A DNA stretch of 64,000 nt from a virus (taxonomy: Duplodnaviria; Caudoviricetes). The notes beneath the pieces were generated by a model, which worked only from the letters and a program-made list of their open reading frames with translations, was not told the DNA's origin and made no database searches. Shown here one piece after another: positions 1-64,000 of the stretch (position 1 is its first letter; each line of letters begins with the position of its first letter). The translations under genes were made by a program, and so were the position numbers. The DNA is taken from IMG/VR virus record IMGVR_UViG_3300048802_000015, positions 17,906 to 81,905 of that record; one strand, 5' to 3'.

Positions 1-247
1 GTCTGAAGACCTGGCACAGCACCTCGGCACCTGGCTGGAAGAGCATCTTCTTCGGGCGCTTCCCATCGACGACCTTGGACCCGGGCAAGATACCGAAGTG
101 CTCCCCCTCGCGCAGGACCTTCGATATCACCTCCTCGACCGCCGATCGCATAGCGATCACCCGAGCAACGTCGATTCCGTAGTCCTGCTTCACCAGCGCG
201 GTCGGCCCCGCCTGGACTATTGCTGTTTCAGTCGTCTTCTCGGTCAT
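1..247 (-). CDS. Phage protein, N-terminal part only (runs off left edge); possibly ssDNA-annealing/recombination related
   Basis: ATG at 247 with GAGGAG RBS; MTEKTTETAIV...LREGEHFGILPGSKVVDGKRPKKMLFQPGAEVLC, open to base 1; resembles the common phage (D/H)(Y/F)GxIPG..K..L..PGAE.L motif. Confidence 0.6.
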   Translation of the reverse strand, partial: MTEKTTETAIVQAGPTALVKQDYGIDVARVIAMRSAVEEVISKVLREGEHFGILPGSKVVDGKRPKKMLFQPGAEVLCQVFR

Positions 248-270
248 GGTCAGTCTCCTCTGGTTGTGAT

Positions 271-302
271 CTATTGTTGTTCACGGCGGGCGGTTTTCGC
301 CA
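271..302 (-). repeat. 32-bp exact direct repeat, copy 1 (putative phage promoter)
   Basis: CTATTGTTGTTCACGGCGGGCGGTTTTCGCCA identical to 10255-10286; intergenic, just upstream of a gene start. Confidence 0.9.
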
Positions 303-311
303 AGAAAGTTT

Positions 312-1925
312 TCACCCCGTAAGCTGTAGCATCCCGGCCGTCGCAACGATGTACTTGTCGGGATCGGCTACCACCTTGGCGTAGGTCTCCTGCCCCTCGA
401 ACTCATCGACCACCGCGCGTTCGGTCGCGTCCATGTCGGCGTACTTCCGGCGACCATACGATGGCGGCAACCACTGCTTACGCTGGGCGCCGAATCGGTT
501 CAGGCGGTCAAGCAGATCTGTCCGCAGGAAGCGGATGTGCAGCGTTCCCTTCTTGTAGCAAGTGACCGAGAAGAAGCTTCCGGCGATGTTCGATGACTGC
601 CCCAGTTCTTCGGCGCGCGCCAGGGCGGTGGCGATCTTGATCTCGGGCGGCAGTCCACCGTTCAGGAACGTGAGGCACTTCTCAAGGTCCGCGAGCTCGC
701 CCGCGCAATTGCTAAAACGCCACTTGTCCCAGATGGTGTCCCACGGGTGGCCGGGCATGATGACCTTCTCGTTGATCTTCCAGCTCTTGTTGGTGGCCCA
801 TCCGTTGAAGTAGTGGATATTCGCCGAGTCCTTGTCCCAGTGGTGCTGGCGGGACAGCCGGTCGAACTCCGCGACGATTGTTTCTTCGATACTGGCGATG
901 GTCTGGCGGGATAGGTCGCGCTGAATCGACAGGATGTTGACCCGCGAAAACTCGAACTCGGCCAGCGCTTCCACCTTCGCCGATAGCTCGCGCTGCAGGT
1001 TGGACGTGAGTTGTCCCGTGAACTCGGGCGCCTGGAATAGTGCCTCCCAGTATTTCAGCCGGGTCAGGCGGACGTAGCCGTTGAGGGTGTCCCCGTCGCG
1101 GACCTTCCGATCGTCGATGGTCAGCGCCAGGATAGGCTTGCGGTAGTCGCCCGAAGGATCGCCACGCAGGGATTCCAGAAGATGCGGGCGGATCCTTTCG
1201 TATTCCTGGATCAGCCTCACCCCGGCGTCTATCTCGAACCGATAGCGAGCGATGATGGCCTGGACAAAGTCGCCAGAGACCAGGTCTGTCTGTTCGCCCT
1301 GCCGATCCGCCTCTGCCCGCCGCGCCTCGTGCAGGTCTTCAAGGATGATGCTGTCCGGGACGCTGTTCGGGATGGCCACGCTGATAAGGGCCACCTCGAC
1401 GTCGGTAGGTCGCTCGGCTTGGGCGAACTCGCCAGCGTGAAAGGTGATCGTCGCGCCCAGTTCTGCCAGCTTCGTGGCCAGGGCCTTGCGCTCGTTGGTG
1501 TAGGGGTTGCGGATGGTCTCGGCGTTCAGGATGCAACGGACCTGCCCACCGTACCGGGCCAACTCCAGCGCCTTGAGCAAGTGCCGAGCCCCATCGGAGA
1601 AAGGCGGATTCATCACGATTAGGTCGTAGTGCTTGCGCGTCTGGTAGGTCAGGAAGTCATCGTGCACAACGCGGAATCCGGCCCCCTTGAGGGCGCAGCG
1701 CAGATCTTCAGCGATCTCGATGCAGTCGATCGCCCCCTTGCCATCGTCTTCGGCGCGCCAGCGGCTTTTTCTGGTCTCGCACTTGAGGCGGCCAGCGATC
1801 TTCAAAGCAATGTCGCCCTTGCCGGCCTCTGGTTCCAGCACTGTTACGAGCTCGCTCCAGTCGATGCCCGCGAGCATGAGAGAAATCGTCCGCGGTGCCG
1901 TGGGAAAGAATTCTTCCAGGCTCAC
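312..1925 (-). CDS. SAM-dependent N6-adenine DNA methyltransferase with C-terminal DUF4942-like domain
   Basis: GTG start overlapping upstream TGA; FFPT, VLEPEAGKG (motif I), IVMNPPF (motif IV), C-terminal YKKGTLHIRF...LNRFGAQRKQWLPPSYG. Confidence 0.88.
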   Translation of the reverse strand: MSLEEFFPTAPRTISLMLAGIDWSELVTVLEPEAGKGDIALKIAGRLKCETRKSRWRAEDDGKGAIDCIEIAEDLRCALKGAGFRVVHDDFLTYQTRKHYDLIVMNPPFSDGARHLLKALELARYGGQVRCILNAETIRNPYTNERKALATKLAELGATITFHAGEFAQAERPTDVEVALISVAIPNSVPDSIILEDLHEARRAEADRQGEQTDLVSGDFVQAIIARYRFEIDAGVRLIQEYERIRPHLLESLRGDPSGDYRKPILALTIDDRKVRDGDTLNGYVRLTRLKYWEALFQAPEFTGQLTSNLQRELSAKVEALAEFEFSRVNILSIQRDLSRQTIASIEETIVAEFDRLSRQHHWDKDSANIHYFNGWATNKSWKINEKVIMPGHPWDTIWDKWRFSNCAGELADLEKCLTFLNGGLPPEIKIATALARAEELGQSSNIAGSFFSVTCYKKGTLHIRFLRTDLLDRLNRFGAQRKQWLPPSYGRRKYADMDATERAVVDEFEGQETYAKVVADPDKYIVATAGMLQLTG

Positions 1926-2161
1926 GTGCCCGCCAGTAGCGCCTTGGCGCCATCCGGTCCCAGGTATTCCACGAGGCTGGCCCGTATCACGTAGACCCGC
2001 AGGCCCACGTTCGTGCTGGTGATGGCTCCCTTGGCAATCCAAAGGTTCACCGTCTGACGGTTCACGCCGGCAAGGCGTGCTGTCTCGGCGACGCTCAGGA
2101 AGCCCTGCTCCCGCATGCGGTCCTCTTGTGCGCGTTTCAATGGTTTGCTTGACTTCAACAT
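1922..2161 (-). CDS. Excisionase-like/MerR-type HTH DNA-binding protein
   Basis: FLSVAETARLAGVNRQTVNLWIAKGAI, HTH_17-type signature. Confidence 0.8.
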   Translation of the reverse strand: MLKSSKPLKRAQEDRMREQGFLSVAETARLAGVNRQTVNLWIAKGAITSTNVGLRVYVIRASLVEYLGPDGAKALLAGT

Positions 2162-2508
2162 GGTGCTGTTCCTCCGTGATCTTTCCAAAACTGTGTGGCC
2201 TCCGGGGTGCCGGGCCGGAAGCCGAAAACCTCTTCAATGACGTCGCCGATGTCGCGCTTGTAGAGCTTGGCCTTGTCCATCGTGGCCATTGATAGGACGA
2301 CCCAGAATGAGGCGTATTGTCCCTCGATGGCGGCAATGTGCTGGCGGCCGTGGCCGGGCACGTCGCGCGAGTCCACCTTACCGCCGCAGAGACCGCACTT
2401 GATGTGGTCGTGCTCCCGCGTACACCAGCCACGATCTGGGCGCGTACCGGATTCGGTCGTCTGTGCCCATAGGCCGGTGAGGAGTAGGAGGGCGAGAGAG
2501 TCGTTCAC
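2155..2508 (-). CDS. Hypothetical protein with C2H2-like motif
   Basis: GTGA overlap start; CGLC-x10-H-x3-H. Confidence 0.6.
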   Translation of the reverse strand: MNDSLALLLLTGLWAQTTESGTRPDRGWCTREHDHIKCGLCGGKVDSRDVPGHGRQHIAAIEGQYASFWVVLSMATMDKAKLYKRDIGDVIEEVFGFRPGTPEATQFWKDHGGTAPC

Positions 2509-2945
2509 GGCGTCCAGTCTCCCGTGGTGTCGAGCCCAAAGACCTGCTTCAATGCCTCGGCGGCGCCGGCCATTGCCTCTACGCTTTTGCAGGCGGCCAG
2601 CGCATCGGCGGTGACGTAGCGGACGATGATGTTCACGTGAACCCCAGCTGGGCGCTCCCCGTCGAGCCACTGTCGAAACTGCTCAATGTTGGCCAGCACT
2701 GCGCGCTCCTTGTCGGCACCGCAGTCAACACGCAGAAAGAAGACGACATGGATGCCCGAGTCGTGGTCTGAGACCGTGCTCATGTTGGCGCCGACCTGCT
2801 CGCACGCAACAGAGATGGAGAAAGAAGTGAGGTTCTTGCGCACATTCTCGCCCATCTTCCTCACCGCAGCGGCAAGCCCGGACATGGACTGCGCCGCGTC
2901 CTGCATTGGGACGGCTATGGAACTTCCCCAGTCGTCAGCCGTCAC
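2505..2945 (-). CDS. Hypothetical protein
   Basis: GTGA overlaps at both ends; protein-like composition (MTADDWGSSIAVP...). Confidence 0.6.
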   Translation of the reverse strand: MTADDWGSSIAVPMQDAAQSMSGLAAAVRKMGENVRKNLTSFSISVACEQVGANMSTVSDHDSGIHVVFFLRVDCGADKERAVLANIEQFRQWLDGERPAGVHVNIIVRYVTADALAACKSVEAMAGAAEALKQVFGLDTTGDWTP

Positions 2946-3472
2946 CCCAGGTACTCCTCCGCATACGCGCGCAGCCGCCGGTCCCCTTGCAGTGCCCGCC
3001 GCGCTTCTCGCGTTGCCTGGTACACCTCTCGCACCGGGACGCGCCGGCTCTGTGCCACTTCGGCAGGCTTGCGCTCCCCGAGCAGCACTTCGCTCGCCAA
3101 GTCCCCGCCCGGTAGCAGCGCCAGCATGCGGGTGATGATCTTCGCGAAGCGGTACCGGTCGATGCGCTCTTCTGGCGGGGACACCTCGGTAGGAACGGAC
3201 CGCGCGTGTTCCAGCTCCACCTTCCTGCAGCCGTCGAGCTTGTCGAGGCGGTTGATGCTGGCTGTGATGGGCGCACGATTCTGGCGCGTGTAGGCCCACA
3301 GTGACCTGCGCATGACCACAGCCTGCCAGCCTTCGAGCGGTGCGCTGCCGTCCTTCCAGGTCTTAGCCGCTTCGAGTTTCGCTAGCTCGGCTTGCTGCCG
3401 CAGGTCTTGGGCTTCAAGCCAGCCGCAGAGAAATGCGTAGTTTCTGACAATGGCGTTGGTCGCGTCGATCAT
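2942..3472 (-). CDS. Putative transcription regulator with C-terminal sigma-70 region-4-like HTH
   Basis: C-terminal LLGERKPAEVAQSRRVPVREVYQATREARRAL resembles sigma region 4 HTH. Confidence 0.5.
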   Translation of the reverse strand: MIDATNAIVRNYAFLCGWLEAQDLRQQAELAKLEAAKTWKDGSAPLEGWQAVVMRRSLWAYTRQNRAPITASINRLDKLDGCRKVELEHARSVPTEVSPPEERIDRYRFAKIITRMLALLPGGDLASEVLLGERKPAEVAQSRRVPVREVYQATREARRALQGDRRLRAYAEEYLG

Positions 3473-3506
3473 TGTGGTAGTCCTTCGGTGGTGGTTGTGG
3501 TTGGGC

Positions 3507-4391
3507 TCACGCGGCTGCGTCCTCAGCCTGTGCCAAGATCGCCGCCTCCGCCAACCGCGACCTCAACCCCGATAGCCGCTCTTGGAGCTCGACCAGCGAC
3601 GTCCCCAGCAGCGCCTCGTAGCCGGCCACCTTCGTCGCGACTCGGTCGCATTGCTTAGACTTGGTCTTGAGCGCCCGCGGCCCGGCCTCGACGTTGGTCA
3701 GGATGGCCTCGAACTCTGCGATCTCGGCGCTTGCTTCGCGCTCTACCGCGGCGAGGATGGCCTGGACGGCGCTCTCGGTACGCAGGGCCGGAATCTCGTA
3801 GCAGACGTGGGCACCCACCGACCGAATGACCTCGGCGGCAAGGCGAAACTTTTCCACCGACGCCGGGGGCAGGAAATAGAACCCGCCGCGCGCCCGGAGC
3901 GCTACCGCGTCCAGCGACTCGCAGAAGTGCACCAGCAGGCTGGAGATGTCGGAGGGAACCAGGTTGGTCAGGTGGAGCGCGTGGCTGGCTCGGATAGAGT
4001 CCGCAAGCAGCCCGTCCGACGGCTCGATCGTGAGTACGCCGTCAGCGTCGACCGTTGCAACCACGGCCTGCTTGTAGTCCAGCTTCTCGCCGGCCGCCGT
4101 CTCCTCGACCAGGCTGTAGCCCTCGCGCCCGGCCAGGGGACGCACCAGCTTGCGCTGCTCTGCCAGGGTCTCGACCGCGCGCCGAAGGGCGGACTTGGGC
4201 GCCACCGCTTCGGGCACCAGCGCGATGTCCAGACCCTCCGCATGCCAGGCCACGCGCAGCTTCTCGACGTCTACGAGTCCGCTCAGTTCCCACCAGGTGA
4301 GAATCCCCGCCTGCGGTGTGCCGTCAGTGACGGCGAGAAAGTCTTTGCTCGTGACAATGCCTTGGGTCATTCCGGTCTTGGTCGTGGTCAT
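3507..4391 (-). CDS. DUF6744-like protein
   Basis: GILTWWELSG...SALRRAV...ALRARGGFYFLP, C-terminal coiled coil; usual neighbour of AAA/VWA pairs; GGAGG RBS. Confidence 0.65.
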   Translation of the reverse strand: MTTTKTGMTQGIVTSKDFLAVTDGTPQAGILTWWELSGLVDVEKLRVAWHAEGLDIALVPEAVAPKSALRRAVETLAEQRKLVRPLAGREGYSLVEETAAGEKLDYKQAVVATVDADGVLTIEPSDGLLADSIRASHALHLTNLVPSDISSLLVHFCESLDAVALRARGGFYFLPPASVEKFRLAAEVIRSVGAHVCYEIPALRTESAVQAILAAVEREASAEIAEFEAILTNVEAGPRALKTKSKQCDRVATKVAGYEALLGTSLVELQERLSGLRSRLAEAAILAQAEDAAA

Positions 4392-4419
4392 TGGGTCCTC
4401 CTGGTTGTTGGTCTGTGGT

Positions 4420-4830
4420 CTAGTCGGAATTCAGATAGACAAGGAAGCCGAGGCTACCGGCGAAGGGCCGTAGATTGCGCGCCCACTCTGGAAACTCGGG
4501 AATGTCTAGATCTGTAAGTCGCGCCTTGATTCGCACTGGCACCCACGCCTCGCCTCCGACGCCAGCGCTGGGTTCAAGAACATCATCGAGCTTCTTAGCG
4601 GCCAAAAACTTCGCGACGTGCTCGGTCTCGACGTGCCACCGATCGCGCAGTATTTCCAGGGATGCTTCCGAGAGATACGTCGGCAGCGGGAGGAAAATCC
4701 CTTCGGCTTCTGGATGCGCGCAGGCGGTCCCTCCTGCCTGATTCGTCCAGCGAACGCCCGTCTTGCATGCGATGACGATGCCCACCTGTTCGGTGTCCCA
4801 GTGATCGAGATCGAGAGCTACGGTTGGCAT
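4420..4830 (-). CDS. DUF6210-like protein
   Basis: GIVIACKTGVRWTNQAGGTACAHPEAEGIFLPL motif; GGAGG RBS. Confidence 0.6.
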   Translation of the reverse strand: MPTVALDLDHWDTEQVGIVIACKTGVRWTNQAGGTACAHPEAEGIFLPLPTYLSEASLEILRDRWHVETEHVAKFLAAKKLDDVLEPSAGVGGEAWVPVRIKARLTDLDIPEFPEWARNLRPFAGSLGFLVYLNSD

Positions 4831-4861
4831 CGGCGGTCCTCCTGGTTGGTCGTTTCGTGCG

Positions 4862-4940
4862 CCGCGTAGGTTTCACGTGAAGTATTTGATCGTCTATTTC
4901 ACGGTAACAGTAGAACTATTCTTGCACAGTCTAGCTAGTT
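4862..4940 (-). promoter_or_regulatory. AT-rich intergenic region, likely promoter/operator
   Basis: Local AT richness; perfect palindrome TTCACGTGAA at 4872-4881. Confidence 0.4.
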
Positions 4941-4943
4941 CCG

Positions 4944-6209
4944 CTAGTCCTTTATGACGATTTGTTTGCCCCACCCGCACGGCGCCGACGAGTACGGCCC
5001 GACGAGGATCCAGATCGTATCGAACCCGCGTGGCGCTGCCGCCGGTGCCGGCCCCTGCCCGTCGGTCACGAACACGAACAGGTCGACCTTCGGGCGCAGC
5101 TCTTCTACCGCGTGGAATATCGGGCAGAAATCCGTGCCCCCACCTCCTTTGAGCTGGTTCGCCAGCTCGGCCGCGGTTCGTACCTCCCGCGTCTCGTGCA
5201 CGGCCGCGTCGCAGGCCAGGAAGGTGATGGGCGTCCCGATGGCCCGCAGGCATCCCTGCGCCTCTGATACAGCCCGCACCAGCTCGTCGTGGCCCATACT
5301 GCCGCTGGTGTCCACCCCGAACGCTACGCGGGGCCGTGGCGCGCACAGGGCGGGCATCAATGGCGTACTGCCGCCCAAGGCGCGCGCGACCGCCCCAAAC
5401 GCAGCCTGGCGTCGTGAGAAGCGCGTGCGGGTGTAGTCGACCCTGCCCGCGATGGTCGCCACCCCGGCCCGGATGGCGCGGCGTAGCTGGTCCTGCCAGC
5501 GGACCTTCGGCGGCTGGAGCTCGGACTCGGCCCAGACCAGTAGGCCGCCCGGCACACTGCCCCGGCCCTTCTGCGCGGCGTGCTGCTGGATTGCCTCGGC
5601 GACGTCTCGGCGGATGCGGTCCAGGTCGGCCGCGCTCCGGCCCTTGGCGCCGGCCGCGCCCTCCGGCTCGCCGTCCACCGTGGGGCCGCCCGAGCCAGAG
5701 CCGCAGCGCCCACGCGCGACGTCTGCCTTGCCATTGCCCGGCTTGCCTTCACCGGCCTTGCCCGAGCCGCCGGACTTGGCCTGCTGCTGCGCCTGCTTGA
5801 GTAGAGCGTCATAGTATTCCTCAGCCATCTGGCCGTTCTTCAAGCCGAACTTCTTGGGCAGGCACGGGTCAGGAAGCAAGTCTTCTCGAAGATCATCATT
5901 CACTTCCAGATCGACGGCTACCCCGGCCACCTCCCGGTCCACCTGCGGAATGGCGTTCATCCGTTCGAGGTGCCGGCGCAGAAGGTGGAGCAGCTCGTGC
6001 GCTACGACCTCGCCCGCCTGGGGCGCCGTGATGGCCAGTAGGAACTCCGGGTCCACCAGCAAGATGCCGGTTGCTGTGATGGCCATGGTCCCGACGGGGA
6101 CGAACCGACGAACGAGCCCCGAGAAGCCCGTAGCAAAATAGGGGAACCTTTGCTCGGCCGCGATGATGGCCGCCGAGAGGCGTTGCCCGTCGGTCAGGTT
6201 CGGATCCAC
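4944..6209 (-). CDS. DUF2201-type metallopeptidase/VWA domain protein
   Basis: VAHELLHLLRRH (HExxH), Gly/Lys-rich linker, GVDTSGSMG (MIDAS DxSxS), KGGGGTDF, FVFVTDG. Confidence 0.9.
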   Translation of the reverse strand: MDPNLTDGQRLSAAIIAAEQRFPYFATGFSGLVRRFVPVGTMAITATGILLVDPEFLLAITAPQAGEVVAHELLHLLRRHLERMNAIPQVDREVAGVAVDLEVNDDLREDLLPDPCLPKKFGLKNGQMAEEYYDALLKQAQQQAKSGGSGKAGEGKPGNGKADVARGRCGSGSGGPTVDGEPEGAAGAKGRSAADLDRIRRDVAEAIQQHAAQKGRGSVPGGLLVWAESELQPPKVRWQDQLRRAIRAGVATIAGRVDYTRTRFSRRQAAFGAVARALGGSTPLMPALCAPRPRVAFGVDTSGSMGHDELVRAVSEAQGCLRAIGTPITFLACDAAVHETREVRTAAELANQLKGGGGTDFCPIFHAVEELRPKVDLFVFVTDGQGPAPAAAPRGFDTIWILVGPYSSAPCGWGKQIVIKD

Positions 6210-6210
6210 G

Positions 6211-7389
6211 TTACGACCCGACCTTGATGCCAGCGGCCTGGAAGATCGGAAGGTACTTCGCGAGCACCTTCTCGGCCGCGGGAAACATCCCCTTCGGGCC
6301 ACGCACCAAGCGCACCTCCTGCGAGGACAGCGTCTTCACCGCCGGGAAGATCACATCTGAGACCTCCATCAGCGGCAGCAACATCTTCCAGAGTGCCTCG
6401 GCGCGGGGCAGGCGCTTGGCGGCCGAGTGCGGTGCTACGAGGGCCGCGCATGCCGAGCAGACAACCATGGTGCGGTCCAGGCGGTCGGGGTCGTGCTTCC
6501 ATTCGATCTCGCCGTCGAGTAGCCGCTCGGGGTCGGGCAGATCGACATTGACGAGCCAGGAGCGCAGCTCGCGAATCGCCGCCGGGCCGACGAAGGCGCC
6601 GACGTAGCGGTCGGTGTCCGACTCGTCCAGGTGGTGGATTTCGGAGGCCGCCAGGGCGCGCGTTGCCATCTCCCACGACCGGCGGGATGGCCAGGCCAGG
6701 GATGCCTCGGGGGAGCCGGAGACGGGCTGCGCGTGGAGCAGGCTAGGCTTGCGGCGCAGGAACGAGGTGATGATGCCGGAGGCCTTCGCGTAGGCGGATG
6801 GCCACGTCTTGAGCACGCGCTTCTCCTCGTCCTCGGCTGTGGTTGCGACCTCGACCTCGTTGCCGTTCCCGGCCTGCAGGAGCCACGAGCACCAGTCCTG
6901 GCAGGATGGGCCCGTCCAATCGGGGAGGGTGCCGAAGCGGTTGCAGAGCGGCGCCGCAATATCGTAGCCGCCAGCGGAGTCCTCTGTTGTGTTCTGGGCC
7001 GCCAGGATGCGCACGGTATCGGGCAGTACGAAATCTCCTACCACGCGATCGAGCACCACACGCATCAGCGACGCCTGGACGGCTGGGGGGCACTGCCCAA
7101 TTTCGTCGAGAAACACCACGGCGTGCTTGGCCTTCGCCGCTCGCAGTGCCCACGCTGGCGGCGCGTACCCGACCGAGCCGTCTGGATGCGGGACCGGAAG
7201 GCCGAGGAAATCGGTGGGGTCGCGCAGAGACGCGATGACGACCTCGACCTCGAGTCCAGCCGCCTGGGCAACACGCTCAATCAGCGCGCTCTTGCCGGTG
7301 CCGGGGGCGCCGATGATCCGGAGAGGCTGGCCCCAATGGTGTCGCGGGCCGGGGGTGAATAGGGCGGCGTGGATGATCGTGGTGTCCAT
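6211..7389 (-). CDS. MoxR-family AAA+ ATPase
   Basis: GAPGTGKS Walker A, VVFLDEIG Walker B, AAQN sensor, APLCNRF Arg finger, WPSRRSW. Confidence 0.92.
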   Translation of the reverse strand: MDTTIIHAALFTPGPRHHWGQPLRIIGAPGTGKSALIERVAQAAGLEVEVVIASLRDPTDFLGLPVPHPDGSVGYAPPAWALRAAKAKHAVVFLDEIGQCPPAVQASLMRVVLDRVVGDFVLPDTVRILAAQNTTEDSAGGYDIAAPLCNRFGTLPDWTGPSCQDWCSWLLQAGNGNEVEVATTAEDEEKRVLKTWPSAYAKASGIITSFLRRKPSLLHAQPVSGSPEASLAWPSRRSWEMATRALAASEIHHLDESDTDRYVGAFVGPAAIRELRSWLVNVDLPDPERLLDGEIEWKHDPDRLDRTMVVCSACAALVAPHSAAKRLPRAEALWKMLLPLMEVSDVIFPAVKTLSSQEVRLVRGPKGMFPAAEKVLAKYLPIFQAAGIKVGS

Positions 7390-7625
7390 TAGCGCACCAC
7401 TCCCGTCGCGGTGCACAGCTCGACGATGATGGTGTTGGTGATGTGCCAGTCCCCGTCCCCGCCGAGGCGCCACTCTGAACGGATGATCGCCGATTCCGGT
7501 CCAGGGACTGGGGCCATGCGGGCGAGTTCGATGCTCTCGCAATTCGGGCCGCGGTCCGTGTGATGGTCACTCGGCGTGCCGTCGATCATGCGGGCTTTAT
7601 GGTAGGTGGTCTGTACTTTGGTCAT
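7389..7625 (-). CDS. Hypothetical protein
   Basis: AGGAGG RBS, TAATG overlap with AAA gene. Confidence 0.6.
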   Translation of the reverse strand: MTKVQTTYHKARMIDGTPSDHHTDRGPNCESIELARMAPVPGPESAIIRSEWRLGGDGDWHITNTIIVELCTATGVVR

Positions 7626-8154
7626 GGTCGTCCTCCTGTGTGGTCGTTGTGCTCTTTCGGAAATTCGATTTCGCGTGTAGCTCTGGATGCAGCTTGATGC
7701 ATGCTTCGCGCGCAAGCGCAGCAGCTAACTCAGTATCATGATAGCCAAGATGCAGGTTCGTTCCGTCGATCATAATTCGCGCCTGCCACTTCCCTTCGCG
7801 CTTGTGCCAAGACACTCCAAGAAACCTGCTCGATGTGTTCTCTGGACGGTGGTGACGATTCCGTATGTTCTGCGCTTTTGTGACCTCCAATAGATTCTCG
7901 CGCCTATTGTCAAGTCCATCGCCGTTGTCGTGGTCGCATTGCATCCTCTCGGCAATTGGTCGTCCAAGCTTTCGCGCCAGGACTATGACGTGCATCTGCT
8001 CTGTCACCCATTTGTTTTCTGGACGCCGTATGGTGCGGGCTGCGTAGGTCCTGCACTCATCTCTATTGGCGTGCCACTTATGCACACATAACGCCTCGAA
8101 GTCCTCATCATCGACGATCGCTACCTTTCCTTGCGTGAGTGCGATCTCTTTCAT
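7597..8154 (-). CDS. HNH homing endonuclease with AP2 domain (paralog 1 of 3)
   Basis: MKEIALTQGKVAIVDDED, CDHDNGDGLDNRRENL, SRFLGVSWHKREGKWQARI. Confidence 0.93.
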   Translation of the reverse strand: MKEIALTQGKVAIVDDEDFEALCVHKWHANRDECRTYAARTIRRPENKWVTEQMHVIVLARKLGRPIAERMQCDHDNGDGLDNRRENLLEVTKAQNIRNRHHRPENTSSRFLGVSWHKREGKWQARIMIDGTNLHLGYHDTELAAALAREACIKLHPELHAKSNFRKSTTTTQEDDHDQSTDHLP

Positions 8155-8232
8155 GATGCTTAATCCGTTGTCCTTGTTCGTTGCGAGGCCGACTCCAGGC
8201 CGCTCCGGTCGAGCGGCCCAGACCTGGCGCCG

Positions 8233-8433
8233 CTACCGAGTCCCGAGGTCGCGCAGCAGCCGCTCCAATCCCTCTAGCCGCCACTTACGCGCTGGCTTGT
8301 GCAGCGGAATAACCCGCTCGATGCGGGTCCGGTGGGAGTAGTAGCGGGCCGGGTCCGTGGCCACGAGGTCGGCCATCGTCTCAACGCTGGGGAGCGGCTG
8401 GGTTTGTGCAAGCTGGCGGCGGGACTGGGTCAT
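8233..8433 (-). CDS. Hypothetical protein
   Basis: 66-aa ORF with GAGGAG RBS. Confidence 0.55.
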   Translation of the reverse strand: MTQSRRQLAQTQPLPSVETMADLVATDPARYYSHRTRIERVIPLHKPARKWRLEGLERLLRDLGTR

Positions 8434-8483
8434 GGTCGTAGTCTCCTCGGTGGTGGTGATAGGTTACGCGGCGGGCGGGGTGG

Positions 8484-8720
8484 CTACAGCTCGATGATTT
8501 CGAGTCCTGCGGCAAAATCGGCCGACGATGCAGTAACCTGCTCGCCAATCCACACCTCGCGATCCTCGTCGCGATCCTCTGGAGCCATCGCGTCCCATGC
8601 CTCGACGGCCCAGCGGCGAAACGTCGGTGCCATCTCGGCCGTCAGTGCATCGATCGACTCGACGACAAACGGGCCAGTCTCTCCAAATTGCGGATTAGGG
8701 TTGCGCACTGTGATGGTCAT
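8484..8720 (-). CDS. Hypothetical acidic protein
   Basis: GGAGG RBS then MTITVRNPNPQFGETGPF. Confidence 0.6.
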   Translation of the reverse strand: MTITVRNPNPQFGETGPFVVESIDALTAEMAPTFRRWAVEAWDAMAPEDRDEDREVWIGEQVTASSADFAAGLEIIEL

Positions 8721-8838
8721 GGTGTCCTCCGTGGTGGTTGTCGTCGTGGTAGGTACTGATCCTGTCGGCGTCCGGCTCTGCTGGCCCGTCGGCCCTGGCT
8801 TACTTCCCGGCAGGTTGTTCGCTGCGTCCACATCTATA

Positions 8839-8867
8839 TATTTACGCTAGTCCTGCTATTTTGTAAA
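8839..8867 (-). promoter_or_regulatory. Putative sigma70-like promoter
   Basis: TTTACA-N17-TAAATA in an AT-rich island; spacer ends in ACTAGCG as at 57167-57195. Confidence 0.5.
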
Positions 8868-8948
8868 GGGTGAAATACACTATTTTCCTGTCCATGAAAA
8901 GCCTATAGGTTACGCGTGGTTAACAGCGCATAGGCCACCCAGATGGAC

Positions 8949-9599
8949 CTATTCTGTGGGCGTGTCGTGGCACCTGCGATACTTTTGGTAAGCAACGGAC
9001 GCACTGGCGACATCGCTGAAGTAGCCCAGGAAAATATGCTTCCTGTCTCGGTAGATACGGGCCTCCCACTTTTGATGTTCCACATTCCAACTCACGCCGC
9101 GTGCCCCACTGATATTCGTCGTCCTTAGTTCACGCGTGTTGCGCGCCTGCTGCCTGCGCGTCGCCCATCGGCAGTTGCCGGGCTCGTAGTTCCCGTCGTT
9201 GTTCCTGCGATCGAGCGTTAGTCCTGGTGGGCGAGACCCCATGTCAGCAAAGAAGTTCTCGAACTTCAGCCAGCGCTCGCAGACGGTAATTCCACGGCCT
9301 CCGTAGTCGGCGAAACGCCTGTCCTTTGGGTTGCTGGTGCGACAAAGCATCGCTCGCCATGAGAGATACTCGGGTGATTCTCGGCCGTGCCGAGTATGGC
9401 CATGGACAGTGCGATCGACATTTGAAGCCACACGCAAACATCCGCACGACCTTGTTCTGCCGCTGCGCAAGCTGGAACGGAACACATCCTTGATCTTTCC
9501 ACAGTCACAGAGACACGTAACATAGGGGCCGGCCCTCTCCGCGTCATCGGTTACGGTTAGCCTTCCGAATCGCTTCCGACCTAGCGCCTGTCTCCTCAT
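8949..9599 (-). CDS. HNH endonuclease (GRLTV/CxCxCG type) with AP2 domain
   Basis: RFGRLTV, CLCDCG, TRSCGC, YGGRGITVCERW, TLDRRNNDGNYEPGNCRWAT, SGARGVSW. Confidence 0.9.
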   Translation of the reverse strand: MRRQALGRKRFGRLTVTDDAERAGPYVTCLCDCGKIKDVFRSSLRSGRTRSCGCLRVASNVDRTVHGHTRHGRESPEYLSWRAMLCRTSNPKDRRFADYGGRGITVCERWLKFENFFADMGSRPPGLTLDRRNNDGNYEPGNCRWATRRQQARNTRELRTTNISGARGVSWNVEHQKWEARIYRDRKHIFLGYFSDVASASVAYQKYRRCHDTPTE

Positions 9600-9979
9600 G
9601 ACACTTGACCTCCCATATATCTCATCCGCAACCACCTAGCGACGGCATCCACGATGCTGGCGACGCGTGGAATCTTTGGATCTGAAGTGGTCCCATCTGG
9701 GGCAAAGCGCAGGTTGGTCCATTTACCAACCAGCGTCTCGACGGGCACGCCACTCTGGAGGGCGAGAGATGCCGTGATCGAAAGCGCGTCCAGGAGGCCC
9801 GAGATAGTCGAGCCGGCTTTGTCGCTCTTGAGAAAAATTTCCCCTAGTCGTCCGTCGGCGTACTCACCCGTGGAAATGTACAGCTTCAACTCGGCGGGTC
9901 CGTGCTCCGTGGAGTAGCGCAGGTGGATCCTCTTCGTCCGGCCCTTGCGGGTCGGAGGCAGGCGCTCGCGGGGCATCAA
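9596..9979 (-). CDS. Stand-alone TSCPD domain protein (class II RNR C-terminal-like)
   Basis: RERLP..RKG, LYISTGEYADGRLGEIFL, SLALQSGVP..., FAPDG, IVDAVARWL. Confidence 0.85.
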   Translation of the reverse strand: MMPRERLPPTRKGRTKRIHLRYSTEHGPAELKLYISTGEYADGRLGEIFLKSDKAGSTISGLLDALSITASLALQSGVPVETLVGKWTNLRFAPDGTTSDPKIPRVASIVDAVARWLRMRYMGGQVS

Positions 9980-10251
9980 TTTGTTCCGCGGCTGGCCGCA
10001 TCCCTCGTCGCTTTGTCGACCTGCTCTTTTCCGTAGACCTGGCAGGCGAGGTGGTAATTGCAGTGCTCCAGATGCACCACGAGGGCGGCCTGGCTCGCGG
10101 CGAACTCCTTCAGCTCGGCGAGTTCGGCGCAGAGAACCTCCCCAGCTTTGTCGGCCGACCGCTCCCCGCGCAGGGCCTTGCGTAGCCTCCAGGCCAGTAC
10201 GATCACAGCCGCATTACCTAGGAGGTCAAAGCATAGATGCCATATCGCCAT
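9976..10251 (-). CDS. Hypothetical protein (N-terminal hydrophobic segment)
   Basis: 91-aa ORF starting 3 nt after repeat copy 2; ATGA overlap downstream. Confidence 0.6.
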   Translation of the reverse strand: MAIWHLCFDLLGNAAVIVLAWRLRKALRGERSADKAGEVLCAELAELKEFAASQAALVVHLEHCNYHLACQVYGKEQVDKATRDAASRGTN

Positions 10252-10254
10252 ACC

Positions 10255-10286
10255 CTATTGTTGTTCACGGCGGGCGGTTTTCGCCA
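10255..10286 (-). repeat. 32-bp exact direct repeat, copy 2
   Basis: Identical to 271-302. Confidence 0.9.
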
Positions 10287-10294
10287 GCGTTTCT

Positions 10295-10834
10295 CTACGC
10301 CTGCTCGGACCCAATCATCCCGCCGGTCCAGCGTGCAACGTGACCGTTAGGACGCTGGCGGATATCGACGTGACACCAGTAATACTGCCCGCTGGTCGAG
10401 TACAGCCCGAGCCCGCCGATGACATCACCGCGATCAACAAACTTCTCGATAAAGCTGGCAAAGATAGCCATGCGGGCGATATCCCGCTCGGTTCCGCGCC
10501 CGTGCCGGAGCGATTCCATGTCCACGTCGCAGCAGATATCCGCCGCCTTGCCGAGCATGTGCTGGGACTGCTGGGCACCCCCAATGGCCGCATTCAGCGC
10601 GGCCGAACGCCACCCACAGATCACCGTGATGGCCGGCGATCCACCTAGAGAGTTCGTCGCGATGAACTGCTCCCAGGCGGTCCGCAACGGCTCCAACGCC
10701 GTCGTGACCAGCCGCTGAAGGTTATCAAGGATAGCCTGGTCCACCGGCAAGGTGCGGATACCGCCCGCATGCTGGGCGAGCTCGAGTGCGGAAAAGTGCT
10801 GACTGAGTTGATCGGTGAGTTCCACAGTCTTCAT
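10295..10834 (-). CDS. Endolysin, peptidase M15A family
   Basis: HFSALEL, ICGWRS, SQHMLGKAADI, WCHVDIR zinc-binding motifs. Confidence 0.88.
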   Translation of the reverse strand: MKTVELTDQLSQHFSALELAQHAGGIRTLPVDQAILDNLQRLVTTALEPLRTAWEQFIATNSLGGSPAITVICGWRSAALNAAIGGAQQSQHMLGKAADICCDVDMESLRHGRGTERDIARMAIFASFIEKFVDRGDVIGGLGLYSTSGQYYWCHVDIRQRPNGHVARWTGGMIGSEQA

Positions 10835-10880
10835 CCCCTGCATCGGCCGTTAACTGATCGTCTGCGCTGGACTTTTCCAC

Positions 10881-11195
10881 TTACCGTTTCGGCTTCTCCG
10901 GGATAGCCACGTTCTCTCCGGTGTCCTTCAACACTCGGTTCATCGCCTCGCGCGCTTTCGCCAATTCCGGGTGCTTCTTGTGGAGAGCCGCGAGCTGCTC
11001 TTCGAGGTTCTGCGTTGTCTGCTGGCGCTCCTGGTTGACCCGCATCGCGCATCCCTGCTGCTTGGCGCACAGCTCGACTGCTAGCTTCGCTCCGTAGCGA
11101 GCGCCGAGAAGGGCGCTGGGAAAACCAACCATGGCCGCTATGCCAACCGCACCAAGAATGGCCGCCCAGACTGGTATGATGATGAGCGCGTTCAA
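10881..11195 (-). CDS. Membrane-anchored coiled-coil protein (holin/spanin-like)
   Basis: N-terminal TM helix plus coiled coil, immediately upstream of endolysin. Confidence 0.5.
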   Translation of the reverse strand: MNALIIIPVWAAILGAVGIAAMVGFPSALLGARYGAKLAVELCAKQQGCAMRVNQERQQTTQNLEEQLAALHKKHPELAKAREAMNRVLKDTGENVAIPEKPKR

Positions 11196-11692
11196 CCTCG
11201 CACCGGCCTTGGCGTCGCGCCGGTAATGTCATGTGGCCGGCTGAGTTCATCCACTCGCTCTTGTAGCCGCTGGTTTTCGATGGACTGCACCAGCTCCTTG
11301 TTGCTGGTCCGAATGGAGTTAGCCGCACCCGTGACGGACTCCTCTAATCTTTCAACCGCGTGGTCGATCGCCTGTTCGGTTTCGAGCTTGGCTTTGTCGT
11401 GCGACGCCCAGACGACGTGCTGAACCTCGGCCTTCAACTGGCCTTCCAGGTCTCTGATGGTGGCCACCGAGTCCGACCGGCACGCCTGGCAGTTCATACC
11501 GATGGCGTTCAGCGACTTGGTCAGCGCGTCCATGAAGTCGCTGAACTTGTCCTGCTGCTTGATCGCCGAGTCGACAAGCCGCTTGAGTGCCCAACTAAGC
11601 ACGCCTATCGTCGCCGTCAGTAGGGCAAAGGCCACGGCCAAAATTGCGCCGCCTACCCCGGACCCACTTAGTGCTTTCAAGGCTGCTTCCAT
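11192..11692 (-). CDS. Membrane protein, putative holin/antiholin
   Basis: GAILAVAFALLTATIGVLSWAL TM helix then coiled coil; lysis position. Confidence 0.5.
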   Translation of the reverse strand: MEAALKALSGSGVGGAILAVAFALLTATIGVLSWALKRLVDSAIKQQDKFSDFMDALTKSLNAIGMNCQACRSDSVATIRDLEGQLKAEVQHVVWASHDKAKLETEQAIDHAVERLEESVTGAANSIRTSNKELVQSIENQRLQERVDELSRPHDITGATPRPVRG

Positions 11693-11711
11693 TGGTACTG
11701 CTCCTGGGTTT

Positions 11712-14700
11712 CTACAGTGTTCCGTACTCAACAGCGACCAGGTTTGCCGATTGGTCGGAACCTACCTGGATCGTTCCCGCCAGAGACTGCTTGATCTTCA
11801 CCTCGAACGTGTGCGCCGCAACGGTGAGGAAGCCCGTTGTCACAACGAGAGCGAGAGAGCAGCGGGCGTTCGCCGGGTCGGCAGGCAGCGTGACCGACAC
11901 CGCATCCTCCAATGAGCCGTCCACGAAAATGCCTATGGAGATGATGTTCGATACCGTGTTGTCCTGGCAGCTTACTGTTGCCTGCAGGACCCACTTGGAG
12001 CTAGCTGTGAGCGGCGTGGCGCTGATCGAAAGCACCATTTCATACGTGTCGATTGCGAAATAGCTCCCCCCCGTGGCCTCGCTCTGAAGCATCTGCAGGG
12101 CGCCGAATCTGGAAGTGACGCCGAATTCCGGCTCCCACGTCGAGTGCACAACGTCGGCGAGCGCCGCCCACAGTGATGGCTGCACTAGGCCGAGGAGCAC
12201 GGGACTAGCAGGCGGTGTTCCCGTGGCAGTGCCCGGTGTCGTCTGCGATAGGTAGAGCTGGGTTCCTGGGGCCGGTATGGCTCCCGCGTCCTCCGACAGC
12301 AGGAATCCCCCCGTGCTATCCGAGGACACCAGCGCGAAGCCTCCGGTGACGGTGCTTGTAGCGAGGAAACCAATCGGTCGCTGCGGTGGCGTGACATCCG
12401 CAACCCTTATTTTGCCGGGGTTGGCGACGTCCGCAGACACGATCGTCCCCTCGCGGAGCGGCGCTGGCGTCTCTACCGTTGCGAACGCCATGCCCTTGCA
12501 CCGCGGGCAGGGTAGCAGATCGCCCTCGTACCCACGGCCGGTTATACGGCAGACGACCTTCTGCCCACCAACGACCTCGAACCCGGTGGTCCGCAGAGAG
12601 CCCCACGAGACTGCCGTGTAGGGCTGCGAGCCGTCGCCGGGATCGGGCGCGTACTCTACCCGAACGCCGTTGCCGGCGGTCATGGTCGTCCCGTCGCCGT
12701 GGTCGAAGACAACAACGTAGGTTCCGGATAGCAGCGTGATGCTCGGCGCGGACGGTTCCGACTCCGCGGCCGTCAACTTGTGTACGTCCTGGAACTGTAC
12801 GACGGCCGACGAAGATCCCAGTCCAGTGGAGAACTGATTCGGATTGACGACGATCGAGGGCGACCACGCGCCGACGCCGCGTAGTCGACTACACGACACG
12901 GCCAACGTGGGACGGAGTACAAGACTGCCGTATTGCAAATCCGAAAGGGAGATCCCGCCGTCGTTACCACCTACCACGCCACCGGAACCACCGGCGACAG
13001 AGAGGGCGCGCGCGGCAGAATGCGAGAGATCTACGACGTCGGCCGTAATGAAGTTGCCTAAGAGATCCGTCAGCGAAGAGAAGTGCAGATGAACTTCTTG
13101 CGCTCTGGAGATGTTCAAACCGCCGAGCACGACTAGGCCCATAGCCGAAAACAGTGGACTGGACCCGTTCTCGGCAAGGAAATTTCCATCGGCCGTGATC
13201 GACCCAACGCCCGAACACATTCCGTCGACTACGATATCGCACACGCGGCACAGGGCGTGCTCGTCGTCCTGGCATCCAAGGGACAGCGACGTAAACCGTA
13301 AGCCGGCGAAGTAGGACTGTGCGCCGCTGGTTGGGCACACATAGCTGGCCGCCTCCTGCGCCGAATTGAGGAACGCGGCGGGCTGTTCGATCCAGACCGA
13401 GTCGCCTGGAGCGACGGTGCCCGGTACGAACCACAGCACGATGACGTTGGTAGCGGTGCTGTCGATGCCTCCCCAGCGGATCGCCCCGTAAAGGGTCTGC
13501 CCGCCAGCCGTATGTACGCGCGCGCGATAGCTCGCCAGAACCGTCGGGTCGGTGAAGTTGGCGCCTGTAAGCGCGACACTCACGCCCTCCGGGATAGAGC
13601 TCACGGACTCGATCGCCCAATCGCCCGTGGGGCCCGTCCCGCGCACCTCGGGCGGAACCCAGAACGCCTGTTGGGCCATGTCGGCCGCGCTATTCGTCAG
13701 ATCGCTGCCCCTCGTGTAGATCAGCTGGTAGTCGGCAAGAAGGTGACGGTCATCCTGCCCGAGACCGTCGCCACTGGTCACATCGTCATAGCCGACGGGA
13801 GCGGGAAGAATTGGGGCAATACTCTTTGGGAAAAGGTGGAAGTCGACCTCGATGAATCCTTGTCCGTCGACGATGCCGATGTTGGCGGGGTTGTCTTGGT
13901 GTGTCCAGTGCGGGACGACCATCGAGTCGACGACGCCGATCCCGGTCCGCCCGAACCCGAACCCGGACAGAAAAATCGACATCGGGAGGTTCGCGGGCTC
14001 GACGAGCGGCAACGCATTCGAGTAAGGCGCTGTGACGGTGGCGGTGCTTTCCTTCTGTACCCACCAACCAATGAAGTCAGTGAAGATCGACGGAGGGCGA
14101 AGCAAGATAGTGCCGTCCTGGTTCGGCCGCGGGTCGGGTACGGGAAACTCAGTTATCTTAGTTACGGCGTAGGCAAGGAGACTGGCGGCATCGATCGGAA
14201 CCGTCACAAGCGCCGTATCGGCTGCCAGAACGACGGTGATCTCCAGTGTCGTCCCAGGACCCGATGCCGGTATTGTCACCGGGGGAGAGACCGGGACGTT
14301 GACGAGGGAGCTGGAAGTGCCGATGGCGCTGACGGCTACAACCGGAACGGCCGTGTCGGTCGCGATACTGATCTGGCTTGCTGCCCCGTCGAGACCGATG
14401 CCTCCCGACCACGCGAAAGGTATCTCTACGTCGATGCTCGTGATGGTGCCGCCGAGTAGTCCAGACACATCCCACGGGAAGCCCAGATCGCCATCCCACG
14501 AGCTCGGGATCGTGATCGTCGTATCCCCGCCGTGCCCGGAGCCATCTGCGAAGGTTATGACCTGCGAGCTGCTCAGCGCGAGAGGGCCCCACGTGCTCGC
14601 GGTCGGATGCGCCGCCACCAGGTCGAACACGAGCCGAAGCTGTTGTCCTGCCAGAATCGGATTTGGCCACGACGACCCGGAAAAAGTTGAGCTGCCGTCG

Positions 14701-15899
14701 ACCAACGAATTGGCGACGAGAGGCCCGTTAGACAGGGGGGCGAGATCACTGCCGAAGAACATGGTGAAGGACGACGCACTTGGGTCGAGCGACGGAGTCG
14801 ACGTGCACGGGCTTCCGAGCTGGTTGGTCAGCGTGATCCCGTTGATGAATTTTCCGACGTCCGCAGATAAGTCGTAGAAGTCGCTTAGATCGATGGTGCC
14901 GTTAGTGAGCCCGCCTTGCGCCTGCGCGTCCCCGCGTGACTTCAGCAGCGCGGAGGAAATGTCGAAGTCCGCCGACGTGGCATCCGTATAGATGATGCTC
15001 ACGTGCACGACGCCGCCGTCGGCGACATCGTCGAGTTCGACCACGTCGCCAGCCAGGTGAAATGTGAAGCGAATGCTCCCGTTCTCCAAGACGTCAAAGT
15101 TTGGGTTTCCCCGGAGGTTGATATCGAGAGTGTTTCCTTCCCCGCCGAGCAATCCCCCTAGCAGTGGCCCCGGTATTCCCGGATGACCTGCAGCGAAGCG
15201 AGGCTTGATCAGGCGCACCATCATTCGCCCTGCGCCTATGAGAGGCGTGATGGCGCGAAGGCGGGCAGTAGTCTTGATTGCCACAGCCGCGACTTCGCTC
15301 ATGCGACTTGTGAAGTCCGTGCCTGGCGCAGCGTCGATATAGCCTATGTGCCGATCATCCCCATTGTCTCCATCGAGGAAGACGTAGCGCACCTTGGTAA
15401 TGTCCCAGTTAGCCACCTCGACACTATGCGACTGAGTAATGCCAAGCCAGCGATTGAGCATCGTCGCGTAGCCCTGTCTGATCAGCGCGTTCGATGTGTC
15501 CTCGTCCGTCTCCCCGGCGGCCAACTTGCGTAATGGTAAACCGTTTAGCGATAGCCCAGGGTACAAGCGGGCCATGCCGACTTTGATGATCGTCTCGGTT
15601 GGCGCACCGCCGTTCAGCGTACAGTGGACGGTATAGGTCCCGTCTCGAATCATCCCGCTGTCGTCGTCGACGTTGAAGCCGGCTGTGGCGCCGGTACTAA
15701 GTAGAATGGGCTCCGGACCTGGACCTCCCGCCATTGAACCCTCTGGCCTTCCCACCAGCTCCCACCGGTACGAGCTGACGCCCGTCGTATCGGTGAGGCT
15801 GAGCGAGAGCACGTCCCCGATGGCGAGGTCTTGCCGCCAACCAGTGATCGGAGTGCTGCCGTTGCGGGTGCTGACGATCTGGACGTTGTTGAAGGCCAT
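11712..15899 (-). CDS. Large tail fibre/tail spike protein (1395 aa)
   Basis: Position after baseplate genes; Gly/Ser/Thr-rich beta-type modular composition. Confidence 0.75.
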   Translation of the reverse strand: MAFNNVQIVSTRNGSTPITGWRQDLAIGDVLSLSLTDTTGVSSYRWELVGRPEGSMAGGPGPEPILLSTGATAGFNVDDDSGMIRDGTYTVHCTLNGGAPTETIIKVGMARLYPGLSLNGLPLRKLAAGETDEDTSNALIRQGYATMLNRWLGITQSHSVEVANWDITKVRYVFLDGDNGDDRHIGYIDAAPGTDFTSRMSEVAAVAIKTTARLRAITPLIGAGRMMVRLIKPRFAAGHPGIPGPLLGGLLGGEGNTLDINLRGNPNFDVLENGSIRFTFHLAGDVVELDDVADGGVVHVSIIYTDATSADFDISSALLKSRGDAQAQGGLTNGTIDLSDFYDLSADVGKFINGITLTNQLGSPCTSTPSLDPSASSFTMFFGSDLAPLSNGPLVANSLVDGSSTFSGSSWPNPILAGQQLRLVFDLVAAHPTASTWGPLALSSSQVITFADGSGHGGDTTITIPSSWDGDLGFPWDVSGLLGGTITSIDVEIPFAWSGGIGLDGAASQISIATDTAVPVVAVSAIGTSSSLVNVPVSPPVTIPASGPGTTLEITVVLAADTALVTVPIDAASLLAYAVTKITEFPVPDPRPNQDGTILLRPPSIFTDFIGWWVQKESTATVTAPYSNALPLVEPANLPMSIFLSGFGFGRTGIGVVDSMVVPHWTHQDNPANIGIVDGQGFIEVDFHLFPKSIAPILPAPVGYDDVTSGDGLGQDDRHLLADYQLIYTRGSDLTNSAADMAQQAFWVPPEVRGTGPTGDWAIESVSSIPEGVSVALTGANFTDPTVLASYRARVHTAGGQTLYGAIRWGGIDSTATNVIVLWFVPGTVAPGDSVWIEQPAAFLNSAQEAASYVCPTSGAQSYFAGLRFTSLSLGCQDDEHALCRVCDIVVDGMCSGVGSITADGNFLAENGSSPLFSAMGLVVLGGLNISRAQEVHLHFSSLTDLLGNFITADVVDLSHSAARALSVAGGSGGVVGGNDGGISLSDLQYGSLVLRPTLAVSCSRLRGVGAWSPSIVVNPNQFSTGLGSSSAVVQFQDVHKLTAAESEPSAPSITLLSGTYVVVFDHGDGTTMTAGNGVRVEYAPDPGDGSQPYTAVSWGSLRTTGFEVVGGQKVVCRITGRGYEGDLLPCPRCKGMAFATVETPAPLREGTIVSADVANPGKIRVADVTPPQRPIGFLATSTVTGGFALVSSDSTGGFLLSEDAGAIPAPGTQLYLSQTTPGTATGTPPASPVLLGLVQPSLWAALADVVHSTWEPEFGVTSRFGALQMLQSEATGGSYFAIDTYEMVLSISATPLTASSKWVLQATVSCQDNTVSNIISIGIFVDGSLEDAVSVTLPADPANARCSLALVVTTGFLTVAAHTFEVKIKQSLAGTIQVGSDQSANLVAVEYGTL

Positions 15900-15902
15900 G
15901 GT

Positions 15903-17387
15903 CTACCTCGCTAGGCGGGGGATGAACATGTTGTAGGCCATCGGAATAGGCACCCAAGTGGTGGTCGCTGCTAGACCAAGATGCAGTAGATTCACTGGCG
16001 CCTTGGCGCTCTCTGGTTGCATTCTGTCGGTGGCTGGAGATGCCGAGAGTGATCCTCTCAAAAACGCGCCCGTATCGCCATTTAGGACCGATACCGTTCC
16101 AGTTCCTCCCGTCACTGCGCCACCCAGAAGAACGAGAGCGCCAGGCTCTAGCGAGAATGGGCTGGAGGCTAATACGAGCGGCGCTGTGACTGCACCAGTG
16201 ATCGTGTTCTCCGTAAATCCGATCCGCACAGTTTGTACTGTTTGCGCAGAGTAGATCCAGTCGCCATCGTAGAACGCTGGCACGTTCGTCACCCCTCCCG
16301 CCGCTCTGAATCGCACCCCGACATAGCAGCAGGCAGCGCGGGGAAAGGTGACGCCAGCGTAAACCAGATCTGCCTTGGGATAGCCGAGAGAATCTGGGAC
16401 CGTAGTGCTCTCCAAAAAGATGACTGGGGCGTAGTCTTTGGGACCGCCAATGAACAGAGAAGTGCGCGATCTCCAGGGCGCCGTTCTCCCGCCGCAAAGA
16501 TACATGTATGTCGGAAGATCGTTGGTGGCGGGAGCAGACCCTGGCGCATGGGCGGTGTCCACCAGCATGTTGAGATTGCCACTGTTTCGCCAGGTTAGTA
16601 GCTCGCCGTCGATAACGAGCCTGTGAACGATGTCTCCCAGGAGAACGGGACTGGCATCGGTCGGCAAGTATGGTTCGCAGCCCTTGAGGATTCCGTGCTG
16701 GCTCGTGCCTGGGAATTCGATCGTCCGCCACGCCCGGCGGACAATGAAGAACGACGTCGAGTCGGCTACCGATGGCGGCACCACCACCTCGAACAGTGCT
16801 TGTGTCCCAGCGGGCACTGCGGGCGCAAGAGGCGTCGACGCTGCCGCTCCGACCACCACGCTCAATGTGGCGACTGGGTTGCTCGTCTTGTAGACGTTCT
16901 CCGGCGATATCGCGCGGGTCACCGGGTCGAGAAGAATGTTCCGGTTCGTCGCGTCGGTGAGTGCATCGCCCGGCGTGCCCACAATCAGGCAGACCTTCGG
17001 GTTCGTTGCGTCCGGTGCCCCGCCTCCCGGCCACGAGATCGTCTGGGCGGGCCAGCGGAGAAGCTGGTAACCGGAGACGTCAGCGCTGTCTGGGGTACCG
17101 GGAAGCTCGGTTTCTCCTGCCCCGATGTCCATATCGAAGACACCGGCCTTCCCGGCAAGGCTGGCCGCCTTGGTGGCCCCGGACAACGGGATTGCTTGGG
17201 ACAGCTTCCCGGCGGCTGTGAAGTCGTCGAAGGTGTTGGTCTCGGGCGTGTAGAAGTCCGCGCGCACGGCTCGCGCCATCGCATGGTCCATCAGCTCACG
17301 ACCGGACAGGTGGCCCATGCGGTTGAGGTCAGACGACATGACCTGTTCGCGTGCCGATTGGTTCATTCGAGTTGGATTGCCGGGCAT
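15903..17387 (-). CDS. Tail/baseplate-associated structural protein
   Basis: 494 aa; N-terminal EQVMSSDLNRM typical of fibre-attachment proteins; synteny. Confidence 0.65.
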   Translation of the reverse strand: MPGNPTRMNQSAREQVMSSDLNRMGHLSGRELMDHAMARAVRADFYTPETNTFDDFTAAGKLSQAIPLSGATKAASLAGKAGVFDMDIGAGETELPGTPDSADVSGYQLLRWPAQTISWPGGGAPDATNPKVCLIVGTPGDALTDATNRNILLDPVTRAISPENVYKTSNPVATLSVVVGAAASTPLAPAVPAGTQALFEVVVPPSVADSTSFFIVRRAWRTIEFPGTSQHGILKGCEPYLPTDASPVLLGDIVHRLVIDGELLTWRNSGNLNMLVDTAHAPGSAPATNDLPTYMYLCGGRTAPWRSRTSLFIGGPKDYAPVIFLESTTVPDSLGYPKADLVYAGVTFPRAACCYVGVRFRAAGGVTNVPAFYDGDWIYSAQTVQTVRIGFTENTITGAVTAPLVLASSPFSLEPGALVLLGGAVTGGTGTVSVLNGDTGAFLRGSLSASPATDRMQPESAKAPVNLLHLGLAATTTWVPIPMAYNMFIPRLAR

Positions 17388-17411
17388 GGTGTATTCCTTT
17401 CGATCAGTCCA

Positions 17412-18851
17412 TTACAGCGTCATTTCCGTGACCCAGAAGGTTCCGACGGCTCGCAAGGTTGCCGAGACGCTGCTCTTGACCAGTACGGCGATGCCCATGA
17501 CCTGGTCATGGTAGTAGCCGAGGTTCACGAGATCTTGTTTGCGCAAGGGCAGGCACTCCGTCGGGCTGACCCACGGCGTGGCTATCGACCCAGCACCGGC
17601 CAGCGCCAGCACCACCATGAACGCATCGGTGGTCGGGTCCAGCGGTCCCGTCACGCTGACGACGCCTTCCCGAAGCATCCAGGCCTTACCGGCAATCGGC
17701 GTCAGCGCAAATGCCACTGTTCCTCCGGGGTCTGCTACGACTTCGCCAACGCCGTCGAGCCTCGTGCCGTTCTCGATGTAGGTGTCGAACTGCACACCGC
17801 CGGCCTTCTTGACCCGCGCCTCCTCGCCCAGCCCTAGCAGCGCCGTCTGGAGTTGCGGGTGGAGTGCAATGTCCGGGTAGCCCCAGACCTCGTCGTCACA
17901 GAACCCATCGTCGTCGCAGTAGAGCACCGACCCGTCCGGCTCGTGCAGCTCTCCATTCACGCTGATTCGGAAGTACGCCCGAGCCTCGCGGATCCCGGTG
18001 TCCTCGACGACGTCATCGCAGAAGGCATCGTCGCCGAACTCGGAATCGAAGAACCCGAGCGAATACTGGGTCAGCAGTGCCGGGCTGGCCAGTGGGTTGA
18101 ACGGCTCAAGGATCGTCACGTCCATCAGCCCGCCGTTTTGCGCCAGTCCGTGAATAGCCGTCGCAACCGCGATCGGGCTTACCGCATCCGGGAAGAGTCG
18201 GATCCTTGCCCGGTATTCCTCGGTGGCCTCGCCCGGCTGCCGCCGCTGGCTGCGCTCGTCACCGTGGGCAGAGAGCCAGTCAGCCGCCGCCTGCGTGATG
18301 GCCGTAGACGATGAGTACCGAAGCGCGTGACCATCATCCGTGGCGCCGGGACCGAGCACCGCATTGCTGGCTGAATCCAAGATCAGCGGGGCGGCGGTGG
18401 CCGTGGACATCAAGTCGCCGACGTTCAGCAGTAAATCGAACGCCGGATCGTAGGTGTTGACCAGCTCGGTCTGGCGCAAGGTCTGAAGCGGTAGATCGAA
18501 GGTCTGAGGACTTGGCCCGGCCGGGATGAGGATCGGCTGCGCCAGAACTAGCGCAATTCCTTCGTCGGTCGCGAATGGGTATCCCTGCGGAAGAGCAATG
18601 GTACCGGCGCCGAGGTTGCGGCTCACGGTCAGCGTGCACACCCCCGGCGTCCCCCCCGGCGCGTCTGAAATCGTGCAACGATCGGCTTGGTCTTGCAGGG
18701 CCTGGCTTGTGGCGGCGGCGATAGCGGTGCGCGCGTTCAGCACAGCAGTGCCATCGGGTCCGGAAAGCTCGGCTGCCAGCCAACCTTCGTCGCTCGTTCG
18801 CTTGAGGAGCGCGAGCGCCTGGCTTTGAGTGAGTGGTCCCGAGTCAGCCAT
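17412..18851 (-). CDS. Baseplate wedge subunit
   Basis: EYRARIRLFPDAVSPIAV; acidic FCDD repeats; KKAGGVQF; follows baseplate J. Confidence 0.7.
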   Translation of the reverse strand: MADSGPLTQSQALALLKRTSDEGWLAAELSGPDGTAVLNARTAIAAATSQALQDQADRCTISDAPGGTPGVCTLTVSRNLGAGTIALPQGYPFATDEGIALVLAQPILIPAGPSPQTFDLPLQTLRQTELVNTYDPAFDLLLNVGDLMSTATAAPLILDSASNAVLGPGATDDGHALRYSSSTAITQAAADWLSAHGDERSQRRQPGEATEEYRARIRLFPDAVSPIAVATAIHGLAQNGGLMDVTILEPFNPLASPALLTQYSLGFFDSEFGDDAFCDDVVEDTGIREARAYFRISVNGELHEPDGSVLYCDDDGFCDDEVWGYPDIALHPQLQTALLGLGEEARVKKAGGVQFDTYIENGTRLDGVGEVVADPGGTVAFALTPIAGKAWMLREGVVSVTGPLDPTTDAFMVVLALAGAGSIATPWVSPTECLPLRKQDLVNLGYYHDQVMGIAVLVKSSVSATLRAVGTFWVTEMTL

Positions 18852-19524
18852 GGCATCCGTCCCGCTTGTCTTCGGCTATCGCTCGCGCGATTTGGGCGAA
18901 GGCGATATCATCGTAGTAGCCTAGACTACATTGCTTGCCGTCAATGCGTATGCTCGCTCCCCACTTCTTGATTCTTTTGTGCCACGACACGCCTTGGCAC
19001 CCACTCGTATTTGCCTTCTTCATACGTTGATTGCGTGCCTGCTGTGTTGCTGTCGCCCATTGACAGTTTCCAGGTTCGTAATTGCCGTCGTTGTCACGGC
19101 GGTCAATCGAATGCTTCGGCGATGGACGCTGCCCCATGTCGGCTAGAAAGTTCTCGAACTTCAGCCATCGCTCACAGACCGTGATGCCACGCACGACGTA
19201 GTTTGCATGATCTTTGCCTGTTCTTTTGTGCGTCCGCTGGATCATTGACCACCACACCACATACTCTGGAGTTGCTGGCCTATTCACTGTTCTCGCCTTG
19301 GAACATCCATGCGTTAATCGTGCCGCCGCTGCTCTTTCCTTTTGCAGACATCCACATGATTGTGTCTCGCCCTTGCGCAGAGACCGCCCTATGACTACCT
19401 TTTCTTTCCCACAATCACACTTGCAGATAAATCTTTTTTTCTCTCCGTGTTGGCAGTCTCCAAACGGAGCCAATACGGTGAGCCGTCCATGCCTTTCCCC
19501 TACCATTTGAACGTAGCGTATCAC
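18844..19524 (-). CDS. HNH endonuclease (GRLTV type) with AP2 domain
   Basis: HGRLTV, CKCDCG, QSCGC, RGITVCERWLKFENFLADMG, SIDRRDNDGNYEPGNC; paralog of 8949-9599. Confidence 0.9.
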   Translation of the reverse strand: MIRYVQMVGERHGRLTVLAPFGDCQHGEKKRFICKCDCGKEKVVIGRSLRKGETQSCGCLQKERAAAARLTHGCSKARTVNRPATPEYVVWWSMIQRTHKRTGKDHANYVVRGITVCERWLKFENFLADMGQRPSPKHSIDRRDNDGNYEPGNCQWATATQQARNQRMKKANTSGCQGVSWHKRIKKWGASIRIDGKQCSLGYYDDIAFAQIARAIAEDKRDGCHG

Positions 19525-20657
19525 GTGAACGTCACTCCGGTGCTGAGGACTCGAATCATGGTTGTTGGGGTTGCCGGAACTACGTCAAATGCAGGTACAA
19601 CAAGAGAATCGTCGGCAATTATTACGCCAGGAACACTTCTGGCGGCGCTAATTAGACTTGATCGATATAGCGTTCCACCCTCCGGTCCTGGGCTAAGATA
19701 CTGCGCAAGAGCCACGCTGACCGCGCGAATTCTCGCCACCGCCAGCGCCTCAGAAAAGCCGGTGAGGAAGGCGAGCTTCCACGTGACCGCCTGTTGCACA
19801 ACCTGGCCGCCCAGCACCTGCACCGGGATTCCCGCCGCCCTGAACTCTAGCAGCGTGTCGATCACTGCCTGGATCATGACCGAGCTCGCATTTCCCGCCC
19901 TATCCCCGATCACGAGCTGAACGAACGCCGCAGGGAAGCCTGTGGTTGGATTCGCGATCTCCGTCGCAGTGGCCACGGCCACGCCATCCACCTGCAGAGC
20001 GCCGAACTGGATCGCCCCGAGCACGCCCCGGCGCAGCGTCGGGAAGAACCCGCGCACCCGGCCGATCAGTTGGATGTCGGTCTCGGTCTCTGTCCCGCCG
20101 GACGCGGTGGAAGGGTTCCCGAACGAGTCTAGGGCTGGTGCCACGGTCAGCGTCGAATCGAACGGCTGGTCGACGAATGCCAGGAGCGTGTTGCCAGGAA
20201 GGTTCCCGGCCTCGCCAGCAACCAGAGCGGTGACCGAGACGGGCAGGCTCAGGTCGGTCGTGCCGAAGACTACGTCAGCGTTCGTTCCGTATTGGGTGCC
20301 GTCCGGAGCCGTGATGCGCGAGCCAGACGAGTAGGTCCCGGTGCTGGGCCCGCTCGGACGGCTCAGTATCAGATCCCAAGTCGCGGGCGTAGCGCTGAAG
20401 CGGAGGAGACCGGTCCTGTCGAAAACCCCGCGGTCGAGCTGCGCCCCGCGGGCGCTGTCGATGAACGCTCCTCGCACGGCGTCCGCGCCTCTTTTCACAA
20501 TCTCTTGCCCGAGCACGGCGCTGGTGCCTACGGCGATGTTTATGTTCGAGCCTGGGACGTCGACCACGGCAGGATTCACCCGCGTGCCAGGCGTCGTCAC
20601 CACGGCGCGCCGCCCTACTTGGAAAAGTTCACTTGCAGTGGGGAACAATGACGGCAT
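19521..20657 (-). CDS. Baseplate J-like protein
   Basis: DSARGAQLD, VTALVAGEAGN, SGGTETETD..L..R, RAAGI. Confidence 0.88.
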   Translation of the reverse strand: MPSLFPTASELFQVGRRAVVTTPGTRVNPAVVDVPGSNINIAVGTSAVLGQEIVKRGADAVRGAFIDSARGAQLDRGVFDRTGLLRFSATPATWDLILSRPSGPSTGTYSSGSRITAPDGTQYGTNADVVFGTTDLSLPVSVTALVAGEAGNLPGNTLLAFVDQPFDSTLTVAPALDSFGNPSTASGGTETETDIQLIGRVRGFFPTLRRGVLGAIQFGALQVDGVAVATATEIANPTTGFPAAFVQLVIGDRAGNASSVMIQAVIDTLLEFRAAGIPVQVLGGQVVQQAVTWKLAFLTGFSEALAVARIRAVSVALAQYLSPGPEGGTLYRSSLISAARSVPGVIIADDSLVVPAFDVVPATPTTMIRVLSTGVTFT

Positions 20658-20676
20658 CTGGCACCTAGCCTATCAC

Positions 20677-21486
20677 TTAGGTCGTTGTCCGTGTCGAGAA
20701 CGTAAATACCTGGTTGGTCTTGGTTTGGACTCGCTCGTCGACGATGGCCAGCCCTCGCGCGTCGACCGTGACCTGAATCGCCGCGTCCTGCACATCTGGC
20801 TCCTGCTTGAGCTGCTGGCGCAGGTCGGCCTGTAGCGCCCCGATGCGGTTCGTCACCATGGGCGCCTTGGGCTGGAATACGCTCCCGTAGCCGGGCAGGT
20901 GGGCGAAGGCGTTCTTCGCCGTCAGGGTCCGGCGCAGGCAGCGCATCTTCGTGCTCGGGATGCCGGTCACGTTGTCGATGTCGCCGTTCGTCGCCGTGAG
21001 GCCGTTGTCACCGCTGGCGAAGTCGATGATCCCCTGCTTGGCGCGGGTCTGGCGATTTCTGGTTGGCCTGGTGGCCCCGACGAAGGGCTGGCTGTAGGGG
21101 AAGCCCATGGTGTCGCCGTCGCCGGCAACCAGGCGCGGGGTCACGGTCAGAGAGTACGAAAGCCCCACCACCAAGGGCCGGTCGGTCTGGACATCGATCC
21201 CGACCTCGCCCGCGTTCAGGAGCCCGAAGGCCGGGAACTGAATCACGGCCGCCGTGGCGACGCAGAGTGGCTTGGTACCGGTGCCCGTGGTGAGCACCAC
21301 GTCGTAGTTGGCGCCGTTCAGTCCGTCGTTGTTCGCAGCCGAGCTCTTGGTCCTTGGAGCCTTGTTGAAGACCGCGCGCACGATCTGGCCGGCGACTGCG
21401 ATGGCCCGGACCAGGTGCAACCCGCCACCACCACCCATTGGGTCGCCGAATGCTTCACCGCCGAAACCGCCGAATGTGGTCATCAC
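20677..21486 (-). CDS. Baseplate protein: N-terminal Ig-like domain plus C-terminal gp25/gpW-like domain
   Basis: C-terminal GDID...RCLRRTLT...HLPGYG...LKQEPDV. Confidence 0.7.
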   Translation of the reverse strand: MMTTFGGFGGEAFGDPMGGGGGLHLVRAIAVAGQIVRAVFNKAPRTKSSAANNDGLNGANYDVVLTTGTGTKPLCVATAAVIQFPAFGLLNAGEVGIDVQTDRPLVVGLSYSLTVTPRLVAGDGDTMGFPYSQPFVGATRPTRNRQTRAKQGIIDFASGDNGLTATNGDIDNVTGIPSTKMRCLRRTLTAKNAFAHLPGYGSVFQPKAPMVTNRIGALQADLRQQLKQEPDVQDAAIQVTVDARGLAIVDERVQTKTNQVFTFSTRTTT

Positions 21487-22217
21487 ACAGTCCTTGTTTT
21501 GGGTGAAAGGTACGGCAGCTTTTTGAAAGCCGCTATCGCGGTCGCAAGACCAGAAGCCGGAGGCCCAAGCTCACTGTGCACGCCCGCCACTGCATTCGCA
21601 TAGGCTTGCATGGCGTCGGCCAGTGCATTGATAGCTGTCTGTAAATTGTCGCCCTGCGGGACCGGGTGCTGGGCATCTGCGGCCCCGAGTTGGACCTGGT
21701 CCTGCTTTACCCAGATGCACGTCGGGCCAGCGGCGATCGATGCCTTGCCCTTTACGCAGCGCAGATCGAAGTCCGTCGTGGCCAGGTAGACCAGCCGGCG
21801 CTTGTTGTCGAAGATCGGAACCCCGGCGGCCATGGGCTGCTTGGCCGAGCGACTGTGCAGAATGTGGGTGATGACCGGGGTCATCAAATCCCCACCGGGG
21901 CACTCGACCAGCACCTGGTCGCCGGGGCGAATCGGGCCGATGTCGCTCGATTCGGCATCACCCTTGCTCCAGAGGGCCGTGACCATCTGCTCGAGCGGTT
22001 CGAGCTTGACGTCGCACTCCACGCCCTCGGGACCGTTCCAGATTGCGTGGGGGTCGTCGGGGTGGAACTCGCCCTGGTCGTCGATGGTCCCAACCGTGCC
22101 GCGGCTGCACCAGTAGCGGGTGTCCATACCGGGCGAGGCGATGCCTTCCCGAAGAGCACTCACGTCGATGCTGCCCACGACGCGCGTGCCGAAACGGTGG
22201 GCGGCAGAACGGCTCAA
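21483..22217 (-). CDS. Baseplate central spike (gpV/gp5/gp45-like)
   Basis: OB-fold-like N-terminus (GPIRPGDQVLVECPGGD), beta-helix then short His-containing tip; synteny. Confidence 0.75.
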   Translation of the reverse strand: MSRSAAHRFGTRVVGSIDVSALREGIASPGMDTRYWCSRGTVGTIDDQGEFHPDDPHAIWNGPEGVECDVKLEPLEQMVTALWSKGDAESSDIGPIRPGDQVLVECPGGDLMTPVITHILHSRSAKQPMAAGVPIFDNKRRLVYLATTDFDLRCVKGKASIAAGPTCIWVKQDQVQLGAADAQHPVPQGDNLQTAINALADAMQAYANAVAGVHSELGPPASGLATAIAAFKKLPYLSPKTRTV

Positions 22218-24460
22218 GGCTGCCCCTTCTGCGCCGCCAACTGCGCCTCGTCGGTAAGCTGCTTGGTCTTCTTGTCCGCGGCCGAGACCCGAATGTTCTT
22301 CTTGCCTCGCTTGGCCGGCTTGAGCTTGCGGCGGTCGTTCATGGCCTTGTCGTCGTCGCTCATACTGGCCGGGTCGTTGTCGGGCATGTAGTTGACCAGC
22401 TCCATCGTGGCCTTGAACCCATCCCCCTCCTCGGCCGAGCAGTGGGTCTTGATGGAGCGCACATAGAAAATGTCCGGCAGCTTGGCGGCGTCGTAGGCCC
22501 GCTGTATTCGCTGCGCCATCTGGTCGATCGCGGTCGTGTTGTTCTGCCCGTCGGTGCTGAGCCAGTTTCCCCAGCGTTCGCGCTGCTTCTCGATCAGCTC
22601 ACGGATGTTGCCGCCCTTGCTGCCGTAGAAGTCCGAAAGACTGGAGATGACTAGGTTGTCGTCCTTCTGGCTGGCCACCACTACCCGCACCGGGCTCCCC
22701 GAGCAGAGGCGCATCAAGTCCGGGTCGTCGTTCTCGCACTTGACCAGCGTCTGTGTACGCAAGCTGGCGTCCGGATCCATGTAGCTCGAAAGATCGTCGG
22801 TCTCCAGCTCGATCGAAAGCTCGGCCCGCGTGAGCTGATGGTAAATGGACACGGCCGCGTCTTCGAGCTGCTGCTGGTTCCGTACCCCCTGAAGTACGAA
22901 GGTGCGAACGATGTCGACCTTGCCCCCGCCCTTGGCCGTCTGTTTGCGCGACTTCCCCTTGGGCTTCCCGGTACCCTTGGCGGCGGCATGGATGTCCCCC
23001 TTCGTTGAGGGGAAGCGCGCCTTCATGACCCGCAAAGTGGCACTGGCGTCGGGATTGTAGGCCCTGACCTCAACCGCCGTGGGTCGCGTTCTGCCCATCT
23101 TTCGGCTGAGCTTCATCGACTTGATGTTGTGGCCCCAGACCATGAAACGAACGTCGCTGGTCCATCGCCCAGACTCGTCGCTGAACTCGCGCGTGAAGCG
23201 ATCCCGAGACCCACCGGCCACGCGAATGTGCGCGTCGGTGATGTCGTCCATGAAGCACTGGGGAGGACTGAGGAGCAGATAGTTGGCAATGTCGGTCTTC
23301 GACTGCCCGAAAGTGATGATCTTCTTTCCGCCGTCCTGCGAGCCAGTCAGTGCCGTTTGGGTGCCGTCGTTGTTGAACGATGCCGACGACAGTGCCGGCT
23401 GGTAGAGCGGCATGCACCCGCACAGTTCGCAAGCCTGCGTGATGAGATCCCAGATCGACATGCCGTCTGGGGTAACGGACTTGGACGGCATTGAAGCCTG
23501 CCCGCCCTGGGCACTGTCTCCGGTGCCATTTGGATCGACCTCGGCGGCCGGCGATTCGGATTGGATCGGAGGCTCTTGCCCCGGCTGCGCTCCGTTGGCA
23601 CGGTTGCGTGATTGGGCCGTCTGCAATGACCGAAGGAGATCCTTGCGTCCGAGCTTGGGTTCCTTGGCCGGGTCGGCGGCAAACCAAACCGCCTGGAAAG
23701 GATCCCCGCCAGCATCGCCTGCAGTCGGAGGGTACTGCGCCAGGATGCGGTTGATGTACGTGGTGAGGAACTCCTCGTCACCATGGATCCTGTAGGCCGG
23801 CGCGTGTGGGTTGATCTTGCCGTCGATCAGTACCGATTCATAGCTGCGGGCCTTGATGTGGATGGTCGCGACTGAATCGCTGTGCTCCATCTCGGGCATG
23901 TCCACGTAGCCATTGAAGCGGCGAATACAGGTCTTCGACGGGATAGCCTTCAGGTGCCAGTTGTCTGGCGTCCCAAAGTCGGCGGAACTGACCGTGCCGA
24001 GATAGCCCTCGACGCGGCACTCGCGAATGATCCGCGGGTCGAGCGGCATGTCGATGAACGGAAACGTCGCCGTCAGTTGGGCGGCCTCGCGAAAGCCGCG
24101 GTCTTCGATCTCCATCTCGGCCGGCACGGTCACGAACTGGACCGAGAAGTCATCCCCCGGCCCGTTCTTGTCCACGGCCGAGCCAGTGACTAGCTTGGCT
24201 TTCTGCTTTTCGAGCTTCGCGTTGGTAGCGCGCAGGGTGCCTGCCTTGCCCTTGCTGCGTGAGGTGCCCAGAACCGAGGCCACTTCCTCTTGGGCAATGG
24301 CGGTTTCGTTCGTGCTGATCTGGGCATCGATCGCCTTGGACGTGGTGTCGAAGGGGGAGTCGGTGGTCTGCGGCGTGGAGTTGTCGGCTGCTCCAAAATC
24401 TTCCAAGCGCACAAAAAGCCTAAGATACCAGCTCGGTCTATACATTCTCGATTCAGCCAT
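22214..24460 (-). CDS. Baseplate hub (gp27/gpD/gp44-like)
   Basis: RFNGYVD..., IHIKARSYESVLID, SIWDLITQACE; between LysM initiator and spike. Confidence 0.75.
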   Translation of the reverse strand: MAESRMYRPSWYLRLFVRLEDFGAADNSTPQTTDSPFDTTSKAIDAQISTNETAIAQEEVASVLGTSRSKGKAGTLRATNAKLEKQKAKLVTGSAVDKNGPGDDFSVQFVTVPAEMEIEDRGFREAAQLTATFPFIDMPLDPRIIRECRVEGYLGTVSSADFGTPDNWHLKAIPSKTCIRRFNGYVDMPEMEHSDSVATIHIKARSYESVLIDGKINPHAPAYRIHGDEEFLTTYINRILAQYPPTAGDAGGDPFQAVWFAADPAKEPKLGRKDLLRSLQTAQSRNRANGAQPGQEPPIQSESPAAEVDPNGTGDSAQGGQASMPSKSVTPDGMSIWDLITQACELCGCMPLYQPALSSASFNNDGTQTALTGSQDGGKKIITFGQSKTDIANYLLLSPPQCFMDDITDAHIRVAGGSRDRFTREFSDESGRWTSDVRFMVWGHNIKSMKLSRKMGRTRPTAVEVRAYNPDASATLRVMKARFPSTKGDIHAAAKGTGKPKGKSRKQTAKGGGKVDIVRTFVLQGVRNQQQLEDAAVSIYHQLTRAELSIELETDDLSSYMDPDASLRTQTLVKCENDDPDLMRLCSGSPVRVVVASQKDDNLVISSLSDFYGSKGGNIRELIEKQRERWGNWLSTDGQNNTTAIDQMAQRIQRAYDAAKLPDIFYVRSIKTHCSAEEGDGFKATMELVNYMPDNDPASMSDDDKAMNDRRKLKPAKRGKKNIRVSAADKKTKQLTDEAQLAAQKGQP

Positions 24461-24470
24461 GGAACACCTC

Positions 24471-24958
24471 GACAGAGGCAGGGCATAGCACCGTCTCCCC
24501 TCCTCCTCTCTGGGGACTCGGTAGGGTCCGCAGAAACGATAGGGATCGCGAGCGAGCTATCAGAGGCAGAGCGCGACTTCTGGCGAGCCACACTGGGGAC
24601 GATGTGTGTGGGTGCTTCTCGTCTTGCTCTTCGGGTGGGATCGCAAGCGATCCGCCCTGGCTGGTGAGTCCAGGCATGCGCCCCTCATAGCGCAGGCCCC
24701 GCCTTCTTCCACGGCCGGTGTGATCCGTGGCCCTCCGGGCGTTGGGACTGATAGGGCCGTCGCCCTGGTCCGCATTTCGTCTCCCGACGTTACTGCGCGA
24801 CTCCAGCCCGGCGTGAAAGCCGGAACAGCGCCCGAACCGGCGCCAGTAGCAGTCCTCTTGACGAGGACCCAGGCATGTGGGAAAGTCTTCATGTCTTGGT
24901 CGCGCTTGACAGCATAGCGCCCCGCCGGCCTCAAAGCTAGCGGGGCGTTCGGCTGTCT
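24471..24958 (-). ncRNA. Candidate large structured ncRNA, element A (homologous to 49660-50078)
   Basis: No credible ORF; many hairpins; six sequence blocks shared in order with element B; GACAG...CTGTC ends. Confidence 0.65.
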
Positions 24959-24969
24959 GGGCTACGCTA

Positions 24970-26271
24970 TCACCCACCCAAGCCTCCCGAGCTATTGGTC
25001 TGCGGCGCACCCCACAACGCGCTCATTGTTGCGGCGTAAGCTGTCGCATCCGGAATCAAGATCGGCGGTGCCCCCAGGTCGCTCGGTCCAGTTGGAGTCG
25101 CCGGCACTTCCGAGCTGTCAAGATCGTTGAACTCTGCGATCAACACCCACAACTCGCTGTTCCCATCGTAGTATTTCGCCGCCAAGTCGCGCAGGTCGGA
25201 GCCCGCCGGTGGCCTCACTTCTGCAATCACGATCGGCTGGGACTGGCTGGCCAGGATGGCGGCCTGCTGGGCGACCTTCTCGGACGTGAGGTCGACTGAC
25301 TCCAAGACGTCGAACTGCTGCCCCATACCATCGAGTTGGTCGAGCGGGTCGTCGGTCGGGAACAGCGCCAGCTTTGCCTGCTTGGCCTGCCGCCTGACGA
25401 ACAAGCCCGCGTCCACCCAATCCTGGCCCGTCAGCCCCTCGACTATTGGCCAGAGGCCACAGACGGCGTCGTAGGCGGCCCGCACGTTCATGCAAGACCC
25501 AACCACACGATCGCAAGCGCCCCGCACACGGTCGGCGACGTTGGCCGGTAGCTCGGCCCCGGATTGGATGACGTCGGTAGCCGTGTCGAGTACCGTCATG
25601 GCGTTGGCGAAGGCGCTCTGCGCATCGTCCAGGGCGTTGTTGACGGTCGCAAGCGCGCTGGTGCCGGCGCCGAGAATGCGGTAGGCCGACTCCTGCCAGC
25701 TCGAGATGTCCGTGGAGGTCTGCAGGAGCGAGTCGGACAGGAAACCGAATTCATCCGCCTTGGTGGCTATCGCCGAAGGTCCGGCCCCGAACGTGGGCGC
25801 CGTGGTCTGGAGGTCTTCGCCCCGCCACTCGAACTCGATGGTCCAGGGGATGATCTGCGGAATCTCAAACTTTGGATCGATGCTCTTGATGATGCCGCGG
25901 CGAACGATCGCCACGTCATTGAATCCCCCCGTCGCGCCCCCGCCCCACCTGACCTCGACCGGGAAGCCGCGATCGACCACGTACTCGATGCGCTTGACGA
26001 GCGCCCGGGCATTCCCATCACCCAGGGCGGCGTCGTACCAGACGCCCGTGATGGTGGTGTTCTCCTTCGTGGAGCCAAAGACCTGCTGGCTGCCTACCGG
26101 GTTGCCGGGGTAGTAAGTGGTCTTGCTCCGCATCTTGGTGGGGAACGAGACGCCCCTAAAGGGCAGCATGGTGCCGATGAGGTCGATCTGGGTCGTGCGG
26201 TCGGCGTCCCCGAGGTTGCCCTCCAGGAGCGTGATGGCGAACGCCGTGGCTTGGCTATCGGGCAGCGCCAT
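24970..26271 (-). CDS. Tail tube initiator/DNA-circularisation-type protein with C-terminal LysM-like domain
   Basis: N-terminal LPFRGVSF...TYYPG; C-terminal DLRDLAAKYYDG.SELWVLIAEFNDL. Confidence 0.8.
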   Translation of the reverse strand: MALPDSQATAFAITLLEGNLGDADRTTQIDLIGTMLPFRGVSFPTKMRSKTTYYPGNPVGSQQVFGSTKENTTITGVWYDAALGDGNARALVKRIEYVVDRGFPVEVRWGGGATGGFNDVAIVRRGIIKSIDPKFEIPQIIPWTIEFEWRGEDLQTTAPTFGAGPSAIATKADEFGFLSDSLLQTSTDISSWQESAYRILGAGTSALATVNNALDDAQSAFANAMTVLDTATDVIQSGAELPANVADRVRGACDRVVGSCMNVRAAYDAVCGLWPIVEGLTGQDWVDAGLFVRRQAKQAKLALFPTDDPLDQLDGMGQQFDVLESVDLTSEKVAQQAAILASQSQPIVIAEVRPPAGSDLRDLAAKYYDGNSELWVLIAEFNDLDSSEVPATPTGPSDLGAPPILIPDATAYAATMSALWGAPQTNSSGGLGG

Positions 26272-28115
26272 CAGAGCCCCCCTGCCATGCCGGTCGAGAG
26301 TCGTCCCTTGCCGGGCGAGTTGGCCAGGCCGCTGATCTCGTTCGTGACCCGGTGGAAGACGCGGTCTGGGTCGGCTTCCTTGAAGTCCTGGGTGATCGTG
26401 AGGTTCTGGATGTTGATGTCGCCGTGGCCGCGGGGGACCTTGCGGAGGTTGGGCGAGGCGCTTTCGCCGGCCGCGAACCGAGCCATAAACTCGTTCATTG
26501 CCGTGGCGATCTGTAGCCCAAACTCCTTGGGCATCATCTTGATGTCCTCGGCACGCGCGTGCTTGACCGTCTCCGGCATTAGGTAGTGGAGCTCGTTGAC
26601 CATCTTGGCGGCGATATCGGATGGAAGCCCTTCGAGCATGCCCCCCACTCCTGCAGCCGTCGCCTTCTGGCCCGGCTTGAGTCCCATGGATTCAAAGGCT
26701 GATTTCATGCTGGCAACAGCGGACTGTTCGCCGGCCTTGCCCTGGTCGCGCATCGCCACGGCCGCGCGTTCGAAATTGTGAACGCTGGTCAAAAGCGAAG
26801 CGGCGCCTCGGCCTTTTCCAAGTTCTTCGGTCTGCTTTGAATCGATGTACTTGGCCAGGCTGTCGGCCGCGATGTAGAGCCCGCCCAGTGCCTCGGTGAC
26901 CATGAACGCCTTGCCGGCCATGCCGGCGAACTTCCCGATGGTGTCGCTCATGCTGGGGCGCATGGCCGTCGAAAGCTCCGTCCCGAGCTTCGCCGCCACA
27001 CCGGATCCGTTTACGTTCACTACCCCGGCGTTCACGGTCATCGCGCCAACGGCGCCGGCCGCAGCCCCAGCCGCTCCTTCACCATGTGCCGCCCCCTTAC
27101 CGGCGAACCCACTCATGAATCCGGCCAGCTTCGAAGCCGCGTAGATAGCGATCAGGCTCTTCCAATGGTCGACGATGAACCCCGTCGCGCTCTTGATGGT
27201 CTGGAAGGCGCCGGCGATCTTCTCGCCGTAGATCGCCATGATGCTCTTCCCGTCCTCTTTGACCGTGCGGATCTTATCGACCCATTCGGAAAGGCTCTTG
27301 GTCTGTTCTTTGAACATCGGGCCGGTGAGGTCGCGCAGCATCTCGTCGACCAGCATCTTGGCTTCCGAGAGCGAGCCGGCCATGTCCTTACCCATCCTCT
27401 GCGCGGCCGGGACCATGGATTTGAGCGAGCTGTCCATCTTCTCAAACATCTGCTCCGACGTGAGCTTCTTCCCACCGTGCTTGCCCCCGGTGTGGTGTTC
27501 GAGGTCGAGGGCATCTCGTAGAGCAATACCAAACGGAGTGACGGCGCGAATGTGCCCGGTGATGAGCGCGCGGTTGACTGTCGACACGGCCTCCTCCGCC
27601 GAGATTCCGTAGACCTTCGAGGCCGCTGCCAGCTTCTCGGTAAGGTCGAGCACGCCCTTCTGGGACATGCCGAGGCGGCCGAACCCGATGGCGGCCACGC
27701 TGCTGTAGACCTGCCCCATCTGCTCGATAGGCTCGCGCAGGGCCATGGCTTGGCGGTGCAGCTCCTCGCCGACTTCCGCCCCCTGCTTCATCGAGTAGGT
27801 CATGCGGTCGACGGCCGAGATGCCCGGCTGCCATCCCTGCATGGCGAACTGCGTACCGGCCACGCTCTTGGTCACGCGGGCCATCTCCATGTTGGCTTCT
27901 TCGGCCTTTTCGAAGATGGCGTGGAGCCCGAACCCGAGACCTACCGAGGCCAGTGCTCCCGTGGCGGCGTGATGGGCGAACTCCCCCACCTTCTCGCGCG
28001 CATGCTCGGCCGCGTGGTGCAGGCGCTCAAACGAGGCCCCGATCTTGTCGGCCGTCGCTGAGGCTTCGTCTTTGGCAGTGAATGCGAGACCTTCAACTTT
28101 GGTGTTCTCGCTCAT
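26271..28115 (-). CDS. Tape measure protein
   Basis: 614-aa Ala/Gly-rich helical protein after the tail chaperone. Confidence 0.85.
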   Translation of the reverse strand: MSENTKVEGLAFTAKDEASATADKIGASFERLHHAAEHAREKVGEFAHHAATGALASVGLGFGLHAIFEKAEEANMEMARVTKSVAGTQFAMQGWQPGISAVDRMTYSMKQGAEVGEELHRQAMALREPIEQMGQVYSSVAAIGFGRLGMSQKGVLDLTEKLAAASKVYGISAEEAVSTVNRALITGHIRAVTPFGIALRDALDLEHHTGGKHGGKKLTSEQMFEKMDSSLKSMVPAAQRMGKDMAGSLSEAKMLVDEMLRDLTGPMFKEQTKSLSEWVDKIRTVKEDGKSIMAIYGEKIAGAFQTIKSATGFIVDHWKSLIAIYAASKLAGFMSGFAGKGAAHGEGAAGAAAGAVGAMTVNAGVVNVNGSGVAAKLGTELSTAMRPSMSDTIGKFAGMAGKAFMVTEALGGLYIAADSLAKYIDSKQTEELGKGRGAASLLTSVHNFERAAVAMRDQGKAGEQSAVASMKSAFESMGLKPGQKATAAGVGGMLEGLPSDIAAKMVNELHYLMPETVKHARAEDIKMMPKEFGLQIATAMNEFMARFAAGESASPNLRKVPRGHGDINIQNLTITQDFKEADPDRVFHRVTNEISGLANSPGKGRLSTGMAGGL

Positions 28116-28725
28116 TCGGTTCTACCTGCCTTCTCTTCTGCTTCAATTCGCCGCTGTAGCGCTGCTGCGAAATCCTCCGCTTGCTCGGTGGTCAGCTTCA
28201 GTATTTCGGAAAGTGGCTGGTGTCCGTACCTCGCAATGTAGCTGATGTGATCCCAGAGATTCCGCCGATGGCGCTCTAGCCGTTTGTCACTTTCTCGCTG
28301 GCTAAAAAATCGGCCGTTGCCTTCACGGTCGGTAGGGCGATCTTTGAGAACCCGCGCAGCACGAGCTCGCGGACTGCCTGGCTGAGGCCCGAGAAGAATG
28401 TCTCCTTCTCGTTGTTGGTCCAGGTGATCTCCTTGCCGTCGGCCGAGACAACAGATCGCAAGGCACCTTCGTACTGATAGGAGGTCTTGCGAGTTTCGGC
28501 CGCCTGCAGCGCCTGAAGCTCCTCGGCGTAGGTCAGTTGGCGCAGCGTGATCGTCGTCGGGTCGGTCGGGAACTCGCGCACGCCCTTGGAGACCAGCACA
28601 GAGTTGCCGTCCTTGTCCTTGTCCTTGTCGAAGACGTCGTCCGGAATCGTGAAGGTGTGCTTCGGGATCTTCCCCAGCAGCGCCTGCTCGATGCTACCAA
28701 TATTCGCAAGATTTACGTCGGCCAT
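28112..28725 (-). CDS. Tail assembly chaperone, extended form via -1 programmed frameshift
   Basis: T TTT TTA slippery heptamer at 28309-28303; -1 frame open to TGA overlapping the TMP ATG; adds ...LWDHISYIARYGHQPLSEILKLT... Confidence 0.8.
28276..28725 (-). CDS. Tail assembly chaperone (short form)
   Basis: GGAGG RBS; ITLRQLTYAEELQA; between tube and TMP. Confidence 0.8.
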   Translation of the reverse strand: MADVNLANIGSIEQALLGKIPKHTFTIPDDVFDKDKDKDGNSVLVSKGVREFPTDPTTITLRQLTYAEELQALQAAETRKTSYQYEGALRSVVSADGKEITWTNNEKETFFSGLSQAVRELVLRGFSKIALPTVKATADFLASEKVTNG

Positions 28726-28745
28726 TGGTCCTCCTGGTTGGGCCT

Positions 28746-29186
28746 TTAGAAGGCCGGAATCCACTTATCGGTCTTCCACGAGAAGTTCATCGTGTCGAAG
28801 GCGTCGCGGCTCGGCGAATTGAAGTCGCCCAGGTTCTCGAACGTGAGGCCTGGGAACGTCACGCGGAAGAGCGCGCCGCTGGGAAACTCCAGCCGGATGC
28901 CCAGGTTGATCTGGGTATCGTTGGCGCCGGCCTGCCGTGCACGCAGGTAGACCGCGTTCTGAAGTTGGAAGGGCGTGAGGTTCTCCGGCACGATGTTGAA
29001 GCCGCCCGAGCATTCTTCAAAGACTTCCCGGTGCCGGTTCGCCTGCTCGCCGAGATAGCCTTCGGAGATGTTCTTCAGGCCTAGCTTGTAGGTGAAGTCC
29101 TTCACCGTGGTGATCTCGGACAGGAGCAGACCCCCGCTCGTGATGCGCAGGGTGGTTTCGCTACCAAGGATTCTGAAGTCGGCCAT
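28746..29186 (-). CDS. Tail tube protein
   Basis: 146 aa directly after sheath; EGYLGE..NRHREVFE. Confidence 0.8.
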   Translation of the reverse strand: MADFRILGSETTLRITSGGLLLSEITTVKDFTYKLGLKNISEGYLGEQANRHREVFEECSGGFNIVPENLTPFQLQNAVYLRARQAGANDTQINLGIRLEFPSGALFRVTFPGLTFENLGDFNSPSRDAFDTMNFSWKTDKWIPAF

Positions 29187-29195
29187 GACAGCTCC

Positions 29196-30983
29196 TTACG
29201 CAACCTGGGTGATGACGACGTTCGGACCGATGGCGGACTTGATGACGATGGTCTTCATCGAGCCGAGCATCTGGATCGAAACCTGGAAGAAGAAGATCCC
29301 CTGTGCGTTCAGCTTCTGGGTATTACCGGCCGCCGCGCCATCGAGAATCTGGTAGGCCACCGACCGCGGGGCGATACCGGGGCCGGGGTTGACGAGCTGG
29401 TCGCAGTAGGCCCGCATGTCCGAGACGAATGCGTCCTGCCTCTCGGTAGTGCCGGGTAGCTTGGCGTAGTTGACCGCCAGGCCCCCGATGACGTCCTGGA
29501 CCTCGTCGGCGAAGCTGCGGCGGTTGTCGTCGATGCGGCTGACGAACGTGGTCGTTGGGTCGGCCATCGTGAGGCCGCTGTAGAACCACCATCCGGCCAC
29601 GCGGTCTTTGACGAGCCACGAGATGCCGGCCGCCTTCGCGGTCACGAACTCGGACTCGACGAAGGGTGTGAGGGCGAACGCCGGCTCCTGGGCGTCGATG
29701 CTCTGGATGGAGTCGTTGAATGGACGCCCGACCGAGGTCAGGAACTCCGACCGTCCATCGTTGAAGAGGTTGACCTTCATGGCGGCGCGGAAGCCGCAGG
29801 AGCTGATGACGATGTCCTGGTTCAGCTCGGTCGAGAAGACCTGCTGATGCGGACCAGAAGCCCAGTAGCGATCGGCATCGGCGCCAGCGACAGAGTCACC
29901 TGAGCGCAGGCCCGTGTAGGCCGAGACCGCGGTCGACCGGTCGGTCAGGCTGGTGCTCTTGGCCGGTCCCACGGTCACGCAGGCCACGCGCCCGCGACCA
30001 ACGCCGCTCGACGTCTTGGCATTGGCCCAGAGGTTCGCGCGCATACTGGCCGGCGTGATGGTAGCCATCTTCCAGTTGCGGGCCGACCAGATGGCAAGAA
30101 TGTCGTTGGTCTCGTCCTTGCCAGGAACCATCGACGTGATGGCGGCGGCGTAGTTGGCGGCAATGCAGTCCGCGAGCGTGCCGGGCTGGGCCCCACCCGC
30201 GGCCGGGGCAAAGATCGCCGTGGCGGCGGCAGAGACGTTGATCGTCGATGGCGTTCCCGAGATGACCGTACCGGCGTTCACGCCAGGAAGCGCGGTATCG
30301 ATCAGGGTATCGATGCCCGCAATGGCGATCGTCTTGCCCTTCACGAAGAAGCAGGTGGCGCCCATGGTCGCGCCGCTCGCGACGTAGGTCAGAACGCCGG
30401 TGGCAGGATCCTGGGTGAAGTTGATGCCGATCGTGAGCGTACCGGTGCACGCAGTTCCGGACGGGATTCGGATGGCCTGCGAGGTCGCGATCACGACGGT
30501 TGCGGTCGAGAGCGCCTGGTCGGCGAACCTCGTACCCGCGGGAATGATGATGTCCTTGTTCGTTGCCGTGGTCGCGCCGTTGAGATCGGCCGCGTTCACG
30601 GTGATCGAGAACGAGACGAACGCCTTCACCTCGCTGGAATCCGCCACCACCATGTCGGTATCGACGCGGCGAATGACCAGGCCGCTGAAAGTCTTGCCCT
30701 TGAGCTCGGCCCAGCCATTGCCGTCGAATGCCACGCCCGCGCCGTTCTGGTCGTCGACCGCAGGATCGAAGCTGCCCTGACTGATCAGGGTGAACTTCGT
30801 CGGGTCGTTCATGTACAGGTTCTCGACGTCGCCCTCGCCGCACACCTTCGGGATGAACGGGCCCTGGACGAACTCACCGACCAGGCCAGCCTGGCCAGGT
30901 TGGGTCTGCGCCGGCACTGTCGCTCCCGTACTGTCGACGATGACGATACGTTCCAGCTCCAGCAGCTTCTGAATGCTGGGCAT
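29196..30983 (-). CDS. Tail sheath protein
   Basis: AGLVGEFVQGP N-terminus; C-terminal RRSFADEVQD..., FFFQVSIQMLGSMKTIVIKSAIG. Confidence 0.88.
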   Translation of the reverse strand: MPSIQKLLELERIVIVDSTGATVPAQTQPGQAGLVGEFVQGPFIPKVCGEGDVENLYMNDPTKFTLISQGSFDPAVDDQNGAGVAFDGNGWAELKGKTFSGLVIRRVDTDMVVADSSEVKAFVSFSITVNAADLNGATTATNKDIIIPAGTRFADQALSTATVVIATSQAIRIPSGTACTGTLTIGINFTQDPATGVLTYVASGATMGATCFFVKGKTIAIAGIDTLIDTALPGVNAGTVISGTPSTINVSAAATAIFAPAAGGAQPGTLADCIAANYAAAITSMVPGKDETNDILAIWSARNWKMATITPASMRANLWANAKTSSGVGRGRVACVTVGPAKSTSLTDRSTAVSAYTGLRSGDSVAGADADRYWASGPHQQVFSTELNQDIVISSCGFRAAMKVNLFNDGRSEFLTSVGRPFNDSIQSIDAQEPAFALTPFVESEFVTAKAAGISWLVKDRVAGWWFYSGLTMADPTTTFVSRIDDNRRSFADEVQDVIGGLAVNYAKLPGTTERQDAFVSDMRAYCDQLVNPGPGIAPRSVAYQILDGAAAGNTQKLNAQGIFFFQVSIQMLGSMKTIVIKSAIGPNVVITQVA

Positions 30984-31018
30984 GTCGGTTACTCGTAGAA
31001 AAAACATGGCATCTCCTT

Positions 31019-31681
31019 CTAGGGGGCGGTGAACGTCTCGGTCGTCGGAAGGCCAGTGCTATCCGTGAGGGTCTTGCTGATGGACAAGGCCATGGGCCAC
31101 ACGGGAACGACCTGCACTTTCGGCGCCGTTGCCGAAATCGTAAATGCCGCATCTCGTTTCTCGCGCATGGCCGTGTCCTCATTGTCTATCACGGATCCAC
31201 TCAGTAGGACAAACCTCCCGGTGAGTTGGTAGTATTCGGGCAGGTCGACGATGATGCCGTACCGCTGATCGGTGTCGTTTTGGAACGATTCCTCGATGGC
31301 CCGCATGAGCACGGGGCGCTCGGCTGGCAGGTTGGTCCGCAGGACAAGCTGGAACTCGCACATCAGTTCTGCCGTCTTCAGCAGGGCCCACCCGGGCATG
31401 CCCTTGGGCTCCCAGGTGTCCTCCAGCAGACGCGGCGTCATGTGGGCGTCGCCGTACTTGAACTCGCCTGGCAGCACGCAGGCGGCCGGCAATGCCTCGG
31501 AATCGTTGAAGCTCGGCCACTCCTCGAACACCTCGGCGAACTGCTGGGCCTGGCTGCCCGCGAACGTGAGCGCCTCGATGTGCCGGCGTAAAGCCATGGC
31601 CAAGGCGTTGCGCACATCCAGCGATGCCGTGCGGCTGAACTGCGCCAGCGGCATCTGCTGGGGGAGGTTCGGGAAGGTCAC
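31019..31681 (-). CDS. Tail terminator/completion protein
   Basis: Synteny before sheath; 220 aa. Confidence 0.6.
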   Translation of the reverse strand: MTFPNLPQQMPLAQFSRTASLDVRNALAMALRRHIEALTFAGSQAQQFAEVFEEWPSFNDSEALPAACVLPGEFKYGDAHMTPRLLEDTWEPKGMPGWALLKTAELMCEFQLVLRTNLPAERPVLMRAIEESFQNDTDQRYGIIVDLPEYYQLTGRFVLLSGSVIDNEDTAMREKRDAAFTISATAPKVQVVPVWPMALSISKTLTDSTGLPTTETFTAP

Positions 31682-32268
31682 GTCTGCGGCCCCCTGGCGA
31701 TCATGGCCTCAACGTCGTTACTGACCTGCATGGTCAAGATCGGCTTCGCCTGGGCCAGGATGTTCTTTGCCGGCAGACCGCGCCGCTTGATAGCTCGTGC
31801 GATCAGGAAGGCAATGGCGCGTGCTCGGCTATCCTGCGTCCAGCGAGTGCGGAAGCGAAATGCTGCCTTCTCTGCGCCCGCCGCGCGCATCTTTCTGCGG
31901 GCGCGTCGCTCGCGTGTGGACATGCCATCGCGGTCCATGCCGTGCAGGTGCACCCACCGGGCAATGGCTTCCTGACCCTCCTGCGATACACCCGTGCCGG
32001 GACGACGCCCCCTCTCGATGATTCCCGCCTGCTTGGTCGGGTTATAGAGAAAGACTCCGTCGGTGATGTTGCGTACCTTCCACCCACGCCGATAGTCGCC
32101 GGTGTTGACCGGGGGGTGCGGACGCACGCCATCGATCACGGCCTGAATGATCGCGGGACCGTAGGTCTTCACGGACACACGCATGGTGTCCACGATCCCT
32201 GAGTGGTACTGGTGCACGACCTTCAGGGGCCACTTGCCGATGTCGGCCAGTTGGACGGTGGAGGCCAC
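31678..32268 (-). CDS. Neck/tail-completion protein (HK97 gp10-like)
   Basis: PPVNTGDYRRGW, QAGIIERGRRPG, IARAIKRRGLP. Confidence 0.75.
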   Translation of the reverse strand: MASTVQLADIGKWPLKVVHQYHSGIVDTMRVSVKTYGPAIIQAVIDGVRPHPPVNTGDYRRGWKVRNITDGVFLYNPTKQAGIIERGRRPGTGVSQEGQEAIARWVHLHGMDRDGMSTRERRARRKMRAAGAEKAAFRFRTRWTQDSRARAIAFLIARAIKRRGLPAKNILAQAKPILTMQVSNDVEAMIARGPQT

Positions 32269-32879
32269 TACGCTTGCCTCCGGTCGAAGGTCTGGTTGCG
32301 GCTGCGGTCGGTGTTCTGCTTGTTGAGCGGGATCCTCCACTGGCTGCCGCCGCGCATGAGCGTTGGAACCGCCGCGTGGACGTACCGCCGGGGAATAGTC
32401 TTGGGAAAGCCGGGACGGTTTTCTTGGACCTCCCAGAAGTATTCGCCGTTTCGCTTCCCCGTCCGGGTGATCGCCGGGTCAATCAGGTCGGGCGTCTTGC
32501 CCGTGAGGTCGTCCTCGCTGTACTTGGCGCTGATGCGGTCGACGACAATCCCACCCTCCTCGACTCGCCCAAAGGCGCTTAGGACTTCGGTGGTGGCGCT
32601 CATGTCTCGGATGCGCGGCGTGGGAAGGATCTCACGTCGGCTGACCTCGATCGGTTGGCCGTCTCCTACTTTGACGCCAGTCCAAAGTACGTGGACAATG
32701 AAGACCCGATAGGGGCGCAGGCCAAGAGCTGTTGGAATTTGCCGAATGCTGTCAACGATGGGCGAGAGACCGCTCATCAGGCTCTGCTTGACCTCATCCG
32801 GACGTAAAGGCCGCACCGACCCAGCGAGCTCGGGCAGCTCGGCCGCGAAGTCGTTCTGGTCAGTGCGGTCTCCGGCCAT
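32268..32879 (-). CDS. Head closure/head-tail joining protein
   Basis: Synteny; beta-rich 203 aa. Confidence 0.6.
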   Translation of the reverse strand: MAGDRTDQNDFAAELPELAGSVRPLRPDEVKQSLMSGLSPIVDSIRQIPTALGLRPYRVFIVHVLWTGVKVGDGQPIEVSRREILPTPRIRDMSATTEVLSAFGRVEEGGIVVDRISAKYSEDDLTGKTPDLIDPAITRTGKRNGEYFWEVQENRPGFPKTIPRRYVHAAVPTLMRGGSQWRIPLNKQNTDRSRNQTFDRRQA

Positions 32880-32894
32880 CGAAGGCCTCCGGGG

Positions 32895-33125
32895 TTAGGT
32901 CAGGCCGCCCATGGCGTCGTGCCAGGCGCCGTCGTCTCCGGCAATATTGAAGGCCTGGTCGTCGCTATTCCATATGCGGGTTCCCGGCAGGAACGTGTTG
33001 GCGGCGGGCCTGGTGGCATCGGTGCAGACCTGGCGGGATTCGATCGCGGGCGCGCCAACGGTCTCGGTCTGGCGGAAGTTCCCGTTGCCCAGGTCCTCCG
33101 TCATGATGTTCTTTGAGTCGGCCAT
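32895..33125 (-). CDS. Small virion protein
   Basis: TRP...FLPGTRIWNSD...WHDAMG, a short fibre-type motif. Confidence 0.55.
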   Translation of the reverse strand: MADSKNIMTEDLGNGNFRQTETVGAPAIESRQVCTDATRPAANTFLPGTRIWNSDDQAFNIAGDDGAWHDAMGGLT

Positions 33126-33161
33126 GATGAGTTCTCCTTGTGAGGCGAAGGGGACTCGCGC

Positions 33162-34013
33162 CTAGGCGAGCGTGTGGGTGTGGGCCGGCGAGGTCGGCGT
33201 CACGGTAAACGTATACCAAAAGGCGAAAGAGTGCGCGGCGTCCGCGGCGGTCGTTGGGGCGATGGTGAACGCCGTGGCGTCGACGGTTCCGACGGTCTCG
33301 TCCAGACCGTTCACCTGCTCCTTGTAGACTGCGAAGGCCGTGGCGGCCGGGCTCTTGTTCGTGGGGACGCCGAGGGCGGCACCGAGTCCGATCCCAACGG
33401 TGCCGGCGAAGCCGCTGCCACCGGTGATGGTCGCGCTCGTGAGCGTGGCGTATGCCTTGTCGGTCACGACGGTGCGGGTTCCGCCGCTGGTCGAGATGTC
33501 GATCGCCTGAGTCGCGGCGTTTCCGTTCTGGTCGACGCCTACGAGGGTCAGCGTTCCGGCCGTGCTACCGGTAACGATACGCACCTGGAGCTTGCGGGCC
33601 ACGTCGGGCTGGAGCGCCAGGGTAAGCGCCACGTTGGACGGTAGGACAGCGTTCACCACGCTAACAAGCTCGGCCAGCTTGGTGGTGGACGGGAACTCCA
33701 CCTTGCGCGCCTGCACTAACGCGCTGACGGTTGTGGTCGTGTTCTGCACCGTCACGCCGTTGACGTTCGCACCGACCGTAAGGGTGCCGACCGCGAACTC
33801 CGGAATGCCGTTGCTCCAGAAGTACGCCACGACGCCGGCCCGCTGGGTTTCGAGCGCCGTGTAGTCGCCCGCCACGAGCCCCTTGAGCTCGCTGGAGACG
33901 TTGACCGCCGGGCCGTAGGTGAGCGAACCCACCTTGGCGGGAGCCGTGACGGAGCGAGTGCCCTTCGCGAGCACGACATCGGTTCCGGTAAGATTGCAAA
34001 CAAGCAGCGGCAT
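33162..34013 (-). CDS. Virion structural protein (head decoration/fibre-like)
   Basis: Thr/Ala/Gly-rich beta protein in head-neck region. Confidence 0.6.
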   Translation of the reverse strand: MPLLVCNLTGTDVVLAKGTRSVTAPAKVGSLTYGPAVNVSSELKGLVAGDYTALETQRAGVVAYFWSNGIPEFAVGTLTVGANVNGVTVQNTTTTVSALVQARKVEFPSTTKLAELVSVVNAVLPSNVALTLALQPDVARKLQVRIVTGSTAGTLTLVGVDQNGNAATQAIDISTSGGTRTVVTDKAYATLTSATITGGSGFAGTVGIGLGAALGVPTNKSPAATAFAVYKEQVNGLDETVGTVDATAFTIAPTTAADAAHSFAFWYTFTVTPTSPAHTHTLA

Positions 34014-34026
34014 TGTGGGATCCTCC

Positions 34027-34440
34027 TCAGTGGAAAACGGGGATGTTCAGCGGCAGTCTGCCGCCCGATTGGAAAGCGGAAGCGTAGGCGTTAATGGGCG
34101 CCCCGAGATTGTCGTAGAGCTTCTGGACCCAGTAGCGGTACTCGCCACGAAGCTGGTCTGCCTCGTCCGGGTTCAGGTCAATCTCATCAACGGACTTGGC
34201 CACCATGCGGGTCTGGGACCCGAAGATGTTGGCCTCGGTAGCGTCGCACCTGGCGACCAAGGTCCGGATGATGGCGATGGCGCTCTCGGGGATGTGCTCC
34301 ATCGCCGACTCCACCAGAAACGCCGGCTGCGTGGCCGCAGGTACACCAAGAATGATCGCGCTGGCGGGGAAAATCTGCAAATAGCCGCCGTGATAGCGGA
34401 TCCGCGCCTTCTCCTCTTCTGTGAGAACCGCGTTCGCCAT
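34027..34440 (-). CDS. Head-tail adaptor
   Basis: LTEEEKARIRYHGGY...; QLRGEYRYWVQKLYDNLG. Confidence 0.7.
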   Translation of the reverse strand: MANAVLTEEEKARIRYHGGYLQIFPASAIILGVPAATQPAFLVESAMEHIPESAIAIIRTLVARCDATEANIFGSQTRMVAKSVDEIDLNPDEADQLRGEYRYWVQKLYDNLGAPINAYASAFQSGGRLPLNIPVFH

Positions 34441-34460
34441 CGTCTCCTAGGTCGTCGCGC

Positions 34461-34709
34461 TCAGGCGCCGACCTCCTCTAGCTTCACCCCCTGCGCTCGC
34501 AGGGCCTTGATATCGTACCCGTGGCTGGAGATCGTCTTGCCCTTGGGCAGCGTGTAGTTGGAACCACCGCGGGCAATCTGCGCCGTCTCCTGCACGAGGA
34601 ACTTCTGCTCCTTGTTCGGGTCGCGAGCTGCGGGCGCACTGTGCCCCTGCTCGTCGTTTCGCGGCTGCTGATTGTTGCCTTGGTTCCGGTTCTGCTGCTC
34701 GTTCGCCAT
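34461..34709 (-). CDS. Small head-associated protein
   Basis: AGGAG RBS; Gln/Asn-rich N-terminus, small C-terminal domain. Confidence 0.6.
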   Translation of the reverse strand: MANEQQNRNQGNNQQPRNDEQGHSAPAARDPNKEQKFLVQETAQIARGGSNYTLPKGKTISSHGYDIKALRAQGVKLEEVGA

Positions 34710-34741
34710 GACGTTCTCCTTCATTCCACGATGTGGAAAAG

Positions 34742-35065
34742 TAGACCAAAAGGGAGTCAGAGTGGGTCAGGACCAACGACCGAAGTCGAGGTCCTTACCA
34801 TAGCGCTGACGCGGCTAGGAGCGTACACCACAAGACTACCCTTTTGGCGTCGCAAACATGAGCGGGTAGGGCCGAAGCCCGCCGTCAACGTGAGCGACAA
34901 TGGCAGACCGAAGTCTGCCGCAAGGTCGGAACGAGTCCGACCAGTAATCGAAGGTCCGAAGACCGACGATATCAGTCCAACCGAAGTCGGACAGAACTTG
35001 CGCACGTGTTCCCGGCGTGAAGCGCCGAAAGCCTGGTGTCGATTGGGCGAGACCATTGTGCTGCT
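34742..35065 (-). ncRNA. Candidate structured ncRNA, element C (five cUUCGg hairpins)
   Basis: CTTCGG loops at 34986-34981, 34961-34956, 34913-34908, 34877-34872, 34785-34780, each capping a stem; long-range pairs ACAATGG/CCATTGT and CCAAAAGGG/CCCTTTTGG. Confidence 0.8.
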
Positions 35066-35069
35066 CTGT

Positions 35070-35099
35070 AGCCTATGCCCCGCTACAGGCCGCTGTCAA
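35070..35099 (-). promoter_or_regulatory. Putative sigma70 promoter for element C
   Basis: TTGACA (35099-35094)-N18-TAGGCT (35075-35070) in the 3' end of the HNH gene. Confidence 0.6.
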
Positions 35100-35915
35100 G
35101 TTCGACATAGCCACCTGCTCCGAAAGCCCACGAATGGCTACCGGGTCAAATACCCAGCGCGTACTACCGATCCTCTTGGCGTACTCGGCAAACTCTTCGA
35201 TGGTCCTGGACTTCTTGCTTGAGTTGCAACGTCGGCAGGCCGGGGCGAGGTTGTCTACCGTATCCACACCGCCCCGAATTTTGGGAGTAAGGTGCTCGAT
35301 TTCCAGCGTAATCGCATCTCCGGCGGATCCGCAGAAGACGCACTTCGACCCATAGGCCTCGACCAGTGTAAGCCATCCTCGAACCAGTACGGGAATCTCC
35401 TGTAATTCGCGTTCACCATAGACCCGCCGTCCCAATCGCAGCATCTCGCGGATCCGGTAGGTTACGCGCTTGCGGTCGCGACGCATGTACTCCCGATGCC
35501 GCTTCTTGGACTTCTCCGTAGCACGCCCGCGCTTACATGCCGCTCGATACTTCTCGGTCTTCTGGTAACGGTGCTGGGACTCAAGAAGACGGTCCGGATG
35601 TTCCGCTGCATAGCGTTTCCAGTGCGCCCGTGCCATTTCCTTTGCCTTCTCTGGGTTCTCTTTGGCCCATCTATCTAAACGAGCGCGCATCTTGCGCCGT
35701 CGTTCCGGGTTGGTCGCATAGTGCTTGTGGTCGGCGGCCTTCTTTTTCTCCGGGTTTTTCTTCTGCCATTCGACAGCAGCGATCTTCGCGCAGTCTTTAC
35801 AGTAGGCCGCCCATCCGTGCGCGTTCCTGCTCTTTGAACGGTAGAAGGACTCGCCGAGAACCTTTTCTATCTTGCAACGAGCGCACCGTCGTTTGTCCGT
35901 GGGCTCTAGATCCAT
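35073..35915 (-). CDS. HNH endonuclease (C-terminal McrA-type HNH, N-terminal CxxC Zn motifs)
   Basis: CARC..., YCKDC; long Arg/Lys-rich helical middle; CVFCG...LEIEHLTPKIRGGVDTVDNLAPACRRCNSSK. Confidence 0.88.
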   Translation of the reverse strand: MDLEPTDKRRCARCKIEKVLGESFYRSKSRNAHGWAAYCKDCAKIAAVEWQKKNPEKKKAADHKHYATNPERRRKMRARLDRWAKENPEKAKEMARAHWKRYAAEHPDRLLESQHRYQKTEKYRAACKRGRATEKSKKRHREYMRRDRKRVTYRIREMLRLGRRVYGERELQEIPVLVRGWLTLVEAYGSKCVFCGSAGDAITLEIEHLTPKIRGGVDTVDNLAPACRRCNSSKKSRTIEEFAEYAKRIGSTRWVFDPVAIRGLSEQVAMSNLTAACSGA

Positions 35916-35949
35916 GTGCATACAATAGCGCCTATAGCTGCCAACGAAC

Positions 35950-35977
35950 AAGAAAAAGCCCCGCCGAAACGGGGCCT
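35950..35977 (-). terminator. Intrinsic terminator after major capsid gene
   Basis: GCCCCGT-TTCG-GCGGGGC followed by TTTTTCTT on the minus strand. Confidence 0.85.
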
Positions 35978-36006
35978 TTCTTAATTCTTTGACGGGTTGC
36001 TATGCG

Positions 36007-37371
36007 CTATGCGCCATGGACGCACACGGAGCTTCTTTTGAAGGCCGCCGGGCTGCTCGTGGCGGTCGCATCGGTCGGGATCGCCCAGTCGCCGGACATC
36101 GACCAAGCGGCCGAGGTCGTCTGCTGGAGGCGGTCCAGAGGGGCGCGGAGGATGAGGCGGATCCGCTCGGTCATGATCTGCATGCCGCCGTTGACGACCG
36201 AGAACTCCCCGATCTTGCCTTGCACGCCAGCTTCCGAGATGTACTTCGACTCGTCGAGGAACTTCTCCTCGATGGCGCCCTGGCCAGTGACGATCGGGCG
36301 GTGCAGAACCACGCCCGCCGGGTTCGTGGTCTCGAACGCCGTGGTGAAGCCGTCCAGCGGGTCTTCGATCACCGTCGCGACCGTGGGGCACTCGCTGTTG
36401 CGGTAGAAGGTCGCGCCCAGCAAGAACGCGATGGCGAACTTGCGGTAGTGGATGTAGTCGGGCATCGACTGGTTGAGCCGCTGGAACTCGTTGTCACCGA
36501 AGATCTGCGACTGCGAGATCGGGTCGAGGTGATAGTGGTACGTCCCGTCCTCGTGGGTCGGCACGTTGTCGAATTGGAGCTGGGCGAGCTGGGCCCGGAT
36601 GTCGGCCATCCGGAACTGATCGGTCGAGGCCACGTCGTCGACGCGGGTGCCGCCGCCCGAGTAGAGGATCTGCGAGCGGTTGACAGCCAGCACCGCCTGC
36701 CGGTCCAGGGTCGTCACGTTCGCGGTGAGGGTCAGGGTGCCGCTGTGGATCTCGTCGCCTGCGATGTCAGAGGTGAAGCCCGTGCAGGTGTACGCCACAC
36801 CGTTGACCGTGATGGCGAGCGGGTTGGAAGCGCTGACGATGGTCGGCCGCCCGTTGAACAGCTTGCGAGTGAAGCCCGCAAGGTTCTTGACCGGCATTGC
36901 CGTTCCGGGACCGTAGGCGCCGTTGGCGACCGTGTTCCCCGCGACGTAGCAGTTGTAGAGCTTGTCGCGCACGGTGCGGTTGATCGACTGGCCCGCGTGC
37001 ACGCCGAGCTGGTGCATGTTGCGCAGGTACTGCGAGGCCAGCGTCACGTAGCTGGTGGGCATGTGGGTATCGATCGCGCGGCCAAACTGCTGCGCCGTCG
37101 CTTCCCACTGTTCGATCGGGTACTGCACCGTGGGCACTTCCTTGCTCGGGTCGAGCGGCCTCGTGGAAGGTTGGATCAGCCCCGCACGGGTGAACGTCTG
37201 GTTCGCGCCCAAGTTCACCGGCCAGAGCTCCGCCACGGCTTCGAGCCGGAAGAGCAGGCGCGGGAACAGAGGGTCGCGGAAAGTCCGTTGCAGCGTTCGG
37301 TCCTGGATGGCCGAGACGACGCCAGCGTTGAAACTGGTGTTGACGATTGAACCGTCGGGGAAGTTTGCCAT
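36007..37371 (-). CDS. Major capsid protein
   Basis: 454 aa after scaffold; AGGAG RBS; QWEATAQQFGRAI, GVHAGQSINRTVRD; followed by terminator. Confidence 0.88.
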   Translation of the reverse strand: MANFPDGSIVNTSFNAGVVSAIQDRTLQRTFRDPLFPRLLFRLEAVAELWPVNLGANQTFTRAGLIQPSTRPLDPSKEVPTVQYPIEQWEATAQQFGRAIDTHMPTSYVTLASQYLRNMHQLGVHAGQSINRTVRDKLYNCYVAGNTVANGAYGPGTAMPVKNLAGFTRKLFNGRPTIVSASNPLAITVNGVAYTCTGFTSDIAGDEIHSGTLTLTANVTTLDRQAVLAVNRSQILYSGGGTRVDDVASTDQFRMADIRAQLAQLQFDNVPTHEDGTYHYHLDPISQSQIFGDNEFQRLNQSMPDYIHYRKFAIAFLLGATFYRNSECPTVATVIEDPLDGFTTAFETTNPAGVVLHRPIVTGQGAIEEKFLDESKYISEAGVQGKIGEFSVVNGGMQIMTERIRLILRAPLDRLQQTTSAAWSMSGDWAIPTDATATSSPAAFKRSSVCVHGA

Positions 37372-37388
37372 GGGTCAACTCCTATTAC

Positions 37389-37468
37389 GTTGGGGCGAGC
37401 GCACGATCAAAGGGATCTCACGAATCGACGCATCCGTCAACTGGACCCCTCGGCGCGCTCGTTCCAAC
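37389..37468 (-). promoter_or_regulatory. Structured leader upstream of the capsid RBS
   Basis: Nested stems GTTGG/CCAAC, CGAGCGC/GCGCTCG, AGGGGTC/GATCCCT, TTGACG/CGTCGA. Confidence 0.5.
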
Positions 37469-37494
37469 CGGGGGATCAAATCCGAAACCTTTCG

Positions 37495-38319
37495 CTACAT
37501 CCCAGGTACATAGCCGTGGCTCCTTTGCCGTGCGGCGAACTCCTGGGGACTATCTTGCTCTGCGTGCTTCTCCGCTACCGGTTCGCCAGCAGTGGCGGCC
37601 TTGGGCTTCACTTCGCCGGTAGCCTGCGACTCGGGCGGCGTCGTAGTGGGTGCTACGACTACCTTGGGCGGAGCTGGCGCCGGGGCGGCGGCAACGAAAA
37701 GATGTGCGTGCGTTGCCTTCAGCCCGGCAAAGAACGTCTCGGGCTGCAACGTGCCGTCCTTGCCCACGGCACGCGCGAACAGCGTGATCGCGTAGTCTGG
37801 ATCTGTGATGCCGGCCATCCGCGCATCGGCCCGGAGTTCTGCCTCCACGCGGGCGTCGTTGGAGTTGCGCAGCTTCTTCTCGAAGTGCTTGATCTTCTGC
37901 GCACTCTCACGTGTCATGCGCTCGTTGTTCTTCTTGAGCTTGTCATTCTCACGACGTAGCTCAGTCAGAGCTTGGGTTGCTGTGTTGGTTGCCGATGACT
38001 GCCCGCCGCCAGCAGGAACAACGCCTTTTGACTTGATGAACTCCGTCGCTTCCTCCAGGCTCATTCCGGTCTGTTTCTTGAGCAGCCTCGCAGCTTCCAT
38101 ACGGACACGGTTGATGAAGGCGGCCTCCGGTATATTAACCCCTTCAACATTTGTCCATCCCTTACGTCGGCCTGACTGATGCGGTCTTGGTTTGGGTGGA
38201 GTTGCATTCGTTCCCCTCGGCCTTGGAGCCGGCGGCGCGGCGGGCGCAGCCACAACGGGAGGTGCAGCCGCTTGAGCGGAAGCATTGGGATCTGTCGTAA
38301 GGGGAAGTTGGTCAGCCAT
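37495..38319 (-). CDS. Capsid scaffolding protein
   Basis: Pro/Ala-rich ends, central coiled coil, AGITDPDYAITL; directly upstream of MCP. Confidence 0.8.
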   Translation of the reverse strand: MADQLPLTTDPNASAQAAAPPVVAAPAAPPAPRPRGTNATPPKPRPHQSGRRKGWTNVEGVNIPEAAFINRVRMEAARLLKKQTGMSLEEATEFIKSKGVVPAGGGQSSATNTATQALTELRRENDKLKKNNERMTRESAQKIKHFEKKLRNSNDARVEAELRADARMAGITDPDYAITLFARAVGKDGTLQPETFFAGLKATHAHLFVAAAPAPAPPKVVVAPTTTPPESQATGEVKPKAATAGEPVAEKHAEQDSPQEFAARQRSHGYVPGM

Positions 38320-38412
38320 GGTGTCTCCTATACTCGCCGATATCCCGCTCGGTGGCAGCGTGCGGAGGTTCCGAATGGTTTAGATGTTTTGGAAGAATGG
38401 AAAGATGACGAA

Positions 38413-38847
38413 CTACAGCGTGGACTGACCGGAAGGAAGATCGGCCAGCAAGCTCGAAGCGAGATCGGTTGCCACCGCGTAGGTGAAGCTGGCGGTGAGC
38501 GCGAGGTCGGCGGCGGCGAAGAGAACTTTCTTGCCACCATCCCAGATGCACTCGCCAGCCGCAGGAACCAGCGCGCCCGATCCGCTGACCGGGCCCCGAC
38601 GCAGCTTCTTGACACCGGTTGCCGAGCCGCCCGAGACGGTCGCCACCACGCACTGGAAGAGGCCAGCCGAGGTCGGGGGGTTTGCGAGCGTCGAGACGTT
38701 CGACGTCACGGCAATGCCGGTCTCGGTGTAGCCCATCTTTGAAGCCGCGTAGGCGAGCAAGGTGCCGAGCCCGAGCTTCTCAGCGGCATCGCCGAGCTGG
38801 TTGATGTTGCCGGAATCGAGGACTGCTTGGATGGAAGAGGAAGACAT
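38413..38847 (-). CDS. Putative virion/head protein
   Basis: 144 aa, Ala/Gly/Ser/Thr-rich, head module. Confidence 0.55.
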   Translation of the reverse strand: MSSSSIQAVLDSGNINQLGDAAEKLGLGTLLAYAASKMGYTETGIAVTSNVSTLANPPTSAGLFQCVVATVSGGSATGVKKLRRGPVSGSGALVPAAGECIWDGGKKVLFAAADLALTASFTYAVATDLASSLLADLPSGQSTL

Positions 38848-38863
38848 GGGGAACCTCCAGAGA

Positions 38864-39259
38864 TCAGGAAACGTCGCCAGCGATCAAAAGTTCGATGTCC
38901 GCGGTGCCGACGAGTTTGATCGCAGTGATCTCGTCGCCCGAGTTGGGAGAATGCCAAAGCAACATCGAACTGGTCTTGAGGGCCTGGTCGGTGCCGGATG
39001 GACTGGTGAGAAGAGCCTTGATGGACGAGCCGTTGATGACCCGCATACCAATGAATCGCGCCTTGGTAACCGAGCCGAACGCCACCGAGAAAGGAACCAA
39101 ATCTGTGGCCCCAACAACGCTCAAGCGGCTGGACTGCGAGGCCGAATACGTCCCGTTGAAGGACGTGTTCATCATGTCGGACAGCGAAGGCCCACCGGGA
39201 ACGGCCAAGGGCTGGCCCGTCACGGCCCCGCTGTGCCATATGGTGACCGACTGGGCCAT
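38864..39259 (-). CDS. Putative virion/head protein
   Basis: 131-aa beta-rich protein in head module. Confidence 0.55.
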   Translation of the reverse strand: MAQSVTIWHSGAVTGQPLAVPGGPSLSDMMNTSFNGTYSASQSSRLSVVGATDLVPFSVAFGSVTKARFIGMRVINGSSIKALLTSPSGTDQALKTSSMLLWHSPNSGDEITAIKLVGTADIELLIAGDVS

Positions 39260-39435
39260 TAGACGGACTTCAGGCCGCTACCGGCGAGCGGGGTCTCTCG
39301 AACAGGATTGAGCTTGGTCCCCCATGCATCAGCTTCGCTGATCTTGGGCGGGCCGTTGTCGGGCGCGCCATGCGTCCGGTCGTAGTCGTCCAGGGGATCC
39401 TTCGGTTCGCCTTTTCCAGATTCTTCGGTGGCCAT
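39259..39435 (-). CDS. Small acidic protein (58 aa, not in ORF track)
   Basis: GGAGGG RBS; MATEESGKGEPKDPLDDY...NPVRETPLAGSGLKSV; TAATG overlap. Confidence 0.65.
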   Translation of the reverse strand: MATEESGKGEPKDPLDDYDRTHGAPDNGPPKISEADAWGTKLNPVRETPLAGSGLKSV

Positions 39436-39466
39436 GGTGCCCTCCGTTGCTGTTGATCTTGCGCCG

Positions 39467-39853
39467 CTAAACCGCTTCGGGTTCGGGCGTGTCGCCTTCG
39501 TCCTCGTCGTCTTCTTCCGCTTCGCCCGCCGCCTCTTCCAGCTCCTTCGCCAGTTCGGTCGCTTCCTGCTGGGCTACGGTCAGATCGTCGATGAGCTTCT
39601 GCACAGCATCGGCATCCTCGACTTGCCCCTTGGCCTTTTCGAGCATCTCGATGGCCTCGGTAACTTCTTGGGCGGCGTGGCTCACGCACTCGTGCGCGGG
39701 CGGAGGCGCCTCGCCCTCGACCTGGTTCTCGCCAGTGTCGTTCTCGCCCGGCTGCTGTTCGCCGCCTTGGGGCTGCGCGCCCTGGCCGGGCTTCCCAGAC
39801 TTGCCGGCCTTGCGGGCGGCCCAATCACCATAGTCGTGCTGAAGGTCGGCCAT
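39467..39853 (-). CDS. Highly acidic low-complexity protein
   Basis: 128 aa, Glu/Asp-rich. Confidence 0.65.
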   Translation of the reverse strand: MADLQHDYGDWAARKAGKSGKPGQGAQPQGGEQQPGENDTGENQVEGEAPPPAHECVSHAAQEVTEAIEMLEKAKGQVEDADAVQKLIDDLTVAQQEATELAKELEEAAGEAEEDDEDEGDTPEPEAV

Positions 39854-39856
39854 GTA

Positions 39857-40045
39857 TCACCTTTTGAGGTTGCGAGCCGGCGCAGCGGGCGTCGGCGGGT
39901 TGACGGGATTCGCGGCGTAGTCGGGCGCGGGCCGCTTGCCAGCGTCGGCAGTCGGGCAGCCGGCCTCGGCGTCGTAGCCCTGCTCACCGTCGGCAAAGAG
40001 GGAAGACTCGTTGACCTTGAGAGCAATTTCGCGGGGTGTTGGCAT
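39857..40045 (-). CDS. Small Pro/Ala-rich protein
   Basis: TGATG overlap; GGAGG RBS. Confidence 0.6.
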   Translation of the reverse strand: MPTPREIALKVNESSLFADGEQGYDAEAGCPTADAGKRPAPDYAANPVNPPTPAAPARNLKR

Positions 40046-40263
40046 CAACGGCCTCCCTTCAAATTCGCGGAGCTGTGGCGGTTCTTCACTACCGAACCGC
40101 TATCGGTCGGGTCGTCGTCGAGCCCACCGCTGGCGATGCGCGCCTCGCGCAGGTAGTTGGCATCGCCGGGCTGGCGCACTTCGCGCTCGATTTCTGTAGG
40201 CGTCTCGGCGTTCACCGAAGGGTGAAGTCGTCCAGACTCTTTTCCGGCCACCATGGTGAACAT
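40045..40263 (-). CDS. Small hypothetical protein
   Basis: 72 aa, ends NLKGGR. Confidence 0.5.
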   Translation of the reverse strand: MFTMVAGKESGRLHPSVNAETPTEIEREVRQPGDANYLREARIASGGLDDDPTDSGSVVKNRHSSANLKGGR

Positions 40264-40341
40264 CCTGTCACGGGTTTGCCGGCTCCGTCAAATGCCAATT
40301 CGTCGAGCGTGCTAAGCTGCATCCCGAAAGCAGGTGCCCTC

Positions 40342-40527
40342 ATGTCGATCGTAGGTTTGGTCTTGGTGTTGATTCTCGTCGGTGTTGTCCTTGCCTACGT
40401 TCCCATGGATGGCAGGATACGGACAATCATCATCGTGGTGTTGGCCCTCGTGACCGTCGGCTGGCTGATGAACTGGTTCGGACTCTGGGGTTATCTGCAG
40501 GCCGGGCCGGGGCACCGGATTCGGTAA
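40342..40527 (+). CDS. Small two-helix membrane protein (Thivi_2564-like)
   Basis: MSIVGLVLVLILVGVVLAYVPMDGRIRTIIIVVLALVTVGWLMNWFGLWG. Confidence 0.7.
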   Translation: MSIVGLVLVLILVGVVLAYVPMDGRIRTIIIVVLALVTVGWLMNWFGLWGYLQAGPGHRIR

Positions 40528-40528
40528 C

Positions 40529-41437
40529 CTACAGCCCGCGCGGCATTGTCGGGTCGACCGGGCCGGGGTGCGCGGGGGCGCCGTGATAGTCTTGACGCCA
40601 TGGCACGATGCAGCTTCTGTCGTTCGGGCGATTGGGGCCGTGCATCATCTCGACTCGTTCCACCCCGTGCGCCGTCTTTTTCATCCAAACAAAGGGGGCA
40701 TCCCACGCGACGGTTTGCCCCTGCAATTCCTTTGAATCTTCACCGGTGCGGGCATCCATCGTCTCGACCCACTTTTTCATCAGGCCAGGAACCTGCGGGG
40801 CAACCTCGGCGAGCGCGCGCTGGTTCGTGACTCCATAGGCCCACGCGCCTTCCGAACGGACAATCCGTTCTGCGCGCCACTTCTCGCGGTCGAAAAGCCC
40901 GCCCTTCGCGGCGATGCGATTCACGGTCTGGTCGACGCCCTCGCCTTTGATCATGGACAACGCGAGCTGGTTCCTCACCCGTTCGAGCGTGGGCATCGGG
41001 TAGTTCGCGGTCAGCTTGTGGTAGCGGTGCAATAGCGTGGGCTCGACATCCCGGTACACCTTCGCGAACACGCCGGCCTCTTCGAGCCGCAGCACGGGCT
41101 CGGTCCCAGCGAAGCGTTTCTCGAACGCTTTGATGGCGCCGACGACGTGCCGCTGGGCAAGGGTCGCAGTCGCCAGGCCGTTGTTGTCCAGCTCGGTGGC
41201 GAGGCCCGTCTGAAAGACCTTCAGGCCGTCGCGCACCTGCAGCAGCACCAGGCGCAGGTGGAACGCCGTGAAGGACTGGTCCTTGCCGCCTCGGCGCAGG
41301 TCTGCCAGTTCGGCTTCGAGCTCGGACCGCACGGTCTCGTAGAGGGACCGCACCTTGCGGATGCCGCCCAGCTCGATCACCCCTTGAAGTTGGGCGCGGT
41401 GCAGATTGATCACCTTTGCGACGATGGAGGACGGCAC
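40529..41437 (-). CDS. Minor head protein (MuF/gp7 family)
   Basis: RAERIVRSEGAWAY, MKKWVETMDART, HGPNRPNDRSCIVPW. Confidence 0.85.
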   Translation of the reverse strand: MPSSIVAKVINLHRAQLQGVIELGGIRKVRSLYETVRSELEAELADLRRGGKDQSFTAFHLRLVLLQVRDGLKVFQTGLATELDNNGLATATLAQRHVVGAIKAFEKRFAGTEPVLRLEEAGVFAKVYRDVEPTLLHRYHKLTANYPMPTLERVRNQLALSMIKGEGVDQTVNRIAAKGGLFDREKWRAERIVRSEGAWAYGVTNQRALAEVAPQVPGLMKKWVETMDARTGEDSKELQGQTVAWDAPFVWMKKTAHGVERVEMMHGPNRPNDRSCIVPWRQDYHGAPAHPGPVDPTMPRGL

Positions 41438-41440
41438 CGG

Positions 41441-41905
41441 CTACTCGTCTTTCTTGCCGGTCCCTCGCATGGGCGGCGGCGTCTTGCCGTTCTCGATGGC
41501 CCGCTCACGTTCGTGCACTTCGTCATGGCACGCGGCGCAGATCGCGTGAAGAGCCTTGGGATCATTGACGTGACCAAGCGCAATCCCTTGCTTCAGATCC
41601 TTCCGGTTCTTCGCCTCCGGATCCTTTGCGATCTCCTTGGGGTGCCCAGAGATGTGGTCCAACGTCAAATCCTTCTGGGGTGTCGGGCAATGTTCGTTAC
41701 TGCAGCGCCAGTGATCGCGCCTGAACACGGTCAAGGCGATTCTGGGATCAACCCCACCTTTCCCATCCTTCTCCAACGTGGTTCCGTGTTCCTTGGCCTC
41801 CCGCTGTATCGTTGCCACCACGTCGGCGTCCGACATCGCCTTGCCGGCGGCGCGACGTCCTGCCTTGATCTTGCGGCGGGCCCAGCCTTCTAGTTTGCGT
41901 GCCAT
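41441..41905 (-). CDS. HNH-family protein in head module
   Basis: VFRRDHWRC...LTLDH...LHAICAACHDEVH. Confidence 0.7.
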   Translation of the reverse strand: MARKLEGWARRKIKAGRRAAGKAMSDADVVATIQREAKEHGTTLEKDGKGGVDPRIALTVFRRDHWRCSNEHCPTPQKDLTLDHISGHPKEIAKDPEAKNRKDLKQGIALGHVNDPKALHAICAACHDEVHERERAIENGKTPPPMRGTGKKDE

Positions 41906-42444
41906 CAGCCTGCTCCCTTCAAGGGCACGGACCCGCGGGCCAGCACGGCGCCCTCAGGGAATGCCCGCATTGGCTGGCCGTCCTGGGACATCGCGAACTC
42001 GCTGGTCTGCCCGCACTCCTGCAGAGTCAGTGGATTGGGATTTCCCGCCATGGCGTCGTAGCCGCCGTTGTCCGGCACCAGGTCGGGCAGATTCGCCAGC
42101 AGTTCCGCGTATGGGTCTTTGTCCGCCGGCTTGACCAGCACGCAGGTCTCGACTCGCGCGGTGGCGTAGCCGGGCGGAAACTGGCTGGTGACCGGCTGTC
42201 CAACGAACGGCCGCAGGCCCGATGGCTGGCGCGGCGGCGGCACGAAGGCGGACTGCGCGGGAGCGGACTGCTGCCCACCGAGCGGCACGAGGATGTAGCC
42301 GCCGTTGTGCAGCCCCCACGCGTATCCGGGAGGCGGAACCGGCAAGGTCGGCGCGGCGGCCTGCTGCTGGGGCTGGCGCGGTTCTTCTGGCTGTCTCTGG
42401 CCGCGCCCTGTGCGTCGCTGCGCCCAGTTTGAAAAGTCAGCCAT
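41905..42444 (-). CDS. Hypothetical Pro/Gln-rich protein
   Basis: 179 aa, overlapping starts/stops with neighbours. Confidence 0.6.
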   Translation of the reverse strand: MADFSNWAQRRTGRGQRQPEEPRQPQQQAAAPTLPVPPPGYAWGLHNGGYILVPLGGQQSAPAQSAFVPPPRQPSGLRPFVGQPVTSQFPPGYATARVETCVLVKPADKDPYAELLANLPDLVPDNGGYDAMAGNPNPLTLQECGQTSEFAMSQDGQPMRAFPEGAVLARGSVPLKGAG

Positions 42445-42832
42445 TGGTCCCTCCGAATTGCCGTTTTAAGATCGCCCAGTCGGGTGGCAGTGCCAAATCG
42501 TCGATGAAGGCATCGACAAGCGGCTTGCCCGGACTTGTCCACACATCGTCGAAAAGTTCCCAAAGCCCGACCGACTTCAGGAACGCCCGCATCTCGTCGA
42601 AGAGATCCCATTGGAACCGGGTACGGGCCGGAACCTCGCCGTATTGCCAGAAGCGCCCGGCTTCATCTTCCAGCACCGGTGCGGCGCCGTCAGGGGTGGA
42701 GCGCGCCGAGTGAAGAGTCAGGTGATGGCCTACCGCCTTGAACGCGCGCAAGGCATCGGCCGCACCAGCACGGAGGCGAAGCGGCGGGCCTTCTACCAGC
42801 GTCTTGTCCAGATCGATCGCGATGCGCAGCAC
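42437..42832 (-). CDS. HAD-superfamily hydrolase-like protein
   Basis: IAIDLDKTL (motif I), PGKPLVDAFIDD (motifs III/IV). Confidence 0.7.
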   Translation of the reverse strand: MLRIAIDLDKTLVEGPPLRLRAGAADALRAFKAVGHHLTLHSARSTPDGAAPVLEDEAGRFWQYGEVPARTRFQWDLFDEMRAFLKSVGLWELFDDVWTSPGKPLVDAFIDDLALPPDWAILKRQFGGTNG

Positions 42833-44499
42833 TAGGGCTTCCCCCCCTGCCCGGCCGGCGGTGCCGGTGGCTCGTTCTTGTCCGCCGGTGGTGGCGCGTC
42901 CATGTTGCCGAACATCTGCGCCGACTCGTCCGCCTTCTGCTTTTCGATCTTCTCAATCATTGCCGCCGAGTCCTGCACCCCGAAGATGGGCGCCGCCTGG
43001 TTGATTGCCGTCTCGCTGTCAATCAGCTCGCTGGTCTTCGCCGAGACGATCGTCGTGACCTGCATCTGCTTGTCTGTCTCGGTGGGCGAGAAGTAGGCGC
43101 CCCACTTGAGGCGAATCCAGCCGCCCGGCCCGAGCACCCGCGGCGAGCCGTCCGACTTCTTCGGCAGGTCGAGCTCGAGTACGACCGTCTCGTCGCCGCG
43201 CTGGACTTCGGCGCCGTGGAACTTCCGCGCCATCATCTCGGCCAGGCGCAAGATCGGAATCACCCCGCAGTCGCCCCACTGGCTGCGGAACTCGTCGGCC
43301 TGTTCCAGCATGGGCGCGTAGATGTACTCCATCGCCTTCGCCGATTGGGCAGCGCCTGAGAGCTTCTCCGGGTCGGCCAGCACGCAGCGGGTGACGTCGA
43401 GGATGTTCTGCTTGAGCCGGTCGACCAGCTTGTGGCCGGCTTCGACACCGCTGGCGATCATCTCCAAATACTTGGCGTCGCCCTGGCTGCCCACGTAGAG
43501 CGCGTTGTCGCTGCCCTTTCGCACCGAGCCGCCCATGGCCAGTAGCTCCTTCGGATCGATCTTGAGCACCAGCGTGGGGTCGAGGTTCAGCAGCAGCGCC
43601 TTATTCATCTGGCTCAACAGGCGATCGATGGTGTCGAAGGATTGCCACGCGCCCTGGCAGTCTGGGTCGCCGTCCTCTTGCTCGATGACCGGCTTGTTCT
43701 GAATCCACACGCCTGGGAAAACTCCGAGGCCGTGCTCGGCCGTCGACTCCACCTCCCAGGCGAGATTCGCCGCGGGTTCGATCTTCACCGGCTTGTAGAC
43801 GGTGTCGTCCTGGTCGGTGATGATTCGCCGGTACAGGTACTCGACCACCCGGCTGGTCATCTCGCCGGTCTTCGGGTCGGTGACGAACTCCTCCTGCGGG
43901 TAGCGGTAGATGATGAGCGCCGCCAGGGGTTCGAGGGCGCGCCGATCTTTCCAGAGAATCTGCACGTGCTTCGGGTTGTGGGCCTGCATCACGAAACGGC
44001 CGCGCTTCAGGTGCAGGGTCACCATTACCGAGCCGCAGGCCCCGCCGATCGCGCGCGCCTCACGCCACCGCGCCCAGAAGCGCATCTGCTCCATGCAGGC
44101 GTGAAGGAAGTCGTCGGTGTCCGGGTCGCCTTCGACCTCGACGTCCGGCTTGCGCGCGTCGCTGAACAGCAGGCCGGTGAAGCGGTCGACGATTGCTTTC
44201 GCGAGGTGGTAGGGAGCCGTGGGACGCTTCTGGCGGGCAAGTAGGTTCAGGGCTGGCTGGTTCCATCCGATCGGCACCTGGACGTTCGGGCTGACGGTCT
44301 CGGCCGCATCGGCGGGCAGGCCAGACCAGTCATATGGCTGATGCAGATATTGTGTGCAGAGGTAGTGCGCCTCGTACCTGTTGATCTGGCGGAAGCGCTG
44401 CGTCTCCCCAACCACAGCCTGGTCAAAAAAGTATTGCTTGATGTCCGCTGCCAGCGGGATCCTGACCGAGACGTTCGCGGTCTGCGCCGTCGTGCTCAT
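42832..44499 (-). CDS. Portal protein
   Basis: 555 aa; AKAIVDRFTGLLF, GVFPGVWIQN, LSGAAQSAKAME; upstream of MuF. Confidence 0.88.
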   Translation of the reverse strand: MSTTAQTANVSVRIPLAADIKQYFFDQAVVGETQRFRQINRYEAHYLCTQYLHQPYDWSGLPADAAETVSPNVQVPIGWNQPALNLLARQKRPTAPYHLAKAIVDRFTGLLFSDARKPDVEVEGDPDTDDFLHACMEQMRFWARWREARAIGGACGSVMVTLHLKRGRFVMQAHNPKHVQILWKDRRALEPLAALIIYRYPQEEFVTDPKTGEMTSRVVEYLYRRIITDQDDTVYKPVKIEPAANLAWEVESTAEHGLGVFPGVWIQNKPVIEQEDGDPDCQGAWQSFDTIDRLLSQMNKALLLNLDPTLVLKIDPKELLAMGGSVRKGSDNALYVGSQGDAKYLEMIASGVEAGHKLVDRLKQNILDVTRCVLADPEKLSGAAQSAKAMEYIYAPMLEQADEFRSQWGDCGVIPILRLAEMMARKFHGAEVQRGDETVVLELDLPKKSDGSPRVLGPGGWIRLKWGAYFSPTETDKQMQVTTIVSAKTSELIDSETAINQAAPIFGVQDSAAMIEKIEKQKADESAQMFGNMDAPPPADKNEPPAPPAGQGGKP

Positions 44500-45014
44500 G
44501 GAGTCTCTCCTGCGCTCGGGAAGTTCGACCGCGCGTTTAACTCGGGATGCGTATTGATGAATGTCTCGCGTGCCTGGGCGGCGGCCAGCTCGGTCGCGTG
44601 GATCCCAAGGTAGTGTTGTTTACCGGCGACCATGATTTGCGCTCGCCATTTCCTTTTTGCCCTATCCAAGGTGATCCCAAGATACTGGCTCGACGGGTTT
44701 TTCACGCGACGGCTGCAATTCCGAAGATTTTGAGCCGTCGTTACCTCGTCCAGGTTTTTGCGCCGATTGTCGAGCCCGTCGCCATTCCCGTGGTCCGTAA
44801 GCATAGCATCAGCAATTGGTCGCCCAAGTTTGCGCGCGAGAATTACCCGATGCATCGTCTCCTGCGTCCACCCTCCTCCGTGACGGCGTACACTCCTATG
44901 AGCATAGAAGGTATTCCTTTGTCGATGCGCGCTCCACTTGTGCGCAGCGATTGCCTCGAAGTCCTCGTCATCGACGAGGGCCACCTTGCCTTGGCTGAGC
45001 TGGATTTCCTTCAT
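44496..45014 (-). CDS. HNH-AP2 endonuclease (paralog 2 of 3)
   Basis: MKEIQLSQGKVALVDDED, TDHGNGDGLDNRRKNL, SQYLGI. Confidence 0.92.
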   Translation of the reverse strand: MKEIQLSQGKVALVDDEDFEAIAAHKWSAHRQRNTFYAHRSVRRHGGGWTQETMHRVILARKLGRPIADAMLTDHGNGDGLDNRRKNLDEVTTAQNLRNCSRRVKNPSSQYLGITLDRAKRKWRAQIMVAGKQHYLGIHATELAAAQARETFINTHPELNARSNFPSAGETP

Positions 45015-45286
45015 AGCTGCTCTCCGCCTGACATCCTATCACTGGGCGGCGTGGGGATGATAGCCGCGTGCAGCGCCTTGCCCCACAGCCTGTTCCACCA
45101 GCTCGGGCGAATCGCCGCCACATTGGCGTCCAGCTCCACCGGCACGCCGTCCATATTGGTGACGGTCGGGACCGGGAGCGTGTCGGCGAAGACCCGCGCT
45201 ATCGTGGGACGAACGCCTGGATCTTCCGCTGGCTCTCCAGCTGGTGCTGCCGAATCCGCTCCTGATTCACCATGTCCTTGATCCAT
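45011..45286 (-). CDS. Hypothetical protein (start uncertain)
   Basis: ATGA overlap with downstream HNH, but overlaps upstream gene by 88 nt. Confidence 0.35.
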   Translation of the reverse strand: MDQGHGESGADSAAPAGEPAEDPGVRPTIARVFADTLPVPTVTNMDGVPVELDANVAAIRPSWWNRLWGKALHAAIIPTPPSDRMSGGEQL

Positions 45287-45663
45287 CGCCAAAAAGCCTC
45301 CGGTCCAGAGAACCAGGCAGTGACCTGCGAATCGGTCAGCGCCAGGCGCTTGGGTAGTTGCTTGTCCGCCGGTCGCCGCCACTGCCCTTCAAGGATGGGC
45401 CGCGAGGGCTCCAGCGGGTTCGTCGACTCGCAGCCGGGCGGGATACTGTTTGCTGGCCAGTACGAAAAGCCCGCCCGTTCGAGTGCCTGCTTGAACTGCT
45501 CGACGCGCCGGCCGTGCTGGGCGTCCGCCACTACCTCGCGATGCTGGACCGGGTCGAATACCGGGCGCAGCGGTGTATCGGCGGCAGACGTTCCTTCCTT
45601 GAGGGCCTGCATCGTGCGGGCGAATTCCTCGGGATTGAACGTCGTGCCGTCAGATAGCGCCAT
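45199..45663 (-). CDS. Hypothetical protein
   Basis: 154 aa, TGATG overlap. Confidence 0.6.
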   Translation of the reverse strand: MALSDGTTFNPEEFARTMQALKEGTSAADTPLRPVFDPVQHREVVADAQHGRRVEQFKQALERAGFSYWPANSIPPGCESTNPLEPSRPILEGQWRRPADKQLPKRLALTDSQVTAWFSGPEAFWRWIKDMVNQERIRQHQLESQRKIQAFVPR

Positions 45664-45812
45664 CAGGAACCCAGGGGGACGATGGGTGGCAGCGGCTGCG
45701 CCTCGACGTGCTTCGGCTCAGCCGTCTCGCCCTTGTCGAGCGGCGGGTGCGGCTCGAACTTCGGGGTATGGTCGCAGTCTCCCTCGCAGTCGTGCTTGCG
45801 TTCGGTGGGCAT
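45663..45812 (-). CDS. Small hypothetical protein (49 aa, not in ORF track)
   Basis: GGAGG RBS; MPTERKHDCEGDCDHTPKF... Confidence 0.55.
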   Translation of the reverse strand: MPTERKHDCEGDCDHTPKFEPHPPLDKGETAEPKHVEAQPLPPIVPLGS

Positions 45813-45847
45813 CGTGACCTCCTGGCTGAAGCCTATCACACCGTTGG

Positions 45848-53317: not shown

Positions 53318-54798
53318 GATGGCCTCACGGTGATGCGCCCGCCGCGACAGGTTTTAGGCACTATTTCTCCTGCCTGGAGACCGGCGCGACCTGCGCCGCG
53401 TGGTTCGCCGATTGCGTCTGGATCGCCCACCTCTTCGCCAATTGGGAACGTCTGCACGATCATGACTGGGGCCGGGCTTGCGACCTCCAGCCGCGCCGCC
53501 ACGACTGGCCATTCCACGTTTTCGAACTGCGCCGCGATGCCGAGGTGCTTGCCGATACCGAAGTCCAGCGCATAGGAGTGCGTGAAGGTGTCGATCGCCA
53601 GTAGCACTCGGCAGCCCACCGGCACGGCCCCATTCCCATCGATCATGGCATTTCGCATCCGCCCGCGTCGTTCGTCCCACACCGTCAACGCCCACCCTTC
53701 CGAGCTGGCCGCACAGCACAGCCGCAGGTCCAGAAGGTATGACTCCCACGAGCCCCAGGTGAGGTTGGCTTCGAACAGCAGGCGGTCGCTTAGTGCGGCG
53801 TCCGGGGTGGGCCCGGCGAAGCGCCCGAGCTGGGCGAAGTGCGCCTCGTGTAGCACCACCGCGTTGTAAGCGGCGGGCTCCTGGCGCAAAAGCTCGGCGT
53901 GTTGGCTCCAGCCCGTGGGCGCCATTAGGGGCGGGGCTGCGGTGCCGATCTCGAGCGCGACTGCCACCGTGCGGGTCTCCATCTGGTATGGCTCGCGCCG
54001 GCCGAGATACGTGTTGGGTGCCTGCCCCGCGAACTTCCCGGCCGCCCAGCATGCGTCTACGTATTCGAGCTTGCGGATGGCTGCCGGCCACCCGGCGTAT
54101 TGCTGCCTCCAGTTGCTAGTTGGATCGAGCCAGCATGCGAACGTCTCGGCCCAATCCTCGTCCGGATGCTTCTGCGCGTAGTGGGCCCGGACGCCTACCA
54201 GGTACTCAACAAAGTCCCGGCTGCCCTCCACCGGCGTGAATTCCTCTAGGTACGGCGCGCGCGAGTCCCCGAAGACCTCCTGCCAGCCCGCCTCCCGCCA
54301 GATTTCGAAGGCGTAGCAGAGAGCGTGCCCGGCCTCGTGGCGCAGGGTCTTCAGCATCTCCTCGGGCGTGTAGGCAGAGCGCGCGCTGCGGTTGGCGAGC
54401 CTCCAGAGAACTGGATTCGCGTAGCAGTAGGGGATGTTGATGCTGACCGCTCGGTCGGCGGTCCAGAAGTCATCGCCACCCGTGCCGAGGTACCAGGCCG
54501 GGCGGAAGGCAATTGCTCGAGCTGCCAGGTTGGCTTCTACCGTCTGCAGGTGCTCGGCCAGGGGACCGACCGGGTGCAGGTCGAGCCGCGCCACCGGGGT
54601 GCGCAGCAGGGCCTCGGTGGTGGCGTCGCTGGCCGGGGCGTTGGCCGCCCGCCACTCTACGATGGGGTAGGCGGCTTCGATGGCGTTCAGCCGGTCCACG
54701 GCCTGGTGATAGAGGGCGAGGTGGGCGGTCAGAGCTCGGTCGCTGATTCCGCGAAGGTTGCCCAGCAGGTGGTCGAAGACTACGGGCTTGATGGCCAC
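53314..54798 (-). CDS. Fe/Mn superoxide dismutase-fold protein with inserted zinc metallopeptidase domain
   Basis: SOD: TAHLALY, YNAVVLHEAHF, WGSW, GWA, IDTFTHSY, VEWPVV; peptidase: LRHEAGH, YAQKHPDEDWAETFA. Confidence 0.78.
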   Translation of the reverse strand: MAIKPVVFDHLLGNLRGISDRALTAHLALYHQAVDRLNAIEAAYPIVEWRAANAPASDATTEALLRTPVARLDLHPVGPLAEHLQTVEANLAARAIAFRPAWYLGTGGDDFWTADRAVSINIPYCYANPVLWRLANRSARSAYTPEEMLKTLRHEAGHALCYAFEIWREAGWQEVFGDSRAPYLEEFTPVEGSRDFVEYLVGVRAHYAQKHPDEDWAETFACWLDPTSNWRQQYAGWPAAIRKLEYVDACWAAGKFAGQAPNTYLGRREPYQMETRTVAVALEIGTAAPPLMAPTGWSQHAELLRQEPAAYNAVVLHEAHFAQLGRFAGPTPDAALSDRLLFEANLTWGSWESYLLDLRLCCAASSEGWALTVWDERRGRMRNAMIDGNGAVPVGCRVLLAIDTFTHSYALDFGIGKHLGIAAQFENVEWPVVAARLEVASPAPVMIVQTFPIGEEVGDPDAIGEPRGAGRAGLQAGEIVPKTCRGGRITVRPS

Positions 54799-54923
54799 GC
54801 GGCTTCCTCTCCCCGGTCGCGCCCAGCCAGCTCTTTCACCGTCTCAATCGCAAGGCACCAAGAGCACTTGTCCGCCACGTGCGGGCGGTCGACAGGGCCT
54901 TGGCAGCGCTTGCACTTGGTCAT
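54780..54923 (-). CDS. Mini zinc-finger protein (47 aa, not in ORF track)
   Basis: MTKCKRC...KCSWC; ATGA overlap. Confidence 0.55.
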   Translation of the reverse strand: MTKCKRCQGPVDRPHVADKCSWCLAIETVKELAGRDRGEEAAWPSSP

Positions 54924-55186
54924 CTACCCGCCCTGAAGCTGTGCAGGGCCATCGATATTCCCTTGCGGTTCTCGGGCTTGATCTTGTCCCAGTCGATCCA
55001 TCGCTCACGGTGTACCATGCGCCCGCGCTTTTTTGCGGCCACGCTCCCAACGTCGGGTCGAATGATTCCCTTTGCTCGAGCAGCGGCGCAGGCGTCGCAA
55101 CCATCCGTGTGATAGGCCGGCGCGCCGCTGGTAGCGTGCGCAGCGCAGAGCGTTCTCCCATCACGTGTGTGACAGAGCTTGCCCAC
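54920..55186 (-). CDS. Small Cys/His-rich basic protein
   Basis: GTG 2 nt after upstream stop; C/H cluster LCH..LCAAH..HTDGCDAC. Confidence 0.5.
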   Translation of the reverse strand: MGKLCHTRDGRTLCAAHATSGAPAYHTDGCDACAAARAKGIIRPDVGSVAAKKRGRMVHRERWIDWDKIKPENRKGISMALHSFRAGR

Positions 55187-55187
55187 G

Positions 55188-55940
55188 CTACACCGCCAAG
55201 CTCGCAATGGCCGCGCGTAGGCCGTCCATGTCGAGCCCGGAATAGGCCCGTCCGTCCTGGCCGAGGTCGTCATGGCTGATCGCGCACCTGGCATCGAAGG
55301 CGTACCGAAAGACGAACGCCCACGAGGCAAAAATCCATTGTCCCCAGCTGTTGACCAGTACGCCATCCAGCTCGTTCGCGGCGAACGCCCACACCCAGTG
55401 TCCTCCCCACACCCCGCCGTCGTCTCCCTTGGTAACGTCCCACACCGCTGCGCCTTGTACGCATTTGGGTAGGCTGAACATCATGTGAATGCCGCCCAGC
55501 TCAAACGCCGCAGCGGTCATGGCCACTGGGTCGTTGTAGTCAACCATAAGGGACGCGGCGAGATTGCACCCACAGATACCCGTCTCGCGCCAGTAGGCCA
55601 GGACGGCGTCTGCCACCACGCCTTCTCCCGTCCCGCCGTTGATGGCGTTCCACGCTGCCAGTACGCCCTTGGTGGTCACGCGTGCCGATCGCCCCGCGCG
55701 ATCGTCCATCCAGATGATGTTGTGACCAGGACCAGCCAGCCCGCAATCCCCGTTGTCGAGGTTCCCCAGCGGGTCGGTGTCCTTGGGTAGGCCGAGCGTG
55801 ATGTCCACGGCCGCCGGAGATGCGATGGCCGGTGCTGCCTTAGCGCGGAAGTCGGAGAGCCGAAGCTTGGTAGTAGGGTGCGTGGGCGGACCGCCGATGA
55901 GGCCAAGCGGGACGGGGAGCCGGGTCACGGGGTGCAGCAT
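55188..55940 (-). CDS. Papain-like (C1A) cysteine peptidase
   Basis: GNLDNGDC (Cys), GGHWV (His), VNSWG (Asn). Confidence 0.8.
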   Translation of the reverse strand: MLHPVTRLPVPLGLIGGPPTHPTTKLRLSDFRAKAAPAIASPAAVDITLGLPKDTDPLGNLDNGDCGLAGPGHNIIWMDDRAGRSARVTTKGVLAAWNAINGGTGEGVVADAVLAYWRETGICGCNLAASLMVDYNDPVAMTAAAFELGGIHMMFSLPKCVQGAAVWDVTKGDDGGVWGGHWVWAFAANELDGVLVNSWGQWIFASWAFVFRYAFDARCAISHDDLGQDGRAYSGLDMDGLRAAIASLAV

Positions 55941-55949
55941 GGGTTACTC

Positions 55950-56348
55950 CTACGGCGCAGCCCTTCGGAACTTCACCTGCTCCGTTCGTAGCCACGCGTT
56001 CGCGTTTGCAAGACCAGCGGAATCTTCTACCGTCGCGGTGCCCTTGTTGATCTTCACCGCCGTACTGGTCGCATAGGCACGCACGAGGCAGGCGACTTCG
56101 TCAACGGTCCAGGTGCCACCCGCGACGAGGCCCGAGAGACAACCGGCGTAGTCACCGGCCACGGCACTGACAAGGCACTGGTAGACCGCCTGCTCGGCCT
56201 GCGGGTTGGCGACGTTGGATTCGGTGCAGGTCACGACGGCCTGGTAGAAGCTGTCGGGGCTGGTCGGCGTGGTCTTGCAGGATGTGACCACGAGGGTTGC
56301 GTAGGTGGAGACAAAGGCGACGATGAGGGAGAGAAGAGTGCGTTTCAT
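55950..56348 (-). CDS. Putative lipoprotein
   Basis: MKR plus hydrophobic core plus VTSC lipobox-like site. Confidence 0.65.
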   Translation of the reverse strand: MKRTLLSLIVAFVSTYATLVVTSCKTTPTSPDSFYQAVVTCTESNVANPQAEQAVYQCLVSAVAGDYAGCLSGLVAGGTWTVDEVACLVRAYATSTAVKINKGTATVEDSAGLANANAWLRTEQVKFRRAAP

Positions 56349-56360
56349 TGGGAAATCCTT

Positions 56361-56789
56361 TCAGGTCTTGGTTGGGTCGTTGGGTGGCAAAGTCGGTTTG
56401 ATCACAACGCCTCTCGGCGGTACAGGCTTTGTAATGTCCTCTGCACTTTGCGTCGGCATCGGCGCCACCGGGATCACCGAGGCACGGTTGCTCGCCACCT
56501 GCGACGGGTCGGCGGCCACGACCACGAGGGACGGCGTCCCTGGCGATGTTGGCGGCTTAACCTGAACAACTGCCGAACCGTCGAGCAATGGGATGACCTG
56601 CTGCCAGATGAACTGCGCGCGCGAAAGCACACCGACAGCGCTAGCGATGAGTAGAGTCACACTCCATCCCGGTGGTAGTCCCTTCAGCACAACTAGAAGT
56701 ACGGGGATGGCTAAGGCGAAGAACGCTCCTATGCCATTGACGACTTTTGATCGGTTCAACGTCTTGATGAAATTCAAGATTGCGGTCAT
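56361..56789 (-). CDS. Putative holin-like membrane protein
   Basis: Two TM segments, Pro-rich C-terminus; GGAGG RBS. Confidence 0.55.
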   Translation of the reverse strand: MTAILNFIKTLNRSKVVNGIGAFFALAIPVLLVVLKGLPPGWSVTLLIASAVGVLSRAQFIWQQVIPLLDGSAVVQVKPPTSPGTPSLVVVAADPSQVASNRASVIPVAPMPTQSAEDITKPVPPRGVVIKPTLPPNDPTKT

Positions 56790-56801
56790 GAGTTCCTCCA
56801 A

Positions 56802-57146
56802 TTACTTCTTCTCGTCTTCGGCCGCGCGTAGGCGGTCGATAAACTTGCAGACTACACGCTCCACGAACGAGCCACCCGCCACGGTGCCCTCGGCGCCGTA
56901 CTTCTCCAGCAGGTAGTCCTTCGTGCCGCTCTCGATGTCGACCACGACTTCCGCAGTGGGCCACTGAGTCCACGGTGTGGAGTTGCGCGCGCCTCCCGGC
57001 AGGGCCAGCTCTTCGATGCGCTCAAGCTCAAGCTGCTCGAAAGCGCGGTTCTTTCGCTTTCGGTTGCTGTGGTTCGTCTCGGCCTGGGCACCCGACAGGG
57101 CCATGTAGAGGCAGACTAGCTCGCGGTCGTTCGTGGTGATTTTCAT
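56802..57146 (-). CDS. Hypothetical protein
   Basis: GGAGG RBS, own promoter. Confidence 0.6.
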   Translation of the reverse strand: MKITTNDRELVCLYMALSGAQAETNHSNRKRKNRAFEQLELERIEELALPGGARNSTPWTQWPTAEVVVDIESGTKDYLLEKYGAEGTVAGGSFVERVVCKFIDRLRAAEDEKK

Positions 57147-57166
57147 CAAGAGTCCTCCTGGCGGCA

Positions 57167-57195
57167 ACCCTACGCTAGTGGCACTTTCCGGTCAA
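57167..57195 (-). promoter_or_regulatory. Putative sigma70 promoter
   Basis: TTGACC-N17-TAGGGT; spacer ends in ACTAGCG. Confidence 0.6.
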
Positions 57196-57200
57196 GCCCA

Positions 57201-57539
57201 TCACTGCGCGTAGCGCTTCAGGCGGAAGTTCATGTCGACGATGGTGATGTCCGTCGCGTCCGTCTGGTTGTTGCAGAGCGTGAGGAGGACGTCGCCCGCG
57301 GCGACGAGGGTGTGCGCGCCGAGGGTGATCTGTACCTGACCGCCCCCGGCGTTCGCGACTGCGCTGAAGGTCCCGGACTGCCCGGCTACGAACGTCCAGC
57401 CGTCGAGCGTCCCAGCAACCACCCCCGATGTCCAGAAGGGATGGTAGGTGTTGATCTGGTCAATGCCCATCAAGGCAGCGTTCGCGTATTCGAACATGCC
57501 GCCGATGCCGCTGGTTGCTGGATTTGGAAGGTAGGACAT
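57201..57539 (-). CDS. Putative virion protein
   Basis: 112 aa, beta-rich. Confidence 0.5.
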   Translation of the reverse strand: MSYLPNPATSGIGGMFEYANAALMGIDQINTYHPFWTSGVVAGTLDGWTFVAGQSGTFSAVANAGGGQVQITLGAHTLVAAGDVLLTLCNNQTDATDITIVDMNFRLKRYAQ

Positions 57540-57555
57540 CGCCTGCTTTGATTGG

Positions 57556-58065
57556 TTAGAAGTTGACGGCAACCTGAACGGTGTCGGTGTAGGCACCTGG
57601 TGCCAGTGAAAGCCCGGCTGCAATGCGTCCGTAGACAGTGTACACTCGCTCATTACTATTTGGAGCCGCCGGCGTTGTCATGACATTGGTCCCAGTGCTC
57701 CAAATGATCGAATGTGACGAGTCTTGATAGAGAGCGTAGGGCACGAAGTGAGCGCCGCCAGCATCTCCCAAGTAGGCTTGAGCACCAGCAACGTGCAATC
57801 CTCCTCCCAGGCCGATGGAGGCCACTGCCCCCGTCGTGCATGTTAGCGTCACGGATCCTTGGCCATCATCGGGTTGAGTCGCGTTGGAGCCCAGGGGTTC
57901 GTAAGTAGAAAAGTTGAGCGATGCGGTTGTGACAGAGCACGCCGAGTCGACGGTGGCAGTCACGCTTAGGTTTGCGGTGGCCGTGCCGGCTTGAGCTGCC
58001 GAGGAAAAGATGGCTAAAGTTCCAAGAGCAATGATTGTCGTAAGAATGGATGCGAGCTTCTTCAT
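57556..58065 (-). CDS. Spore coat protein U / Csu-type fimbrial subunit
   Basis: Signal peptide ending AQA; GTATANLSVTATV..C...LNF, VTLTCT, YALYQD, VYGRI, GAYTDTV.V.VNF. Confidence 0.88.
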   Translation of the reverse strand: MKKLASILTTIIALGTLAIFSSAAQAGTATANLSVTATVDSACSVTTASLNFSTYEPLGSNATQPDDGQGSVTLTCTTGAVASIGLGGGLHVAGAQAYLGDAGGAHFVPYALYQDSSHSIIWSTGTNVMTTPAAPNSNERVYTVYGRIAAGLSLAPGAYTDTVQVAVNF

Positions 58066-58096
58066 GACGTTTCTCCTTTGGTGGTCGGTTGTTAAG

Positions 58097-60628
58097 CTAA
58101 GAGAGTTCCCAGTTGTTCGTTGTGGCGTTGGACGTGAATTTAATGAGTGAGCCTGTCACGTTCTGCGGATAGTTTCCAGCCACGTTTTCAATAGTGTCGG
58201 CCCCATTGCGAACCCAAGTGATGGGGTTGACCGCAGCGTTGTAGCCCGAATCCTTGGCTTGAATAACGAATCCGTTTCCGACTATGGCTATGGATGGAAG
58301 ATTTAGGGAGATTGCCGAGGTCGCAGTTCGACGAACTTGAAGGTAGTAATCCGTAGCGAGAATGATATATGGACCCGCAACGTTGACGTCGGTGCTATGG
58401 ATGGTCAGTCCGCCTCCAAACTTAGTATTGCCGTCTACTCCCAGCGACCAGTTGCGGGCGGCGCTGGCCGGTCCTGCGCCTCCAAATGAGGCAGTCCCAA
58501 TGCGACAGGTAAAAAAGTCGGCGATGACAACAGCTGAGCTGGCATTGATCGTTGGGGCTTCAATGTAGACAGCATTTAAGGTTGTGACGTCTCCCGCCGC
58601 GCCCCCCAGGGTTAGGGTTCCCAAAAAGTCGATACCGTTCCAGCCAACACTGTCTATAGCAGCGGCGGTGATAGTAGGGCTGGCAGGCGGCGAAGTGTCG
58701 ACGCGAAACTTTTTGTAGAAATTAGCACCAACGGGGATTCCAGCATTGCCGTTGGACTTGAATCCAAACATCTGGGTCCAAGCAGTGGAGAAGTCGCGCT
58801 TGAAAACCGCCAGCGAGCTGGTGCCGCTGACTACACCAATCTTAAATCCGGAACCGCCTACGTCGTATTGCCATTCGAGACCTCCGACGGCATTTGTGGT
58901 GTCGATGCCGTTGTTCGTGATCTTTATTGTTCCAGGAAACGTAGAGTTTCCCGCTGTCGAGGTGGAAACACCGGTGACAACTTCTAGAGACGTTACTGCC
59001 CCTATGGTCGTATTGATTCCAACGTTGTTAGAGAATTGTGAATTGCCACTTGCGACCAGAAGGGCTAGGGGATTGGTTAGTGTTGCTGGTCCCGCCCCGA
59101 CTCCCGCTGGAGGTCCCGCAATCGTCAAAGTGGCAGCGGTGGCAATTGTAATGGCAGAAGCGGCGCTGACTGAAGGCGCCGCAAGTGTCACGAGCGACAA
59201 AGCGGTCACGGGCGTCGTGGCGCCCGTCAACGTCAGCGTCGACGTTCCGACGCTGAGGGCATTCCACTTGGCCCCTGTTGCGGAAACAACCGACTGTGTT
59301 CCGATGAACTGCGATGATCCCCCTTGAACCCAGAACGCGAGAGGATTCGTAAGCGTTGCGTTCGCTCCAGCAATCGGTGCTCCTGAAATCGCAACCGTTG
59401 CCGCTGTTGTAATCGTCGAAGTTCCGACGAAAGAATATGTAGGAGCCTGAAAAAGCACTTCGCGCTGTGTAGCTATTGAGCCGGTTGCCCACTGCTTGGT
59501 AGCACTGAAATTGAAATTGGCTCCAATATCCTCGTTGGCCGAGGTAATCGCCGTGTGAGCTCCTCCAGTTAGCACGAAGGCACTGGGGACGGCGGCGTTG
59601 ACTATGGGCTGGACGATCTGTAATGTGGCAGTAGGCGACGTGACGCCAATGCCCAAGCGGAAGTTGGTGTTGTCCCAGAAAAAATTGGGGTTGTTTTGAA
59701 TCAGCGTTCCGGTTGCGCTTCCGAAAGGCACAGAACCCTGAGTGAACCCTCCCGCCGCCGGTCCCATGAGCAGCGGCACATAGCCTCCGCCATTTGCGCT
59801 CACGAAAAACTGCTGCGTACTCGTGCGATAGCCGAGGCGTCCGGTATTGGCCTGCGAAACAACCGTCGCGCCGTTCTCGACCACGAGGTCGCTCTCAGTG
59901 GGAGGACTCAGCGATGCTCCCAGGACGAGGCCAGCGCCGAACTGGACCGCTCCCGCGGCACCCAGGGACCATCCCCGCGTGATCGTTGCCGTCCCGGCGG
60001 GGGCCGCATCGAACAGGACGTTGTAGGCATCGGTCACCGTGTTGCCGGCGCCGTTGATGACGGCCGCGCCCACGTGCACCTGAGCCACTGCGGTGGCGGA
60101 CGCCGGTCCACCGGTCAGCGTGAGGGTACTCGCCGGGAAGTTGACGGCGTTCCAGGCCGCTCCCAGGGCCGCTGCCACCGATATCGACGAGACAGCCGAT
60201 AGACCTCCGACCCGCGGGAAGTTGACCAGGCCGGAGCCAGTCCCCTTGACCTGCATCGCGTAGGTGCCGGTGAACCCAGCATCCGTACCGTCAACGATGA
60301 ATGCCCCACCCTTTGTGTCCTTCAGCGTGAAGGTCTGGTCGGCCGCAGCGCCGCCGAGGTTGTAGGAAGCGGCGAGCGTGCTTCCGCCGCCGCCCATCAG
60401 ACTGTGCCGCACTCCAAGTGCGTCGGTCCAGTAGAGAGCTACGCCGTCGCTTTCGATGGCCCCGCTCGCGGGAGCGGCAAGGAGCACACCAGGGGCCATG
60501 TAGAGACTGGCCAGGCCAGCCCCGGCCTGGCCCGCGCTTAGCTTGAGGATATCGACAACGAGGGCATCGGGCCCGTGCAGGTTTCGGTGGATCCCAGCAT
60601 CGAGAACGACTGGCCGTAAATCTGACAT
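58097..60628 (-). CDS. Tail fibre/virion fibre-like protein (843 aa)
   Basis: Gly/Ala/Thr-rich with internal W-N...TLTL repeats and a C-terminal TDYY...NLP...KDSG..AAVNPIT...NW domain. Confidence 0.7.
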   Translation of the reverse strand: MSDLRPVVLDAGIHRNLHGPDALVVDILKLSAGQAGAGLASLYMAPGVLLAAPASGAIESDGVALYWTDALGVRHSLMGGGGSTLAASYNLGGAAADQTFTLKDTKGGAFIVDGTDAGFTGTYAMQVKGTGSGLVNFPRVGGLSAVSSISVAAALGAAWNAVNFPASTLTLTGGPASATAVAQVHVGAAVINGAGNTVTDAYNVLFDAAPAGTATITRGWSLGAAGAVQFGAGLVLGASLSPPTESDLVVENGATVVSQANTGRLGYRTSTQQFFVSANGGGYVPLLMGPAAGGFTQGSVPFGSATGTLIQNNPNFFWDNTNFRLGIGVTSPTATLQIVQPIVNAAVPSAFVLTGGAHTAITSANEDIGANFNFSATKQWATGSIATQREVLFQAPTYSFVGTSTITTAATVAISGAPIAGANATLTNPLAFWVQGGSSQFIGTQSVVSATGAKWNALSVGTSTLTLTGATTPVTALSLVTLAAPSVSAASAITIATAATLTIAGPPAGVGAGPATLTNPLALLVASGNSQFSNNVGINTTIGAVTSLEVVTGVSTSTAGNSTFPGTIKITNNGIDTTNAVGGLEWQYDVGGSGFKIGVVSGTSSLAVFKRDFSTAWTQMFGFKSNGNAGIPVGANFYKKFRVDTSPPASPTITAAAIDSVGWNGIDFLGTLTLGGAAGDVTTLNAVYIEAPTINASSAVVIADFFTCRIGTASFGGAGPASAARNWSLGVDGNTKFGGGLTIHSTDVNVAGPYIILATDYYLQVRRTATSAISLNLPSIAIVGNGFVIQAKDSGYNAAVNPITWVRNGADTIENVAGNYPQNVTGSLIKFTSNATTNNWELS

Positions 60629-60638
60629 CGGGTCTCTC

Positions 60639-61040
60639 CTAGAGAACGGTGTAGTCGTCGTCCTGGACGGCGATGGTCAGGGTGGTGGCGTTCTTGGCAC
60701 GCCCGACCCCCTGAACGACGTTCCCGGCCACGGCAGGAGCGGTCGCGGTGATTTGCCCGGCCACCTTGGCGGCGTAGTATTCCGTGTCGCCTACCAGCGT
60801 GAACCCGGCTAGGTCGCCAGCCGAGCGCAGGAGCCCGCTCGTAGCGCTGGGCTTCGACACGATGAAGCCCGCCACCGGCATGGTTGCTTCGGCGGTCGCG
60901 TTGGCCTTGGCGTAGAGGTCGGAAGCCTTGAGGTAGACCGCGTCGAGCGCAGCAACCGCAGCCTCGACCGTGACCAGAACGTCGTCGTTGGGCGCGCCCG
61001 AGCTGGGCGGCATCCACCGCGAGTAGGTGCCGGTGGTCAT
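60639..61040 (-). CDS. DUF2190/beta-clip-like virion protein
   Basis: AVYL...AKANA...PVAGF...YY...GQITATAP..G.VVQ.VG.A. Confidence 0.55.
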   Translation of the reverse strand: MTTGTYSRWMPPSSGAPNDDVLVTVEAAVAALDAVYLKASDLYAKANATAEATMPVAGFIVSKPSATSGLLRSAGDLAGFTLVGDTEYYAAKVAGQITATAPAVAGNVVQGVGRAKNATTLTIAVQDDDYTVL

Positions 61041-61396
61041 TGCTCCCTCGACACTTTGCCCACGATCACGTCGCCCGCGCCGCCGCTCGTGCGCGTGTAG
61101 ATGGGCCGGATGAAGCCCATGTCGGTCTCGATTTCGTCCGCGCAGGACGTTCCGGCCGAGCCCGCTGGCGAGCCCAGGGCCGGGGTGAAGGTGCCCGGCA
61201 GGTCGAACGGCAAGGCCTTGTCCTGGCTCACCTGGAAGGACAGGGCGCCCAGCGGCGCGTGGCTGGCAGCCGACCAGTCGAAGGCGAAGCTGATGCGCCC
61301 GTGCGTGACGGCGATCCATTCGCCCGTGAGGGACTGCCCGAGGTCGCCGGCTTGACCTCCAGCCGACCAATAGAACGTGGCGGTCTCTGTACGCAT
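61037..61396 (-). CDS. Putative small virion protein
   Basis: 119 aa, beta-rich, ATGA overlap. Confidence 0.55.
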   Translation of the reverse strand: MRTETATFYWSAGGQAGDLGQSLTGEWIAVTHGRISFAFDWSAASHAPLGALSFQVSQDKALPFDLPGTFTPALGSPAGSAGTSCADEIETDMGFIRPIYTRTSGGAGDVIVGKVSREQ

Positions 61397-61546
61397 GCGG
61401 CACCCCTTTGTTGGATGCCTACACCTTCTCGCGTTTCGGAGCGTTGGTCAAGGCGGATAGGTTGTCCAGGAGCCAGAGAGCGTGACAACTCCCCTACCTG
61501 CCGGAGACGGCGAGGTAGGGGCTTCTCGGTTCTTTGGACTCAAAAC

Positions 61547-61891
61547 CTAGTTCCGTCGCGCCCGCCGCATCTCCCGCGAGGCGTGCTTGGCTGCGTCCAC
61601 CAGGGTCAGCATGATGTGGCTATTGTCGGCGCCTACGTGGTCGAGCTCCAGGCCGTCGACGAAGTAGAGCAGCGCCGCCATCTCGCCCTGGTTCATAGGC
61701 TGGAACGCTTCGAGAAACTCAACCAATCTTCCAAGCATGGTCACGAAGGATTCAGCCAAGGGACGACGGTTGGCTGGCGCGCAGAGCTTCGTGGGTACCA
61801 CGCGGGCGAGCCGGTCTTCGAGGGCCTGGACCAGGGCGGCGGCTTCGTCGACCTCGGCGGGGGTTGCTGTGGGCGGGGTTGGGTCAGTCAT
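61547..61891 (-). CDS. Hypothetical protein
   Basis: AGGAG RBS; helical 114 aa. Confidence 0.6.
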   Translation of the reverse strand: MTDPTPPTATPAEVDEAAALVQALEDRLARVVPTKLCAPANRRPLAESFVTMLGRLVEFLEAFQPMNQGEMAALLYFVDGLELDHVGADNSHIMLTLVDAAKHASREMRRARRN

Positions 61892-61920
61892 CGTGGGTCT
61901 CCTGAGCTGGCACTTCGGCA

Positions 61921-62439
61921 CTACATGTCACTTGATGTCTCTGGGAAGTTCGTTCGCGCGTTGAGTTCGGGATGCTCAGCAATGAACTTCTCACGAGCTA
62001 GGGCAGCTTCCAGTTCGCTATCATGACTTCCAAGGGTTATTTGCTTTCCGTCAATCCTGACCTTCGCTCTCCACTTTCCGCTCTTCTTGTTCAAGTGCAC
62101 TCCAAGAAATTGGCTAGACGGGTTTGCGGAACGCCGGTGACAATTGCGCCCGTTCTGCGCATTTGTAACAGAGCGCAGGTTCGCACGCCGGTTGTCGAGT
62201 CCGTTGCCGTTGATGTGGTCGCATTGCTCGCCCTTTTCCAAATCGCGGTTGAGCTTCCGTGCAAGCACACGGCGATGAAGAAGCTCCAAGCGCCACTTAC
62301 CTCTCTTGTGTTTCACGTTCCTAGCCGCATAGAACGTTCGTCCGTGTTGAACCGCGTACCACTTCTCCACAGAAAGAGCCACAAGATCCTCGTCATCGAC
62401 GAGAGCCACCTTGTCTTGCGTGAGTCGGATTTCTTTCAT
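61921..62439 (-). CDS. HNH-AP2 endonuclease (paralog 3 of 3)
   Basis: MKEIRLTQDKVALVDDED, CDHINGNGLDNRRANL, SQFLGV. Confidence 0.93.
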   Translation of the reverse strand: MKEIRLTQDKVALVDDEDLVALSVEKWYAVQHGRTFYAARNVKHKRGKWRLELLHRRVLARKLNRDLEKGEQCDHINGNGLDNRRANLRSVTNAQNGRNCHRRSANPSSQFLGVHLNKKSGKWRAKVRIDGKQITLGSHDSELEAALAREKFIAEHPELNARTNFPETSSDM

Positions 62440-62442
62440 GTT

Positions 62443-62742
62443 TTACCTATTATTTGCCCACCATTGCAACATCGCAGCGTCCCCGTCCCGCCGGCACTCC
62501 GGGCAAGTCGCAGCTTCCGGTTCGATCGTCCAGGCCTCGCGGATACTGGCTCCGCACAAGGGCCGATGCTCGGGCTCGACTACCAGGTGAAGGATGGGCG
62601 GGGCGACGTGCGGCAGGTCGATGGGAGGGCGAGCAAGCTGTGTCGGCGCGGGAGGTTGCTTACGCCCCATCCGGAACAGCACGAGCTGAATGGCCACGAA
62701 GATGACCAGGACGGCTACCGGGAAAACCCACCACGCGTTCAT
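62443..62742 (-). CDS. Membrane-anchored small Zn-finger protein
   Basis: N-terminal TM; H...LCG...TCPEC. Confidence 0.6.
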   Translation of the reverse strand: MNAWWVFPVAVLVIFVAIQLVLFRMGRKQPPAPTQLARPPIDLPHVAPPILHLVVEPEHRPLCGASIREAWTIEPEAATCPECRRDGDAAMLQWWANNR

Positions 62743-63197
62743 GTCCGCAGCTCCTCTTCTACCGCGGTGGCATCTATCAGGTCTTTGTACTCCTCCGGGT
62801 ACCGTCGGGCCAGCTCTCGAAGCGCAGCAACCTGGTTCAGGAATTTCCAGTTCTGGCGTTTCGGGAAGAGCGACCTCGTTCCTTCCGGCAGAGGCACGTT
62901 GCCCCAGTCGTTTTCCTTGTACTTGCAGGCTAGGCGGTAGACCGAAGGCGGCGCCTTGTCTCGCAGAATCCAAAGTCTGACGAGGCGAGACACCACCCGC
63001 TGGCCATAGACGCCGCCATTGGAATGGTAACGGCACTCCAGCGTCTGTGCACCGATCCCATCCTCGACATCGACATCGCAATAGCAGTGCTTCATGACGA
63101 CCCGCCAAGCTGCGCTCCTGTACGCGGGATACATCGTTCTGAACGAATGCCCGCCGCCGACGTACACCTGCACAGTCTTTCTCGCGATCAAGCTCAC
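62739..63197 (-). CDS. Hypothetical protein
   Basis: GTGA/ATGA overlaps. Confidence 0.6.
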   Translation of the reverse strand: MSLIARKTVQVYVGGGHSFRTMYPAYRSAAWRVVMKHCYCDVDVEDGIGAQTLECRYHSNGGVYGQRVVSRLVRLWILRDKAPPSVYRLACKYKENDWGNVPLPEGTRSLFPKRQNWKFLNQVAALRELARRYPEEYKDLIDATAVEEELRT

Positions 63198-64000
63198 CCC
63201 GCCGCCTTCATGTGCCGAATGGTGTAGACGGCCGCCTCGGCCGGTGGGCATCGTTCCAGCATCACCTGCCTGGCGCCATCATTCTGCTCTTCCTCGATCA
63301 TCTCGGCCGTGATGAGGTGCGGCTGCTCGACTACCAAACCTGAGACTCGCACGCCGTGGATCGAGTAGAGCTTAGAACCGTCGCGCCAGGTGCAGAATGG
63401 CCCGCTATCGCAGTGGGGCTTGTTGTTCTCGTCGATCTTCAGCTCGGACGGCCTATCGCTGACAATGCAGAACTTTGAGTACATCCAGCGCGGCCCCGCG
63501 TGGATAGCCGCCTGCTCGTAGTGGTCCCATTTTGAATAGTCTAGATCCAGGAGAGCGATGTACCTGAAAAAGGTGAGGAACGCGCACCATCCTGACCACT
63601 GGTTGCCGCCATTCCTCATCTTCCAGGTGGCCCACGCGCATTCTAACATCTGCTTTTTCTGTCCTGGAAATAGTCTCCCGGCCAGATTACCGATGGCCTT
63701 GGTATCGCAATCTCCAAGTGCCCACCAGCGTGATCCATCGTCGGTGGCGGCGCCGGTGGCGGCAAGGGTGGCGGCGCGGGTGGCGTCGCCGGTGGCGTCG
63801 TCGGTGGCGGCGCCGGTGACGTCGAGGGTGACGTCGTCGGTGGCGGCGCGGGTGGCGTCGTCGGTGGCGGCGCGGGTGGCGTCGAGGGTGGCGGCGCGGG
63901 TGGCGGCGCGGGTGGCGTCGAGGGTGGCGGCGCGGGTGGCGTCGAGGGTGGCGGCGCGGGTGGCGTCGAGGGTGGCGTCGAGGGTGGCGTCGTCGGTGGC
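63194..64000 (-). CDS. DUF6745-like protein with tetrapeptide repeats (5' end beyond window)
   Basis: Frame open from 64000; GNQWSGW...FF, CIVSDRP..L..D...PHC..GP...WRDG..LY.IHGVRV. Confidence 0.75.
   Translation of the reverse strand, partial: ATDDATLDATLDATRAATLDATRAATLDATRAATRAATLDATRAATDDATRAATDDVTLDVTGAATDDATGDATRAATLAATGAATDDGSRWWALGDCDTKAIGNLAGRLFPGQKKQMLECAWATWKMRNGGNQWSGWCAFLTFFRYIALLDLDYSKWDHYEQAAIHAGPRWMYSKFCIVSDRPSELKIDENNKPHCDSGPFCTWRDGSKLYSIHGVRVSGLVVEQPHLITAEMIEEEQNDGARQVMLERCPPAEAAVYTIRHMKAAG
63735..64000 (-). repeat. Coding 12-bp tandem repeat (ATxx tetrapeptides)
   Basis: GGTGGC-GGCGCG/GTCGAG/GTCGTC units on + strand; peptide ATRA/ATLD/ATDD. Confidence 0.9.

What the first reader, a model, noticed from the sequence alone, without database searches (positions are those of the whole stretch)
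24471..24958. Element A: 488-nt non-coding insert in the baseplate operon, homologous to element B
Seen: it starts 11 nt after the LysM-gene stop and ends immediately before the GAGG RBS of the hub gene. Blocks shared in the same order with 49660-50078: AGACAGCCGAACGCCCCGC-[variable loop]-CGGGGCGCTA; AAGACT..CCCAC; GGTCCT-stem capped by CGTCAAG (24863-24857); CCAGCCAGGGC (24664-24654) then GC(T)TGCGATC; GGAGGAGGGGA (24506-24496); GCTATGCC(C)TGCC; terminal CTGTC complementary to the 5' GACAG. Extra hairpins: GGATCG-CTTG-CGATCC, AGGGC-GACG-GCCCT, CCGGC-TTTCAC-GCCGG. Conserved loops on variable stems point to selection on RNA structure. I cannot match it to a known family. Inference: a novel multi-copy phage ncRNA, ribozyme or intron-like element; its closing stem would juxtapose the upstream stop and downstream RBS. 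Alternative: a non-autonomous mobile element with 5-bp terminal inverted repeats (no target duplication seen).
Basis: partly seen in the sequence, partly recalled or inferred. Interest (0 to 1): 0.85.

Follow-up and report, generated by a model that had tools for sequence, protein, structure and literature searches.

The report
New structured-RNA cassette family in phages
The two non-coding inserts are real, anciently diverged copies of a previously undescribed family of about 420-560-nt elements with a conserved RNA fold. The family sits at different places, and in both orientations, in related peat and soil phages, and what it does is not yet known.

Summary
A (conserved extent 24482-24963, minus strand) and B (49671-50083, minus) are homologous.

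- **Homology.** A covariance model of the 5' 198 nt, built without B, finds B at 62.5 bits (E 4e-18). It finds nothing else in the 81.9-kb genome.
- **More members.** Searching with spurious ORF translations gave six more members from metagenomes (A2, C-G).
- **Fold.** On eight sequences, 47 pairs in 8 helices are 90.5% paired, against 30-50% when slid. 24 pairs change on both sides.
- **Strand.** G.U outnumbers A.C 36 to 8, which fixes the strand as the gene-sense strand here.
- **Known families.** Rfam 15 has no match, including group I and II introns and HEARO. No frame is shared between copies.
The closing stem and 5-bp inverted repeats are not supported: 5' GACAGC pairs locally, and the terminal CTGTC is absent from the orthologue. 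One shared block is a false correspondence.
- **Cassette behaviour.** Members lie in unrelated contexts. Relatives with 83-88% identical TerL lack B.
- **One junction, three states.** One relative keeps only the ends there. Member E occupies the same junction as A but inverted, flanked by a 23-nt direct repeat.

Best reading: a mobile, ORF-less cassette whose selected product is a large structured RNA of unknown action.

The parts
24482..24963 (-). Element A, conserved extent (about 482 nt): 5' domain plus 3' domain plus tail
   Evidence: R1 match at 24766-24963, 234 bits. Conservation with orthologue A2 runs from CCCAGA to G[CG]UAUG[CU]CC. Coordinates.
24908..24957 (-). H1, a long imperfect hairpin. 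H1a is 24952-24957 with 24908-24913. H1b is 24940-24947 with 24918-24925. The apical UUUGA is at 24931-24935.
   Evidence: Helices 1 and 2 have changes on both sides in 5 of 6 and 4 of 7 pairs. The apical CUUGAY is complementary to the H3 loop.
24795..24905 (-). Five-way junction closed by helix Px (24899-24905 with 24795-24801). It holds H2 (24878-24891), H3 with the invariant GUCAA loop (24851-24869), H4 (24826-24845) and H5 (24807-24824).
   Evidence: Helices 3-7. Px reads GCGCGAC/GUCGCGC in A, GUGCGA/UCGCGC in C and GUGGA/UUCAC in B.
24778..24789 (-). H6, CGUC-GGGA-GACG. It is the centre of the block AACGUCGGGAGACGAA, which is identical in 7 of 8 members.
   Evidence: In B it is replaced by GCCC-AGCCA-GGGC with all 4 pairs kept (helix 8).
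24517..24777 (-). 3' domain, helices H7-H12 and the UAGC motif. H7 is 24753-24766, H8 24709-24730, H9 24672-24704, H10 24661-24673, H11 24638-24653, H12 24588-24611, and the motif 24552-24561.
   Evidence: A against A2 shows 8 both-side and 8 one-side changes in 75 alifold pairs (the structure was chosen by alifold, so it is biased). Motifs CAGAG-hairpin-UAGCAGC are shared with B, D, E, F and G.
24482..24516 (-). Terminal hairpin UCCCC-AGAGAGGAGGA-GGGGA (24496-24516) and tail GCUAUGCC (24482-24489)
   Evidence: Shared with B and with A2 and the L004 remnant. A CCC..GGG hairpin with an AGAGA-type loop occurs in D, E and G.
24461..24481 (-). Flank, not part of the family: a small hairpin CCUC-UGUC-GAGG holding the RBS of the 748-aa ORF
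   Evidence: The sequence differs in A2, but there too a CUCC/GGAG hairpin holds the RBS.
49671..50083 (-). Element B (about 413 nt), the most diverged member. Its 5' domain is 49883-50083, H3 49968-49991, H4 49943-49961, H5 49926-49939, H6 49895-49907, UAGCAG 49736-49745, terminal hairpin 49688-49706 and tail 49671-49678.
   Evidence: R1 scores 62.5 bits, E 3.9e-18, with a model built without B. Its 5' domain is 52-58% identical to every other member. Coordinates.
24970..26271 (-). Its stop lies 6 nt before A.
   Evidence: It is 89% identical in amino acids in L249 and 67.5% in L257. No Pfam or PHROGs hit.
22214..24460 (-).
   Evidence: It is 68% identical in L004 and L005 and 88% in L249.
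50094..51083 (-). TerL-ATPase-like ORF whose stop precedes B
   Evidence: phrog_38 at E 1.7e-34. Relatives end at the same residue without B.

Best explanation
A and B are two anciently diverged members of an undescribed family of ORF-less cassettes, about 420-560 nt long, carried by a group of peat and soil phages. The part under selection is a large structured RNA, read from the strand that in this genome is the gene-sense strand.

**The fold**
- The 5' domain is a long hairpin (H1) followed by a five-way junction.
- H1's conserved apical CUUGAY can kiss the invariant GUCAA loop of H3.
- A GNRA-capped hairpin follows, inside a nearly invariant 16-nt block.
- The 3' domain has variable hairpins and ends in a CCC-AGAGA-GGG hairpin and a short tail.

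**How it reaches its places**
- The cassette is inserted into very short intergenic spacers, usually 2-10 nt after a stop codon.
- It moves between loci and phages, by a mechanism not identified here.
- Once in place it can be inherited vertically (A and A2), lost by internal deletion (L004/L005), or replaced.

**Shown and inferred**
- Shown: homology, fold, strand, absence of a shared reading frame, and context variation.
- Inferred: that it is transcribed. In sense copies this would be by read-through, because H1 lies in the fold. The antisense copy E would need a promoter of its own.
- Inferred: that the RNA acts as a stand-alone product, in trans or for the cassette's own spread, rather than regulating one particular neighbouring gene.
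For: **Homology and fold**
- R1 was built from A, A2 and C. It finds B at 62.5 bits and D, E, F and G at 106-140 bits.
- 47 pairs are 90.5% paired, against 30-50% when slid. 24 pairs change on both sides. 0 of 500 shuffles reach the observed values.
- G.U cells number 36 and A.C cells 8.
- The 3' half shows subfamily compensations.

**Non-coding**
- No frame is shared by A and B.
- There are indels between members.

**No known family**
- Searches give nothing.

**Cassette behaviour**
- The flanking genes of C-G are mostly unrelated to the window and to each other.
- TerL relatives at 88%, 83% and 78% identity lack B. B sits at a rearranged module boundary.
- L004 and L005 keep only about 26 nt of the 5' end and the 3' tail.
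- E lies in the same junction as A, but inverted and from another subfamily. It keeps 40 of 47 pairs and is flanked by a 23-nt direct repeat with 20 of 23 matches, which 0 of 300 shuffles reach.
- A and B are the most distant pair in the family, at 53% identity.

**Natural populations**
- The stretch occurs in DNA runs of 17 studies.
- Other contigs share only the core, 24771-24862.
Against: - No transcript evidence of any kind exists. No RNA run holds the stretch.
- No promoter or terminator passes the consensus scans.
- Only 8 members are known, 7 of them full length. All are metagenomic and the host is unknown.
- Only E has a flanking repeat. The others have none, so the insertion mechanism is open.
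- At the A locus the element and its flanks form one 82% alignment. That shows vertical descent there, not recent movement.
- G.T wobbles are also tolerated in single-stranded DNA, so an ssDNA role for part of the structure is not excluded.
- The kissing loop has no covariation, because one side is invariant.
Confidence: 0.55

Rival explanations
1. ORF-less self-splicing or self-processing ribozyme, that is, intron-like. The RNA would cut itself out of, or cut, the polycistronic transcript, and would spread by homing or reverse splicing.
For: - It is a large multi-helix RNA with invariant unpaired nucleotides and a GNRA loop.
- Most copies are in the sense orientation.
- The genome carries other homing-type genes, according to other readers' notes (not tested here).
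- H1a covaries strongly, as a P1-like exon/guide helix would.
Against: - RF00028 gives nothing at E <= 10, and no group II match appears.
- All copies are intergenic, so splicing would not be selected.
- The 5' leader before H1 is conserved between loci, unlike exon sequence.
- E is antisense to its operon.
- E has a 23-nt duplication, which homing does not produce.
Confidence: 0.15
2. Non-autonomous transposon-type element that is mobilised in trans. Its structured RNA would be a guide-RNA-like scaffold, comparable to ORF-less HEARO/omega-RNA copies or PATEs of IS200/IS605. H1 and the terminal hairpin would be the DNA ends that a transposase recognises.
For: - There are hairpins at both ends.
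- Copies are ORF-less, lie at varied loci and occur in both orientations.
- The genome is said to hold two TnpB elements (not verified here).
Against: - No HEARO or IS605-orfB RNA match.
- The ends of A and B show no similarity to the TnpB region at 9-14 kb of the genome, and R1 finds nothing there.
- No constant target tetranucleotide lies 5' of the element.
- The two copies in one genome are only 53% identical, so there has been no recent transposition.
Confidence: 0.15
3. Cis-acting element of the operon it sits in. It could be a processive antiterminator, an mRNA stabiliser or processing site after a stop codon, or a device for coupling translation of the next gene.
For: - It starts 2-10 nt after a stop codon in 6 loci.
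- A and B are spaced about 25 kb apart along one long same-strand gene block.
- A strong SD-like GGAGGAGGGG and a mini-ORF ending on the hub start occur in A and A2. L004 has a similar mini-ORF without that SD.
Against: - The neighbouring genes have no common function.
- Relatives at the same loci lack the element or keep only its ends.
- E is antisense, and G is followed by convergent genes.
- The SD-like block is absent from D-G.
Confidence: 0.1
4. Non-functional spacer or decayed gene whose hairpins arise by chance in G+C-rich DNA.
For: The single-sequence fold z-scores are weak: -2.2 for A and -0.45 for B.
Against: - Covariation and cross-detection by the covariance model.
- A 16-nt block is identical in 7 of the 8 members, whose 5' domains are 52-85% identical overall.
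Confidence: 0.02

Closest known systems
GOLLD and ROOL, large ornate ncRNAs often carried by phages and prophages (Weinberg et al. 2017, PMC5737381; cryo-EM work, PMC12286853)
   Same: - A large (>400 nt) multi-helix RNA with no ORF.
- Carried by phages.
- Function unknown when found, and defined by covariation.
   Different: - No sequence or structure match to either Rfam model.
- Here the RNA sits inside operons directly after stop codons, not near tRNA clusters.
- Multimer formation is untested.
HEARO / IscB omega-RNA and ORF-less IS200/IS605 derivatives (PATEs); transposon guide RNAs (PMC10055086)
   Same: - A structured RNA borne on a mobile element.
- ORF-less copies scattered in genomes.
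- Hairpins near both ends.
   Different: - No Rfam HEARO match.
- No adjacent IscB or TnpB, and no similarity to this genome's TnpB region.
- No conserved target motif.
- About twice the size of typical scaffolds.
ORF-less group I and group II introns of phages, and IStrons
   Same: - A large conserved RNA fold in phage DNA.
- Mostly in the sense orientation.
- Insertion polymorphism between relatives.
   Different: - No match to RF00028, RF00029 or the D1-D4 models.
- The position is intergenic.
- One antisense copy and one 23-nt flanking duplication.
MITEs and ultra-small phage mobile elements such as mycobacteriophage MPME1/2 (from my own knowledge)
   Same: - About 440-nt inserts between phage genes that are absent from close relatives.
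   Different: - MPMEs have 11-bp inverted repeats, a small ORF and near-identical copies.
- Here there are no inverted repeats and no ORF.
- Copies are 52-85% identical with compensatory changes.
- No blastn match in 50,697 phage records.
put RNAs of phage HK022, two diverged cis-acting antiterminator copies in one genome (from my own knowledge)
   Same: - Two diverged, structurally similar RNA copies in one phage, on the transcribed strand of long operons.
   Different: - put is about 70 nt and promoter-proximal.
- Here the element is 420-560 nt, has variable contexts and includes an antisense copy.

Membership tests
Group I intron | Match to the conserved core (P3-P9), Rfam RF00028 | tested here: not met
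   No hit in the whole genome at E <= 10. No hit in the permissive region scans.
Group I intron | Interrupts a gene (protein, tRNA or rRNA) so that splicing restores it | tested here: not met
   All copies are intergenic. The TerL-like ORF ends at the same residue in relatives without B. L004 has separate genes at the A junction.
Group I intron | Self-splicing with a guanosine cofactor (U.G at the 5' splice site, terminal G) | not testable with these tools
   This needs an in vitro assay. No conserved U.G pair was seen in H1a.
Group II intron | Domain V/VI and D1-D4 models; 5' GUGYG | tested here: not met
   No Rfam hit. The element starts CCCAGA.
HEARO / IscB-TnpB omega-RNA | Match to the Rfam models and adjacency to an iscB or tnpB gene | tested here: not met
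   No Rfam hit. The neighbours are structural, TerL or small ORFs. No similarity to the TnpB region.
MITE | Terminal inverted repeats | tested here: not met
   The GACAG/CTGTC pair is not conserved in A2 or in D-G. The 5' GACAGC pairs locally.
MITE | Short target-site duplication at every copy | tested here: not met
   Only E has a flanking repeat (23 nt). The other six are at shuffle level.
IS200/IS605-type PATE | Subterminal hairpins and a constant 4-5-nt target 5' of the left end | tested here: inconclusive
   Hairpins are present at both ends. No constant upstream tetranucleotide is seen.
GOLLD / ROOL / OLE / raiA | Match to the family covariance model | tested here: not met
   No hit at the gathering threshold or at E <= 1-10.
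tRNA / tmRNA | ARAGORN detection | tested here: not met
   0 genes in the window.
Promoter-plus-terminator spacer | A sigma-70-type promoter or an intrinsic terminator at consensus level | tested here: not met
   0 sites in either region. A weak TTGACT-17-TAnnnT pattern in H1 is better explained by complementarity to the H3 loop.

The most novel reading that the evidence does not exclude
The family is a new class of large catalytic or self-propagating RNA. It would be an ORF-less mobile cassette whose RNA itself mediates its processing or insertion. That would explain the invariant core, the hotspot at one gene junction that is used in both orientations, and the absence of any partner gene.
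Probability: 0.15. Interest if true: 0.92.

Novelty: categorically new. Interest (0 to 1): 0.74.

Why it matters
- **Rarity.** RNAs over 400 nt with a conserved multi-way junction are rare. Nearly all earlier ones proved to be ribozymes, guide-RNA scaffolds or RNA-only assemblies.
- **What this one offers.** It is carried by uncultured peat phages, has no protein partner in view, and behaves as a movable cassette.
- **What is ready to use.** There is a working covariance model, eight members, and defined helices for mutational, probing and self-cleavage tests.
- **A natural comparison.** One gene junction exists in sense, antisense and remnant states, which can be compared directly.
- **A method note.** Spurious ORF calls over G+C-rich non-coding RNA can be used to fish homologues out of protein databases.

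Tried and rejected
**Searches that found nothing**
- Rfam at the gathering threshold and in permissive scans.
- blastn against 50,697 phage records.
- Four exact-pattern scans of IMG/VR. One search gave one unrelated hairpin, L003.
Nearly all hits were chance G+C-rich hairpins, and only L026 was a true member.
- R1 on 300 sampled genomes of two phyla gave one 22-bit partial hit in a G+C-rich stretch, judged to be chance.

**Hypotheses tested and dropped**
- Coding. No shared frame.
- Group I intron. My remembered likeness of GAGACGAAAUGCGG to the P7/J7-3 region dissolved once CGUC-GGGA-GACG proved to be a local hairpin. RF00028 found nothing.
- Promoter in H1. It is below the scan threshold. 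It is also incompatible with H1 being part of the covarying fold.
- Direct repeats between the two ends of the element. Not above shuffles except in E.
- A link to this genome's TnpB elements. None found.

**Blanks that carry no weight**
- No RNA holder is listed among the public runs.
- The contigs laid leave parts of A without cover.
- One contig joint skips 24512-24697. Its side is only 27 nt, so it is not relied on.
- Three calls were wasted on wrong coordinates for an L026 ORF.

Full report
**Position and first checks**

All genes around the finding lie on the window's minus strand.
- A lies between the stop of a 433-aa ORF (24970) and the ATG of a 748-aa ORF (24460).
- B follows the stop (50094) of a 329-aa ORF that matches the ATPase part of large terminases (phrog_38, E 1.7e-34).
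The ORF upstream of them has a weak tape-measure hit, so a tail or baseplate position is plausible.
- The window is bases 17906-81905 of an 81.9-kb IMG/VR virus record.

**Are A and B related?**

Plain comparison shows significant similarity only at the two ends: 73 nt at 68% and 38 nt at 82%. No frame gives protein-level similarity.

A covariance model of the first 198 nt (R1) was built from A and two other members, without B. It finds B at 62.5 bits, E 3.9e-18, with every helix in place. It finds no third copy in the whole genome. So the homology is real.

CCAGCCAGGGC is helix H6 in B, whereas in A it lies about 115 nt further 3'.

**Finding relatives**

- Rfam 15 has nothing at the gathering threshold or in permissive scans.
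- The group I intron model finds nothing at E <= 10.
- ARAGORN finds no tRNA or tmRNA.
- blastn against phage records finds nothing.
- A degenerate 19-mer scan of metagenomes gave mostly chance hairpins but one true member, C (L026).
- The G+C-rich element is open in several frames. I therefore searched protein collections with its spurious translation.
  - This gave the orthologue A2 (L249, same gene junction).
  - With a three-sequence profile it gave D, E, F and G (L255, L257/258, L256, L259).
  - R1 scores these at 106-140 bits.
- Contigs from peat and lake runs that match only 24771-24862 and then run on unlike sequence point to still more members.
- The stretch itself occurs in DNA runs of 17 studies, mostly peat or permafrost.

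**The fold**

On the eight-member alignment fitted to R1, 47 pairs in eight helices are 90.5% paired, against 30-50% when the partners are slid. 24 pairs change on both sides, and none of 500 shuffles reaches the observed values. The alignment was fitted to the model and so leans towards it. But B, D, E, F and G were not in the seed.

| Part | Description |
|---|---|
| H1 | Long imperfect hairpin made of H1a and H1b |
| Px | Closes a five-way junction that holds H2, H3, H4 and H5 |
| H3 | Carries an invariant GUCAA loop |
| H6 | CGUC-GGGA-GACG, inside the block AACGUCGGGAGACGAA, which is identical in 7 of 8 members |

- G.U cells outnumber A.C cells 36 to 8. The fold therefore belongs to the strand that is gene-sense in this genome.
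- The conserved apical CUUGAY of H1 is complementary to the H3 loop in 87.5% of cells, against 11-49% when slid. This is a candidate kissing contact. It cannot covary because one side never varies.
- The 3' half is alignable only within subfamilies. Alifold structures there show 8 both-side changes for A/A2 and 12 for D/E.
- All members share the order CAGAG, hairpin, UAGCAGC, then a terminal CCC-AGAGA-GGG hairpin.

The 5' GACAGC pairs locally with GCUGUC 45 nt downstream, and 5 of those 6 pairs change on both sides. The terminal CTGTC is missing from A2 and from D-G. Conservation between A and A2 stops near 24482. What follows is a small hairpin holding the RBS of the next gene. That hairpin differs in sequence in A2.

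**Cassette behaviour**

- A and A2 plus both flanking genes form one 82% alignment over 3.4 kb. At that locus the element is inherited vertically.
- In L004 and L005 (flanks 71-75% identical) the alignment breaks exactly over the element. The 95-nt spacer keeps about 26 nt of the 5' end and the GGGG..GCUAUGUCC tail, which reads as an internal-deletion remnant.
- Relatives whose TerL-like protein is 88%, 83% and 78% identical have no B. TerL is followed after about 30 nt by a gene that, in this genome, lies at the contig ends. So B sits at a rearranged module boundary.
- The 420-aa ORF beside E is a 67.5% homologue of the window's 433-aa ORF, on the opposite strand from E. The other side of E begins with MPEPRHY, like the N-termini of the 748-aa ORF family.
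- So E occupies the same junction as A, but inverted. It belongs to the D/E subfamily, keeps 40 of 47 pairs, and is flanked by a 23-nt direct repeat with 20 of 23 matches (0 of 300 shuffles). No other member has such a repeat.
- A and B, though in one genome, are the most distant pair at 53% identity.

Taken together, this points to repeated, independent insertion with long retention, not recent transposition.

**What it most likely is**

I conclude that it is a mobile, ORF-less cassette whose selected product is a large structured RNA.
- Because H1 is part of the covarying fold, sense copies must be transcribed from upstream, by read-through. E would need a promoter of its own, and none passes the consensus scans.
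- A weak TTGACT-17-TAnnnT pattern inside H1 is better explained by the H3 complementarity.
- I could not show transcription, catalysis or the insertion mechanism.

Rivals:
- An intron-like ribozyme. No model match, intergenic position, one antisense copy.
- A guide-RNA-type non-autonomous transposon. No partner gene, no likeness to the TnpB region.
- A cis-regulatory device. No common neighbour, and dispensable in relatives.

**Novelty**

No known family passes a membership test. By size, complexity and phage carriage, the nearest analogues are GOLLD and ROOL (PMC5737381, PMC12286853) and ORF-less HEARO/omega-RNA copies (PMC10055086). I rate it as a new class of element, with the caveat that its action is unknown and all members are metagenomic.

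Noticed in passing
window 24461-24500 (-); L249 2590-2640; L004 3960-4010: A short ORF of 9-13 codons ends in a TGA that overlaps the start of the 748-aa ORF (ATGnnTGA / GTGnnTGA) in A, A2 and L004. In A and A2 it follows the strong SD-like GGAGGAGGGG. This may be a translational coupling device. B has a 7-codon ORF after the same block.
   Followed up: partly
genome (G000) 223-480 and 81213-81617, outside or at the end of the window: The gene that follows TerL in relatives is split across the two ends of the contig in this genome, with about 350 nt more between the halves than expected. The record is a permuted circle or carries a terminal repeat, and there may be another insertion there.
   Followed up: partly
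P0021: A 457-aa homologue of the TerL-ATPase ORF (91% identical) carries a LAGLIDADG_3 domain (PF14528). This suggests an intein or homing-endonuclease insertion in a relative's terminase.
   Followed up: no
window 49008-49271 (-): An 87-codon frame has an XRE-type helix-turn-helix look (..GQREFSRRSGVSIRELARIE..). It lies under a longer plus-strand ORF (49051-49545), which is probably spurious.
   Followed up: no
window 24512-24697: One lake-water contig joins 24511 to 24698, skipping 186 nt of A's 3' domain. This could be a shorter variant or another family member. The supporting side is only 27 nt.
   Followed up: no
L257 68-90 and 623-645: A 23-nt direct repeat flanks member E. In operon orientation it lies just after the stop of the 420-aa ORF and again about 44 nt before the start of the next gene.
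   Followed up: partly
L003 2365-2414: An unrelated viral contig holds the same 18-mer, GACAGCCGAACGCCCCGC, as half of a terminator-like hairpin on the other strand. The number expected by chance is about 3.
   Followed up: yes
L255 1282-1461: A 59-aa ORF near member D is 56% identical to a frame at genome 72831-72995. D's phage is therefore a distant relative of this one, yet it carries the cassette at another locus.
   Followed up: no

Follow-up and report, generated by a model that had tools for sequence, protein, structure and literature searches.

What does a phage encode between its capsid gene and the small gene that follows, where a run of UUCG-capped hairpins occupies some 300 nucleotides of one strand? 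The locus that raises this question lies in a 64,000-nucleotide stretch (the window; 62% G+C) of an 81.9-kb IMG/VR virus record that was judged complete. Genes of the window run on the minus strand, where a scaffold-like gene, the major capsid protein gene, an intrinsic terminator, an ORF for an HNH endonuclease, the hairpin-rich region (element C) and a small gene, g_87, follow one another in that order (Table 1). The genes beyond g_87 on this strand have no known family, and no tRNA genes were found in the window. Element C is present in a single copy in this genome. An original prediction, made from the letters of the sequence, took it for an independent structured RNA of undescribed class with its own promoter, and considered a nuclease partner among its possible roles. 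We asked whether a conserved RNA is encoded here, where it begins and ends, and which of several possible functions best accounts for its setting.

Conservation of an RNA fold

The sequence features listed in the original prediction were all found on the minus strand. They include five C(UUCG)G hairpins, with loop centers at approximately 34983, 34958, 34910, 34874 and 34782, and a CUCGU-loop hairpin at 34942-34924. The hexamer CUUCGG occurs 29 times on the minus strand of the 64 kb, and five of these copies fall within 200 nt where approximately 0.09 would be expected, so that the clustering is indeed beyond chance. The minus strand folds at -144 kcal/mol, compared with -112 +/- 5.5 kcal/mol for shuffled sequences (z = -5.8). 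The plus strand folds with z = -4.8, as expected of helices, and is without UUCG loops.

Using the capsid protein as bait, we collected 25 viral loci, 51 metagenomic loci and one contig from a MAG. Both blastn and nhmmer located element C in the closest of these (L002-L005) at 94-78% identity, and, when four sequences were aligned without fitting to a model, RNAalifold predicted 98 pairs; compensatory double changes were observed at 22 of these, among them pairs of the long-range helix 34848-34834/34758-34745. Two successive covariance models, R1 and then R2, reached full-length members in increasingly distant loci. The family now comprises 23 members near related capsid genes, found with the covariance model, and three more found through independent sampling based on g_87; the copy in the window scores 310 bits against R2 (E = 6e-79).

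Changes on both sides were observed at 95 of the 98 pairs in the 23-member alignment, a count that is inflated by the fitting of this alignment to the model. Of all cells, 90.3% pair; in controls with the partners displaced by 1-3 columns this fraction falls to 36-46%, and the covariation score falls from 0.63 to 0.07-0.11. None of 500 shuffles reached the observed values. Given the unfitted four-sequence result and the size of the margin, the inference of conservation at the RNA level is safe despite the fitting, and we conclude that the fold of this family is selected at the RNA level. The original prediction had allowed that the stems might be missing from relatives; they are kept, with compensatory changes far above controls. 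Many pairs are G-U, and since these positions would be A-C on the opposite strand, the RNA strand is the minus strand, which is also the only one to carry the UUCG loops. Both the architecture and the junction nucleotides are kept among members whose capsid proteins are just 52-57% identical.

The host clade of the family is a group of uncultivated soil and peat phages. A blastn search of element C against 50,697 public phage records returned no match, and a pattern for the conserved core, run on IMG/VR, returned the known loci and five chance matches that the model rejected. An alignment of the core by MAFFT, made without the model, lost the structure and was excluded. The MAG contig (L088) is 88 kb long and carries a capsid gene, an HNH gene and the RNA. 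The MAG is labelled uncultured Myxococcales; since the contig probably represents the genome of the phage, placed in a bacterial bin, it is weak evidence for a host; a search of 89 genomes of the MAG's order found no member, under stricter filters that also missed the known copy.

Two diverged loci carry arrays of up to seven cUUCGg hairpins in another arrangement in the capsid-to-g_87 gap (L012 1661-2030 and L015 6389-6720; fold z = -4.5 and -3.2, respectively). These arrays hold pieces of the family, such as the CUCGU-loop hairpin and a GGGUUA loop, and the model does not align to them in full.

Architecture of the RNA

Element C is a member of an undescribed structured-RNA family of approximately 230-290 nt, built from peripheral hairpins and a core of two domains (Table 1). 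The loops of the peripheral hairpins are cUUCGg in three cases and CUCGU in one, and the number of these hairpins differs among lineages. In the first core domain, the cUUCGg loop and a 3-nt bulge are kept in more than 85% of members. The inner parts of the second consist of a helix (34831-34825/34767-34762) and two hairpins, one with a GUNA-type loop (34819-34798) and one with a cUUCGg loop (34795-34769). The outer, 14-bp helix of this domain shows changes on both sides at all 14 pairs; it is the helix with which the original prediction closed the 3´ domain, and its covariation in relatives bears that pairing out.

The helix proposed to close a 5´ domain, by pairing the 35058-35052 side with the 34899-34889 side, fared differently. 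It is complementary on paper and was not upheld, since its 3´ strand is used by the covarying helix 34898-34894/34853-34849 and its 5´ strand lies in a part without conservation among relatives. This 5´ part of the element aligns poorly to even the closest relatives, except for an ATG motif at equal offset. It also contains an 11-mer said to be common to element C and element A, one of two other elements (A and B) at window positions 24471-24958 and 49660-50078 on the minus strand. The 11-mer is indeed present at 35021-35011 and 24817-24807, but it lies outside the conserved core, in a lineage-specific hairpin.

Table 1. Features of the capsid-to-g_87 region, listed in the direction of the minus strand (window coordinates)
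Feature	Position	Strand	Remarks
Scaffold-like gene	38319-37495	minus	
Major capsid protein gene	36007..37371	minus	phrog_1357, E = 5e-9
Canonical intrinsic terminator, 3´ of capsid gene	35953..35980	minus	
HNH endonuclease ORF, 292 aa	35073..35951	minus	PF01844 and PF14279 matches
Promoter-like site	35070..35099	minus	TTGACA 35099-35094, 18-nt spacer, TAGGCT 35075-35070
Lineage-specific 5´ part	35011..35065	minus	Two small hairpins, includes the 11-mer; folds locally
ATG near predicted 5´ end	35054..35056	minus	Opens 99-codon frame, stop 34759-34757
Conserved structured RNA	34722..35010	minus	13 helices, 98 modelled pairs; full match to R1 and R2
Four peripheral hairpins	34995-34972, 34971-34946, 34942-34924, 34919-34902	minus	All four covary (helices 3-7)
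Core domain 1	34849..34898	minus	5-bp closing helix 34898-34894/34853-34849 around bulged hairpin 34891-34856
Core domain 2	34745..34848	minus	14-bp helix 34848-34834/34758-34745 around three-way junction
U-rich stretch right after 14-bp helix	34735..34744	minus	Longest run here 4 U
Short last hairpin ahead of ribosome-binding site	34724..34738	minus	Helix 18 covaries
g_87, 82 aa	34461..34721	minus	Includes Shine-Dalgarno; AAGGAG 34721-34716, ATG 34709

Predicted promoter, start codon and 3´ end

The final codons of the HNH ORF, together with its stop, fall inside the promoter-like site ahead of the RNA. Its -10 hexamer, TAGGCT, matches TATAAT at three of six positions, and a simple consensus scan did not call the site. 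Among relatives, the arrangement TTGAC-N17/18-nAnnnT followed by ATG or GTG is present in 13 of the 23 members, the window included. The TTGACA-N18-TAGGCT promoter of the original prediction is therefore matched by a motif at the same place in at least 11 other members, with approximately ten distinct sequences among them, and, from its hexamer spacing and the position kept among relatives, we regard the site as a predicted promoter of the sigma-70 type. The start codon lies 6-9 nt after the -10 in 12 promoter-bearing relatives and 13 nt after it in the window; in one member (L009), the promoter motif is present and the start codon absent.

A start codon so close to a promoter has a counterpart elsewhere in the window. 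A helix-turn-helix (Cro/XRE-like) gene of 76 codons (49275-49008, minus strand) has no ribosome-binding site, and its start lies 8 nt beyond the promoter-like sequence TTGACG-N17-CAGGTT; its mRNA is probably leaderless. Since this gene has the same promoter-to-ATG geometry, near-leaderless starts appear to be used in this phage-host system. A second leaderless candidate has a promoter-like site at 40291 and an ATG at 40254. The pattern TTGAC[A/C/G]-N16-18-TAnnnT has three sites on the minus strand of the 64 kb; the two other than that of element C are at 57195-57167, preceding a gene with a normal ribosome-binding site, and at 49382-49353, within a 650-nt gap after element B.

At the 3´ end, a run of 6-8 U stands right after the 14-bp helix in ten members, nine of which have the promoter. 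Weak U-runs are found in nine of the ten members without the full promoter motif. The members without a promoter belong mainly to the sub-clade of the window, where the U-run is interrupted. As a candidate intrinsic terminator, the 14-bp helix encloses a 75-nt insert, an arrangement outside what a standard scan can score.

Position relative to g_87

Each member lies immediately upstream of a homolog of g_87, with a few to approximately 30 nt between the end of the RNA and the start of the gene, and approximately 100 nt at most. Sampling based on g_87, independent of the capsid gene, gave the same picture: the RNA is 18 nt ahead in L093 and approximately 100 nt ahead in L091 and L092. At least seven separate insertions were counted between the capsid gene and the RNA and none between the RNA and g_87, a distribution with a probability of approximately 0.01 if both intervals had equal odds. 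The inserted material includes an HNH gene (L048), two tRNA genes (L044), a zinc-finger ORF (L008) and, in L018, L019, L055, L047 and L088, one to three unrelated ORFs. The two tRNA-like sequences of L044 (approximately 3530-3690) stand directly upstream of the RNA's promoter.

More distant relatives leave no space for the RNA, since g_87 there comes straight after the capsid gene or after a different ORF. These outgroups identify the RNA as a clade-specific addition at this junction, which g_87 in general does not need. The g_87 protein has a conserved 45-residue, beta-rich core and is predicted to form a small beta domain; neither a family in Pfam or PHROG nor a fold match in PDB or BFVD was found for it. 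Its relatives number only 23 among 5.8 billion proteins, and these are metagenomic and all hypothetical.

A possible leader for the genes after the capsid gene

Tentatively, and with a rough probability of 0.45, we favor a role in cis, in which element C would serve as leader or attenuator of the genes beyond the capsid gene. The fixed position of the RNA just before one gene, together with its helix-plus-U-run end, suggests this role more than the packaging, protein-sponge or anti-defence roles that the original prediction considered. In most lineages, the RNA would form the first part of a transcription unit that begins at a host-type promoter, with a start codon at or near the 5´ end of the transcript. 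The peripheral UUCG-capped hairpins and the two-domain core would fold, and the 14-bp closing helix with its immediate U-run could then serve as an intrinsic terminator ahead of the g_87 ribosome-binding site. If the closing helix forms, a discrete RNA of approximately 270 nt would be released. If instead a phage factor, or a ribosome that translates from the 5´ start codon, prevents or overrides the helix, transcription would proceed into g_87 and the later genes. In the sub-clade of the window, where the U-run is weak, the RNA would normally be co-transcribed with the capsid gene; in the window itself, an HNH gene may have been inserted together with its own upstream terminator, with the promoter at the end of the HNH gene restoring transcription.

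Several observations sit uneasily with a leader or attenuator. A structured insert of 75 nt within the terminator helix is unusual for intrinsic terminators, and the U-run of the window is weak. No conserved alternative (anti-terminator) pairing and no conserved regulatory codons were found among the members. The frame from the 5´ start codon extends to the start region of g_87 in L018, L047, L048 and L055 and, in the group of the window, stops a single base short of where the 3´ strand of the 14-bp helix begins; since the stop falls at differing structural positions, a single mechanism of ribosome occlusion does not fit all members. Moreover, a strong promoter and a strong terminator around a conserved fold are equally the signature of a stand-alone small RNA gene.

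That alternative, a stable noncoding RNA gene whose product acts in trans, for example in assembly or in the binding of a host or phage protein, and which stays near g_87 through conserved gene order, is the main rival to the leader or attenuator reading, and we consider it rather unlikely. It would readily explain why the fold stands between a promoter and a helix-plus-U-run in 9-10 lineages, why architecture and junctions persist where capsid proteins are 52-57% identical, why the 5´-terminal hairpin of several members begins right at the predicted 5´ end, and why outgroups have g_87 without the RNA. It does not readily explain why insertions all fall upstream of the RNA and never between it and g_87. 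The sub-clade of the window, without promoter and strong U-run, also argues against it, since the RNA there would lie within a longer mRNA. In addition, the members show no long single-stranded seed that is conserved, and perfect complementary 10-mers elsewhere on the minus strand of the phage occur at the level of chance (24 versus approximately 17 expected).

The two functions could also be combined, which we think doubtful. In this case, element C would represent a new class of large phage RNA, with a conserved fold of several domains that doubles as a translated message with a near-leaderless start. Whether the closing helix forms would depend on a ribosome that enters at the 5´ AUG or on a phage factor, and the outcome would be either release of the approximately 270-nt RNA or transcription of neck and tail genes. 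The released RNA could in turn act in trans, on a host protein or on assembly.

More doubtful still is a passive intercistronic element, one that protects neighboring mRNA against exonucleases, keeps Rho from loading on a long untranslated stretch or provides processing sites, and whose action would depend on neither a ligand nor a particular tertiary fold. Such a role would suit three observations: almost every loop is a UUCG cap, a feature that stabilizes hairpins and does not serve tertiary contacts; lineages differ freely in how many peripheral hairpins they have; and diverged relatives carry different arrays of two to seven cUUCGg hairpins in the same place. Yet protection would not call for the covarying core seen here, which has two domains, several branches and long-range helices and keeps one bulge and one type of loop constant, and the gene upstream of the RNA varies, which argues against a 3´ stabilizer of the capsid message in particular.

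Known RNA classes and elements A and B

No match to any of the 4227 models of Rfam 15 was found in the whole window at gathering thresholds. At E <= 10, a search of positions 34300-36300 gave, over the element, just one chance-level match on the opposite strand. The expectation that no Rfam family would match element C thus proved correct. Of the broader proposal, an independent RNA of undescribed class, the structure, the strand and the absence from Rfam stand, and the suggested partnership with a nuclease does not.

Two classes were considered individually and rejected. The HEARO / IscB omega-RNA (RF02033) gave no model match, the neighboring 292-aa protein has the HNH domain only, and an HNH gene is absent from the vicinity of most of the 23 members. 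A group I intron likewise gave no model match; in all relatives the capsid gene terminates at an equivalent residue, and g_87 is equipped with a start and a ribosome-binding site of its own. We therefore think it very improbable that the models overlooked a known ribozyme or RNA class in element C, such as a group I intron in degenerate form: its size and multi-helix architecture, the homing-type nucleases that adjoin it in some lineages and its status as an insertion relative to outgroups would fit such RNAs, but no Rfam 15 family reaches E <= 10 save the chance match on the opposite strand, and no gene is interrupted, the end of the capsid gene being constant and g_87 having a ribosome-binding site of its own. 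A 2023 catalogue of approximately 10,000 candidate structured RNAs from IMG/VR (PMC10690425) may hold the family anonymously.

Elements A and B are a different family from element C. Homology between them and element C was considered and rejected, since model R1 gave a weak match alone (E = 0.5), on the plus strand, at 24733-24798 in the region of element A. Elements A and B have two blocks in common: on the 5´ side a hairpin whose G+C-rich stem immediately follows the preceding stop codon, and on the 3´ side a purine-rich block. At least element B contains GNRA-type hairpins, and neither element matches Rfam.

Coding potential

The 99-codon ORF that begins near the predicted 5´ end of element C (35056-34757) remains open in close relatives. 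Between the window and a 78%-identical relative, substitutions at codon positions 1:2:3 number 17:17:22, with no third-position bias, and the ORF has no Pfam or PHROG match. Frames that begin at the equivalent start in other lineages run for 47-102 codons in differing registers relative to the conserved helices; as a result of these shifts the peptides are unrelated among lineages, and L006 and L009 have stops in every frame. Element C is not a conserved protein-coding gene. It is accordingly very improbable that the region encodes a small protein (99 aa in the window) to which the RNA structure is secondary: a start codon is present at the predicted 5´ end in nearly all promoter-bearing lineages, and in 10 of 13 cases no other frame is as open as the one that it begins, but third-position bias, a family match and a conserved peptide are all missing, and two members are closed by stops in all frames.

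The HNH gene

In the closest relatives, with RNAs 94-78% identical, the RNA directly follows the capsid gene and there is no HNH gene; the ORF is absent at the equivalent place in L002-L005 and L037-L041. Conversely, L094 has an HNH gene in the same interval and no RNA. These comparisons indicate that the HNH gene of the window is a lineage-specific insertion and not a partner of the RNA, contrary to the nuclease-partner idea in the original prediction. Least likely of all the readings, therefore, is a two-component cassette in which the RNA is the guide or partner of the neighboring nuclease: the two are adjacent in the window, and L048, L088/L023 and L094 likewise have HNH genes in the stretch from the capsid gene to the RNA or g_87, but most members, the closest relatives included, lack an HNH gene nearby, L094 has the gene alone, the protein is a plain 292-aa HNH/endonuclease VII-type enzyme without a HEARO match in Rfam, and repeated insertion of HNH genes fits homing into a conserved intergenic site.

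Related HNH genes were located at L048 approximately 4900-5760, L023 6459-7241, L094 1489-2373 and window 35073-35951. At least four lineages, with no more than 54-66% identity among their capsid proteins, carry a gene of this type after the capsid gene and ahead of the RNA or of g_87; in both the window and L048, the HNH ORF ends inside the RNA's promoter. Their recurrence in this interval implies that they land there repeatedly, as free-standing homing genes would, and the pattern looks like repeated homing into a conserved intergenic site.

Comparison with known systems

The closest working likeness appears to be to promoter-proximal leaders that end in a terminator, none of which matched element C in sequence, size or detail. 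The late leader of phage lambda consists of the PR´ promoter, a 194-nt 6S RNA and the terminator tR´, which is overridden by Q antitermination. As in the arrangement proposed here, a host-type promoter in the late region of a phage makes a short RNA and a terminator precedes the late genes, whose expression needs read-through. However, the lambda leader is not known to have a large conserved fold, whereas element C has 13 covarying helices and its unit lies amid structural genes, and lambda needs Q, while no Q-like factor or binding site was identified for element C.

The put RNAs of phage HK022 act in cis and make RNA polymerase resistant to terminators; they are approximately 70 nt long, with two hairpins. 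Element C may resemble them as a promoter-proximal structured RNA ahead of phage operons, with a possible cis action on its own polymerase. It appears to have no sequence or model similarity to put, and its terminator-like helix is part of the RNA itself.

Actinobacterial cysteine-responsive leaders are ribosome-mediated attenuators with leaderless leader ORFs, and may share with element C a start codon at the 5´ end of the transcript, which is predicted here, an ORF that runs into a leader with a terminator, which here is putative, and a gene right after it. The leader ORFs of known attenuators are short, contain regulatory codons and act through mutually exclusive hairpins. By contrast, the ORF of element C has 47-102 codons, none of them conserved, and crosses one stable, conserved fold.

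The REP elements and the hairpins of the Rhodobacter puf operon are simple intercistronic hairpins that protect the upstream segment. They offer a possible parallel as stable hairpins between the cistrons of an operon that set different mRNA levels, but they are not known to have conserved junctions or long-range helices.

Among larger RNAs, HEARO / IscB omega-RNA is likewise a large structured RNA that adjoins an HNH-domain nuclease gene. Here, however, there is no IscB architecture, the nuclease is missing from most members, and the RNA is downstream of the nuclease gene rather than at its 5´ end. GOLLD and ROOL, like element C, are multi-helix phage RNAs supported by covariation, found in metagenomes and with no assigned function (bioRxiv 10.1101/2024.12.08.627333). 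They are 500-800 nt long, are often near tRNAs and form RNA-only cages, whereas element C is approximately 290 nt long, mostly UUCG-capped and tied to the start of one gene, and gave no match to their models.

Unclassed bacterial and phage RNAs of such size and complexity that are supported by covariation are few, and each one that has been characterized revealed new biology. The context of element C is unusually clear, with a fixed place before one gene, a conserved promoter, a 5´ start codon and a terminator-like end. Should it control entry into the genes beyond the capsid gene, phages would have a new way to time or balance head and tail production; if it is a free RNA, it would found a new family of phage noncoding RNAs. 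The analysis also removes a tempting false lead, an HNH nuclease with its guide RNA, and points to the intergenic site between the capsid gene and the RNA as a repeated landing place for homing-type HNH genes.
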